Of a stretch of 64,000 nucleotides of DNA, positions 1-64,000 are shown piece after piece. The DNA lies in NCBI RefSeq assembly GCF_044704955.1, contig NC_091995.1:46252001-46316000 (forward strand), in the 5' to 3' direction. This stretch comes from Pristiophorus japonicus (lineage: Eukaryota). The first letter of the stretch is position 1, and the number at the start of each line of letters is the position of its first letter. Both the position numbers and the translations under genes were made by a program. Below the pieces are notes generated by a model that saw nothing but the letters and a program-made list of their open reading frames with translations, was not told the DNA's origin and ran no database searches.

Positions 1-111
1 ATTTCCTTTCTCCTTTGCAGTTAAGACAATGCTGCCTGGCATGCGGGCAGTTCAATATCACATTATTTGCATTATTTCCCACAGTAAAAATGATTCCTGT
101 TGTGTTCTAAT

Positions 112-1034
112 TCAGTGAAGCCATTTAACTTCCTTAAATAAATATGTTATTAATCCAAGTGGACGCTTAGTGATAAGTATCAGCTCAGCTCTGAATTTAC
201 TCTGGGACACTGCATATATAAAGGTGTTTGTGCAGGAACTCAACGTGCTAAGCATATACCCGGATTGTTCCATAATAGTGAAAGGGTCATTGTAATTCGC
301 TTGTAGAAACTGAGTATCATCAAATTGTACAAGTATATAAGATACGAATGTTACCATCCATAACAGTATAAAACTGCCAGATATAGCGAGCAATAAAAAT
401 ATGGATTTCCTTCGGTTCTCGATCTCTGGATCACTGTGATTTTCAGCATTGTTGTTTGCTCGGAGTTCCCTTCTCACCCTATTGGCCAGTACAATGTGCC
501 TGATGGTCAGAGCATTGAGCAGTAAAATTAACATAAATGGAGCAAGTGGGGTTAAAACTGTTTCCAACCACCAATATGTTACCCATATCGGTGAGGTATA
601 AAAACGTGATATTACATAGCAGGACCATGGTACATTGTCAATTATTTGCCGAGGTTCATATATAAAATAGATTGGAACACTTTCTAAGATGCTCAGCCCA
701 CTCACTACTGCTATAACCACAGCTGCAGTTTCTTTGGTGCAATACTTTGATCAAAACCGTTGGCAACAAATGGCCACAAATCGATCAAAGGTGAAAGCAA
801 CAGTTAACCAGACAGAACAATCAATTGAAGCAAAACTCAAGGAGAGATTGAGACTGCAAATGGGAGTGTAGTTCAGAAATGAATATGGAAAATAAGCATC
901 ATTAATTTCATACAGAATTACAGTAAAGATCAGGACCAGTAGATCCGCCATTGCCATGGCAACCAGGTAACTGGTGATGCATTTGGAGAGACCACAGCTT
1001 CCACGGGAGAGAACGAGAATTGTCGCTAAATTAG
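112..1034 (-). pseudogene. GPR139-like class A GPCR, exon 2 (TM1 end to C-terminus), with one in-frame TGA at 751-753
   Basis: Acceptor ttcctcctctttacag|CT AAT. ORFs 751..1137 and 112..720 are in the same frame and read ANLATILVLSRGSCGLSKC...AMADLLVL...FTFDRFVAICCQRF*SKYCTKETAAVVIAVV...SSCTNTFIYAVSQSKFR. Seven hydrophobic segments with DRF and NTFIY motifs. Confidence 0.88.
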
Positions 1035-1854
1035 CTGTAAAGAGGAGGAAGATGAAGTTACTGTCTCTCCTTATATTGAGAGGATGATCACTTACCAATT
1101 TATTGGAATGTAAATTATGAATTTCTAATCTTGGCACCCTAGTGTTACTCCAGGGTGAAAATCAATTCATTGAGTGCCATGCTCGTTTTACTCACAATAT
1201 TATTTTCCATTACCTTCAGTAGAGAGTAGAATCGGCATAGTGTTAAACCAGCGTTGTACCTAATCCTCTCAGGTTACCGACAGGCAGGTTAGGTTAACAT
1301 TGCCCCACAGTGGGAGATTGATTGACTGGTGCGCTGAAAGGAGATTCTGGCCAAGTATCACTTGCTAACACAACCCGCCGCATTTCCCTTTCTTTGATAT
1401 TAATTGGCAGCAAAATCCATCGGATTAGGCAAAGCTGGTGGTTCCTTTCCAGCAGTTTGTTCTATCCATCCAATGCAGCCGTAAATAATAAAACCTCCCC
1501 CATAGCTACCAGTGTGATGATTACAAACTTTGCCTGACCTTGACTTTGGGAGTCAAGCAGCATTTTGACCTGTACTGTGCTGGCTCACACCATTAGCTGG
1601 CCTCAATGTAATGCAGCAACCAATACCGTTCAGTGTCATACTTGCAAGTGTTGCCCTGTGAGTGTAAACTTTCTGGGCAGTTGCCTACTTTTCGAGATCT
1701 CACCTTTGACCAAAACATAACAGTAACTACGCCCATTGTTTATGGATTTCTAGTAATAGTGATAGCAATCGTTGAAAGTTAGTGGGAAACATACCTTGAT
1801 GTGTATTTCAAAATGTTCAATGATATTAACTAACCAGAACCCAGGCTCAGACTG

Positions 1855-2050
1855 AAAACAACATAAAATAGTGGAAAATACTGTAAATCTTCAACAGGAC
1901 AGACAGCATATATAGCGAGAGAAACATTGTTAACGTTTTAGATCGATGATATTTTATCAGAACTGGTCATTGACCTTAAACTTTAATTCTGTTTCCCACT
2001 GCATATAAGCTACCTAGCCTGCTGAGGTTTCGATAATCCACAGTATTTAA
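1855..2050. mobile_element. Decayed inverted pair of Penelope terminal-repeat fragments in the GPCR intron
   Basis: Similar in both orientations to 10410-10545; degenerate hammerhead ccagttCTGATAA...AAAAcgttaac on the minus strand. Confidence 0.55.
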
Positions 2051-2329
2051 CTTCTGAAAATTACAAGAATCTTTACAAAGGATGCACAATCTGACCAAAA
2101 TTGTTTCCATTAATATTTTAGAAGAAATTGTGCAGTCCGTCACGTTATTACATTAAGAATATGTCAGAAAGTTAGAGTATTCTAATTATTATTTGTTTGA
2201 TAGTGGTAATCAGAGTCTGCACATCAATCACATCAAAACAAACAAATATTATTAATACATCAATAGCAGGAACAGTGACACAGTGAAGCACTGTTTAAGG
2301 TGAATATTAACAGATTAGAAGCAGCTTAC

Positions 2330-2399
2330 CAGGAACACCAACTATTGCAAGGATAGGATAGTAAATGTTTTCTATCTGTATGATTACTGGCTGTCCCAT
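2330..2399 (-). pseudogene. GPR139-like GPCR, coding exon 1 (MGQPVIIQIENIYYPILAIVGVP)
   Basis: ATG at 2399; 70 nt ending at phase-1 donor G|gtaag; joins exon 2 in frame (G+CT=Ala). Spliced CDS is 993 nt (330 aa if the internal stop is read as sense). Confidence 0.85.
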
Positions 2400-2471
2400 A
2401 TTCGTAGAGAAGTGAAGTTGCCAGGAGCTGTTATGAACAGGCTGATCTTTTGCTTTCGAAATAAGCTCTTC

Positions 2472-2477
2472 TTTATA
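2472..2477 (-). promoter_or_regulatory. Candidate TATA box of the GPCR gene
   Basis: ggTATAAAg on the minus strand about 75 nt upstream of the ATG. Confidence 0.4.
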
Positions 2478-3149
2478 CCTGAGAGAAACCTCAAGTGACA
2501 TATGAACATTACAAAATGATTGGCATTAGTTTCAGTCATTTGAACAAATAGGTTCAGCTGAGCCGTATTTACTGCTACTGATTAGAGAGTAAGATATTTT
2601 GCAATAACATTTCACATTGGAAATTTTTAAAAAGAAAGATTTTGAGGTCTGCACTGGTAAATTAATGGTACGTAGTCCTGAAGCTGACGGTACTCATTTA
2701 TAGGTGTACATTAGTCATTTGATGAAATAAATGTACAAATTGTAGTGGATTAATGCCATGTAAATGTTTGATATATCATATTTCTTTCTGTTTTCATGTA
2801 TACTCTGCATAATATCAATATAAGGAGGCTGTGCTGTGCACGTGAGTTTGAAGAGCATTCACAGAGACACACAGAAAGTGATATAGTCAGTTGTATACAG
2901 CTCACAGCCCCGCAGTTATGCTGAGATGTTGGGCTTCAGCATCAATAGGCATTGGGAGGAGAAGAAAGAGACAAGGTCTGGACTGATATTTAATGTGTGA
3001 ACAAGATGAATGTAGATGCGGATCTCAATTTCCATTTGTAAGGGATGTGGGTGTTAGTGGCAATCAAATTTAAGGAATTTGATGGTGAAATGGATACATC
3101 ATGCTGGTTGTCGAGCCAGAATTTGGAGCAGGACACAGTTTATTTATAT

Positions 3150-6129
3150 ATATATATCTCAGATTTTAAATTTCAATTGATCTAAATTCAGCAGCTTTTT
3201 GGAGGAGAGGGTTTCCAATTTCTTCCACCATTTGTGTGAAGAGCTGTTTCTGCAAATCATCCCTGAACCATGGAACTCTCATTTTAAGGTTATGCCCCCC
3301 ACCAGAGGAAATAGTTTCTCTCTATCTACCCTTTCAACTCCTTTATTTATCTTAAACACCTCAGATAGGTCACCTGTAATCTTCTACACTCAAGGGAATA
3401 CAAACCTAGTATCTGCAATCTACCCTCATAATTAGCCCCAGCATTATTATTGTGAATCTGTGCTGTACCCTACTCCAAGGCCACAAAATTCTTCCTCAGA
3501 TTAGGTGCCCAGAACTGATCGCAGTACTCTAAATGGGGGCTGACCAGATTTTTATCTAACTGTAACACCACTTGCTCCCTGTGTATTCCGGCCCCCAAAG
3601 ATAAAGCCAATATTCCATTAGGCGTTTTAAAAACAGAAGAGCACAAAAATCGGAAGCTGGAGTAGGCCATACGACCCCTCGAGTGTACTCCAACATTCAA
3701 TAAGATCATGTCTGATCTTCTACCTCAACTCCAATTTCCTGCCCTTTCCCCATATCCCTTAGTTCCTCTGGAGTTCTAAAAACTATCTACCTCAGCGTTG
3801 AATGCATTCAATGAATGCGCATCCACAACACTTTGGGGCAGAGAATTTGAAAGATTCACAACCCTCTGAGTGAAGAATTATTCCTCATCTTAGTCTTAAA
3901 AGGCCAGCCTCTTATCCTGACTCTATGGCCCATAGTTCGAGACTCTCCAGCCAAGGGAATCATTCTCTCAGCACCCACCCTATCAATCCCCCTAAGAATC
4001 TTAAATGTTTCAATTAGGTCACCACTCATTCTTCGAAACTCGATAGAGTATAGGCAAAATCTATTCAATCTCTCCTCATTGTACAATCCTGTCGTCCCAG
4101 GGATCAATTTAATACATATTTATTGCACTGCCTCTAAGACAAGTATATCCTTCCTTAAATAAGGAGACCAAAACTAGGCACAGTATTCCAGGTATGGACT
4201 CACCAGAGCCATGTGCAACTGTAGCAAGACTTCTTTCCTCTGGTACTCCAACCCTCCAGCAATTATGCATAGCATGCCATTTGCCTTCCTATTTGCTTGC
4301 TGCACATGCATGTTAACTCTCTATTTCTTACACTAGGAAACCAAAATCTGTCTGAATACCAACATGTAATAGTTTCTCACCATTTAAAAAAGATTCTGTT
4401 TTTCTATTAGTTACCAAATTGAATAACCTCAAATTTCCTCAAATGATACTTCATCTGCCAACTTATATACTGTATCCACTGGTTCTCTTTTATCGACATG
4501 CCAGTTACATCCTCAAAAAACTCTAACAAATTTATTAAACACGATATTCCTTTCACATACCATGTTGACTCTTAATAATGGATTCTAGAATTTTCCTGAC
4601 GATGATGTCAGGCTAGCTGACCTGTAGTTCCAGGTTTTCTCCTTCGCTCCATTCTTGAACAGCAAAGTTATATTTGCTACATCTCAATCTACAACAACCT
4701 TTCCTGAATCTAGGAAATTTTGAAAAATCACAACCAATACTCCTCCTATCTCTGCAGCCACCTCTTCAAACCCTAGGATGGAGGCCATCAGGTCCAGGGG
4801 ATTTGTAGGCTTTTAGTTCCATTAGTTTCTCACGTACTTTATATCTACTGATCATAGAATCATAGAAATCTAATGCACAGAAGGAGGTCATTTTGGACCA
4901 TTGTGTCCGCCCGGCCTACCAAGAGCTATCTAGCCTAATCCCACTTTCCAGCTCTTGATCCCTGTAGATTATGGCACTTTAAGTGTACATCATGATATTA
5001 ATTACTTTAAATTTATCACTCTTATTAGCCCCTTGGTTACCCACTAATTTTGGTATACTTTTTGTGCCTTCTACTCTGAAGACAGTTACAAAATATTTAT
5101 TTAAAGTCTTTGCCATTTCCTTGTTGCCCAATATAATTTCTCCTGCCTCAGCCTCTAAGGGACCAACCATTATTTTCTACTCTCTTCCGTATGACATACG
5201 TGTAGAAGTTCTTATAGTCTGTTTAATTATTTCTTGCTTCTTGCTGATTTGCTCTCATTATATTTTATCCCTTTTCATGTTTTGATCATTCTTTGCATTT
5301 TTCTAATATTTACGCTTATTATTGCTCTTTGCAAAATTATATGCCTCTTTTTTAAAATCTAATATTATCTTGAACTTCTTTACTTTGCCACTAATGGATC
5401 ACTATTCCAGTGAAGATTTTTTATTTTTCAATGGAAAGTATATTCGTTGAGAATTTTGGAATATTTCTTTAAATAATAGCCACTGCTTATCTATTGTCAT
5501 AACTTTCAATCTAATATTCCAAGCTACCTTAGCCAACTCATCTTTCATATCTACATGATTGGTTTTGTTTAAATTTAAGACTCTAGTGTCGAACTTAAGA
5601 ATGTCACTTTCAAACTCAATGTTAAATTATATCATATTATGATCACTCTTTCCTGGAGGGTCCTTTACTATTTAATTGTATCATTAAACAAAACAAGATC
5701 TATAATAGTCTGTTCCTTGGTTAGTTCTATGAAGTACTGTTCTCGAAATCTGTCTGGAATACATCCCATGAACTCATCCTCCAGACTACCATTGATAATT
5801 TGATTTGACCAATCTATATGCAGATTAAATTCCCCCATGGTTATTGTATTACCTTGGTTGCAAGCTCCTATTATTTCTTTGTTAATACTCTGTTCAAAGG
5901 TGCAGCTGCTGTTAAGGGGTCTATAAGCTACACCTGCTGCTGTTTTCTGCCCTTTGTTATTTCTTATTGCACCAATTGACTGCCACATTTCCCACATTAC
6001 AACAATGACTACACGCCAGAATTACTTCATTGGCTGTAAAGCGCGTTGAGATGTTCAGTGTTCGTGAAAGGTGCATACGAATACAAGTCTGTCTGTCTCT
6101 CTCTTTCTCTTTCTCTTTCTCTTTTTCTT

Positions 6130-6162
<33 letters not shown>

Positions 6163-6660
6163 ACCTGTACTGATTCTAGTTGCTGATCTACTGAACCAAG
6201 ATCCTTTTTGATTATGTTTCTTTTACCTGCCCACTAGCTTTAAGTAATTTCTGTACTTGTAACCTTAAATCTCTCTGCTCCTCCACAGCTTTCATCTGCT
6301 TACAATTTAGAACATATTCTGATATATATTTTATGTCCAAAGCGGATGCCCTCACACTTCCCTTGGTTGAACATCATCTGCCACAGAATTTCTCACTCAT
6401 TTAATGTATTAAATACCCATTGCAACCATCTGCTCCCATTTACACTATTTACTGTCCCACCTTGGTGTCGGCAGCAAACATGAATATGTGGCTATTTTGG
6501 CTCTATATTCCTTCATCTATGTCATTATAAATTTAGCGAAAAGCTGAAGCTCCAGTACAGTTCCCTGAACACACCACTGGTCACATCCTCCCATTCTGAG
6601 TACACATCCATTATCACTGCTCTATGCCTACTCTTCCTAACAGATTTCCTACCCATGTCA
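3150..6660 (-). mobile_element. Decayed CR1-clade LINE copies (endonuclease to 3' end), partly nested
   Basis: ORF fragments LVSPHLEYCDQFWAP, LYSIEFRRMSGDLIETFKIL, VGPLEAEAGEIILGNKEMA, AYRPLNS...GEFNL; a second CR1 3' tail (catagaatcatagaa) near 4850-4990. Confidence 0.85.
5975..6160 (+). mobile_element. 3' fragment of a Deu-domain SINE with a TC-rich tail, inserted in CR1
   Basis: cattacaacaatgactacac...ttcattggctgtaaagcgc...gtgaaaggtgc matches the 3' part of the copy at 29018-29312. Confidence 0.65.
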
Positions 6661-7284
6661 ATGGGACCGCAAAATGACCTCAGATTCTAACACCGAATTG
6701 ATAGTAGCGACCCCTCATAAACTGACCATGTTGAGAAAGTTGGACCAGACTTCTTTGCCGTAAATCTATAACAAAGTAAGATTTGTTTTTCGTTTAATGA
6801 TGCTTAGTTTCAAATAATAAGGGCAAATTTGATTTAAAAATAGATTCACCAAATTGTACCATGATGGGAAGTCTATTGTTCCCGTGGCAGAGGTGACCTT
6901 AAATGTGCAGAGCTGTCAGGCTGTACAAAAGGAAATATCGAATTTGCAGGGAGTTTATTGGCTTTTCTCTGGGCGTTTGTTTGGAAATAAACCAAGAACA
7001 AAACACAGATGATTAGTGAAGTGAACAGCCAAGTTGAAAAGCCAGTGTGTATGGATTGACAAGTGATTGTGGGTAATTATTCAATCTTTCTGATTGTGGA
7101 ATGATTAAGGCAACTTTTAGTGGAAGGTGCAATTATATATAGACATTAAAACATTCTCTCTCAAGCTATAAAGTTTGTCCGCCTCCCATTTATTTAACTT
7201 CAAGTTAATATCTGTAGCTGGATACATTTCAGTCCCTCATCACAACTCAGGTTTGACTTGCATTTAAACCTGACTGGAAATATG

Positions 7285-8818
7285 GGCTCAGAAATTCCTT
7301 TCGACATCTTCCCGCGGGCAATTGCCTCCTCGCCAGAGAATTTTTACGAATCTACCTGGTGATCTAGGAGGCGCCATGGATTCCGGTGGGGAGGCCTTCT
7401 CTTCCCGCGTTGTGCAGCGTGCTCCCATCTGGAGGGTTCCCATGCAGAAGATGCAGTCACATGTGACTGCTCAACCAATCAGATAAGTATTTCACAGATT
7501 CCAATTAATAGCACTGAGACTCGCGTATCGACGAATTCTCAGTGCTATTAATGGGAACAAAACCAAACACACAAAATAATACAAAATAAAAAACAGACCA
7601 CACATATTTAAAATTAATTGAAATTTAAGTTAATGGCATAGCAATTTTGTTTTCTCCTTCCCTCGGGTGTTCAACTAGATTTTAGAGAAAAAATGTGCAC
7701 CTACTTGAAGCTGCTGTGCCCGCTCGACTTTCCAATCCACAGGCCTCCTCTCCCTGCGCATCGCAGTGCATGCACTTCAGGACGTGCGCAGGCCTGGTGC
7801 TGGAGTCACATGGCTCTGGGCAGCCAATCAGATATAGTATTTTCGCATTCATATTAATAAGAGTTTCGTAAGTCCGAATCTCCTATTACTATGAATGAGA
7901 AACCCTCCCAAACACCCAAAACACGAATAAAAAATAGAAAATATACACTATATATTTAAGATTCATTTAAATTAAAGTTATTAAAGTCTTATAAAAAAAA
8001 TGTTCCCCGATTTTTAAAATAGTTTTTTTAATTATGCCTCAAAATAAACTTACCGTTGTGTGGAGGGTTTCTTAACAATAAAATATGTTTTCATAACGTT
8101 ATTTTTATTATGTTTGTGTGTTTTAAAATACTTGTGCCTGTAAAAGTAGGTGAAGTGCCTGCTTTTTCAGGCACTAGATTTTTGAGGACATTTGCTGGGC
8201 AAGATATTTGTAAATATTGCAAACTTGCACGTACAAATGTCTTCGCTCCCGATCTGGCTATGATATGTCAAGCTCCACTTTGACAGATCAAAAAAGCCGG
8301 TTTTCAGCACATGCGCATTGTGCACTGATAACCGGCTTTTATGATGCCTTCCTGGGTCTGTAGAAACTTCGTACGGGCCTGGGGACGTTGGAATTTCTAC
8401 CATATTATGTCTTATAAAAATAAAATATTTTCCTGATATTTAAAAAAAGTTTTTAAAATTATGGTTAAGAATAAACTTACCTTAATGGAGAGGGTTTTCA
8501 ACAATAAAATTTGTGTTTATAATTCAATTTTATCGTGTTTTTGTATGATTTAAATCACATGCGCCTGTAAAAGCAGGCTATGCGCCTGCTTTTATCAAGC
8601 GCAAGATTTTTGAGGACATTTTCTGGATAAATCCTGCAATCTTGCACAAGAAATGTCCTCGCTCCTGAGATGTCTATGATTTGTCAAGTTCCAGCTTGAC
8701 AGATCAGAAAAGCCTGTTTTCATCTGATGCGCATTGCGCGCTGAAAACAGGTTTTCTGATGCCTTCCCGGGTCCGTAGAAACTTTGTATGGGCCTGGGAC
8801 ATCGGAATTTCTACCCCC
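7285..8818. mobile_element. Composite non-autonomous TIR element (MITE, probably PIF/Harbinger)
   Basis: Left end ggctcagaaattcc, right end ggaatttctaccccc, atg on both sides (3-bp TSD). Internal duplicated blocks and a second right-end motif ggaatttctacc at about 8390-8401. Confidence 0.6.
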
Positions 8819-10129
8819 ATGGGTTGAGTAGAAATGTTCATTATCTAGCCTGGGTAAAGGCTGTGGAAGATTTTTTTTTCATTCCAAAATCGCTGTGACT
8901 TATGAAACTGTATAATAAATTCTCCCATTGCAGGGTAGATTGCCCCAGTTGAGTAAATAACTGCTGGAATTAAAGTATATTATACGGCATCCTGTTGTGA
9001 GTTACCCTGTCGATATATTGTGATATATATCCACAGTGATTAAACTCTGACCATTAGATTTAGCCTGTGAATTCAACTGCCAGCCGTTACTTTACGTTTT
9101 ACATATAATCATATAAAGTTGGTGGGCATCACAAGTGATCTTTAGTGTTCGTTTCCAAAATTGGTGGTAATTACTGATCCTGCACACACTCAAATTAGCA
9201 GAAGTAATAGGGCCAAAAGAGAAGCAGAGAATATCAATTCTTGAGTCATATGCCTCAGTGAGCTGATCGCCTATGAACAAGAAGGTTTGGAAAGATATTT
9301 TGATGCATGTTGGTGTGGATTCAGATGGACATATTAGTGCATATTCAGATGGTCATATTCCAAGATTCTATGATTTAATAGGCACTTTTTATGCATTGTG
9401 ATGTTTAATATTCCAGAGATGCATCTCGCGGCCAGGGATGAATTCACATGGCTGTATCTCCAAGGGAATGTCATGACGTCGATAGCAGTGATGATCCTAA
9501 ACCTGTTGAAGCAAGTCACACATGGTAATCAGTTTTAAAATGCTTAATTATTGAATATTACCGAGCACATAATTGTGACCTTTCAGGGGATGTGAGCATC
9601 GCAGCGAAGGCAAACTTTCATTGCCGATCACAATTACCCTTGAGACGGTGGCTGGCTGCAATCTATGTGGTAAAGATACTCCCACAGTGCTATTAGGTAG
9701 GGAGTTCCAGGAATTTGAACCAGCGACAATGAAGTGACGGCAAAATATTTCCAAGTCGGGATACTGTGTGACTTGAAAGGGAACTTGGAAATGGTGGTGT
9801 TCCCTTGCGTCTGCTGCCCTTCTCCTTCTAGTTGATAGGGGTCATGTGTTTGCGAGGTACTGCCGAAGAAGGCTTTAGTAGTTTCTGTGGAGTATCTTGT
9901 AGATGGTACACACTGAAGCCACTTTGTGCCATTGGTGGAGGCAATGCATTTTAACGTGGTGAATGGTGTGCTGATCAAGCAAAGTTTTTCTTTTGGATAG
10001 TTTAGAGCTTCTTGAGTGCTGGAGCTGCATGCATCCAGGCAAGTGGAGATTATTCCATCACACTCCTGACTTGTGTCTTGTAGTTGTTATAAAGACTCTG
10101 GCGAGTCAGGAGGTGAGTCAATCGCCACT

Positions 10130-13114
10130 GAAAACCATTTGTCCCTTTTTTTTAACCCCATCCCCCCGTCCCCACAGATCTGATGTATTTTTTCCCTCTG
10201 TTTCCCATGGCTGCTGGTAATTATTCCTTCATTCCCACCCTATCTGGACTAATATTTTTCTAACTTATGCCATTAACATTTCAAGTCGGCCAACATCCCT
10301 TTTGTCTATCAAAATTTTCCTGTCTTCCACCCTATCACAGACCTTCCCTTTTGTTCATTACATCCCTCACCCTTTTAGTGCTCCTTAAGAATCTGTTCAT
10401 TTAGAATAATCACCAGTTCTGACGAAGGGTCATCGACTTGAAACGTTAACTCTGTTTCTCTCTGCACAGCTGTTGCCTGACCCGCTGAGATTTTCAGCAT
10501 TATCTGTTTTTATTTCAGATTCCAGCCTCCACATTATTCTGCTTTTGTATTAGTGTTTTATTCACTGCCACTTCTCTTCTCGGAATGCCCACCTGAAGAA
10601 TGTCTGATCTTCCCTCTGATGGGATTTCCGTTTATCTCTTTTACCTTGTTAATCGTTGTTTTCTGTTTCCCTTCTCTTGTTTGATCAAGTATCTACCAAA
10701 GCCCGCTTTCACAGCCATATCTCGTTCCTCAGTAACTGTCTTCGCCTCCGACTTAATTCATGTGGATTCCAACTAAAATTACACCCTTCATGTTTTGGAT
10801 CCAACCAGCATTACAGAAAACTCAGATATTCAGCGTTCCTTCAACCACTGCTTCCGCCGCATCCTGGGATCCACATTCAATGCTATGTCCCGACACATGC
10901 ACACTCTCGACCTCTCTCTTCAGCAGCACCAACTCACACTATCTCTAAGCTGTCCTGGTCTGCAGTTCCATTTCAACATTCGCCTCATTCAGCACTTTAA
11001 CAAAAAACTTTTTTCCTTCATTTCCTTCTGTGAAGGATCGTAAACTTCAACAACTCTTGGACACCAACACCCCTCTGGAACCTTCTTCCCCGCACTTCTC
11101 TCTGATCCTATCCTTTCTTCCAATCTCACCCCTGCCGTGCTTTCCCTATCTTCTCTGACCTTCCCCTCTCTGACCCCGAACGATCAGTCCTCAGCAACGA
11201 TCTGAGCTTCATCCACTTATGCCTGCACCTCAATGAATTTCAATCTCGCCATGATGGTGAGCTATATTTCCGCTGCCTTCACTTCCATTCCCACTTCTTC
11301 AGGCAGGACTCTTCCCCACCGCACAGCTGAACCTTTCTCCAGTTTTCAGAAATCTCGCTCTGCATGGACTCCTCCCACTAGTCTCTTACACTCTCTAGAC
11401 TTCATCATTATAAACTGCCGATGGGACATCGGCCGTCTCAATTATGCTGCTCCCCTCACTTACAGAACCTACCTCCCACTGAGCTTGCAGCACTCCGCTC
11501 TCTCAGATCCAACCCCAACATTGTCATTGAACCTGCTGACAAGGGTGGCGTTGTTGTTGTTTGGCAAACCAACCTTTACTTTGCAGACGCTGATCACCAA
11601 CTCTCTGTCACCTCCTCCTACCTCGCCCTGGACCATGACCCCACTACCGAACATCAATTCATCATTTCTCAGACCATCACTGACCTCATCTCCTCTGGAG
11701 AACTTCCCTTCACAGCCACCAACCTCATAGGCGCCCAACCCTGCACATCCCACTGCTACCACCTTCCCAAGGTGCACATGCAGGACTATCCCGAGAGACC
11801 CATTCAGCCTGTTCTTCCCCCACGGAAATTATTTATTCCTATCTCGACTCTATTTTCTCTCCCCTTGTCCACACTCTTGCCACCGACATCTATGGTTCCT
11901 CCGACGCCCTCCATCACTTTAACAGTTACCATTTCCAGGCTCCAACTCTCTCCTTTTTGCTACGGACCTCCAATCCATCTACTCTTCCATCCCCCACCAG
12001 GATGGCCTGAGGGCGCTCCACTTCTTCCTCGAGTAGAGGCGCAACCAATCCCCATCCATCGACAACCTCTCGTTTGATGAACTTGTTCTCACGTTGAACA
12101 ACTTCTTCTTTGACTCCACTCGCTTCAGCGAAATTAAAGGTGTTGCCATGGGAATGCACATGGGTCCAAGCTATGCCTGCCTTTTCGTGGGATATGTGGA
12201 ACAATCTTTGTTCCAGTCCTACTCTTGTCCCCCTCTCACCTCTTTTTCCGGTACATTGTATCGGTGCCGTTTCCTGCTTTCACCTTGAACTAGAAAATGT
12301 TCGTACATGTGACCCCGAGCTTCCGGTCGCCTGTCACTTTACTTCCCTGCTCCACTTCCACTCTGACTTCTTTATCCTCAGCCTCCGACAGTGTTCCAAG
12401 GAAGTTCAATGCAACCTCGGGAACAACACCTTATCTTTCATTTAAACACTTTATAGTCTGCTGTAATCAACATTGAGTTCAACAATTTCAGACATAACCT
12501 CTGCCCACATTTTGCTGACTTTTCTCCCTTTTTTAACCCTCTCCCCCAAAATTATGTATTTTTTCTCTCCGTTTCCCAGGGCAGCTGGTAATTATTCCAC
12601 CATTCACACTCTATCTGAACTAATCATTTTCTAACATCTGCCATTACCATCTTAAGTCGGCCCATCACCCCTTTTGTCCCTCTAATCTCTCCTGTCTTCT
12701 GCCCATTCACAGACCTTCCCTGTGTTCTGTCCTCCCCTCCCACTCCAAGTGCTCCATCAGAATCTCTTCATTTCGAACATTTGCCACTTCTGACGAAGGG
12801 TCATCGACCTAAAACGTTAACTCTGTTTCTCTTTCCACAGATGCTGCCTGACCCGTTGAGATTTCCAGCACCCCCAGTTCGTTAGATATATTCAAAAGGG
12901 AGTTAGAGATGGCTCTTGCGGCCAAAGGGATCAGGGGTTATGGAGAGAAAGCAGGAAAGGGGTAGTGAGGTTGAATGATCAGCCATGATCTTATTGAATG
13001 GCAGTGCAGGCTCGAAGGGCTGAATGGCCTGCTCCTGCACCTATTCTCTATGTTTCTATGTTTCTATGTTTCTATTTTTATTTCAGATTCCAGCATCTGC
13101 AGTATTTTGCGTTT
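10130..13114 (+). mobile_element. Penelope-like retroelement with direct terminal repeats, frameshifted and internally deleted
   Basis: RSNPNIVIEPADKGGVVVVW, KGVAMGMHMGPSYACLFVGYVEQSLF (Penelope RT) and ELPVACHF (end of GIY-YIG). Repeat at about 10135-10550 recurs at about 12505-13114, where a CR1 3' tail (about 12873-13072) interrupts it. Confidence 0.85.
10415..10451 (+). ncRNA. Minimal type I hammerhead ribozyme in the Penelope terminal repeat
   Basis: agtt-CTGACGA-a-gggtc-atc-gactt-GAAA-cg-TT-aact: complete catalytic core, helix I agtt/aact, helix II, palindromic AACGTT replacing helix III. Confidence 0.7.
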
Positions 13115-14977
13115 GCCACAGAATACCCACTCTTTGACCCACTATTATAGCCACAGTATTTATGAGGCTGATCCAGTTACGTTTCTGGTCAGTGCTCAAC
13201 CTCAGCAAGTTGATGCTGTGAGATTAGATGATGGTAATGCAGTTGAACGCCTAGTGAAGGTGGTTTGTCTCTCTTTTGTTGGAGTTGGTCATTGCCTCGC
13301 TTTGTGCAGCGTGTATGTTACTTGCCAATTAGTAGCCGAAGTATGGACGTTGTCCAGCTCTTGCTGCATTCAGGCACGGACTGCATAATTTTCTGAGGAA
13401 TTGCAATGGTTCTGCACACTGTGCAATCAGCAGCAGACAATCCCACTCACGATGTTGTAATGAAGGGAATGCCATTGATGAAGCAGCTGAAGATAGTTGG
13501 GCCTATGACACTGACTTCAGGAACTCCTGCAGGGATGTCCTGGGGCTGAGATAATTGGCCTCTAACAAACACAACGATCTTCCTTTGTCCTAGGAACAGG
13601 TACAACTGGTGGACTGTTTTCCCCTGATTCGCATTAATTTCACATTTTACAAGGGTTCCTTGGTCCCACACACGTTTAAATTCTGCCTTGATGTCAAGGA
13701 CAGTCACTCTTAACTCGCCTCTGGGATTCAGCTCTTTGTCCATATTTGTACCAAGGCTGTAAAGGGGTCTGGAGGTAAGCGGTCGTGGCGGAACCCCAAT
13801 TGGACATCAATGAGCAGGTTATTGTTGCCTAACTGCCGCCAAACCTAAATTATTCAACTCAGATACTTACAGCGAAGTTAACAGATCGGTAACTTTGCAG
13901 CTTGTGCAAAACCTAATCTTTTGGGAGGAGCATGTGGGACACACTTTCTGCGTGCAATAACACACTAGACGACATTAACACCTGCAGATAATAAAATAAT
14001 CTTCGGATGTTCGTGCTGTTCTCCATCAGGAAAGCTAATCATCTGCAGACTTTAGACTGACCAATATTGCCGAGCTCTCAGAAGCAGCCTCCAATAGCTG
14101 GGCAATTCGGCACCAATGGATAGGGGCTTTCCGGCCTCCTATCTCTCTAAAATGATTTCCAAGATGCGCACACATACATCCAATAAGAAATGCTCCAGCC
14201 GTCATTTTGTTAAAGTGGTTTGCAGGGCAAGGGCTGCATTGCATGTGGCTGGCAAGGTGACTGTGATTCTGGCTCCTTCCGGGATGCTCCTGTCGATATA
14301 AGCAATCTCTCTCAGTTTGCAGTACAATGCTGCATAAGGGAGTTCAGTGAGGCTCTCAATAAAAAGACAGGCAGCTTCAGCTCATTCCCTCTTCCCACTG
14401 ACAGCAGACCGATAGAGCACAAGGGTTTGCACTGATTGCAGGATTCCCACTGGCGCAGGGTGCCATTGAATCCACACATCATACCTTGTGTGTGCCTCAT
14501 GTCAACTCGGCAATTTTCATGAACCAGAACAGATTCCACTCCCTTAATGTGCATCTGTTGTGTGACCAGAAGCCAGGCTTCATGCAAGTGAATGTTCGTT
14601 ATCCTGGCAGTAGTCATGATTCCTCCATTCTCCGGCTCCTCTGTGACAGCAGTTTTCGACCAACCACGGCAATTCCACTGATGATATGGTTCATGACGTT
14701 GGTCCGGCACCCACGCCCATATACACAGCATGGCTAGCCATGAGAACCATGCTGGCACAAAAATATTACAGACCACAGCATCTGCATCCTCGAGCAAGGT
14801 TTGAGCTGCCTGGACCATTCTGGAGGAGCTCTACTGTACTCAGCTGAACGAGTATCAAGATCTGTGGCAGTTTGCTGCATGCTGCACACACTGGCCATTA
14901 TGAGGTAACAGCCCTGCCAACAGCTATTCGGTGAGAAGCTGAGGAGCTTGTGCACGAGGAGGAGAATGAAGTGAGGG

Positions 14978-15119
14978 NNNNNNNNNNNNNNNNNNNNNNN
15001 NNNNNNNNNNNNNNNNNNNNNNNNNNNNNNNNNNNNNNNNNNNNNNNNNNNNNNNNNNNNNNNNNNNNNNNNNNNNNNNNNNNNNNNNNNNNNNNNNNNN
15101 NNNNNNNNNNNNNNNNNNN
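14978..15119. other. Assembly gap (Ns) within a GGA-rich repeat
   Basis: Run of n. Confidence 1.
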
Positions 15120-15229
15120 AGAAAGTGGAGGATGGATAATTGAGGAGGAGGAGGTGTAGAAAGTGGAGGAGGGGTAATTGTGAGAGGAGGAGGAGAAAGT
15201 GGAGCAGGAGGAAATGGGGAGGAGGAGAT

Positions 15230-18219
15230 GTGTAAACCACAAGGTGACAGGAAGGGACAATATGTATGAATATAAAGGGGCTGCAGGAGGGGTCAAAACT
15301 AAAAATCATGGTTTAAAAACTAGTATTAAAACACTCTACCTAAACGCACGCAGTATTCAAAATAAAGTAAATGAGTTGACGGCACAAATCATTACAAATG
15401 GGTTTGATTTGGTGGCCATTACAGAAACGTGGTTGCAGGGGGGCCAAGACTGGGAATTAAACATACAGGAGTATCTGACAATTCGGAAAGATAGACAAGA
15501 AGGGAAAGGAGGTGGGGTCGCTCTGTTAATAAAGGATGATATCAGGGCAGTTGTGAGAGATGATATTGGCTCTAATGAACAAAATGTTGAATCATTGTGG
15601 GTGGAGATTAGAGATAGTAAGGGAAAAAGTCACTGGTGGGCGTAGTTTTTAGGCCCCCAGATAATAACTTCATGGTGGGGCGTGCAATAATCAAGGGAAT
15701 AATGGAGGCATGTGAAAAAGGAACAGCAGTAATCATGGGGGATTTTAACCGACATATCGATTGGTCAAATCAAATCGCACGGGGTAGCCTTAAGGAGGAA
15801 TTCAAAGAATGCATATGGGATTGTTTCTTAGAACAGTATGTTACAGAACCTACAAGGGAGCAAGCTATCTTAGATCTGGTCCTGTGAAATGAGACAGAAA
15901 TAATAAATGATCTCCTAGTAAAAGATCCTCTCGGAATGAGTGATCACAGTATGGTTGAATTTGTAATACAGATTGAGGGTGAGGAAGTAGTGTCTCAAAC
16001 GAGCGTACTGTGCTTAAACAAGGGGGACTAGAGTGGGATGAGGGTAGAGTTGGCAAATGTAGACTGGAAACACATACTAAACGGTGGCACAATTGAGGAA
16101 CAGTGGAGGATTTTTAAGGAGCTCTTTCAGAGTGCTCAACAAAAATATATTCCAGTGAAAAAGAAGGGTGGTAAGAGAAGGGATAACCAGCCGTGGATAA
16201 CCAAGGAAATAAGGGAGAGTATCAAATTAAAAACCAATGCGTATAAGGTGGCCAAGGTTCATGGGAAACTAGAAGATTGGGAACATTTTAAAGGACAGCA
16301 AAGAATGACTAAGAAAGCAATAAAGAAAGGAAAGATAGATTACAAAAGTAAATTTGCGCAAAACATAAAAACAGATAGTAAAAGCTGTTACCGATGTATA
16401 AAACAGAAAAGAGTGACTAAAGTAAATGTTGGTCCCTTAGAAGATGAGAAGGGGGATTTAATAATGGGAAATGTGGAATTGGCTGAGACCTTAAACAATT
16501 ATTTTGCTTCGGTCTTCACAAAAGCCATGCCAAAAATTGCTGGTTACGGGAATGTGGGAAGGGAGGACCTTGAGATAATCACTATCACTAGTGGGGTAGT
16601 GCTGGATAGGCTAAAGGGACTCAAGGTAGACAAGTCCCCTGGTCCAGATGAAATGCATCCCAGGGTATTAAAAGAGATGGCGGAAGTTATAGCAGATGCA
16701 TTCTTTATAATCTACCAACATTCTCTGGACTCTGTGGAGGTACCAGTGGATTGGAAAGCAGCTAATGTAACGCCTCTGTTTAAAAAAAGGGGGCAGACAA
16801 AAGGGAGGTAACTATAGGCTGGTTAGTTTAACATCTGTACTGGGGAAAATGCTTGAAACTATCATTAAGGAAGAACTAGCGGGACATCTAGATAGGAATA
16901 GTGCAATCAAGCAGATGTAGCATGGATTCATGAAGGGAAAATCATGTTTAACTAATTTACTGGAATTCTTTGATATAACGAGCATGGTGGATAGAGGTGT
17001 ACCGATGGATGTGGTGTATTGAGATTTCCAAAAGGCATTCGATAAGGTGCCACACAAAAGGTTACTGCAGAAGAAAAAGGTCGCGGAGTCACAGGAAATG
17101 TGTTAGCATGGATCGAGAATTGGCTGGCTAACAGAAAAGAGAGTCGGGATAAATGGATCCTTTTCAGGTTGGAAGTCAGTGGTTAGTGGTGTGCCACAGG
17201 GATCGGTGCTGGGACCACAACTGTTTACAATATACACAGATGACCTGGAAGAGGGGACAGTGTGTAGTGCAACAAAATTTGCAGATGACACAAAGATTAA
17301 TGGGAAAGCGGGTTGTGTAGAGGACACAGAGGCTGCAAAGAGATTTAGATAGGTAAAGCAAATGGGCTAAGGTTTGGCAGATGGAATACAATGTCGGAAA
17401 ATGTGAGGTCATCCACCTTGGGGAAAAAAAAACAGTAAAAGGGAGTATCATTTGAATGGGGAGAAATTACAACATGCTGCGGTGCAGAGGGACCTGGGGG
17501 TCCTTGTGCATGAATCCCAAAATGTTAGTTTGCAAGTGCAGCAGGTAATCAGGAAGGCGAATGAATGTTGGCCTTCATTGCGAGAGGGTTGGAGTACAAA
17601 AGCAGGGAGGTCCTGCTGCAACTGTATAGGGTATTAGTGAGGCCGCACCTGGAGTACTGCATGCAGTTTTGGTCACCTTACTTCAGGAAGGATATATTAG
17701 CTTTGGTGGGTGCACAGAGATGATTCACGAGGCTGATTCCGGAATGAGAGGGTTACCTTATGATGATAGATTGAGCAGACTGGATCTTTACGCATTGGAG
17801 TTCAGAAGGATGAGGGGTGATCTTATAGAAACATTTAAAATAATGAAAGGGATAGACAAGATGGAGGCAGAGAGGTTGTTTCCACTGGTTGGGGAGACTA
17901 GAACTAGGGGGCACAGAATCAAAATACTTGGGAGCCAATTTAAAACCGAGTTGAGAATGAATTTCTTCTCCCAGAGGATTGTGAATCTGTGGAATTCTCT
18001 GCCCAATGAAACAGTTGAGGCTAGCTCATTGAATGTATTCAAATCACAGATAGATAGATTTTTAACCAATAAGGGAATTAAGGGTTACGGGGAGCGGGCG
18101 GGTAAGCGGAGCTGAGTCCACGGCCAGATCAGCCATGATCCGGTTGAATGGCGGAGCAGGCTCGAGAGGCTAAATGGCCTACTACTGTTCCTAATTCTTA
18201 TGTTCTTATGTTCTTATGA
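15230..18219 (+). mobile_element. CR1 LINE, near-complete ORF2 (endonuclease and RT) with stops and frameshifts, plus 3' tail
   Basis: YLNARSIQNK...ITETWL, GDFN, DKSPGPDEMHPRVLKE, GVPQGSVLGP, FADDTK, EFRRMRGDLIETFKI; ends in (ttcttatg)n. Confidence 0.95.
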
Positions 18220-19200
18220 ATGTGGAGGAGGGGTAATTGGGGAGATGTGGGAGAAAGTGGAGGAGGAGGAATTGGAAGAGGAATTGGGGGAGGAGGAAGA
18301 GAAAGTGGAGGAGGAGGAATAGGGGGAGGAGGGGGATAAAGTGGAGGAGGAGCAATTGGGGAAGAGGAGGAGAAAGTGGAGGAGGAGGAATTGGGGAGGA
18401 GGGGGAAAAAGTGGATGGGGGTAATTGGGGGAGATGTGGGAGAAAGTGGAGGAGGAGGAATTGGTGAGGAGGAGTAAGTGGAGGAGGAGGAAGTGGAGGA
18501 GAAGAAATTCAGGGAGGAGTAGAAAGTGGAGGATGGGTAATTGGGGGAGGAAGAGGTGTAGAAAGTTGAGGTGGGGTAATTGGGGGAGATGGAGGAGAAA
18601 GTGGAGGAGGAGGAATTAGGGGAGGAGGGGGAGAATGTGGAGGAGGAGAAATTGGGGAGAAGGGGGAGAAAGTGAAGGAGGAGGAATTGGGGAGGAGGGG
18701 ATAAAGTGGAGGAGGAGGAATTGGGGAGGAAGGGGAGAAAGTGGAGGAGGAGTAATTGGGGGAGGAGGGGATAAAGTGGAGGAGGAGGAATTGGGGAGAT
18801 GGGGGAGAAAGTGGAGGAGGAGGAATTGGGGAGGAGGGGGAGAATGTGGAGGAGGAGGAATTGGGGAGAAGGGGGAGAAAGTGGAGGAGGAGGAATTGGG
18901 GAGGAGGGGGAGAATGAGGAGGAGGAATTGGGGGAGGAGGGGATAAAGTGGAGGAGGAGGAATTGGGGAGGAAGGGGAGAAAGTGGAGGAGGAGGAATTG
19001 GAGGGCGGAGAAAGTGGAGGAGGAGGAATTGGGGGAGGAGTTGGAGAAAGTGGTGGAGGAGTAATTATGGGAGGAGGGGGAGAACGTGGAGGAAGAATTG
19101 GGCGAGGAGAAAGTGGAGGAGTAGGAATTGAGGAGGAAGTGGAGGATGGGTAATTTTGGGAGCAGTAGGAGAAAGAGGAGGAGGGGGAAATGGAGGAGAA
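18220..19200. repeat. Purine-rich minisatellite (about 35-38 bp unit aaagtggaggaggaggaattgggggaggagggggag); also at about 14940-15230
   Basis: Tandem degenerate units visible directly; the W/R/G/E- and P/S-rich ORFs here come from the repeat. Confidence 0.9.
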
Positions 19201-19239
19201 CAAAGTGCAACAGGAACTGGAAAAACAGGCAGATGAAAG

Positions 19240-19447
19240 TGTTGTGTATGGAGAAATAGTCAGACTGAACACTGAGCTCAAAGTAAAGTGTGACCTGAGG
19301 CTTTTATTGCAGATCTCCAGAATGCCTCTGCAACCTGTGAAGGCTTCTTAAATACCTGTGCTCTCAAGGCATTATGGGATCCCTTGGGACTCCAGGGGAT
19401 GAGCCCTCTGGTGACTGTACAGAGTAAATGCAAGTATATATATAACA
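19240..19447 (-). mobile_element. Solo LTR (208 bp), Gypsy-like
   Basis: tgttgtgtat...atatataaca termini, 5-bp TSD gaaag (19235-19239 and 19448-19452), TATTTAA and AATAAA in order on the minus strand. Confidence 0.8.
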
Positions 19448-22311
19448 GAAAGGAGGCTACAACGGAGGCAGCCCTTCTCTGCTCGGCATCTATGTGAAGA
19501 AATAATTAATGTGTGATACGAGTAACCTCAACCACACCCCGCATTCACCATTAGTCCCACGCTCCTTACCTTTACTCTATCACTGACCATCACGTCGTTC
19601 TCGTTCCAGCAACACAAAAATAAAAAAAGCAGACAATGCACATTTCCTGGTGGATTCCACAGGTGTGCTCATGGAGGTGCCAACCCGTTCTTATGCCTGC
19701 TGCTATGTTCGAAAGAATGGGACCGAGCTCTGCACAAAGCCCAGTGCAAAGTTAGTTTTGGACTCCTTCATGCTCCTTGACATTGAGCGCAGGCTTTCTG
19801 ACAAGCTTTCCTGTATACCGAGCCTATGGTGTATACACCCATCAGGCCTTTTCTGCACCCTGTCCCATTGAAGTCCTCATCTCAGTCCCCTGCAACAGAA
19901 ATAGTGTGTGAGCTTCTCCTCCAGTGAATTGGCGCCTGCTCTAATATTCCCACCCCTTCCACCTGTCGTTAGGTCTGCGCACTCGGTTCTGATGTCACAC
20001 CTTGTGCAGACCCCTCCTCTACATCAGCCTCTACGATTTGTGCAGAGCTAGTATCTGAATTGCTGACTGTGACTGTGTCTGTTCATCTTAACTTTCTTCT
20101 TCCTCTTTCTCCACAGATTGTCAGGATCCAGTTCTTGGGTATAAAAAGTGAAAAATGGACAAAGGTCTGGCTGTGGTGATAAGCGAGGAGATATTGTCAA
20201 GTGCATTACTAACCTCTCTGTATCTTCTCAGTGAGAAAAGATTGATGGATGAGGGAGAAGCGGGATTAAAGAAGGACATGTGAACGTAAGAAATATCAGC
20301 TGGCGTAGTTAATTTGGCCCTGAGAACATGCAACGCCATTCAATAAATCATGGCTGATCTACCTCAACTCCCCATCCCCGCCCTATCCCCAAATCTCTTA
20401 ATTCGCTTTGTTCCCAAAACTTTATCGACCTCTATCTTTAATATACTCAACAACTGGGTATCAGGAGCTCTGTGAGGTAGAGCAATCCAAAGATTCACAA
20501 TCCTTTGAGTGAAGAAATGTATCCTCATCTCAGCATTAACTGGCCGACCCCTTATTCTGAGACTATGACCCCGTACTCTGGATTTACCATCAGCGAAATC
20601 ATTTTCTCAGCATCAAACGTGTCACGCCCCTTAACAATTTTTTCAGCTAGAAATTCATTATATCCCAGGAATTGCCGGTATCATGAAACAATTTGCCGAT
20701 TTAGCACCAGGCGCTAATGCTTTAGACTGCACGCAGAATTCCTGCTCACTGCACAAAGACATGATTGGGGTCCTAATTAAAGTCTTTAAGCCCAAGCTAA
20801 TTGCAGTTACACTCGAAGGATGGACCAATATCAGGTGCTCTCTAATCACAAGCAACGCTTGCTGCCGACTTTTTTCAGTACTTAAAGGGAAGGTTCATTG
20901 ATGCTGCAGAAACTCATTCTCAGCTTTGCTGGCTGTGCAGTTCCATCAGCAAGCAGCAGCAGGATAAGGAGAATGAGCTGGAGAATGGAAGCAGCTGTAC
21001 TCATGGCAGATCCACGCCCCAGGGAGCGAGCCAGAAGATTCTGCGATTAAGCGTTGGTGTTCGGTGTGGAGAGACGGAGGGCGGTGCTCTCTCCGGCAAG
21101 TGGCAGGAGGCCCTGACCACAAGTCTTCCGTATCATGTGAACGGCAGAGGTGCAGCACGTCTCAGGCAGCACTCTGGTTCCCAGGACTCACACACAGCTC
21201 AGGAAGAAATTTAAGGACCTCGCTCGGATGGTCAGGGTGAGTGAATGCTTCAACAAATGCTGCATACCACCATCTGAACTACAATCTTGACACAGTCTCC
21301 AAAATGCCACATCCCCAGCACTTACCCACCAACAATCTCTGACTACCAACACTCACACCCACAGCTCACACCTTGCACACAATGACAGCAATTAAACAAT
21401 GGGAGGCATATCACCCAAACGCATTGCTCCACATTGACTTACAAACCTTCCTTCCTTTCGCAGGACAATTTTCCCCACAACAGGAGGGAGCAGGAGTGCA
21501 CAGGCGGAGGACAAGCCAACACCCAACCATTGTCTGCACTGTAAAATGGAGTGTCACAAATTATTGGGCGATAGATGGTGGACGCCAAGCCACCGGTGAA
21601 TTTGACCCATCTGGGGTTAACAACGGTATGTTCGTCCCTTCTCCTTCTCACATCGCAGTTCCCCCAAACCTCACAAACAGTTTACAACTTACAGCTAATT
21701 GTGTAAGCTCTGCTCCCTTCCTGGCCCCATCCCTTCACCTTAAACCATTATTGATGGTGTTTCAGCTACTGAACAAACACTGAGCAGTCTGTTGCTGAGG
21801 GGACTGTGGAGAGTGAGGCAGGAGAAGAGGAGGAGGAGGAAGAACACACCAGGTCACTGCATGTGTCACCCGCAGGCATGAGCTCCGATACTGTCACTTC
21901 GCATTCTTTAGATGCTAGTATAGTAGCGGCGCCTGCACAGGGTGAGGCACCGAGGAAGAATGGGCTGCAACAAGGGCAGGAAGGATGGGTAGCTCAGGGG
22001 CCAGCATTCTGGAAGGTGAGTTCACGCATGAACTCTGCTGCATCGGGGTCAGATGAGGAACTCGATGGGGAAGCTTTTAGAAGATGGTTGATGGGCATGC
22101 ACACGGAGATAATAGGTGCAATGGCAAGGGTGCACGACAGCTTCTCGTCATTGATAATGAGCATGGAGGGGTCCACCTCCAACTTGCACAAGGCTCTGTG
22201 CATACCATGGAGCGCATCATGTAATGTCTGAAAAGAATTGTAGACTGCCAGAGGGACAATGGCAACCAAGACCTGATGCTCCATGGGATGGCTGATGTGG
22301 CAGCTGATGTG

Positions 22312-23980
22312 GGAGGATGTAACTAGTAGAGTGGACAAGAGAGAACCAGTGGATGTGGTGATCTTGGACTTTCAAAAGGCTTTTGACAAGGTCCCACACA
22401 AGAGATTAGAGTGCAAAATTAAAGCATATGGTATTGACGTGGATAGAGAACTGGTTGGCAGACAGGAAGCAAAAGGTTGGCAAGCAGTGACTAATGGGGT
22501 ACCGCAAGGTTCAGTGCTGGGAACCCAGCAATTTACAATATACATTAATGATTTAGATGAAGGAATTGAATGTAATATTTCCACGTTTGCAGATGACACT
22601 AAGCTGGGTGGCAATGTGAGCTGTGAGGAGGATGCTAAGAGGCTGCAGGGTGACTTGGACAGGTTAGGTGAGTGGGCAAATGCATGGCAGATGCAGTATA
22701 CTGTAGATAAATGTGAAGTTATCCTCTTTGGTGGCAAAAACAGGAAGGCAGAATATTATCTGAATGGTGACAGATTAGGAAAAGCGGAGGTACAACAAGA
22801 GCTGGGTGTCATGGTACATCAGTCATTGAAAGTTGGCATGCAGGTATAGGAGGCAGTGAAGATGGCAAATGGCATGTTGGCCTTCATAGCGAGAGATTTG
22901 CGTATGGGAGCAGGGAGATCTTACTGCAGTTGTACAGGGCCTTGGTGGGGCCACACCTTGAATATTGTGTAAACTTTGGTCTCCTAATCTGAGGAAGGAC
23001 ATTCTTGCTATTGAGGGAGTGCAGCGAAGTTTCACCAGGCTGATTACCAGGATGGCAGGATTGACATATGAAGAAAGACTGGATCGACTGGGCTTATATT
23101 CACTGGAATTTAGAAGAATGAGAGGGGATCTTATAGAAACATTTAAAACTCTGACAAAATTGGGCAGGTTAGATGCAAGAAGAATGTTCCCGATGTTGGG
23201 GAAATCCAGAACCAAGAGTCACAGTCTAAGGATAAGAGGTAAGCCATTTAGGACCGAGATGAGGAGAAACTTCTTCTCTCAGAGAATTTTGAACCTGTGG
23301 AGCTCTCGACCACAGAAAGTTGTTGAGGCCAGTTCGTTAGATATGTTCAAAAGGGAGTTAGATGTGTGTGTTAGTTGTGTGTTGGTGGTGCAGTGGTTAG
23401 CATGGTTGCTTTCCAAGCAGTTGACCTGCGTTCGATTCCCAGCCATCACATTTGTCAATTTCTACTTGAGGCTGAAATGATCCTCTGATGACTCTGGTTG
23501 CAAGCAGTAAGCAGTTCTTACAGCAGCATCTCAAGGATTTTGTTGAGCAACCTGTTTTCAAAGGGTCATGTACGAATGCTTGCAATGCAAAATCTACGTG
23601 TCATCAATCTGTCATAATGTACTTGCGATTCATACTATGAGCTGTCAATTACCAAAGATATTCTATAGTCCTTACTACGAGGGGGATCAAGGGGTATGGC
23701 GAGAAAGCAGGAATGGGGTACTAAATTTGCATGTTCAGCCATGAACTCATTGAATGGCAGTGCAGGCTAGAAGGGCCGAATGGACTACTCCTGCACCTAT
23801 TTTCTATGTTGCTATGTTTCTATGTGGTCCTTACGGCTAAAGGGATCAAGGGGTATGGAGAGAAATCAGGAATGGGGTACTGAAGTTGCATGACCAGTCA
23901 AGATCATATTGATTGTTGGTGCAGGCTCGAAGGGCCGAATGGGCTACTCCTACACCTATTTTCTGTGTTTTTATGTTTCC
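22312..23980 (+). mobile_element. 5'-truncated CR1 LINE (RT C-terminal half and 3' tail), interrupted at about 23367-23822
   Basis: LDFQKAFDKVPH, GVPQGSVLG, FADDTKLGG, EFRRMRGDLIETFK; ...gggagttagatgtg continues as gtccttacggctaaaggg near 23827. Confidence 0.9.
23379..23450 (+). tRNA. tRNA-Gly(TCC)-derived sequence, probably a pseudogene
   Basis: 72 nt GTGTTGGTGGTGCAGTGGTTAGCATGGTTGCTTTCCAAGCAGTTGACCTGCGTTCGATTCCCAGCCATCACA, collinear with vertebrate tRNA-Gly-TCC. A and B boxes present; T-T mismatch in the acceptor stem and C-C in the T stem. Confidence 0.85.
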
Positions 23981-24469
23981 AATGCAGCACAGATGGAAGC
24001 GACACAATCTCCGAATGCTGTAGTGCAGTCTGTGCTTGGTAACATCAGATTTTAGGCTGCTCTCGTTCAATCTCAGCTTGATGCCACGTGAGCTCTGACG
24101 ACTGCCATCGTAGATGGGTGGTGGGGATTTGGCATGTGTCATTGGATTCACCTTGCCCCGGCGATACTGCCATAGCGCCCTGTTAGCGCCACCTGCTGTC
24201 GCTAATGGGAGGCAATAATGGGACGTATTTTCCCCCTAGAAGTTACCCAATTTCACAAGTTATTACTTTCCTTTGATGTAATTCAAGCAATAAATGATGT
24301 GACGCGAATCGATAAATAGTAATATGTCCTCAGGATTTCCACTTTTGCGTGGCACATTCAGTGAATAATTTAAGTGATGGGAAAATGAGCATAAATTATT
24401 GCCCGTTCTTTTGTTCGAATTATTTTTGATGACCATAATCATTATTTCTTCACTCTCGCACTTGAAACC

Positions 24470-25317
24470 AACGTTGTGACAATTATGATTATCTCCTGGG
24501 GGAAGTACATACGGTCTCTCCAAATGAATCACTATTTAACTGGTAGCTAATCTACTGGTCCTGATCTTTGACGTGATGCTGTATCAGATGAATTAAATTT
24601 ATGTCCTGGATTCATTCCTGGACTGCCCTCCGGATTGCAGTCTGAATGTGTTCCTGATTTTTGCTTCTGCTGAATGTTCTGTTTGGTTAACTGTCGATTT
24701 CACCTTTGGTCGATTTGTCACCATTTATCCCCACACAATAAGATCCAGTATTGCACAAAAAAACTGCAGCGGTGGTTGTCGCAATGAAATGGGGCTGAGC
24801 ATCTAATTTACTTTAGAACCCCATTTATTTTACTTTAGAACCTCAAGTAATCAATAACAATATACCATGGTTCTGCGATGTGAAATCCAGCCTCTACACT
24901 GTCCCGATATGGGTCACATCCTTATGGCTTGATTCAACTTTAATGCCTTTGATTCCGTTTCTTTTGATTCCGATATTCAATGGTTTGAACATCAAGCATA
25001 TTCTGCTGACAAGTAGACTGAGGAGAATCTCTAGAGCAGCGACAGTGACCCAGAAATGAAAAAACGCTGAAAATCCATCGTTTTACTGCTGGTCATATCT
25101 GGTAGTTTTATATTGTTATGTATAGTAACTTTTATTCATTATGTATGTGTGCAAATTATTGATGTTCACCATCATGGGACGAACTGGATATATGTTGCAT
25201 GATTTGAGTTCTTGCGCAAACACCATTATTTATGCAGTGTCCCAGACTAAATTCAGAAAGGAGTTGAAGAATTTGATTAAATATCCCTTGGCTCTTATTA
25301 TTAATGTAGGGAAATAA
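24470..25317 (+). pseudogene. Decayed GPR139-like GPCR paralogue (exon 2 only)
   Basis: Manual translation: GLSK*IT, VANLLVLIFDVMLYQMN*IY...CSLNVFLIFASAECSVWLTVDFTFGRFV, and SSCANTIIYAVSQTKFRKELKNLIKYPLALIINVGK*. Collinear with the gene at 112-1034; several stops, frameshifts and deletions. Confidence 0.88.
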
Positions 25318-25364
25318 TTGAAGGGTCTGAGTCTTACCAGAACTCACTACAGATAATTCACAAA

Positions 25365-25550
25365 ATAGCAAAACACTGCGGATGCAGGGCGTCTGAAAAA
25401 ACCCCAGAAAATACTGAAAATATGCAGCGGGTCAGACGGCATCTTTGGAGTGAGAACCCTTTCGTCATCGACCTGAAATGTAAATATTGTTTCTCTCTCC
25501 ATATTAGCTGCCTAACCCGCTGATAATTTCCAGCATTTTCTGTTTTTATT
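25365..25550. mobile_element. Foldback Penelope terminal-repeat element
   Basis: agaaaatactgaaaatatgcagcgggtcag ... cccgctgataatttccagcattttctg inverted arms around a partial hammerhead gtcatcgacctgaaa. Confidence 0.6.
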
Positions 25551-25907
25551 AAAAGTATTGAGACTCGCTTCCATCTTAATTATGCAACACGGGCAGCAGT
25601 TGATGCACCGCCTGTTATTCGCTCAATAAGATGGATGCTATTTTCGGTAGAGTTTTATGGAGAGGAATGTCGGGCGGGTGTGTAATGAGCGGCCGACCTG
25701 CCACCGGCTGTATAGTGCCGCACCTGAAGGTGAATTTCCCCCTGGGCTGCTGGAACTTTCACCTCTGGCGGGATCTAGTTCAATGAAAGGACAATCGGGT
25801 GGTGGTTATAAATGCCAGTCGAAACAATGAAACCAGTTTTATGCCCACGCCGCTCTCTCTCAAATATTCCCTGAATCTATTCTTAGTTGTATGACATTTC
25901 AAATTTC

Positions 25908-27560
25908 ATAAAAACAGAAGAAATAGGAACAGGAGTATGCCATACGGCCCCTTGAGCCTGCTCCACCATTCAATAAGATTGTGGCTGATCTGATCATGGA
26001 CTCAGCTCCATTTCCCCACCTACTCCCCATAACCCCTTATCCTCTTATCGTTCAAGAAACTGTCTATTTATGACTTAAATTTATTCAATGTCCCAGCTTC
26101 CACAGCTCTCTGATGCAGCGAATTCCACAGATTTACAATTCTCTGAAAGAAGAAATTTCTCCTCATCGCTGATTTAAATGGGCAGCCCCTTATTCTAAGA
26201 TCATGACCTCTAGTTCTAGTCTGGTCCACCAGTGGAAACATCTTCTCTGCATCCGTCTTCTCAAGCCCCCTCATAATCGTATATGTTTCGATAAGATCAC
26301 CTCTCATTCTTCTAAATTCCAATGAGTAAAGGCCCAACCTATTCAACTTTCCTCATAAGTTAATGCCCTCATCCCCGGAATTAACCTATTGAACCTTCTC
26401 TGAAATGCCTCCAAAGCAAGTGTATCCTTCTGTAAATTTGGAAACCAAAACTGCACGAAGTATTCCAGGTGTGGCCTCACCAATACCTTATATAACTGTA
26501 GCAAGACGTTCCTGCTTTTATACTCCGTCTGCTTTGCAATAAAGGCCAAGATACCATTTGGCTTCCTGATCACTTGCTGTACCTGCATACTATTCTTTTG
26601 TGTTTCATGCACAAGTACCCCCAGGTCCCGCTATACTGCGGCACTATGCAATCCTTCTCCATTTAAACAATGACATGCTCTTCGATTTTTTTTCTGCCAA
26701 AGTGCATGACCTCACACTTTCCAACATTATATTCCATGTGCCAATTTTTTGCCCACTCACTTAGCCTGCCTCGGTCCTTTTGCAGATTTCCCCTTGTGTC
26801 CTCCCATCTTTGTATCATCAGCAAACTTGGCTACATTACACTCGGTCCTTTCTTCCAACACATTAATATAGATTGTAAATATTGGGATCCCAGCACTGAT
26901 CCCTGTGGCACCCCACTAGTTACTGGTTGCCAACCAGAGAATGAATCATTTATCCTGACTCCCTGTCTCTGTTATTTAGCCAATCCTCTATCCATGCTAA
27001 AATATTATCCCAAACCCCGTGAACTTTTATCTTGTGCAGTAACCTTTTCTGCGGCACCTTCTCAAATGCATTCTGGAATTCGAAATACACCACATCCACT
27101 GGTTCCCCTTTATCCACCCTGTTCGTACATACTCAAAGAACTCCAGCAAATTTGTCAAACATGACTGCCCCTTCATAAGTCCATGCTGACTCTGCCTGAC
27201 CCAATTTTGCTCATCCAAACATCTTGCTACTGCTTCTTTAATAATGGACTCCAACATTTTCCCAATTACAGATGTTAGGCTAACTGGTCTATAGTTTCCT
27301 ACTTTTTGTCCATCTCCTTTTTTCAATAGGGGCGTTACATTTGCAGTTTTCCAATCTGCCGGGACCTCCCCAGAATCCAGGCAATTTTGGTAAATTACAA
27401 CCAATACTACTGCCGCTACTTCTCTGAAGACCCTAGGATGCAAGCCATCAGTTCCAGGAGATTTATCTGCCTTTCGGCCCGTCATTTTACTGAGTACCAC
27501 CTCTTTAGTGATTATGATTGTGTCAAGTTCCTCCCCCCGCCCCCCCCATAGCCCCTGTAG
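25908..27560 (-). mobile_element. 5'-truncated CR1 LINE
   Basis: DKSPGTDGLHPRV, NYRPVSLTSVIGKMLE, LVRPHLEYFVQFW, EFRRMRGDLIETY. Confidence 0.92.
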
Positions 27561-28234
27561 GAATATTTCAACTTGACTCTCTGCAGAAGATTTTCATCTT
27601 GCCGCTGGAGCCTGGAAGGCTCTTTGCAGATTGGCCAGCGGTGATAAATCCGTCTTATTCTCATTCGCATTTTAATCCCGGGTTAGCAACAGATGGATTA
27701 CACTGGCCTCGCTCCCTTCAGTTACACTGGATTTGCTCTGGACCACTGTATTGGCGATACTGCAGGTGAAATGTGAGTGTGTGATCAGGAGCGGGCTCAG
27801 CTGTGTTTCCAGACAATGAATCGTGTTCCCATAGTAACTGTTTCTGTTCACAAGAGGAGACTGTTTCCCTGAGGCCAATGTCAGAGTCAAGCCTTCAGAA
27901 GATAAGAGTAGAAGGAAAATGAAATGACGTTTTGTGATAATAATGTATCAATATTAACAAGATTTATTTTAAAATCCCTGGTGTGCCTTTATTCTGCGGG
28001 GCGGTTCTGTAATACCTAAAGCGCCGATATGTGCAATTTTAGATGAGATTTGACAATGTTGCTTCAATGTTAAGCAAGTTAAAATATTTTAATACAGTGA
28101 CTGAAGCATAAAGCATGGGGGAAATGTTTATACAAATCGTGTTGTTTCAATAATAAATCAATTGATTCATGATTACTCTTTTAGCTTGTTCCTGGATCCA
28201 AGACAAGTCTGGTGTTTGACCCTCTCTGTGCTGG

Positions 28235-28251
28235 TTAAACAACATTGTAAA
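28235..28251 (-). CDS. Probable terminal coding exon of the MHC class I gene (VYNVV-stop)
   Basis: Acceptor tttgcatttcactccctag|TT TAC AAT GTT GTT TAA in the required phase 1; AATAAA signals follow at 27988-27993 and 27963-27968. Alternative terminal exons are not excluded. Confidence 0.5.
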
Positions 28252-29017
28252 CTAGGGAGTGAAATGCAAATGTTAGACAATCCCGAGATGATGGAGCAGA
28301 GCACAGTACAGAGAATGAAGTGACTTGTTCACACTCTTTTCATGGTTCTTCCCCTTACAGGGCGCTCTCCGTTAGCTCCCTTAAGGTGTCCGTTCTCCAA
28401 TCCTCTGTAAATGCTACACTGCAAGAAGTCGGACGCTTCAGTTCCCACTCCCCCTCAGTCCCAGTTGGAAACACCTGCTGGTCACCATTCCTGATGGGAG
28501 GCTGAAATCAGGAACTCACAGCCTCTGTTTAATACTGGTTCATTAGAAGGACCCACAGTTCACAAATACCTAACTGCAACTGGCCTCCTTCTACTGGCTA
28601 GATGCTCACAGTCCAACAAGGACATCCAGTTTATTGGAAGTATTACAGAGAAATGGATCTCGATGCCAAATCTCGGCCTGAAAATGCACCGTCCTAACTG
28701 GTACTAGGCCCTGTCAGCCAGGCTCCTGCTCAGTGCACAGGTCGCTGCTGTCGCAGAGTTCACATTGGCTCCAGGATTCCTGGGCTTGGAAGGAGAGAAA
28801 TGGCTGGCGTTCTGCTCCTGATGGCCATCCAATGACCCCAGCAGGAAAGGGCAGCTCTATGAACACAGGACCTCCGTGTCGAGGGCAACACACATGAAGT
28901 GCGGCTCCTCAGACCAGGTACACAAGGGCTGCCCATGCCTGGGAACCAATAGTTGTCAGGAGAAAAAGGTGGACAGAACAAGCCCGTATTAGAGAATTCA
29001 ACATGCATGTTAATTTG

Positions 29018-29312
29018 ACAGAGGTGCGGTCTTTCGGATAAGACGTTAAACCATCAGTCCTCTCCGGTGGATGTAAAATATCCAATAGCACTATTTATAG
29101 AAGCGCAAGGTTAGTTTTCCCCGATGCCCCTCAATCAACATTAGTAAAACAGATTCTCTGCTCATTACCACGTTGCTGTTTGTGGGAGCTTGCTGTGCGC
29201 ACATCAGTTGCCGCGTTTCTTACATTACAACAGTGAATACACTTGGTGCTTCATTGAGTGTAATTCGCTTTGGGACGTACTGAGATTTAGAAAGGCGCTA
29301 AACAAATGGATT
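29018..29312 (+). mobile_element. Deu-domain SINE (SacSINE1/AmnSINE1-like), 5' truncated
   Basis: ctttcggataagacgttaaacc...gtggatgtaaaa...ttgctgtttgtgggagcttgctgtgcgca...cattacaacagtga...gaaaggcgcta matches the Deu core as I recall it. Confidence 0.75.
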
Positions 29313-29441
29313 TATTCTTGTTTACTTTATAACAGATATTTGACATTGAAATATAATCCTGAGGCAGGCTACAAGATTTTCTGCAAAGCCACTGTGCAAT
29401 ACTTTTACAAACATAACTGCAACATTATTCCCTGACCTTAC

Positions 29442-29549
29442 CTCTCCGTTTTTTCCTCCACATATAGATTACAATTATAACGAAAGCCAGCGATAGCAGT
29501 ACACCCACGACAATCAGCACCACATCCTTGTCTTTTTCTACTTTGCCTT
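29442..29549 (-). CDS. MHC class I connecting peptide and transmembrane exon
   Basis: tttcag| 108 nt |gtaag, phase 1-1: EGKVEKDKDVVLIVVGVLLSLAFVIIVIYMWRKKRR. Confidence 0.85.
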
Positions 29550-31419
29550 CTGAAACATATGAGCAAGGGTTGTATAATTATATGTGTGTGGATTGACAGT
29601 TTTACATATAATCAATGGGAACCTGTGGCCCTGCTCATGCAACGATGATGCGCTGTTTTATATGTACGAGTTCCCACACCACACTGTGCACAATGTATTA
29701 TTTCACTGAGGTGGGGCCAGGTTTCTTTGAAGCCACAAAGTTCACTTTTTGTGAGTAACCACAGGTTCTGGTCCACGAGGAGAGAATGCTGTAAATGTGA
29801 CAAGGGGTGGGGGGAGGCGTGGAGAATCAAAGGCTGTGAAGAGTGAAGCACGGTTTCCTGATTGATCGGGTCTGGACCAGAGATATGAATGTGCTGCTGG
29901 GAGACCAAGGAAAGGGGTTGTGGTCGTTGTTCCCAGCGAGGCAGGAGGAAAGCGAGCTGTCCCATCCCCCACAACCACTCCTGGATCACTGGGTGAGGGG
30001 AGCCAGGTAAAGAAGTGGCAGAGGCCTGTGTCTGCGAGTCTGGTGGTAGGAGCAACATGAGGGGTAAGTAGTGGCAGTTGCATCAATGATACCCACTATA
30101 CCAGCTCCCAGGGCTGGGGGATCGAGCTTCCTACCATTCCCACAGGTCCGTGTGATGGGAGGGGGCTCAAGGTGCAAAGTTGCAGCTCATGATAATTGTA
30201 ATTAACCAAACTATCTTCAGAAAGTTTCACTTTTAATTAAATAGTAAAATGCTGATCTTTTTTTTTTAAATCGATAGCATCACGGCTGCTGTTTCAATTT
30301 CTAGGCTTATTTTGTGGGGGTTTCCACCCATCTGTACTTTGTGTTGCCCCAACCTTCACTCTTGCTACAGATTTTTGCTCTCTGGGCAAAGTCCTCATCC
30401 GCCAACTTCCTTGCCTGCAGCTCCCGGTGTACATCAGACCCATTCCCGCCTCAGGAGCCAATTCAGCCTCACCCTTGCCGTCCGGCCGCATAATCTTATC
30501 ATCGCTTCCTCAGTGCACTACATTTCAATACCCTTTCCTCACAACACTTCCACACTCCTCCTCAAGGTGACCCGTCCCCTTGTTACCCACCAGAGCAAAG
30601 AGACAACATAATCAAAAACACACTGACGCTGAAGTTTAGCACAGAGCAAACATTCAAGCTCAGAAATCGAGCAGCTCCAGAAACACAGTGCAAGGGAACA
30701 ACAATGAGAAAGCAGAAACAAACAATGAAGCAACAACAACTCGGGCAAATGAGGAGTCTGCTGTCTGAGCGTGGATGGTGAATGCAGATTAATCCATTCT
30801 CGAACCCAGATCGACTGTGAATAAGGAATTGTTTCCTATTGAACTCTGAGATCATGTGTGTGTGTGGTTGGGGAAGCCGGCGGGGTGCGGGGGCGGGGGT
30901 GGTGGGGAGGTGTATAAAGAGGAGATAGACAGTAAGAATCAATGAGAAATATATATAGAGAAAGCAAGTGTGCGGGGCGTACACAAGGAGGGGTGGGTAA
31001 AGATTATGGAAGAGTCAGAAGATAAAATAAAGTTACGAAAAGCGACAGAAAGAATGAGAAACACTCACAGGCAGCCTGAAGAACATAGATAACAAAAGTG
31101 TGGTTTTACGTGTAAATAAACTGACAGAAAGTGCAAGACAGAGAAAAGTGATGGGTAAGAAATGACAGTTATAGGGAGTGACAGATTTTAATGTTCCTGG
31201 TCGTGTCCATAAGCAACAGCACAGCAGACCAAATAAAAACACATACAAATCACTGGGAAACAGAATATCCTGTTCATTTGTAGAGTAGAGTAGAAAAGCA
31301 AGGAGGCAATGGCCAATTTGATTCGGTTATTCATTTCATTGATCCCTTTCTGCTCTCTCCCTGTATGGGATGTTTGGGATTATTGATGGATTGTTCAGTA
31401 TTGCTGCTCATGTCCTTAC

Positions 31420-31685
31420 CCCAGGGGACAGTCTTCCCACCTGACAAGCTGCTGTGTTCAATATGACAGGAGTATTGTTTCCCATCATACGGATCAAATT
31501 CAAAGCTTGTCGTTAGCTGATACGTCCATCTTCATTGGGTAATACTCCAGTAGATTTGGTCTCAGGGACATGTTCTCCATTCTTCAACCAGGTCACACTA
31601 ATGGACTGCGGGTAAAATCCAATCACAATGCAGTGGAGAAACCAACGATCACCAGCCCTGGCAATAACTGAGACCTCAGGGGAAA
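31420..31685 (-). pseudogene. MHC class I alpha3 (C1-set Ig) exon with a 1-bp deletion
   Basis: tgtag| 266 nt |gtaag. VSPEVSV...LHCIVIGFYPQSISVTWLKNG...LPNEDG then, after a frame change, TYQLTTSFEFDPYDGKQYSCHIEHSSL...W. As assembled it stops at TAA 31513-31515. Confidence 0.92.
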
Positions 31686-31894
31686 CTACATGATAGAAAG
31701 ACAGTTATTTTCAACTTCAATATAAGGTGCACATTTCAAAATATAATCAGGGGGATCATTTGAACTTATGCCGCTAGTCTAAAATGGGTGATATTGCATC
31801 GGCTGCCTGTTAAAGGAGAATGGGGCGAGGTGTGTAATGGAAGATGGTCCAATATCGCCCGTTGCACACTATCCCCAGGTTGTTCTGAACTTAC

Positions 31895-32170
31895 CTTTTC
31901 TGGTTAGTGATACATTTCCAATTGAATAGTATGTCCTCCATAAATTCACACAGTCCTTTTCTATCAAGCTCTTGAAGTAACGGTTCAACTTTGTTTCCTT
32001 ATCCCATTTCACTTTGGACGTCTGAGCTATTGGATCATGTACAGTCCAAACCAATGTGTCTTTATCAAAACTAAATGCATATCTTCCATCATAAGCCAAT
32101 TTCAGAACCCCTCCAATAGGATTGGCATCATGCAGCTCACAGCCAAACAGTCCTTGAATGTAGTGAGTAC
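31895..32170 (-). CDS. MHC class I alpha2 exon
   Basis: ttctag| 276 nt |gtaagt, phase 1-1: STHYIQGLFGCEL...AYDG...AQTSKVKWD...EKDCVNLWRTYY; both Cys present. Confidence 0.95.
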
Positions 32171-32579
32171 CTAGAACAGTTATTCAACCGATCAATAGCT
32201 ACATAATTATCGCTTTTTTCACACCGTCTGAGAACGTCAGCTATTTTCTAGTCACTGCACATCCAGTCAGTCTCTCCATTGCTTCGGGTAGAAATGGAAT
32301 TTAGTATTTGAAACAAGCATCGTTACACAGAGATATAGAATGTACAGCACAGATAGAGAACATTTGGCGCCAAATTTAGACAGGGGCTTTCTGCTTTAGT
32401 TCTATTTCCCTGCCGATGTTAATTTCTTTCTAGCATCTTCATTTTCATATATATATCGAGTTCCCTTTTAAGTTATGTTGTGGTAACTGCCTCAGTAACA
32501 TTGCATATTCTAACGGGAAAAATCCTAATTTCTACCATCCGTTGTTCTAGTGACTGTGTGCCTCTAATTAACAATTCCT

Positions 32580-33680
32580 ATGGAAACATTGAATCATACA
32601 ATGGTTAGAATACGGAAGAAGGTCATTCGGCCTGTCGAGCTGTGCCGGATCTCAGCTAATCCCACTACCCTGGCCTTTCCCGTAGCCCTGATTATTTTTT
32701 CTTTCGGATACTTATCCAATTCCTTTTTAGAGTTTGCCTCCACCCCTTCAGGCAGTGTATTCCAGACCTTAAACACTCGCTGTGTAAAACAGTATTTAGT
32801 TACGTTGCCTCAGGTTCTTTTGCCAATCACCTTAAATCTGTGTCCTCTGGTTCTCGACCCGTCTGCCAATGGGAACAGTTTCTCTCTATCTACTCTGTCC
32901 AAACCCATCATGATTTTGAACACCTCTATCAAATCTCCTCTCAATCTTCTCTTCTCCAAGGTGAACAACCCCAGCTTCTCCCGTCTATCAATGTAACTAA
33001 AGTCCTTCATTACTGGTATCATTCTCGTAAATCTTTTCTATACCTTCTCTAAGGCCTTCAGATCTTCCTAAAGTGTGGTGCCCATAATTGGACACAGTAC
33101 TCCAGTTGAGGCCGAACCAGTGTTTAAGACAGCATCGTCATAATGTCCACACTTTTGTACTCTATACCTCAATTTATGAAGCCCAGGATCACGTAAGCCT
33201 GTTTAACTGCTGTCTCAACCTGCCCTGCCACCTTAAACGATTTTTGCACATATACACCCATGTCTCTCTGATCAGGGACCCCCTTTATGATTGTACCATT
33301 TACTTTATATGTCCTCTCCTCATTATTTCTAGCAAAATGCATCACTTCACAGTTTACTGCGTTAAATTTGATCTGCCACGTGTCTGCCCTTTTCATCCGC
33401 CTGTCTATGTCTTGCTGAAGTCATCACTCGCCTCCTCATTGCTCTCTATACTTCCAACATTTGTGTCATCTGAAAAAATTGAATTTGTGCCTTTTATACC
33501 CACGTCCAAGCCATGAATATATCTAAAGAAAAGCAGTGGTCCTAGTTCCGATCGCTAGCCAATTTCGTGTCCATGCTGCCACTATCCCTTTCATTCCATG
33601 GGCTTCAATTTTGTCGAAGACTTTTTGTAAATTCATGTATAGTACCTCATTACCCTCATCAACCTTCTCTGTTAGCTCAG
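32580..33680 (-). mobile_element. CR1 LINE 3' fragment in MHC intron 2
   Basis: WQIKFNAVNCEVMHF, LEKRRLRGDLIEVFKIM, VWNTLP. Confidence 0.88.
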
Positions 33681-33944
33681 GCAGGGGAACAATTATTCAT
33701 TGTTTACTCTCTGAAAAAGCAACAAAACTTTGAAAACCTCTCACATCCTCCGCAAACCTTGTCTATTTCTGTGAAAATGCCCCACTTTTCAATTTATTTT
33801 TCATAACTACAGTCACTCATTCTAGTGAAACACTTTTCCTGGTGTTAATATAGGTGCTCAGAACTGCATTAACACGCTAACAATGTCTTAACAGTGTTTT
33901 GTGTAAGTCAGCATCAAGTCCCTGATGCTATATTCAATGCCCTG

Positions 33945-35570
33945 ATGGGGTAAAAATTGTCTTTGCCAGAAGTGGGAAATGGGCTCAGAGTGGATCAAGA
34001 GCCCAGTCTGCACTTGACCCATTTATTTCTCTGTTAACTTCAAAGATGTAACATTGGCAGCCAATTCACTATGGCCCCAAAGGAAGGGAGAATTGGGAAA
34101 GGGTGTAATGGGTGACCGTTCTACGCTGGACCGAATGGCCTCTTTCCATACGGTCTCATTCTATGATTCCATATGCCACCATTTAATATGGGAGTTGCTG
34201 CTGTAAAATGAGCAGGCTGTAATTTTACACACCTTCCGGTGGTGGCACTATAACGCCTCGGTGTTATATTGTCCAACTTTTCAACCTATACTTCTGGAAA
34301 ATCCCCAATATAAACCAACTCAACTTCTCACCATCACAATTTTCTATTAATTTTTCTACTGAACTACAGATAACATGCAAGAATATTAGCCCAGGATACA
34401 GGCCAGAATGTATGACATTATATTGGGGACTGAATTCTGTTTTAACAGCATAGGTAACATTCCCTGTCCTCCAACCTTGTTACAGTGGAATTGACACCAT
34501 GGGGGTAATTTTGACTTTTGGTGAATGTGTAAAATGGGCAATATTGGATCGGCTGCCCATTTTGCACCAGCCAGATTTTCATGTCCACTGAGGTCAATGG
34601 AAGGGAAAATCAGGCAGGGAGAAAACTGAGCAGTCAGTTTGATATCACTTATTTTACATTATTGTGCAAAGATAAAACAAAAGAGTGCATGGCTGGAATA
34701 CTGCGGGCAGTGCAGTACGCCTTTCTGATAAACCACCTGCTGGATATAAGACGGCATTAGAACCACAAAATATATACATACATATTATATAGGTGCTCAC
34801 CAATTCCATTCAACAAATGCAATAATATGAATATTGACGCTATAATTCAATAAACAAAATTTTGCCGATATGATTCAAAAATGTGATATTTCCAACGTCA
34901 TTCAATAAATCTATTACTGATATATTTCATTAAAGGTAATATTACCATGAATCAGTGGGGAGATTTTAAATTTTGGTCAAAATTTAAAGCAGGCCTGTTA
35001 TGTACCTCACCCAATGGAAATGGAATCTGAGCAAGGTGTAGAACGGGAGGCAGGTCGAATATTGATAACTTTACATTTTTGCCTGAAGAGTTAAAAATTG
35101 CCGCAACAAGCATATGATGTGTTACGTGTAAAATTACCAGCAAAACCATTCAATAAATCGAATATTATCAATACAATTAATTGAATGTAATAATACCAAT
35201 ATCATTCAATAATCACTGGTGGGCGGTGGATTTTTAAAATCTTTTATCAACAGGTGAATATGGCCAATAGTGAATCTGCCGCCCACTTTATACCATGCCC
35301 GAATTTCAGAAAATCGACACAGATGTAAAACGGCAGCTGATTCACAGGCGCCGATATTTCGCCTGTGATAATATTTAACATTTCACCCGGGAATGAAATT
35401 TTACTTCAGCAGGGTTGCGAAACGGGTGGAAGTGGAAAGCCGCCTGTTATATACCTCGGCCCATTTTACTTTCAACTGAATGGAAAGGACAATCAGACAG
35501 CATGTTTAAAGGGCGGACTCACTGCTACTGCCCATTTTATACCCGCCGACATTGAATTTCACGCTCAGTA
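33945..35570. mobile_element. Cluster of short decayed MITE-like elements (relatives near 25600-25750, 31750-31870, 36140-36400, 53600-53660)
   Basis: Recurrent gggg(t)aaaatt/aatttcaccc ends and shared aaaatggg..atat..gatcggctgccc cores. Confidence 0.45.
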
Positions 35571-35809
35571 TTAAAAATATCACTAATTGGAGATAATGGC
35601 ACCTTCCAGACATTGTACAAAGTAGGCCATATCCAATTAGTTCCCCATTGTACACCTCGCTTGATGTTCCTTTCTATTGAAGGTATAATGGAATGGAAAA
35701 TCAGGCGGGGTGGACAATGGGCTATCCATTCGATATCGCTGATGGCAGGAATCCCCCAAGTTTAAATGACCCCACAGTTTATTGCATTCATTCAAATCAA
35801 TCCACTCAC

Positions 35810-36070
35810 TTGATGTTTGGCTGCCCTGCTGTAGCCATCTATCAAACTGTCCCTTGATGATACCGTGGAAACCCGCTTGAGTGATTGTGAATTCTTCCCA
35901 GTATCGCTTGTTAAATGCTTTCGCCATCCAGTGCTGTCTTGGAACAGTTATGTTCATATTATCGTCGTAATAGGTTGTCTCAGAGCCGTCCAAACGTCCC
36001 AGGAAACTATACTCCGGCAGATCAGCACTCCCATGGCTCAGGGTGTAGTAATATAGCAGAGAATGAAACA
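35810..36070 (-). CDS. MHC class I alpha1 exon (divergent, non-classical)
   Basis: ttccag| 261 nt |gtgagt, phase 1-1: FHSLLYYYT...LPEYSFLGRLDG...YYD...PRQHWM...YWEEFT...GSQTS. Confidence 0.95.
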
Positions 36071-37742
36071 CTGGAACAGAATAAAAAAATCCCCATCATT
36101 GGAAGACCAAATATTAGAAATGTAAACCCATTACCGCAGTTTTCAACCCGACGCTGACAGTGTAAATCAGCCCCATGTCATTGATCAGTTGAGCGCAGAG
36201 GTCAGAGCTTTAAGTGGAATTCAATTGAAGCCAGAGTGTGAATTGGGCGGTAAATGCACCGCATGATTTTCCTTTCTACTGAAGTCAATGAGGAGGAAAA
36301 TCAAATGGGTTGTTTGACGACGAACTGAACCACTTGCACGCGTTTCGCAGCTCATCAACGTTCATTTCTCCCCATAGATTCATTGTACAGTCGAGGATTT
36401 CTGAGGCATGAAATACCCGATCAGACATGGGTGGATGTAGAAAAGAAAATAGGTTTAAATAGGGAGCCAAAGAGCGTGATCCGGGAACGCTTCCTGGCAT
36501 ACTGCCCGGCATCTGTCCCTACAGCTGGGAGAACGCTCGAGTGGCAGCTGGTAACTCATTTGTCATGTCAATATCCTCTTTCCGTGTGTGTAGAACCACG
36601 AGAGAGTGCATGAGATGATGATCTAGTTCTGTTAGGATTACAAGGTTTAAAGATATGCTTTCTGCCACCAGAAAATTCAAGTGTTGCAAAATGTGATCCA
36701 CATGAGCCTACAGATCCTGCCAATCTGGCATGTGACACCAGGAGACTCATTTAACTCTACATTTATTTCTTTGTTGGTCTAGTTTGGATTTTTTGAGCGA
36801 GGACGGTCCTTAGCCCCATTACCCGATTGGTGCACAGACCCTAATTTAGAACAACTGGATCTGTTGGAATGAAAATCTGGACATAAATGTATCCTTCAAT
36901 GAATATGGCCTTAACTTTCCATGTGGGACAGCATGCTCCCAACAAGCGTGTTCAGACCAGGGAGACAAAATGACGGTGCACTTCCAGGCCATTGTCAAGA
37001 GTATGTCCTGGCAGCTCAGATCCTCACGCACAACAGAGCATCACTCCCAGTGAATGAGGCTCCTTGCCCCGAATACAGTCAGGGAATGTTTCTCTTCTGC
37101 TGCCCAGTTATGACGTCCCTCTCTCTAAACCCAATACAAATCCTTGCTAGTTGCTGCTGCCGTGTTGATGACCAACAATGGAGCAGTAACAAGGACACCG
37201 AACTACTGACCACTGGGTCATTTTCCACACATTCTGATTTTCAGATAGTCCATCATTTAGGTGGCCAGAGCTGCTGCCAGAAATAGATGGTGTCAAAATG
37301 AATAGAGGCAAAGTGTGAGTCACACGACATTATCAAGACCACATCAACTTTATCTCTCAGACTGGTGGAGTTTAGATTTTCCAACTATCCTGCAATGTCC
37401 AGGAATTAACGAATAATCGCCTGGATACCGCTGTAAGAAATTTGGGAGAAATATAACATTGGGAAAAGTCACAATTATAAAAGTATTGGAGATGGGGAAT
37501 AAAGGCGGTGTGATTTGACTGGATGTCATGTGCTGAAACATCCAGAAATGAGGCCAACCAAACTTGGCAATGCGTCAGCCTGATTCAAGCACAAATCCCC
37601 GTCTACAATTGATGGACATCACTCCATTCCTGCAGTCAGTCTGCCGGCAACTTTCTTCAGCGTCCAGCACCACACAAGCCCATATCATCTCCTCAGAGAT
37701 TCAATCAGAACAGGAGCTCCCGTAGGGCATCCGCAAGGTCCG

Positions 37743-38630
37743 AGGCAGTCGGCGTAACCTGGACTAAACACGGGGCAGTCGGTGTATCCCGGACTAAACA
37801 CGGAACAGTCGGTGTATCCTGGACTAAACACAGGGCAGTCAGTGTAACAGGATTAAACACGGGGCAGTCGGTGTAACAGGATTAAACACAGGACAGTCGC
37901 TGTATCCTGGATTAAACACGGGGCAGTCGGTGTATCCCGGACTAAACACAGGACAGTCGCTGTATCCCGGATTAAACACAGGACAGTCGCTGTATCCCGG
38001 ACTAAACACGGGGCACTCGGTTTATTCTGGACTAAACACGGGGCACTCGGTGTATCCCGGACGAAACATGGGCCAGTCTGTATATCCCGGACTAAACAAG
38101 GGGAACTTGGTGTATCCCAGACGAAACATGGGGCAGTCAGTATATTCCGGACTAAACAAGGGGCACTCGGTTTATTCTGGACTAAACATGGGGCAGTCGG
38201 TATATCCCGGACTAAACACGGGGCACTCAGTGTATCCCACACTAAACAAGGTGCAGTCAGTTTACCCGGGCTAAACACTGGACAGTTGGTGTAACCCGGA
38301 GTAAACACGAGGGCCATCAGTGTAACCAGGATTAAACACGGGAAATTCAGTGGAACCCGGACTAAACACAGGGCAGTCAGTGTATCCCGGACTAAACCCG
38401 TGGCAGTCAGTGTAACCCGGACTAAACACGGGATAGTCGGTGTAACTGGGACTAAACACAGGGCAGTCAGTGTAACCCAGACGAAACACGGGACAGTCGA
38501 TGTAACCCGGACTGAACACGCAGTAAGTCAATGTATCCCGGACGAAACATGGGACAGTCAGTGTAACCCGGACTAAACATGGAAACAGTCAGTGTAAACC
38601 GGACTAAACACGGAGTAAGTCAGTGTAACT
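37743..38630. repeat. 30-bp minisatellite, about 29-30 copies (ggactaaacacggggcagtcggtgtatccc)
   Basis: Head-to-tail units with no unique spacers. Confidence 0.95.
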
Positions 38631-39579
38631 AACTCAGATTATACACGTGCCGAATATATTGTTCATGCTGGCAGTCATGTCATGCAATAAAGAATATAGC
38701 CGCACAAGTCCCATGGTTTGACTTATCAGGAACCGCCCTTTGAAAATAGCAAAGGCTCAGGAAAGCAAAGCGGAACATGTTTCAGAGAGTTGCTCAGTTA
38801 AAACCCTGCGCAGTGAGACCGGAAGGTTTTGTAGATTTCCGATCCCCTCCTACATTATTCTGTTTATCTCGTTCCGTGAAACTCATTCGATCCAATGGGA
38901 AACAAATCACCTAGCGGCACTCGGGAAGAAATCTACGGTCCTCTTCCCAGCTTTACGAACTGCGGGCAGAACTGGATTAGAAAAGAACACACTGGTCAAC
39001 GGCAAAGACTTGAACCTGGAGTAAATCTGTGAAACAAATTGAAAACACCAGAGAGAATATTTCCCACTGAACCTTATGGGTAGCGGTAATAGAGCTGGCT
39101 GTTAAAATCATCAACAATCTCCTATCCCGTGTTTGTACCTCAACAGAACAGATGCAAAGCTCACTGGCCAACACAACTCGCCTTGTTAAGGTCAATGAAA
39201 GGCTGCTCATAGGCAGTTTGACTTTCACTATTTTTGCTGGGTGATCTAAAGTTTACAAGCTGCACAATCTGAAAATGTAACCGTCCTCACTTTAAGTGAA
39301 GCTGTAAATCTATCTGCTATGTACAGGTTGAAAAGAATGAAAAGAGGATTTTCAGACCAAACTATAAAAACACTTGTTCGTTGCCTCTCATTACTTGTTG
39401 TACCGCTGTACGTTTTCTGCCTGAAATTACCGTTGACAATATTAGTGTGACATGTTATTGTCCATTGCTTTAACACAGGTCATATCCCACTTGTAAATAG
39501 GCTGCACCATTAAAATAACAGGCAAAGTAATGTTATACCAATATGTTAAGCAATTTACCTCCACTATCACCAAGATTAA

Positions 39580-42500
39580 TTTAGGAATAGGAGGAGGCCA
39601 TTCAATCCCTCGAGCCTTTTGCTACCACTTGAATGGACCATGGCTGATCTGTATTTAACTCCATCTAATCAGAGAATTATACAGCATATATGGAGGCCAT
39701 TCGGGCCATTGTGCCTATGTCTGCTCTGTTCTAGAGCTAACCATTTAGTCCCACTCACCTGTTCTTTCGCCGTAACCCTGTTTTTCTTGTTGTCCCTTTA
39801 ATATTTGTCAAAATCAAAATTCAAATTTACTGTTAAATCTGCTTCCACCACCATATCATTCAGTGAATTACAGATAACAACAACTCACTGTGTAAAAATT
39901 GTTCCTGCAAGTCTCCTCTGGTTCTTTTGTCAATCATCTTAAATCTGTGACCACTGGTTATCGATATTTGTGCCACTGGAAATAGTTTCTCCTGACTTGC
40001 TCTATTAAAACCGTTCATTATTTTGAACACCTCTATAAAATCTCCTCTGAATCTTTTCTGTTTTAAGGACAACAACCACAGCTTCTCCAGTCTCTCCACA
40101 TAACTGAAGTTCCACATCCCTGGTACCATTCTAGTAAATCTCTTCTGCACTCTCTCCAACGTCGTGACCCATACTTCCTGAAGTTTGGTGCCCAGAATTG
40201 AACATATTATTTCAACTGAGACCTAATCAGTGTTTATAAAGGTTTAGCATATCTTCCTTGCTTTTGTGCTCTATTCCGGTATTAATAAAGCCCAGGATCC
40301 CATCGTTTTATCAGCCTTCTCAACTTGTCCTGCCACCTTCAAATATTATGACATACAGGTGCAAAGTATTTATTTATTAACTTAATTATGTTCTCCCTAC
40401 ATAAGAATATCTCCTTTTTGGTCCCTTCCTGTGACAAGCCTGTTACTCTTTATATTTACAAAGTGCTTTTATTTTACCTTTTATGTAAGTTTCTAATCTA
40501 CTCTCATATTCTCCATTTGCCCTTCTTATTCTTTATTCGATCTCCTCTGTACTATCTGTATTCAGCTTCATTCCCTACTGTATTATGAACTTGACATTTG
40601 TCATAAGGCTCCTCTTTCGGTCCCATTGTAATCTCTATATGATCAGTCACCCAGGAAGCTCTAGCTTTGGATGCCCTTCCTTTTCCCCTCGAACGAATGT
40701 GTTTAATATATACCCGAAACGTCCTCTCTTTGAAGGCTTCCCAATGTTAAATTACTCTGCCTTCCTGATTATTTGCTTTACCTGCATACTAACTTGTTGT
40801 GTTTCATGCATAAGGACCCCCAGATCCCTCTGTACTGTAGCACTTTGAAATTGTTCACCATTTAAATTATAGTTTGCTCTTCTATTTTTTGGCCAAAATG
40901 GAGAAACTCATGCTTTCCCACATTAATGTCTATCTACCAAATTTTTGCCCACTCACTTAGCCTGTCTATATCCCGTTGCAGATTTTTTGTGTCCCCACAA
41001 TTTGCTCTCCCACCCATCTTTGTATCATCAGCAATCTTGGCTACATTACACTCGGTTCCTTCATCCAAGTCAATAAAATAGATTGTCAATAGTTGAGACC
41101 CCAGCACCAATCCCTGCGGCACCACACTAGTTGCAGTTTGCCAACCGGAAAATCACCCATTTATCGTGACTCTCCGTTTTCTGTTAGTTAGCCAATCCTC
41201 TGTCCATGTTAATATATTACCCCCAACCCCATGAACTTTTATCTTGTGCATTAACCTTTTATGTGGCAACTTATTGAATGCTTTCTGGAAATCCAAATGC
41301 GCCACATCCACTAGTTCCCCCTTATCCACTGTTTCCCCTTATCCATTGAAACACTCATTATTCCTGCATGCATAGATGTGTATCTTTTAATTCCAAGTTA
41401 TAGCCATTGGACAATCATGAATCAGTTAAATGTTTTTAAGGTGTAGTGCTATCAGTCAATGTAATCGTTTTGTTCACATAATTAACCAGTGCTGGCTGTT
41501 GGATGATGTACCTAGAAATTTTTATCTGCCTGTGATATGTCCTTGACAGGAAACTGGCATGTTTGCATTTTCTTACCCAAATAAATTAACTTGTAAATTT
41601 AAATTCACGTACTGGTATGAATAAAACCAGTTCCAGTTGAATCCAGGAACAACATTTTCACACAATGTATTGTGACAATGTGGAACGCTGTGCCCAGAAT
41701 TACGTGAGGTGCTTTGAAAAAAATAGATAGCTACTTCATCTAACCCAAAGAGCATAGCCTTCTCTTCCTTCCTCCTTCATGGACTCCTCTTGCTTCCCCT
41801 TTAAGGCTTCAATGCTACTTACCTGATTTACTCCATGTGGCAGCAAGTTGCACATTCTAACCATCCTTTGGGTAAAAATGTTTTTCCTCAATGCTTTATT
41901 GGATTTACAATTGACTATCTTACTTTTATGCGCGCTAGTTTTGGTTTCCCACAAGTGGAAATGTCTTCTCTACATCGACCACATCAAACCTTAAAACCCT
42001 CTATCATCTCACCTCTCAGTCTTCACTTTTCTAGAGAAAAAAGCCCCAGCCTGTTCAGTCTTTCCTCATAGTAATAACCTCTCAGTTCTGGTATCATCCT
42101 TTTAAATATTTTTTGCAGCTTCTCCAGTGCCTCTATATCCTTTCTGTAATATGGAGACCAGAAGTGTACGCAGTACTCTGTGTGTAGCCTAACCAAGGTT
42201 CAGTACGTTTAACATAACTTCCTTTTTTTTGTTTCTATTCCTCTAGAAATGATCATAAGAACATAAGAAATAGGGGCAGGAGTAGGCCACCTCGCCCCTC
42301 GAGCCTGCTCCATCATTTAATAAGATCATGGCTGATCTGATCATGGACTCATCTCCACTTTCCTGGCCGCACCCCATATTCCCTTATCACTCAAAAATCT
42401 GTCTATCTCAGCATTAAATATATTCAATGACCCACCCTCCACAGCTCTCTGTGACAGAGAATTCCATAGATTTACAACACTCTGTGAGGAGAAATTCCTC

Positions 42501-45100
42501 CTCATCTCAATCAATTTTAAACAGGCAGCCTCTTATTCTAAGACTATGTCCCCTAGTTTTAGTTTCCCCTATGAGTGAAAATATCCTGTCTGCATCCACC
42601 TTGTCTGGCCCCCTCATTATCTTATATGTTTCGAAAAGATCACCTCTCATTATTCTGAACTCCAATGAGTATCGGCCCAAACTACTCAACCTATCTTCAT
42701 AATTCAACCCCATCATCTCCGGAATCAGTCTAGTGAACCGTCTCTGCACAGCCTCCAATGCAAGTACTGTATATCCTTCTTTAAATACGGACACCAAAAC
42801 TGTATGCAGTGCTCCAGGTATGGCCTCACCAATATCCTGTGCAGTTGTAGGAGGACTTCTCTGCTTTTATACTCTATTCCCCTTGCAATAACGGCCAACA
42901 TTCCATTTGCCCTCCTGAATATTGGTGTACCCGCATACTCACTTTTTGCGTTTCATGCACAATGACCCGCAGGTCTCTCTTTACTGCAGCACTTTGAAAT
43001 TTTTCTCCACTTAAATTATAATTTGCTTTTCTATTATTTCTGCCTCACATTGTACTCTATCTGCCATTTTTTCCCACTCACTTAACCGGTCTATATGCCT
43101 TTGCATATTTGTTGTGTCCTCCTCACAATTTGTTTTTCCACCCAACTTTGTATCATCAGCAAACTTGGCAACATTACACTCGGTCCATTCATCCAAGTCA
43201 TTACTATAGATTGTAAATAGCTGAGGCCCCAGCACCGCTCCCTGTGGCACCACACTAGTTACAGTTTGCCAACCGGAAAATTACCCATTTATCGTCACTC
43301 TCTGTTTTCTGTTAGTTAACCAATCCTTCATCTATGTTAATATATTTCTCCCAAGCCCGTCAACTTTTATCTTGTGCAGTAACCTTTAATACAGCACCTT
43401 ATTGATTGCCTTTGGGAAATCCAAATGCACCACATCCACTGGTTCCTCTTTTTCCACCCTGCTCGTTACATCCTCAAAAAACTCCAGCAAATGTGTGAAA
43501 CATGATTTTCCTTTCATAAAACCATGCTAACTCTGCTTGATTGAATTATGCTTTTCCAAATGTCCCGCTACTGCTTCCTTCATAATGGACTCCAGCATTT
43601 TCCCAACGACAGATGTTCGGCTAACTGGCCTATAGTTTCCTGCTTTTCGTCTGCCTGCTTTTTTAAATAGGAGCGTTACATTTGCAGTTTTCCAATCCGT
43701 TGGGACCGCCCCAGAATCCAGTAAATTTTGGTAGTTCACAACCAATGCATCCACTATCTCCACACCTGCTTATTTTAAGACCCGAGGATGTAAGCCATCA
43801 GGTCCAGGGGACTTGTTTGCCTTTAGTCCCAATATTTTACCGAATTCTACTTCTGTAGTGTTAGTGAATGTATTAAGTTCCTCCTCCCCAAAGCCTCTTG
43901 ATTATCCACTATTGCGATGTTTTTAGTGTCTTCTACTGTGAAGACCGATAAGAAAAAATTGTTCAATGTCTCTGCCATTTCCCCATTCTCCATTATTAAT
44001 TCCCCAGGCCCATCCTCTAGGGGACCAACATTTACTTTAGCCAGTCATTTCCTTTTTATGTACCTGTAGAAACTCTTACTATTTGTTTTTATATTTCGTG
44101 CTAGTTTAGTTTCATAATCTATCTTTCCTCTCTATCATTTTTTTAGTCATTCTTTGCTGGCTTTTAAAAGTTTCCCAATCCTCTGGCCTCCTACTAGTCT
44201 TGGCCACATTGTATGCCCTTGTTTTCAATTTGATACCATCTCTTATTTCCTAAGTTCGGTGCAGATGGCTATTCCTTCTCTGACAGCCTTTCCTTCTCAT
44301 TCAGATACATTTTTTGTTGTGAGTTATGAAATATCTCCTTAAATGTCTGCCATTGCTCATCAACTTCTTTAGTCTATTTTCCCAGTCCACTTTAGCCAAC
44401 TCTGCCCTCATACCTTTGTCGTCTCCTTTATTTAAGTTTAGGACACTGGTTTGAGATCCAACTTTCTCATCCTTCAACTAAATTTGAAATTCAACCATGT
44501 TATGGTCACTCATTCCCAGAGGATCCTTTACTAGCAGATCATTTATTAATCCTGTCTCATTACACAGTACCAGATCGAAGATCGCCTGCTCCCTGGTTGG
44601 TTCCACAAGGAAATGATCCCGGATACACTCTATGAACTGTTCCTCAAGGCTACCCTGCCACAGTGCTTACTTTGCATTTCATGGCCTTATTAATTTACGT
44701 TGCTACTTTTAATGATTTCTGAATGTTTACCATTATGCCCCTTTGTCCTCTACCCATTTAGATGCTTAATTTCCAAGATGTGTGTGACACCCCTATCCCT
44801 CCTACCAAAATACACCACCTCACACTTATTTATATAGAAATTCAGTAGTCATTTGCGCTCACATTCTGCAAGGTTATTAAAATCTAATTGTATAACAGTC
44901 TTCCTCAGTGCTAACTGTACTCCCCAATTTGGTGCCATCCGCAAATGTCGAAATTGTACAAATTGTTTATGTAAATGGTGCACAGCAGTGGTCCCGGCAC
45001 CGATCCCAGTAGAACCCCACTCCCCACCTTCCATCAGTCTGATTAACTACCCTCACCCACTCTTCACTGTGTGCTGCTTTGTAGTCAGTTTGCTCTCCTT
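39580..45100 (-). mobile_element. Stack of nested CR1 LINE fragments in MHC intron 1 (about 39580-41340, 41690-42250, 42256-44660, 44690-45100)
   Basis: Repeated VPQGxVLG, ADDTK, RGDLxExxKI and NYRPVS motifs, several 3' tails (cataagaacataagaa). Confidence 0.88.
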
Positions 45101-45289
45101 CTACTCTATATCTCACTCTTTGTTTCTCTCCCTGTCCTTGTATTATTATCTCTCTCTCTCTCTGTCTCTCTCTCTCTCACTCCCGCCCCCACCCCCCACA
45201 GCCCCCCCCCCCTTTCTCTCTCTCTTTGTGCCCATGTCTCTTTTTCACTCTGTTGTCTCTGATTCAGTATTAATTGAAAAGTATCCTTA

Positions 45290-46970
45290 AATATTTGAGT
45301 GAGTGTGTGGAAGGAGAGGGAGAGAATGTAGGGAGAGAGCAAAATGTGGGGGAGGGATACAGTGGAATGAGGGGAGATACCAGAACGGAGGGAAGAGATT
45401 CAAGGGGAGGGAGGAGAGTGAAGAGGCATGAGAGTGTGGAGAGGGGTTGGGGGATTTGGAGAGGGCGAGGTGGAGAGTGGAGGGGTGGGAGAGAGTGGAT
45501 TGTGTAGAGTGGAGGGAAAGGAGAGAGTGAAGCGGTGGGAGAAAGAGGAGGTGGGAGAGTAGAGAGGTGAGGGGAGAGTGGAGCCGAGGAGAGACTGAAG
45601 AGGAGGAAACGGGAGACGTGGAGTGGGAAAGTGGTGGGGACGGATAGAGTGAACGGGAGTGAGAGATGGGACAGGGGGAGAGGGAGAGTGGATGTGAGGG
45701 AGAGATTGTAGAGCTGAAATGGGAGCATAGAGGGGATAGGAGGAGTGAAGGGGAGGGAGAGGGGACAGGGGGAGAGGTATAGTGGATGTTAGGGAGAGAT
45801 TGGGGAGCTGAAGTGGGAGAGTGGAGGGGATAGGAGGAGTGAAGGGAAAGGAGGGGGTGGGAGTGAGAGAGTGTAGGATATAGGTAGTGTGAAGAGCAGG
45901 GAGATAAAGGAGATGGACAAGGAGAGTGTGGTTGTGAGGGGAGAGTGGAGAGCTGGAGTGGTAGAGCGGATATGAGGGACAGAGAGAAGGGGAGAGAGTG
46001 GAAGGAGACAAAGAAAATTTGGGAGAGGGCGAGATTGGATGGGGAGTGTATAGATTGGAGGGGACGGATGGGAGGGGAGAAAGTAGAGGAGATGGAGTGG
46101 AGGGGAGGGGGAGGATCAAAGGGAGGGGACAGGTGGGGATAATGTAGTGGTGTGGAATGGGAGTGAACAGGGAGCGAATGGATGGGACAAAGTTGAGGGG
46201 AGAGGAGCAAGGGGAGGGGACAAAGGAGAGGAAGAGAATGGAGTGGAGAGGAAGGGGAGGGGGACGGGAGAGAGTGGATGGGGAGCTGGTAGAGGGGTAG
46301 GGAGGGAATGGAGCGGAGTGGGGTATAGTCGTGGTGTGGAATTGGAGCGAAAAGGGAGAGAGTGGATGGGACAGAGTGGAGGGAATGGAGCGTGGGGATC
46401 AAGGAGAGGGGACAGAAATGAGGGAGAGAATGGAGTGTAGGGGAGGGAGGGTACAGGGAGAGAATGGATGGGGAGGGGTCAGAGTGAAGGGAAGGGAGGG
46501 AGGGGACAAGGAGAGATGGATGGGGAGGTGACAGAGTGGAGGGGAGGGAGGGATGGGACAGGGAGAGATGGATGGGGAGAGGACGGTGTGGAGGGGAGGG
46601 AGGGGACAGGGAGAGGAGGATGGGGCATGTACAGAGTGGTGGGGAGGGAGAGGACAGGGAGAGCTGGAAGGGGAGGAGACGGAGTGGAGGGGAGGGAAGG
46701 GACAAAGTGAGATTGGATGGGGAGGCAATGGAGTGGAGGGGAGTGAGGGGACAGGGAGAGTGGATGGGGAGGGGAGAGAGTGGAGGGGAGGGAAGGGACA
46801 GGAAGAGATTGGATTGGGAGGGGATGGAGTGGAGGGGAGTGAGGGGACTGGATAGAGTGGATGGGGAGGGGACGGAGTGGAGGGGAAGGAGGGGACAGGG
46901 GGAGAGTGGATCGGGAGGGGAGAGCGTAGAGGGGAGGGAAGGGACAGGGGGAGAGTGGATGGGGAGGTCG
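45290..46970. repeat. About 1.7 kb G/A-rich low-complexity tract
   Basis: Near-homopurine with recurring gagagtggatggggagg and gagtggagggg motifs. Confidence 0.9.
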
Positions 46971-47142
46971 CAGGTATGCTGTGGATGCGAAGAAAAATAA
47001 GTTCATGTGGTATTTTACAGGAGGCAGTGAACCGGTTATTTTAAAATGTTTAACGGTTCCAATAAATATCAAGATGTATCAGTCTCCACACAGGTTCCCA
47101 GAGTTAGAATCCACAAATCATTAACACAGCAGAAAAAATAAT

Positions 47143-50100
47143 TGTTATGTATCTCACACTACTCTATATAACTGTATCTTACCATGCTATACATGATTGT
47201 AACTAGATATGACCTGTAACTACAAGCATACTTTACCACCAGGGGTGCACTTGCAGGAGACATTGCATACCTGTTCCACACAGGTATATAAAGGCAGGTC
47301 TCAGACAAGTGTGGCACTCGAGAGCTGGGAAATAAAGGTGCAGGTCCAGAGTGACCTTGACTTCAGCATGTGCCTCGTGTAAATCTGTACTGCAGGGTCA
47401 GGACTTTACAGTGGCGACGAGTTACGGGATCACAGAATCCACAGAATGGCTACCAACGGCTCAGATTAGAAATACAATGCTGGAGACAATTGGGAGGACT
47501 TTATAGAAAGGCTCCAGCAAAGCTTTGTAACCAAAGACTGGTTGGGCGACGATAAGGCAGACAAGAGAAGAGCCCATCTCCTGACCAGCTGTGGCTCGAA
47601 AACATACGCCTTAATGAAGGACCTGCTGACACACGAGAAACCAGCAAGCAAGTCGTTTGAGGAGTTGAGCACACTGGTGAGAGACCACTTGAAGCCAGCG
47701 AGCAGCCGACACATGGCCAGACACAGGTTCTACAACGACAGACGCTGTGTGGGCCAGAGTATACCCGACTTTGTGGCGGAACTTCGGAGGCTGGCTAGTT
47801 TATGTGAGTTCTCCGATGAACTAAGGAGAGAAGTACTGAGAGACTTTTTTATTGAAGGAATAGGCCACACAGGCATATTCCGAAAGCTTATAGAGACCAA
47901 GAACTTGACCCTAGAGGCAGCAGCACTGGTCACACAGACATTCTTAGCAGGAGAAGAAGAAATGAGGTTGATCAATACTGCGGGTACAACAACTAACGAA
48001 ACATCGGAACAAGTTGTTCACAGCGTGAAACAGCCGCTACCCCCACACACAGACAAAGGCAGGAGAGCAGTCCTTCAACAGCAGGCAGTGGCGCCAGAAG
48101 CCATCAAGGGCCACATGAACGGCCGTTCACACCTCATCAACCCACAATGTGAGCAATCAACTACAGACTGAGAGAAGCTCAAGAGAGACCAGCCAGACGC
48201 AGCTCATCCTTCGGAAACAATGGAAGTGGTCTGTGCTGGAGATGTGGGGGAAGGCACTCAACAAGTGGGTGTCGATTTCATCATGCTGTTTGCAGAAACT
48301 GCAACTATACAAGCCATCTTGCTCGCATGTGCAGAAAAACAGCAGCTCGGCTGGTATACGAATCAGAAGGGTCGGAAAGCAGACCAGAAGACGGTGGGGA
48401 CAGTGCCCGGGATGCTGAGGTACAGCGGGTCAACACGATCAATGTCCACTGTTCTTACAACAAGACGCCTCCAATAATGATGAGGGTCCTACTCAACGGG
48501 ATACCCGTCAACATGGAACTGGACACGGGAGCTCGTCAATCTCTCATGAGCGTCCAACAATTTGAACATCTGTGGCCGCACAAAAGCAACAGACTAAAAC
48601 TCACTAGGATCGACACCAAACTAAGGATCTATACCAAAGAAATTGTCCCAGTCCTTGGCAGCGCCATGCTCTCAGTCACACACAAACGGACGGTGAACCA
48701 ACTTCCCCTGTGGATTGTCCCCGGAGATCTCCCAGCACTGTTGATGAGAAGCTGGCTGGCAAAACTAAATTGGAAATGGGATGATGTTCATGCCATGTCG
48801 TCAGAGGAACGGAGCTCCTGCTCAACAGTTCTAAGTCATTTTGAAGATCTCTTTCAGCCAGGGGTGGGCACCTTCAAAGGGACAAAAGTTAAAATCTACA
48901 TCACACAGGATGCCAGACGGGTCCATCACAAGGCTAGAGCTGTGCCTTATGTGATGAAGGAAAAGATTGAACACGAACTGGACCCGCTTCTGCGGAAAGG
49001 CATTATCTCACCCGTGGAATTTAGCAACTGGGCAAGTCCTATCATTCCCGTCATGAAGCCTGATGGACCTGTACGAATCTGTGGGGATTACAAGTCTACC
49101 ATAAACAGAGTCTCCCTACAGGACCAATACCCGCTGCCCAGAGCGGAGGACCTGTTTGCTACATTGGCTGGAGGAAAACTTTTCTCGAAACTAGACCTCA
49201 CATCTGCGTATATGACGCAAGAACTGACCAAAGAGTCTAAGCTACTCACCACCATCAACACATATTGAGGTTTTTTTCTGTACAATCGATGCCCAGTCGG
49301 CATCAGGTCGACAGCTGCTATATTCCAGCACAACATGGAGAGTCTGCTCAAGTCCATCCCAGGGACAGTTGTGTTTGAAGATGACATTCTCATCACGGGC
49401 AGGGACACCAACTCCAATCTCCGCAATTTGGAAGAAGTACAAAGTCGATTGGATCGGGTAGGCCTAAGAGTTAAGAAATCCAAGTGTCTGTTTCTCGCGC
49501 CCAAGGTTGAATTTTTGGGCAGAAGGATTGCTGTTGATGGAATCCGCCCAACAGAATCCAAAACCGAAGCAATTCGTCTGGCACCCAGGCCCCGGAATGT
49601 CTCGGAACTGCGCGCCTTTCTCGGACTACTCAATTACTTTGAGAACTTTATGCAGAACTTGAGCATGCTGCTGGAGCCTCTCCACGTGCTACTCAGAAAG
49701 GGGTGCCATTGGTTTTGGGGGTACACCCAAGAACGCGCCTTCAATAATGCAACCTTCTATGTTCCAACAGTGTTTTAGCATTTTTTGACTCAGGTAAAAA
49801 GCTAGTTCTTACATGTGATGCGTTAGCATACGGGGTCGGGTGCGTTTTACAGCATGTCAATGATGCGGGTAAATTACAACCCATTGTTTATGCCTCCAGG
49901 TCACTTTCGCGGGTGGAGCGCAGGTACGGTATGTTTGAGAAGGAGGCGCTCGCATGCATGTACGGTGTCAAAAAGATGCACAAATACCTTTTCAGAGCCA
50001 AGTTTGCGTTAGAAACCGACCACAAACCCCTCACATCCCTGCTATCCGAGAGCAAGGCAATAAATGCCAAAACCTCGGCTCGTATTCAGTGGTGGGCACT

Positions 50101-51922
50101 CATGCAGGCATCTTACGACTACACAATAAGGCATAGACCAGGCACAGATAACTGTGCCGACGTGCTTAGCAGGCTACTCCTGGCGACTATGGAAGAGTCC
50201 GACGAACAGGACTGTGAGATGGTCATGGCAATCAATGCCTTTGAATCCACAGGTTCGCCCATGACGGCTCGCCAAATCAGAGCCTGGACGACCACCGACC
50301 CCACGTTATCCTTAGTCAAAAAATGTGTTTTAACTGGTGACTAGGAAGAGGCTCACGATGCCTGCCCCGAGGAGATCAAACCTTTCCATAGGCGCATGCT
50401 TGAACTATCATTACAGGCAGACTTCCTGATGTGGGGCAGCTGAGTAGTTATGCCCTTGCGAGGCTGAACGGTGTTTGTCAGGGAGCTCCACCACGAGCAC
50501 CCGGGGATCGTCCTTATGAAGGCCTTAGCCAAATCCCACGTCTGGTGGCCTGGCATTGACGTGGACTTGGAGCTCTGCATCAGGCGGTGCACCATTTGTG
50601 CCCAACTCAGTAATGCCCCCAGGGAGGCCGCCCTAAGCCCCTGGCCCTGGCCCACCAAACCGTGGTCGCAGGTACATGTAGACTATGAGGGCCCATTCAT
50701 AGGCAAAATGTTCCTCGTAGTCGTCGATGCATTTTCAAAGTGGATCTAGTGCACCATTTTAAACTCAAGCACCACCTCAACCACTGTGGAGAGCCTTAGA
50801 ACCATGTTTGCAAATGCACGGAATTCCTGACATATTGTTCAGTGATAATGGTCCGTGCTTTACCAGAATTTCAAGATTTTATAGTTGACCACGGCATAAA
50901 TCACGTTAAGACGGCACCATTCATGCCGGCCTCCAATGGCCAGGTGGAGCGAGCAGTGCAATTCGTTAAACAAGGCATGCTAAAAATCCAAGGTCCTACG
51001 CTGCAGAGCCGCCAGTCGCGACTGCTGCTGGCATACAGATCTTGTCCGCATTCGTTGACTGGGGTTACCCCTGCGCAACTATTGATGAAACGGGCCTTAA
51101 AGACTAGGCTCTCGTTAATCCTCCCAGACATGCATGATATTGTTGAGGCAAAACGCCGAAAGCTAACTGAGTACCATGACCAAAATTCGAGGGGGAGGTG
51201 GAATGAGATAGGGGACAAAGTGTCTGTGCTAAGCTATGGCAGGGGTCCCAAATGGCTTGCAGGGACAGTAACAGGCAAGGAAGGAAACAGGCTGCTGGTT
51301 GTACAAATGGACAATGGCCAAACCTGCCAGAGGCATGTAGACCAAGTAAAAAGTAGATTCACCAACAACACTGCAGAACCAGAGGCAGACTACAATGTGG
51401 AACTCACACCACACCTGATGGACAGACAGAGGGAATAACCTGAGGAAAGGGCAGTCTCAACAGACAGCCCAGGCTAGATACCAGCAATCATACTGAATGA
51501 AACAGACAGCCCAGGCGAGATACCAGCAATCACACCGAAAGAAAAACAGGCACCAAGGCAAACAACTGAACCACAACTAAGACGCTCCACGCGAGAGCAT
51601 AGACCACCTGAGAGACTGAATCTATAAAGAAAATAAGACCTTGGGGGACGTTGATGTCATGTATCTCACAGCACTGTATATAACTGTATCTTACCATGCT
51701 ATACATGACTGTAACTAGATATGACCTGTAACCACAAGCATACTTTACCACCAGGGGTGCACTTGCAGGAGACATTGCATTCCTGTTCCACACAGGTATA
51801 TAAAGGCAGGTCTCAGGCAAGTGTGCCACTCGAGAGCTGGGAAATAACGGTGCAGGTCCAGAGTGACCTTGACTTCAGCATGTGCCTCGTGTAAGTCTGT
51901 ACTGCAGGGTCAGGACTTTACA
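47143..51922 (+). mobile_element. Full-length Ty3/Gypsy LTR retrotransposon (Mag-like), defective
   Basis: 268-bp LTRs at 47143-47410 and 51655-51922 (TG...CA, about 11 differences by eye); TSD ataat; PBS tggcgacgag (tRNA-Ser GCT-like); gag with two Cys/His knuckles, protease ELDTGA, RT RICGDYK...FEDD, RNase H ETDHKPL, integrase with HHCC and SDNG...ER; several stops and frameshifts. Confidence 0.96.
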
Positions 51923-52062
51923 ATAATTTTACTGCAGATTATATCATAGTTGATTGCTGAGTTTCTAGACTATCCTTATCTCTCCACTCATGGTGCAGGA
52001 GTGCTGAGTATCTTTAGAATTTTCAGTTGATGCTCATATTTAAAGTTTTCGCATTGCTATGC

Positions 52063-52320
52063 CCTGGAAACTATCCCTGGTTTACTGAGTCCTGTAACTG
52101 TTACAGTCTCGCTCACACCGGGCCTGGAATGTGTCACTGTTTTACTGAGTCCTGTAACTGTTACAGACTCGCTCAGACCGGGGCCGGGAATGTATCCCTG
52201 GTTTACTGAGTCCTGTAACTGTTACAGACTCCCTCAGACCATGGACTAGATTGTTTACGGAGTCCTGTAACTGTTACAGACTCCCTCTCACCGGGGCCGG
52301 GAATAGATCCCTGGTTTGCA
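52063..52320. repeat. About 60-bp tandem repeat, about 4 copies, with a palindromic core
   Basis: tttactgagtcctgtaactgttacag units at 52081, 52142, 52202 and 52254. Confidence 0.9.
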
Positions 52321-52339
52321 GAATGTCACAGGGTCTCTC

Positions 52340-53090
52340 GATGTCTCTTCTCTCTCTCTCTCTCTCTCGTCTCTCTGTCTCTTCATTCTCTCTCTCTCNN
52401 NNNNNNNNNNNNNNNNNNNNNNNNNNNNNNNNNNNNNNNNNNNNNNNNNNNNNNNNNNNNNNNNNNNNNNNNNNNNNNNNNNNNNNNNNNNNNNNNNNNN
52501 NNNNNNNNNNNNNNNNNNNNNNNNNNNNNNNNNNNNNNNNNNNNNNNNNNNNNNNNNNNNNNNNNNNNNNNNNNNNNNNNNNNNNNNTTCCTTCATCTTT
52601 CCCTCTCTGTACCTGTCTCTGTCTTTGTTTCCCTCACTCTCCCTGTCTCTCTATATGTCTGTCCTCTCTCTCTCTCTCCGTCTCCCTCTCTCTCTCTTTC
52701 CCTGTCTCTCTTTCCCTCTCTCTCACTCTGTTTTTATTTCACGTTCTCTCTCAGTCCCTGTCTTTATCCATGTCTCATTCTCGTTATCACTCTCTCTCCC
52801 TCTTTCCTCATGTCTCTCTCACACACATTACTGTCCCTTTCTCTTTCTCTCTCTCCGCTGTCCATATCTTTTTATCTGTGTCTCTATCATTTTCTCTTTC
52901 CCTGTCTCTATCTCTCTGACTTTCACTGTGTCTCTCTTCATTTCTATCTATTTCGTTCCCTCAATGAATCGATCCTTTTTATTTCATCCTTATATTTGTG
53001 CCTCTCATTCTTTCTCACGATCTCTCTCTTTTACTGTATTTTTCTCTCGCTATTCTTCTCTATCTCCCTCTCTCTTCTTCTCTGTTTTAT
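52340..53090. repeat. CT-rich low-complexity tract containing an assembly gap (52399-52587)
   Basis: (TC)n-derived sequence and a run of n. Confidence 0.95.
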
Positions 53091-53254
53091 TCTCGAATGA
53101 AAAGTACTCTGAGATATTTGGAAATGACAAATATCGAATCACGTTATTATATATTAAACATTCAGTTAAGAGTTGGACATCTGTCAGGTAAATCTAATTT
53201 CTCAACCTGAAAGATTTTAGCTTTTAACGGTGTGCTGGGACCTGAGATTAAATA

Positions 53255-53440
53255 AAAAAGCAAAACAGTGTGGATGCTGGAACCTGAAATAAAAACAGAA
53301 AATGCTGAAAATCTCAGCGGGTCAGGCAGCATCTGTGGTTCTGACGAAGTCTCATCGACCTGAATCGTTAAATCTGTTTCACTCCCCACAGATGCTGCCT
53401 GACCCGCTTAGATTTCCAGCATTTTCTGTTTTTATACCTG
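53255..53440. mobile_element. Foldback Penelope terminal-repeat element with a degenerate hammerhead in the loop
   Basis: ataaaaacagaaaatgctgaaaatctcagcgggtcaggcagcatctgtgg versus ccacagatgctgcctgacccgcttagatttccagcattttctgtttttat, flanking ttCTGACGA...gacctGAATcgtt. Confidence 0.75.
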
Positions 53441-54440
53441 AGATCAAATGTTGTTTCCATTCAAACGTGCAGCATTTTGGAACTGGTGTTATCTGTGCAG
53501 ACACAGGAGATGGATTGTTCAATGTGGCCATTCAGGCGCGGGAAGTGTGAGCCCCTTTTATATTGCTTCAGGGTGTTACTACCATTGGACTCAACAGAAG
53601 GGGGAAACGGGGAGAAAGATGGGAAATGGGCGGGTCTCGCTGTCGCCCACTTTACCCCATCCACAGAGTCAACATTCCCCGAGTGGAACTGCACATGGTG
53701 GGAATCTGATCAAAGCAGCAAATGTTGCAAATATGCAGTGGCTCAGTCTGAGAGAAACAGATGGGTAAACCTGAGAGATCAAACTTCACCAGAACCTGTA
53801 CGGGTCGCCTCAAAGCTTCATCCTGACGCGAATCGGAAGGTGTAAAAGAGGTTCCCGGGTCGCTGTCACCGGTTCCCCTGGGATTAAAATCAATCCCTCC
53901 CCCTCTATGTTTAATGATTTGTCTCATTGATCGGGAGGTTTAAAAGGTTTTCAAGTTCCCAAGTGGTACAATGAAGCTTTTAAAGTGCAGCTTCCCGCCG
54001 GCTGGAGTGTGAACTCGAAGCGACCGAGACACGTTCCTGCAGGAGTCTCGCCGCTGGGCTCCTGGTCACTCGGGGGGTCAGGCTGGGACTGGGATCGCAG
54101 TTATACTGACACTTCCCTACCCGCAAGCCTGCTGTGCGGGCACACACTGTCAGTCCCCCTCCGACTGGCCAGGGTCAATACAGAAGCTGCCCCAATAACT
54201 GGGCGGCAATGTCAGGCTGTCTGGACAGTGATGGACACCATCTAATCCAACCAAAGAGAGAGGCGAGCCTGAGAAACAGGATGGAGATTGCAATCCGGCT
54301 CCATCGCTTCACTGCCGCGCACACAAGCCCGTCTCCCTTTGTGAAACACCTGATGTAACCCACAGGCCTGCCCGTCCCAGTCTAAGATCAGAGGGTGAGT
54401 CTGTAGACATTGAATAGTGCAGCGGGAACCGGCTACTCAC

Positions 54441-54492
54441 CAGACAGGGCCGCTTGTAGGTGGTGGAAGTTCAGTACAAGTGACAGAAACAT
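54441..54492 (-). CDS. Signal-peptide exon of the MHC class I gene (MFLSLVLNFHHLQAALS)
   Basis: ATG at 54492; 52 nt ending G|gtgagt (phase 1, giving V-FHS when joined to alpha1); CpG-rich context about 110 nt downstream of an X1-X2-Y module. Confidence 0.72.
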
Positions 54493-54600
54493 GCCGTCCC
54501 GTCCGCTCGCCGCCTCTCCCAGTTACAGGCCGAGACTGAGCGCTTTGAATGGACCCGAGTCCAGCTTCACTCATATGTAGTCGCTGCAGGAGCTCACCGT

Positions 54601-54645
54601 CCAATCGCAGTAAAACATGTGGATCCGTCACTGGTTGTCAAGGAC
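54601..54645 (-). promoter_or_regulatory. MHC-type X1-X2-Y promoter module
   Basis: Minus strand GTCCTTGACAACCAG (RFX/X1-like), TGACGGA (CRE/X2), 18-nt spacer, ATTGG (Y box). Confidence 0.72.
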
Positions 54646-56898
54646 TGTCCCTAAACCGTGAAGATACAATCATAGAATGGTTACAGCACAGACGGAAGCC
54701 ATTCGGTCCATTGAGCCCGTGCCGGCTCTCTGCAAGAGCACTTCAGCTAGTCCCAATCCCCACCCTCTCGGAGGCCTTCACGTCCTTCATAAAGTGCTGT
54801 ACCACAATTGGACACAGTGCTCCAGTTGAGGCTGAACCAGTGTTTTATAAAAGTTTATCATAACTTTTGTACTCTATGCCTTCATTTATCAAGCCCATGA
54901 TCCCGTAAGCTTTTTAACGTCTTTCTCACCCTGCCCTGTCACCTTCAGTGATTTGTGCACATATACCACTGGTCATTCCGTCAATGTACTCCCTTTAGGA
55001 TCGCACCATTTAGTTTATATGTCCTCCCCTCATTCGTTCAACCAAAATACATCATTTCACACATTTCTGCGTTAAATTTCAGCTGCCCCGTGATTCCACC
55101 AGACTACGTATGTCCTCTTGAAGTCTATCACTATCCTCCTCACTGTTTATTATATTTACAAGTTTAGTGTCATCTACAAAGTTTGAGATTGTGCCTTGTA
55201 CACCCAAGTCTAAGTCATTAATATATATCAAAAAACAGTGGTCCTAGTACAGACCCTTGGGGAACATCACTTTATACCATCTCCTGTCCAATAAACAACC
55301 GTTCACCACTACTCTCTGTCTCCTGTCATTTAGGCAATTTTCTATCCATGCTGCCAGTGTCCCTTTTATTCCATGGGCTTCAACTTGCTGGCAATTCTGT
55401 TACTTGGCATTTCATCAAATGCCTTTTGGAAGTCCATGTACACCACATCAACCGCAGTGCCCTCATCAACCATCTCTGTTACCTCATCAACAAACTCAAT
55501 CAGGTTAGTTAAACACTATTTGCCTTTTACAAATCCGTGCTGAATTTCCTTAATGAATCCACATTTGTCCAAGTGACTGTTAATTTTGTCCCGGATTATC
55601 ATTTCTAAAAGCTTCCCCACTACCGAGGTTAAACTGACTGGCCGGTAGTTGCTGGGTTTCTCCTTTTTCCCTTTTTTGAATGTTTGCAATTCTCCAGACC
55701 TCTAGCAACACTCCCGTATCTAACAAGGATTGAAGGATTATGTCCAGTACCTCCACAATTTCCAACTTTACCAGCGTCAGCATCCTAGAATGCTTCCCAT
55801 CTGGTCCTAATGGTTACCTACTTTAAGTGCAGACAGCCGTTCTAGTACCTGCTCTTTATCAATTTTTATCCCATCCAGTATCTCAACTACCACCTCTTGC
55901 TCTATGACTTTGGTAGCATCTTCTTCATTGGAAAAGTCAGATGCAAAGTGCTAATTTAGCAACTCGGCCATGCCCTCTGCCTCCATGCTAGGTCTCCATT
56001 GTGGTCCCGAATAGGCCCCACTCCTTCTCTTACCACCTGTTTACTAGTTATACGACTATTGAAGACTTTTTGATTCCCTTTTATGTTAACTGTCAATCTC
56101 TTCCCTCACTCTCTCGTTGCCCCCCTGATTTACTTTTTCATCTCCCCGCTGAACTATCTGTATTCAGCCTGGTTGTCACTTGTATTCTCAACCTGATATC
56201 TGTCATACGCCCCCTTTTTCTGCTTCATCTTACTCTATCTCTTGTCGAAATCTCGACCTCAGAAAAGAATGACTCCGACACTTACAACTCCGATGGAAGT
56301 TTCCCTTTTAATTTACTTGCTCGCAAGGGGTAGGTTTCACTCAGTCAAGGGCTAAACGAAACCTCCGCAATGGTACAGCTTCACAAGATATTTATACAGT
56401 AAAACCCAAGTTCTGGCCTCTCCCTGTGTATTGCTCTGTCTCACAGTCAGTGAATACAGATAAAGAGTTAATTACTATATCCTGGTCCTGAAATGGTGTC
56501 AAGATATTTCCTTTTGTCAGGGTTATCAGAAAGCCAAACGGCCATTACTCCATGAGTCATAGGTAATGGGCTATCACCTGTCTTGTATTGTATCAGGATT
56601 ATCCAATTTCCTGGTCAGTTTACCTGTTTGCTTCAAATGGATGAGGTAAAGGAAAGAGATAATGGCTAGAAGATAAGGGTGGGGTGACATGGAACTCCTG
56701 TAGTGTAGACAATAGGAGAGCACCATGGGGGGTTACTTGTCTCAGCATGACTTGTCTCCTAGCTGTCTGATAACCATCAGCCATCTAACAGCAGGTTTAG
56801 CTGTTCATAATAAGCTGGCTATCAAAAATGCAGAAAGTTCTGGAAGGGCCAGGACTCCATTTTAATCAAAAGGCACACAAATACCGTATGGTATCAGC

Positions 56899-57543
56899 TT
56901 AGATAAAAATACATTTCCACATTCCCCCATTTTGTCCTTCACAAGGACAACTCAATCCATTCTGATCTTGTACAGTCTCTCCATTTCCATTTCTTTTAGT
57001 TTCATTACTCACTAGGCATATTATACCCTCAGGATTTCCTATTCTGGGAGTAATGCTTAGGAAGGGAGGCTGATGGTTATTATCATAATTGGGCTGGTAC
57101 CATCCCTGGAAGGCTGTAAGTTTATACCCTGCCGACCTCCATTCTGTTTGCTCCTTTGTTTCTGGCCCCTTAGTTAGTTTTGTCCTGTTTTGCACTGTCA
57201 ACCATTCTACCATTTCTGATTCGTTAAAGGGGACAGATCTCAGGGGAATACCCCCCCTGGAGTGGACAGGTACATGGGAACATATCCAGCAACTCGACAA
57301 GTTTCTTTCTTGAGCATACCTATGACTCAGTGCCATAAATACGTTTACGTGCAATTCCCTTCGGTGGTGGGTCTGTACCCCTGGTGTAATCAATAATGTG
57401 AAGTAAAACCCTGTCAATCCCAGCACCATCAGTCCCCATAGTCCATACAGTTCCTTATTCAGTCTTCCTTTTTCTGTTCCTCTGATTCCTTCGTCCCTTC
57501 CTCCTGGTCGGGTGCCCGTTTGCAATGGGATGCGTGGATCCAT
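56899..57543 (-). CDS. env: Truncated Env ORF (signal region and N-terminal SU with CWIC, no TM subunit)
   Basis: aacATGg overlapping the pol end; hydrophobic LYGLWGLMVLGLTGFYFTLLI; NLSSCWICSHVP motif; the ORF runs through the PPT into the LTR. Confidence 0.8.
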   Translation of the reverse strand: MDPRIPLQTGTRPGGRDEGIRGTEKGRLNKELYGLWGLMVLGLTGFYFTLLITPGVQTHHRRELHVNVFMALSHRYAQERNLSSCWICSHVPVHSRGGIPLRSVPFNESEMVEWLTVQNRTKLTKGPETKEQTEWRSAGYKLTAFQGWYQPNYDNNHQPPFLSITPRIGNPEGIICLVSNETKRNGNGETVQDQNGLSCPCEGQNGGMWKCIFI

Positions 57544-59345
57544 GTTGGTCTTTCCTTTACCTTGATTGCAGTATTGGTTGCCAGCAAGACCTGGTATGGT
57601 CCTTCGAATCTTGGCTGTAGACTGCTTTTCCTTTTAAAAATCTTGATGTAAACAAATTCCCCTGGCTCCAGGTTATGACACTTCCCTTCCGCTGGCTTGA
57701 CTTGGGCTTCCTTTACCTGTGAATGAAAGCTGGAAATACATTTGGTTAGTGCAATACAATAATTCAACATATTTTCCTCCATTTTGTGGATGTCCATCTG
57801 TTTTGCAGTAAATGGTGCTGTAAAAGGTAGTCGTTGGGGACGTCCCATAACTATCTCATGTGGTGACAAGCCTGTTGTTCTGTTGGTTGCAGATCGCATT
57901 ACCATCAAAGCTAAGGGCAGCAGTTCTGTCCATTTCAGTCCAGTGTCATTGCATAGTTTTGCCAGCTTATTTTTAAGCATTCCATTATATCTTTCAACAA
58001 GTCCAGCTGATTGTGGATGATAACTGCAATGAAAACGTTGATTAATCTGTAAAGCTTTACACATTTCTCTTATGACAGTTCCCGTGAAATGTGACCCGTT
58101 ATCACTGGAAAGCTTAGCAGGGATTCCGAAGCGCGGTACAATTTCTTTTAACAAACATTTAGCAACAGTAGTGGCATCGACCTTTTTACATGGAAAGGCT
58201 TCAATCCATCTAGAGAACACATCTACAATAACTAATACATACTTGAATCCCATACACATAGGTAATTCAATAAAATCCATTTGTAAATGTACAAAAGGCC
58301 CGACTGGATTTGGGTGGGAGGCAGATTCTACTTTTTCCGTCTTACCCGGATTCATTGTCTGACAGGTAACACAATTTTCACAGATTTGTTTTGCAATTGC
58401 CGAAATACCTGGTGCATACCAAGTTGCCAAAATATAATCTGCCAATCCCCCTTTGCCTGCATGTGTGAATGTATGAACACATCGGGCAATCCATGGAAGT
58501 AAGGATCTAGGGGCCACCACGCGGCCGTCATGGTGAACCCATATTCCTTCTGGATTTTTATAACATTGATCCTTCGTCCAGGTCACCACCTCCTCCGTAC
58601 TGGCCTGTGTCTGAAAGGCCAGCACGTCATTAATAGTGGGTGGCGGGTCTGAGCAATTATTTTTCCTTAGTGGGAACAATGACACCTGCATCCCCCCTTT
58701 CGACAGAGCTGCTGACTTAGCTGCATTATCAGCTCTGGCATTCCCAAGTGCCACCTCATTCGACTGGCCTGTATGTGCTTGGCATTTGATAATGGCAAGT
58801 TTTATGGGGCATTGAATGGCTCGCAGGAGATTTTCCACTTGTTCTGCATTTTTGATAGGGGTTCCTGAAGAAGTCAGGTACCCGCGAATCTTCCAAATTT
58901 GTCCATAGTCATGTGATACCCCAAAAGCATACCTGGAGTCAGTGTAGATATTAACTGTGTGTCCTTCAGCCAGAATACAGGCTCGAGTTAACGCAAACAA
59001 TTCGGCTTGTTGGGCTGAAAAGGAGTCTGGAAGAGAGGCTGTTTCGACAACATTAAACTGAGTTACAATTGCATAAGCTGCTCTCAGTTGGCCCCTATCA
59101 TTTCGTAAGGCTGATCCGTCAACATAGTACACTAGCTCAGGGTTACACATTGGTACATCTGTTAGATTGATACGTGGTTTAGTCACTAATTCGGTTACCA
59201 TTTCACATGAATGGGGTTCGCCGTCGTCTTCCGTGGGGAGTAGAGTGGCTGGATTTAAGGTAGTACATCTTTTGATGACAAGGTTCGGATTTGATAACAG
59301 TTCGACCTCATATTTAGTGGTTCTTGCGGAGGTTAGGTGGCACAC
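57459..59345 (-). CDS. pol: Pol C-terminal part: RNase H and integrase, open for 628 codons
   Basis: YVDGS...QQAEL...YTDSRY...GNARAD; HHCC; QMDF...SSDNGSHF...VERYN; GPY and WIHASH. Separated by a frameshift from the connection domain (59333-59692). Confidence 0.92.
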   Translation of the reverse strand: MCHLTSARTTKYEVELLSNPNLVIKRCTTLNPATLLPTEDDGEPHSCEMVTELVTKPRINLTDVPMCNPELVYYVDGSALRNDRGQLRAAYAIVTQFNVVETASLPDSFSAQQAELFALTRACILAEGHTVNIYTDSRYAFGVSHDYGQIWKIRGYLTSSGTPIKNAEQVENLLRAIQCPIKLAIIKCQAHTGQSNEVALGNARADNAAKSAALSKGGMQVSLFPLRKNNCSDPPPTINDVLAFQTQASTEEVVTWTKDQCYKNPEGIWVHHDGRVVAPRSLLPWIARCVHTFTHAGKGGLADYILATWYAPGISAIAKQICENCVTCQTMNPGKTEKVESASHPNPVGPFVHLQMDFIELPMCMGFKYVLVIVDVFSRWIEAFPCKKVDATTVAKCLLKEIVPRFGIPAKLSSDNGSHFTGTVIREMCKALQINQRFHCSYHPQSAGLVERYNGMLKNKLAKLCNDTGLKWTELLPLALMVMRSATNRTTGLSPHEIVMGRPQRLPFTAPFTAKQMDIHKMEENMLNYCIALTKCISSFHSQVKEAQVKPAEGKCHNLEPGEFVYIKIFKRKSSLQPRFEGPYQVLLATNTAIKVKERPTWIHASHCKRAPDQEEGTKESEEQKKED

Positions 59346-59899
59346 TTAGTAAGTAAAATCTCAACAGAGTGTGGGATATATAAAATGGTCTGATGATTTA
59401 GAGTTATTGTCTGAGCCTGTTGCATAGCATAATAAGCTGCTGCCAACAAAGGAAGACATCCTGGTAGTCCGCGTGCCACTGGGTCTAGTTGGGTACTGAA
59501 ATATGCTACTGGTCGCTGCCTGTCCCCATGTAACTGAGTCAAAACAGATTGTGCAAAACCCGACTTGTGATGCACAAATAAGTTGAATAGCTTAGTGTAA
59601 TCTGGTAATTCCCAAGGCTGGTGCTGAAGTGAGGGACTGCTTAAGGTTCTGGAAAGCATTCCGGGATACTTCATTCCACATCCTTTAAGCATTGTGAGAA
59701 TATAGTAGATTCATTCACAGCTCGTAGGTCATGGACAAACCTTCATTTGTGTGGGCTTCTGAACTGGACAAATCTGTGTGTTACACGGACTTCTCATTTA
59801 TGCTTATAGTGATTCACAGATCACAGAATGTAAAGTACTTGTTTTCTAATTTTTATTAAAAGGCTTCCAAACCCAAGATTTTTCCAATACACCCAAAAT

Positions 59900-60776
59900 G
59901 TTGATCAAGAGATCACCTGAAATATCTCAAAATCCCAATTCAACTGTTTTACTGCCACTCTTTATCAAAAAAAAATCCTCTTACTGAGCTAGAAGCTTTT
60001 GTACCAAGAATTTACACCAAGGACAATGAGAGTGTACTCCCCCAGCCTGCACCTCGAGAGACCCACAAAGGCTTTTTAAAAAAAAAAGCATTACATCTTT
60101 TAACCACCGGGACCATGTCTCAACAAACCCATCCTTTGTGCATTTCCTAGCTCCGTAACCTCTCATCCGAATAAATCCACACCTGCGCTTCTAACTTAAA
60201 ATGTCTTAAACTTCCCACATACAGGACAACACTATGAAGGGTTAAAAAACTTCACTTTGTTTGAAAAAGTGGGCGGAGCTAAAACAAACAGGCAGCTCCA
60301 CAACTTTTCCAAACAGGTTTCCAGACACAAGGAAAAAAGACAGAAGCACTCTCATTCAAAGACAAGACATTCACGCACTCTCATTCAAAGACAAGACATT
60401 CACAAGTCTCTCTCCATTCAATAAAGCTTTTTCTTTTACTAGCTTCATTTTTTTTTCATAAGTCACTATCAGGTTCTCTTTTTTTTTTACATTTGATTTA
60501 CTTCCTCTGTTAATTTTACATGGGCTTGAAGAATCGGAACCCAGGCCTTTTCTATTACTTTCCTTTTTTTTTCTGGATCTCTGTTTATAAGACACTCCTG
60601 GAGACAAGTTGTTCTCTCTAAATTAAATGAACCATCGGGTGGAAATGGCCTGTTTTCACCCTTAGTCCACTTTACTGGTTTTTGTTTCTTTGGTCAATTG
60701 AAGACTGACCACAATTCTGGAGCATGACATAGGCTGGTGTGCCTTTTGTGGTGTTTTAACTTGCTCCGGCACCCAT
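59900..60776 (-). pseudogene. gag: Heavily decayed gag remnant
   Basis: ATG at 60776: MGAGAS*NTTKGTPAYVML (myristoylation-type start) and KWTKGENRPFPPDGSFNLE (matrix-like); no long ORF. Confidence 0.6.
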
Positions 60777-61725
60777 TCTGGATGATTAAGATTTTCCCAC
60801 AGTTTCTGATCTCACAATCCTTTCGGCCAACCGAGTTCTCTACGCCCACTTCTCCTGGCCGTTACGTGGCCTGAAAAGGCTCTTAATTCGGGCTCAGTCT
60901 GGGTGTGTGAGATATGTTGGCACGAACCAATCGTAGTTGATCAATCAGTTACTGTTTCTTTTCTTAATCAATCCTTGTGTTTTTTTTTCCGAATCACAAT
61001 ATTCCCTAGTGACTCTTCCCGTTTCTCCAATGGCAATGACTCACAAAGGTATTGCACACAACAGTAATACAAGGACAACAAACAATATTCCCGTGAGTAC
61101 ACAAATCATAACCTCTAAACAAATTCTCAGTCTGCGTTGTACGCCACTACAGACCGAGTCCTTAACTTATCCTAATAACAGCTGATAAAACTTAAGGTTC
61201 CGTACCCAAACTCTTTGATCGATTGCGCTCTTTTTTTTTTAATAGTCTTATCACATAAGAACCCCTTCCGAATTAAAAACAATAAAAATCTTATCACATA
61301 AGAACCTTCGATCGATTATTAGCGCTTTCTTTTTTTCTTTTCTTTTAATAGTCTTATCACATAAGAACCCCTTCCGAATTAAAAACAATAAAAATCTTAT
61401 CACATAAGAACCTGGAACCCTTTTCGATCGACTAGCGCTTCCTTACCTACTGAAACCTTCCCCGGGCTGTCTCGAGATTTTTTCCAGAACCTGTTCTCTT
61501 CTGCTGGCGAGCTGAGAAAGAAATGGTTATAAAAAAAATACCTTTAACTTTTAAATGCCGAGTCTTGTAGATGCAGTACCTCAGCTGTGGACAACAGATT
61601 ACATCTGCGATTCAACAGTGAAGAAACCTCTTGTGAGCAAAGGCTCACCTTGTTTGGCCACCGAAGCCTTTCACTGGAGAGGCACTATGCCTGTATCCGT
61701 TTTACTCACAGAACAGAGAGTATGC

Positions 61726-61743
61726 ATCTCGGTGGAACCTCCA
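61726..61743 (-). promoter_or_regulatory. Primer binding site, tRNA-Gln
   Basis: TGGAGGTTCCACCGAGAT, complementary to the tRNA-Gln 3' end ATCTCGGTGGAACCTCCA, 5 nt inside the 5' LTR. Confidence 0.9.
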
Positions 61744-64000
61744 ATAACTGTCGAAATCTCGACCTCAGAAAAGAATGACTCCGACACTTACAGCTCCGGT
61801 GGAAGTTTCCCTTTTAATTTACTTGCTCGCAAGGGGTAGGTTTCACTCAGTCAAGGGCTAAACGAAACCTCCGCAATGGTACAGCTTCACAAGATATTTA
61901 TACAGTAAAACCCAAGTTCTGGCCTCTCCCTGTGTATTGCTCTGTCTCACAGTCAGTGAATACAGATAAAGAGTTAATTACTATATCCTGGTCCTGAAAT
62001 GGTGTCAAGATATTTCCTTTTGTCAGGGTTATCAGAAAGCCAAACGGCCATCACTCCATGAGTCATAGGTAATGGGCTATCACCTGTCTTGTATTGTATC
62101 AGGATTATCCAATTTCCTGGTCAGTTTACCTGTTTGCTTCAAATGGATGAGGTAAAGGAAAGAGATAATGGCTAGAAGATAAGGGTGGGGTGACATGGAA
62201 CTCCTGTAGTGTAGACAATAGGAGAGCACCATGGGGGGTTACTTGTCTCAGCATGACTTGTCTCCTAGCTGTCTGATAACCATCAGCCATCTAACAGCAG
62301 GTTTAGCTGTTCATAATAAGCTGGCTGCAAAAATGCAGAAAGTTCTGGAAGGGCCAGGACTCCATTTTAATCAAAAGGCACACAAATACCGTATGGTATC
62401 AGCTTAGATAAAAATACATGTCCACACTCTTTCGTCATCCAGGGAGCTCTGGCTTTGGTTGCCCTAACTATTCTCCTCGTTAAAATGTATCTCAACTGTA
62501 TCTGAACCATCTCTTCTTTAAAGGCAGCCCATTGTTTGACTACAGTTTTGCCTGTCAATCTTTGATTCCAATTTTCCCGGGCCAGATCCATTCTCAACTC
62601 ATGGAAATTGACCTTCCTCCAATTAAGTATATTTACACCAGATTGTTCCCTGTCCTTTTTCATAGCTATTCTAAACCTTGTGACACGGCAACCACTGTGC
62701 CCTAAATGTTAACCTACTGACACTTGCTCTACATGACCCAACTCCCTCACCAGACCAAGATCAAGCAATGGCTTATTCCTTATTGAGCTGGAAATGTATT
62801 GATCAAAAAAGTTCTCCTGAACACACTTCAGACATTCTTCCATTTGTGCCCTTTACACTATTAATATCATAGTCTATGTTAGATTAATTGAAATCCACAA
62901 TTATCACTATTCTATAGTTCTTGCACATCTCCTTAATTTCCATGTAAATGTGCTCCTATCTCCTTCTCACTCGTTGGTGGCCTACATAATATACTTAGTA
63001 GCGTAATGGCATCTCAATTGTTTTTCAACTTTAAGCTCACCAGGACATCTTATTTCTCCAGCACTGTAATATTCAATTAATCAATACTGCCAGCCCCCTC
63101 CATTCTTTTCTTCCCGTTCTTTCCTGAACACGTTATATCTAAATATATTTAGCACCCACTCCTATCCTCTTTTGAGCCACGTCATCATTATTGCCACGAT
63201 ATCATATCCCCATGTGTCTATTTGTGCCTGCAGCTCACCATCCTTATTTATCATTCTTCATTCATTTACACACATGCACTGTAAACCTATTTTATAAATT
63301 CTTGTATTCTCCCTTATTGTGACCCCACCTAATACTGTACTAGTTCTTACTCAAGTGTTATCTTTCTCTCCCAATCCTTTGTGCACCTTGTTTCTCATTT
63401 CTCGTGCTATATCATGGCACCCATCCTCCTGCCAAATTAGTTTACACCCTCCCCAACAGCATTAGCAGCCCTCCCCGCCTCCGCCCTCTCCCGTGCGAGG
63501 GCATTGGTCCCAGCTCTGTTGAGGTGCAACTCGTCCAGCCTGTACAGGTCCTATGTCCCCCAGAACCAGTCCCAATGTCCCAGAAATCTAATGCCTTCCC
63601 TCCTGCACCATCTCTACAGCCACTCATTCATCTGTCCTATCCTTCTATTTCTATACTCACTAGCTGGTGGCACTGGGAGTAATCCAGAGATTACTACCTT
63701 TGAGGTCCTACTTTATAATCTCTCTCCTAGCTCCCTAAAATCTGCCTGAAGGACCTCATCGCACTTTCTAACTATGTCGTTGAAACCAACACTGACCATG
63801 ACCTCCCCCCTCAGATATGTTCTGCAGCCGCTCAGTGACATCCTTGGATCTGGCACCAGGGATGGAAAATACCATCTAGGAATCAGGTCTGCAGCCGCAG
63901 AAACAGCTGTCTGTTCCCCTAACTATACAATCTCTAATTACAATTGCTTTCACAATCGTTCTCCTCCCCTCCACCAGCTGAGCCACCTGTGACGCCATGG

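What the first reader, a model, noticed from the sequence alone, without database searches (positions are those of the whole stretch)
31895..36070. Divergent MHC class I molecule with a hydrophobic groove, likely not a peptide binder
Seen (manual alignment, HLA-A2 numbering): Y7, Y59, K146, W147, Y171, C101-C164 and beta2m contacts T10, Q96, D119, G120 are kept. R/Y84 is Q, Y123 is A, T143 is S, Y159 is L, W167 is L, E63 is F, and the N86 glycan site is lost (SQT), with new sequons NIT and NVS. Groove-facing positions are mostly hydrophobic: F24, F63, F70, I73, I74, W81, I95, F99, L114, L116, L152, Y155, F156, L159, L167. Inference: a non-classical molecule binding lipids or small hydrophobic ligands, or with an occluded groove. 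I cannot tell by eye whether it belongs to a described cartilaginous-fish lineage (UBA, UCA, UDA, UEA and others) or a new one.
Basis: partly seen in the sequence, partly recalled or inferred. Interest (0 to 1): 0.8.

Follow-up and report, generated by a model that had tools for sequence, protein, structure and literature searches.

The report
Broken sawshark UGA class I copy
This is a shark MHC class I-like gene of the already named and crystallised "UGA" lineage, which is reported to hold lipids instead of peptides, but this copy has a one-base gap that probably disables it.

Summary
A six-exon MHC class I-like gene lies on the minus strand, with alpha1 and alpha2 at the stated coordinates.

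It is not a new lineage. Alpha1 and alpha2 match PDB 9CH4 at E 1e-36 and 9e-43. That entry is titled "Crystal structure of shark nonclassical MHC CLASS I, UGA", released 2026-03-18.

One or a few related genes occur in each of 13 shark and ray species. The altered groove residues are shared across that lineage. A 2025 review reports, from a personal communication, that UFA and UGA are CD1-like and bind lipids.

The nearest protein is a Japanese sawshark model, P0151, 94-98% identical per exon piece.

This copy lacks one base in the alpha3 exon. A stop follows four codons later, ahead of the second Ig cysteine and the membrane anchor. It has also lost the N86 glycan site, which 17 of 17 relatives keep.

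The only spliced transcripts found come from a diverged sister copy.

Verdict: a probably dead or null copy of a known lineage. Other notes of this scan report similar class I genes elsewhere on this chromosome.

The parts
54441..54492 (-). Leader exon (ATG at 54490-54492; 17 codons plus one base of a split codon; GT donor follows)
   Evidence: translates it as MFLSLVLNFHHLQAALS. This matches 16 of 17 residues at the N-terminus of the sawshark model P0151. The intron to alpha1 is about 18.4 kb.
35810..36070 (-). Alpha1 exon (261 nt, phase 1 at both ends)
   Evidence: PDB 9CH4 E 1.1e-36. 97.7% identical to P0151. Its 3' border fits the spliced contig X5 record 18. Ser codon at 35820-35822 where 17 of 17 relatives have Asn.
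32171..35809 (-). Intron 2, 3.6 kb, filled with interspersed repeats
   Evidence: Summed contig depth reaches about 1.4 million at 32799-32959, against about 20-30 in unique parts. ORFs there resemble reverse-transcriptase remnants; I did not search them.
31895..32170 (-). Alpha2 exon (276 nt)
   Evidence: Pfam MHC_I E 4.8e-15. 9CH4 E 9.2e-43. 95.6% identical to P0151. Both borders match the spliced contig X5 record 18, which lies at 31895-32168.
31420..31685 (-). Alpha3 exon, 266 nt, one base short. Frame A runs from 31683 down to the Gly codon at 31525-31527. Frame B starts at 31525. Read straight through, a stop falls at 31513-31515.
   Evidence: The two frames match P0151 residues 200-251 and 252-286, which are contiguous. 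C1-set domain E 5.3e-10 and 0.0083. An extra base behind 31525 is seen in paralogue contigs.
29442..29549 (-). Connecting peptide and transmembrane exon
   Evidence: One search gives KVEKDKDVVLIVVGVLLSLAFVIIVIYMWRKKRR. It is close to the P0151 stretch EGKVEKDKDVVLIVLGVLLSLAIVLIVIYMWRKKRR. AG/GT borders are visible.
28235..28251 (-). Candidate last coding exon: split codon, then YNVV and a stop (a YxxPhi tail)
   Evidence: 9 of 17 UGA relatives end in YNAV, YNVI, YNVV, YNTV, YQTI, YENI or YESI just after the basic stop-transfer cluster. Not confirmed by a transcript.

Best explanation
The locus is a Japanese sawshark paralogue of UGA, a non-classical MHC class I lineage found across sharks and rays. 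Its crystallised member is PDB 9CH4.

The gene has the usual class I layout: leader, alpha1, alpha2, alpha3, transmembrane and a short tail. It spans 26 kb on the minus strand.

The groove changes are inherited lineage characters, not peculiarities of this copy. The 84, 143, 159 and 167 anchors for peptide ends are lost, and F70, I74, W81, F99, L114, Y155, F156 and L159 are conserved.

Inferred mechanism for the lineage: the heavy chain pairs with beta2-microglobulin, holds a lipid-type ligand in a groove that no longer clamps peptide termini, and is routed through endosomes by a YxxPhi tail, as CD1 is.

This copy has a one-base deletion in the alpha3 exon that brings a stop four codons later. 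The product would lack half of the Ig domain, its second cysteine, and the membrane anchor. It has also lost the otherwise invariant N86 glycan site.

So it is most likely a recently inactivated duplicate or a null allele. Diverged sister copies carry the expressed function.

Shown: fold family, lineage, exon structure, the frame break, expression of a paralogue. Inferred: lipid binding, endosomal routing, loss of function.
For: Lineage:
- 9CH4 matches at E 1.1e-36 and 9.2e-43. Its title names UGA.
- The folded sawshark relative P0001 matches 9CH4 at Z 23.9, 69% identity.
- In the domain-wise trees the window's alpha1 pairs with P0151 (SH-aLRT 99) and its alpha2 does too (96).
- The 18-row UGA clade has support 99 on alpha2 and 58 on alpha1.
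- UGA plus the P0006 lineage has support 99 on alpha1.

Spread: relatives occur in 13 species.

Groove residues are conserved across the lineage.

Lipid reading: PMC12562908 and PMC10751288 (passages).

Frame break:
-.
- The two frames map to adjoining residues 251 and 252 of P0151.

Signs of decay:
- N86 is Asn in 17 of 17 relatives and Ser here.
- Leu258, nearly invariant in alignment A1, is Phe here.

Expression:
- The spliced contig X5 record 18 differs from the window at 37 of 233, 23 of 274 and 7 of 267 letters, and carries the extra base.
- No contig of this copy's exons was seen in X5 or X6.

Tail: YNVV exon; 9 of 17 relatives carry YxxPhi.
Against: - The break is a GGG run read as GG, a common kind of assembly error.
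- The contig data cannot prove that a DNA contig spans the site in the window's state. Depth is one figure per contig, and shared flanking contigs may end at the site.
- 2 DNA contigs per run, and both RNA-like runs, carry the in-frame form.
- Every splice site and every other exon is intact. Only a handful of residues differ from the intact model P0151, so any inactivation is very recent.
- The DNA contigs of sample S1 read Asn, not Ser, at the N86 codon (35821 C>T, 26.1 of 26.1 and 19.9 of 19.9). That loss is therefore not fixed and could be an error.
- Lipid binding rests on a personal communication quoted in a review. I found no primary paper.
- My crude hydrophobicity count barely separates UGA from other shark class I.
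- Contigs show presence, not absence, so this copy could still be expressed.
Confidence: 0.62

Rival explanations
1. The gene is intact and working. The missing base is an assembly error or is confined to one haplotype. The locus then encodes a functional UGA-type, CD1-like molecule, allelic or nearly identical to the annotated sawshark model P0151.
For: - All six exons and their splice sites are present.
- It is 94-98% identical to the intact P0151.
- The break lies in a short G run.
- In-frame contigs exist in DNA runs X1 and X3.
- Sample S1 also differs from the window at the N86 codon, so the window's sequence is not the only form in the species.
- The neighbouring receptor gene is shared with skate, which fits an old, maintained locus.
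Against: - Most of the contig depth at the site lacks the extra base: 98 of 117 in X1 and 89 of 111 in X3.
- The in-frame contigs have the depth of the diverged paralogue (about 9-10).
- In the RNA-like runs the in-frame form sits in a contig that differs from the window at many other places.
- No transcript of this copy was seen.
- Two substitutions fall at otherwise conserved sites.
Confidence: 0.3
2. It represents a new cartilaginous-fish class I lineage, or a new kind of ligand binder, distinct from UAA to UGA.
For: Alpha1 alone is only weakly similar to classical class I (E 2e-09 to shark UAA; Pfam just below the cut-off). No held paper describes UGA sequences.
Against: About 70% identity to the crystallised UGA. 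It nests inside a clade of 17 database proteins from 13 species.
Confidence: 0.02
3. It is a classical or classical-like peptide-presenting class I gene.
For: Y7, Y59, K146, W147 and Y171, the disulphide, and the listed beta2m contact residues are kept.
Against: Residues 84, 143 and 159 of the eight termini-binding positions are changed, as are 123 and 167. It groups away from the other elasmobranch class I rows.
Confidence: 0.02

Closest known systems
Shark non-classical MHC class I UGA (PDB 9CH4, released 2026-03-18)
   Same: Same fold and same lineage. Alpha1 and alpha2 align without gaps at about 70% identity. The conserved blocks AGFHGIIKGQ and MNRYFK-LLE-DC are shared. The cysteine pair and groove residues F70, I74, W81, F99, L114, Y155, F156, L159 and L167 are the same.
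   Different: Different species. This copy has a frameshifted alpha3, Ser in place of the N86 glycan Asn, and a few private groove states shared only with P0151 (F63, S143, L152).
Japanese sawshark UGA-type gene models P0151, P0001 and P0002 (UniRef, Pristiophorus japonicus)
   Same: Same species and gene family. P0151 is 97.7, 95.6, 98.1 and 94.3% identical over alpha1, alpha2 and the two alpha3 pieces, and its leader is nearly identical.
   Different: Those models have an open alpha3 and the N86 sequon. P0001 and P0002 are only 74-75% identical in alpha1. None of the three models uses a YxxPhi last exon.
The sister elasmobranch lineage of P0006 and P0166-P0176 (probably UFA; the name is my inference)
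   Same: One gene per species in sharks and rays. It groups with UGA at SH-aLRT 99 on alpha1. It shares GFHG-KG, Y155, F156, L159 and a hydrophobic groove (median 34 of 45).
   Different: Only 38-47% identical to the window's domains. It has no YxxPhi tail (0 of 12). It reaches Pfam's CD1-type model in the precomputed annotations. No separate solved structure was found by sequence.
CD1 (mammals, birds, reptiles)
   Same: Works alike according to the review: a beta2m-associated class I fold with a lipid-type ligand. It shares a tyrosine-based YxxPhi tail (the CD1 motif is recalled knowledge; here). Chicken CD1-1 is among the tied structural matches (Z 20.6).
   Different: No sequence-level membership. 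Pfam MHC_I_3 scores 18 bits against a cut-off of 35, while MHC_I scores 56. The one CD1b-like row sat on a long branch outside the clade. Structural Z values for CD1, ZAG, YF1*7.1, HFE and classical class I are all tied within 1.
Chicken YF1*7.1 and zinc-alpha2-glycoprotein (class I-fold lipid or fatty-acid binders)
   Same: Class I sequence type with a hydrophobic groove that binds acyl chains. ZAG is the second-best structural match (Z 21.0), and alpha2 matches it at E about 4e-12.
   Different: Unrelated lineages of birds and mammals, with about 27-30% identity.

Membership tests
Elasmobranch UGA lineage | Close sequence similarity to the crystallised UGA heavy chain (9CH4) | tested here: met
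   E 1.1e-36 for alpha1 and 9.2e-43 for alpha2, gapless. Entry title.
Elasmobranch UGA lineage | Falls inside the clade of 9CH4-like proteins in domain-wise trees | tested here: met
   The 18-row clade has SH-aLRT 99 on alpha2 but only 58 on alpha1. The window pairs with sawshark P0151 at 99 and 96. 9CH4 itself was not a row; its nearest relatives were.
Elasmobranch UGA lineage | Lineage-typical groove residues (F70, I74, W81, F99, L114, Y155, F156, L159, L167) | tested here: met
   All are present in the window and in 14-17 of the 17 relatives per position.
Elasmobranch UGA lineage | Conserved N-glycan sequon at position 86 | tested here: not met
   Asn in 17 of 17 relatives, Ser in the window. 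DNA contigs of sample S1 read Asn.
Elasmobranch UGA lineage | Open reading frame through alpha3 and the membrane anchor (a working member) | tested here: not met
   The alpha3 exon is one base short, with a stop at 31513-31515. An assembly error is not excluded.
Elasmobranch UGA lineage | MHC linkage, single or low copy | tested here: inconclusive
   The window holds one class I gene. There are at least 3 further sawshark models. Earlier notes of this scan place other MHC genes on the same piece; I did not check them.
Elasmobranch UGA lineage | Binds lipid ligands | not testable with these tools
   Only a personal communication quoted in PMC12562908.
CD1 | Matches the CD1-type alpha1-alpha2 domain model (Pfam MHC_I_3) above threshold | tested here: not met
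   18 bits against a cut-off of 35, whereas MHC_I scores 56 bits.
CD1 | Groups with CD1 in phylogeny | tested here: not met
   The single CD1b-like row (P0250) lay on a long branch outside the UGA and sister clade. One row is a weak test.
CD1 | Groove markedly more hydrophobic than in peptide binders | tested here: inconclusive
   29 of 45 here, against a median of 28 (range 21-32) in 57 other elasmobranch rows. Positions were mapped by a recalled alignment.
CD1 | Tyrosine-based YxxPhi endosomal motif in the tail | tested here: met
   YNVV-stop exon. 9 of 17 UGA relatives carry it. That the motif defines CD1 is recalled knowledge.
Classical class I (UAA-type) | All eight peptide-termini residues (7, 59, 84, 143, 146, 147, 159, 171) | tested here: not met
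   The window reads Y Y Q S K W L Y, so 5 of 8 are kept (alignments).

The most novel reading that the evidence does not exclude
The sawshark has turned the normally single- or low-copy UGA gene into a small, diversifying family. There are at least four copies with different groove states: residue 63 F or Y, residue 143 S or F, residue 152 L or M. There are also signs of exchange between copies, because alpha1 sits nearest P0001 after P0151 while alpha2 sits nearest P0002. In this reading the window's copy lies at the ancestral position beside a conserved receptor gene and is a polymorphic locus whose frameshifted form is one segregating null allele. That would give a lipid-presenting lineage classical-like copy-number and allelic variation.
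Probability: 0.2. Interest if true: 0.45.

Novelty: new member of a known kind. Interest (0 to 1): 0.25.

Why it matters
UGA and UFA are the evidence that CD1-like, lipid-type antigen presentation may be as old as jawed vertebrates. The lineage is already named, crystallised and present in gene catalogues, so this locus does not change that picture.

What it adds is modest:
- Sawsharks carry several UGA copies, at least one of which appears to be decaying.
- The lineage, unlike its sister lineage, keeps a CD1-style YxxPhi tail.
- A conserved receptor gene flanks the locus in shark and skate.

These points are useful for annotating shark MHC-Ib regions and for choosing which copy to express. 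They are not a discovery.

Tried and rejected
- A new lineage or a new kind of molecule: rejected by the 9CH4 match and the trees.
- A classical peptide binder: rejected by the anchor states.
- A second class I gene in the window: none. tblastn of the four exon pieces against the window found only the pieces themselves.
- A distinctive hydrophobicity score for the groove: tried. It did not separate the window (29 of 45) from other elasmobranch class I (median 28). Those 57 rows were retrieved by likeness to a non-classical query and aligned to a UGA-based profile, and only 1 of them shows the full classical signature, so they are a poor classical control.
- Structural neighbours as a guide to function: below 9CH4, the Z values of ZAG, chicken BF2, YF1*7.1, CD1-1, HFE and MR1 are tied, so the fold says nothing about the ligand. 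The model itself was middling (mean pLDDT 74.7, pTM 0.52). It is of the relative P0001, not of the window's protein.
- Primary literature. Searches for 9CH4 (18 unrelated papers) and 8GM8 (none) gave nothing. Searches on shark, non-classical class I, crystal structure, UFA, UGA, CD1 and lipid gave only PMC10751288 and PMC12562908, of which I read passages. I also read passages of PMC13337447, which were not relevant. A UGA or UFA paper may exist outside the held library.
- Supplements: I did not open any. The query set in supplementary file S10 of PMC10751288 could bear on the lineage names.
- Proving the frameshift from reads: only contigs were available, so it stays unproven.
- Naming the sister lineage: P0168 finds no closer solved structure than 9CH4, so 'UFA' for that clade is my inference.
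- Rows left out of the trees: of 250 stored proteins, 249 matched the profile and 130 covered at least 85% of it. I used the 95 of those whose source names I had seen. The unnamed representatives among P0004-P0150, apart from P0006, were dropped.
Full report
WHAT IS THERE

On the minus strand lies a complete class I-type gene of about 26 kb. Its exons are:
- Leader, 54441-54492, translating as MFLSLVLNFHHLQAALS (context).
- Alpha1, 35810-36070 (86 whole codons).
- Alpha2, 31895-32170 (91 codons).
- Alpha3, 31420-31685.
- Connecting peptide and transmembrane exon, 29442-29549.
- A candidate last exon, 28235-28251, encoding YNVV and a stop.

All borders are AG/GT and phase 1, as in class I genes generally.

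The three ectodomain borders are confirmed independently. A 775-letter spliced contig (X5 record 18) lies at 35808-36040, 31895-32168 and 31419-31685.

Pfam assigns alpha2 to MHC_I (E 4.8e-15). Alpha1 falls just under the cut-off alone (E 4.1e-06). The two alpha3 pieces match the C1-set Ig domain.

tblastn of the exon pieces against the whole window finds no second class I gene.

- Kept: Y7, Y59, K146, W147, Y171 and the alpha2 disulphide.
- Changed: F for E63, A for Y123, S for T143, L for Y159, L for W167.
- Q stands at the 84 position.
- S-Q-T replaces the N86 sequon.
- New N-I-T and N-V-S sequons are present.

The HLA-A2 numbering is from my recalled alignment. I used no human sequence.

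One part of the description is weaker than it sounds. On a crude count over 45 groove positions the window has 29 hydrophobic residues. UGA relatives have a median of 31. The 57 other elasmobranch class I rows have a median of 28, range 21-32. What sets the molecule apart is the loss of the residues that clamp peptide ends and a set of conserved lineage residues, not bulk hydrophobicity.

WHICH LINEAGE

Both domains match one solved structure far better than any other. 9CH4 chain A scores E 1.1e-36 and 9.2e-43, gapless, at about 70% identity. The next best score is E 2e-09 for alpha1 and 4e-16 for alpha2.

Instead I folded the sawshark relative P0001 with an alignment of 18 family proteins. 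I used that model only to read the entry's title: "Crystal structure of shark nonclassical MHC CLASS I, UGA", released 2026-03-18 (Z 23.9, 69% identity; Foldseek E 1.1e-37).

A full-database HMMER search with alpha1 and a follow-up search with P0001 give 17 family proteins from 13 species:
- Sharks: Pristiophorus japonicus (three models), Heterodontus, Heptranchias, Chiloscyllium, Stegostoma, Cetorhinus, Scyliorhinus, Mustelus.
- Rays and skates: Rhinoraja, Leucoraja, Pristis (three models), Hemitrygon, Mobula.

In the domain-wise trees of 96 rows:
- The window's alpha1 and alpha2 each pair with sawshark P0151 (SH-aLRT 99 and 96).
- The 18-row UGA clade has support 99 on alpha2 and only 58 on alpha1.
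- UGA joins a second shark-and-ray-wide lineage (P0006, P0166-P0176) at 99 on alpha1. On alpha2 the support is 81, with three long teleost rows drawn in.

That second lineage is probably UFA. This is my inference only. Its sawshark member finds no closer structure than 9CH4.

WHAT THE LINEAGE IS SAID TO DO

I read passages of two papers.
- PMC10751288 mentions an unpublished elasmobranch MHC-Ib lineage, UFA, "very similar to CD1" in its binding region, which maps in an MHC-Ib cluster.
[quoted passage not shown] It adds that crystal structure and mass spectrometry suggest they bind lipids like those of human CD1d.

I found no primary paper in seven searches.

One feature I add: 9 of 17 UGA proteins end in YxxPhi directly after the stop-transfer cluster, against 0 of 12 in the sister lineage. 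The window has a matching YNVV exon. From recalled knowledge of CD1 tails, this suggests AP-dependent endosomal routing.

By sequence the molecule is class I-type and not CD1-type: MHC_I scores 56 bits, and MHC_I_3 scores 18 against a cut-off of 35. The structural matches below 9CH4 are all tied. So it may work like CD1, but it is not shown to be a CD1 family member.

THIS COPY LOOKS BROKEN

The alpha3 exon is 266 letters where 267 are needed.
- Frame A reads through ...LPNEDG.
- Read straight on, it gives GRIS and a stop at 31513-31515.
- Frame B, starting one base back, reads TYQLTTSFEFDPYDGKQYSCHIEH....
- The two pieces match residues 200-251 and 252-286 of P0151, which adjoin. Exactly one base is missing, from a run of three G.

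The product would end before the second Ig cysteine and have no membrane anchor.

Two further changes hit conserved sites:
- Asn86, present in 17 of 17 relatives, is Ser here.
- A nearly invariant Leu of alpha3 is Phe here.

WHAT THE READS SAY

Seven runs of the same species were listed. Four were DNA runs of one sample, and three came from another study. Only contigs were available.

At the break, contigs with an extra base carry depth 18.8 of 117.1 in X1 (2 contigs) and 21.6 of 110.5 in X3 (2 contigs). In X5 and X6 the only contig at the site carries it (11.3 of 11.3 and 12.7 of 12.7).

The X5 and X6 contigs are spliced and so derive from RNA. They differ from the window at 37 of 233, 23 of 274 and 7 of 267 letters. 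They belong to a diverged paralogue, closest in pattern to P0002.

No contig of this copy's exons appeared in those runs. That is not proof of silence.

Most DNA depth at the site lacks the extra base. However, depth is one figure per contig, and shared flanking contigs may stop at the variant. So I count this as consistent with a real deletion, not as proof.

The DNA contigs also read Asn at the N86 codon (35821 C>T, 26.1 of 26.1 and 19.9 of 19.9). The window's Ser is therefore either an allele or an error.

WHOSE GENOME, AND HOW MANY COPIES

Earlier notes of this scan call the genome Japanese sawshark. That fits the 94-98% identity to the P. japonicus model P0151. P0151 still differs at about nine residues over the ectodomain and is not this sequence.

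With P0001 and P0002 the species has at least three or four UGA-type genes. Other first-reader notes list further 'hydrophobic groove' class I genes at -0.4, +2.2, +3.3 and +5.2 Mb on the same piece, and one follow-up calls a gene at +7.2 Mb UFA. I checked none of these.

SURROUNDINGS

- Intron 2 (3.6 kb) is packed with very high-copy repeats.
- Intron 1 is about 18 kb.
- At 112-720 on the same strand, 27.5 kb beyond the gene's end, lies the last part of a rhodopsin-type receptor gene (Pfam 7tm_1). It is 68% identical to the C-terminal part of a skate gene model that fuses UGA domains to this receptor (P0165). The two genes are therefore probably neighbours in skate as well.
- A retrovirus-type pol ORF lies at 57459-59345.

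VERDICT

It is not new. It is a sawshark copy of UGA, with a crystal structure and public models of close relatives. This copy is probably inactive.

Novelty: a new member of a known kind. Interest: low to moderate.

Noticed in passing
window 112-720 (-): Last exon of a rhodopsin-family receptor gene (Pfam 7tm_1, E 3.3e-08). It is 68% identical to the C-terminal part of skate model P0165, which fuses UGA alpha1-alpha2 to this receptor. UGA and the receptor are therefore probably neighbours on one strand in both sawshark and skate.
   Followed up: partly
window 57459-59345 (-): A 628-codon open frame with RNase H, integrase core and an MLV-type integrase C-terminal domain: a retrovirus-like pol remnant 3 kb upstream of the leader exon. 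Only scanned against Pfam.
   Followed up: no
window 32640-33760: Very high-copy interspersed repeats inside intron 2. Summed contig depth reaches about 1.4 million, against about 20-30 in unique sequence.
   Followed up: no
window 54550-54660 (-): The stretch upstream of the leader exon that another first-reader note calls an X1-X2-Y promoter module. I confirmed the leader exon only, not the module.
   Followed up: partly
window 28235-28251 (-), and tails of P0152, P0155-P0162: UGA proteins end in a YxxPhi motif (9 of 17) while the sister lineage does not (0 of 12). None of the three public sawshark models uses this exon, which suggests their 3' ends are mis-modelled.
   Followed up: partly
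window 22283-22849 (+): Reverse-transcriptase fragment (Pfam RVT_1, E 2.1e-18), one of several LINE-type remnants between the class I gene and the receptor gene.
   Followed up: no
alpha1 versus alpha2 trees: After P0151, the window's alpha1 is nearest P0001 but its alpha2 is nearest P0002. This hints at exchange between sawshark UGA copies. Supports are modest (74 and 90).
   Followed up: no
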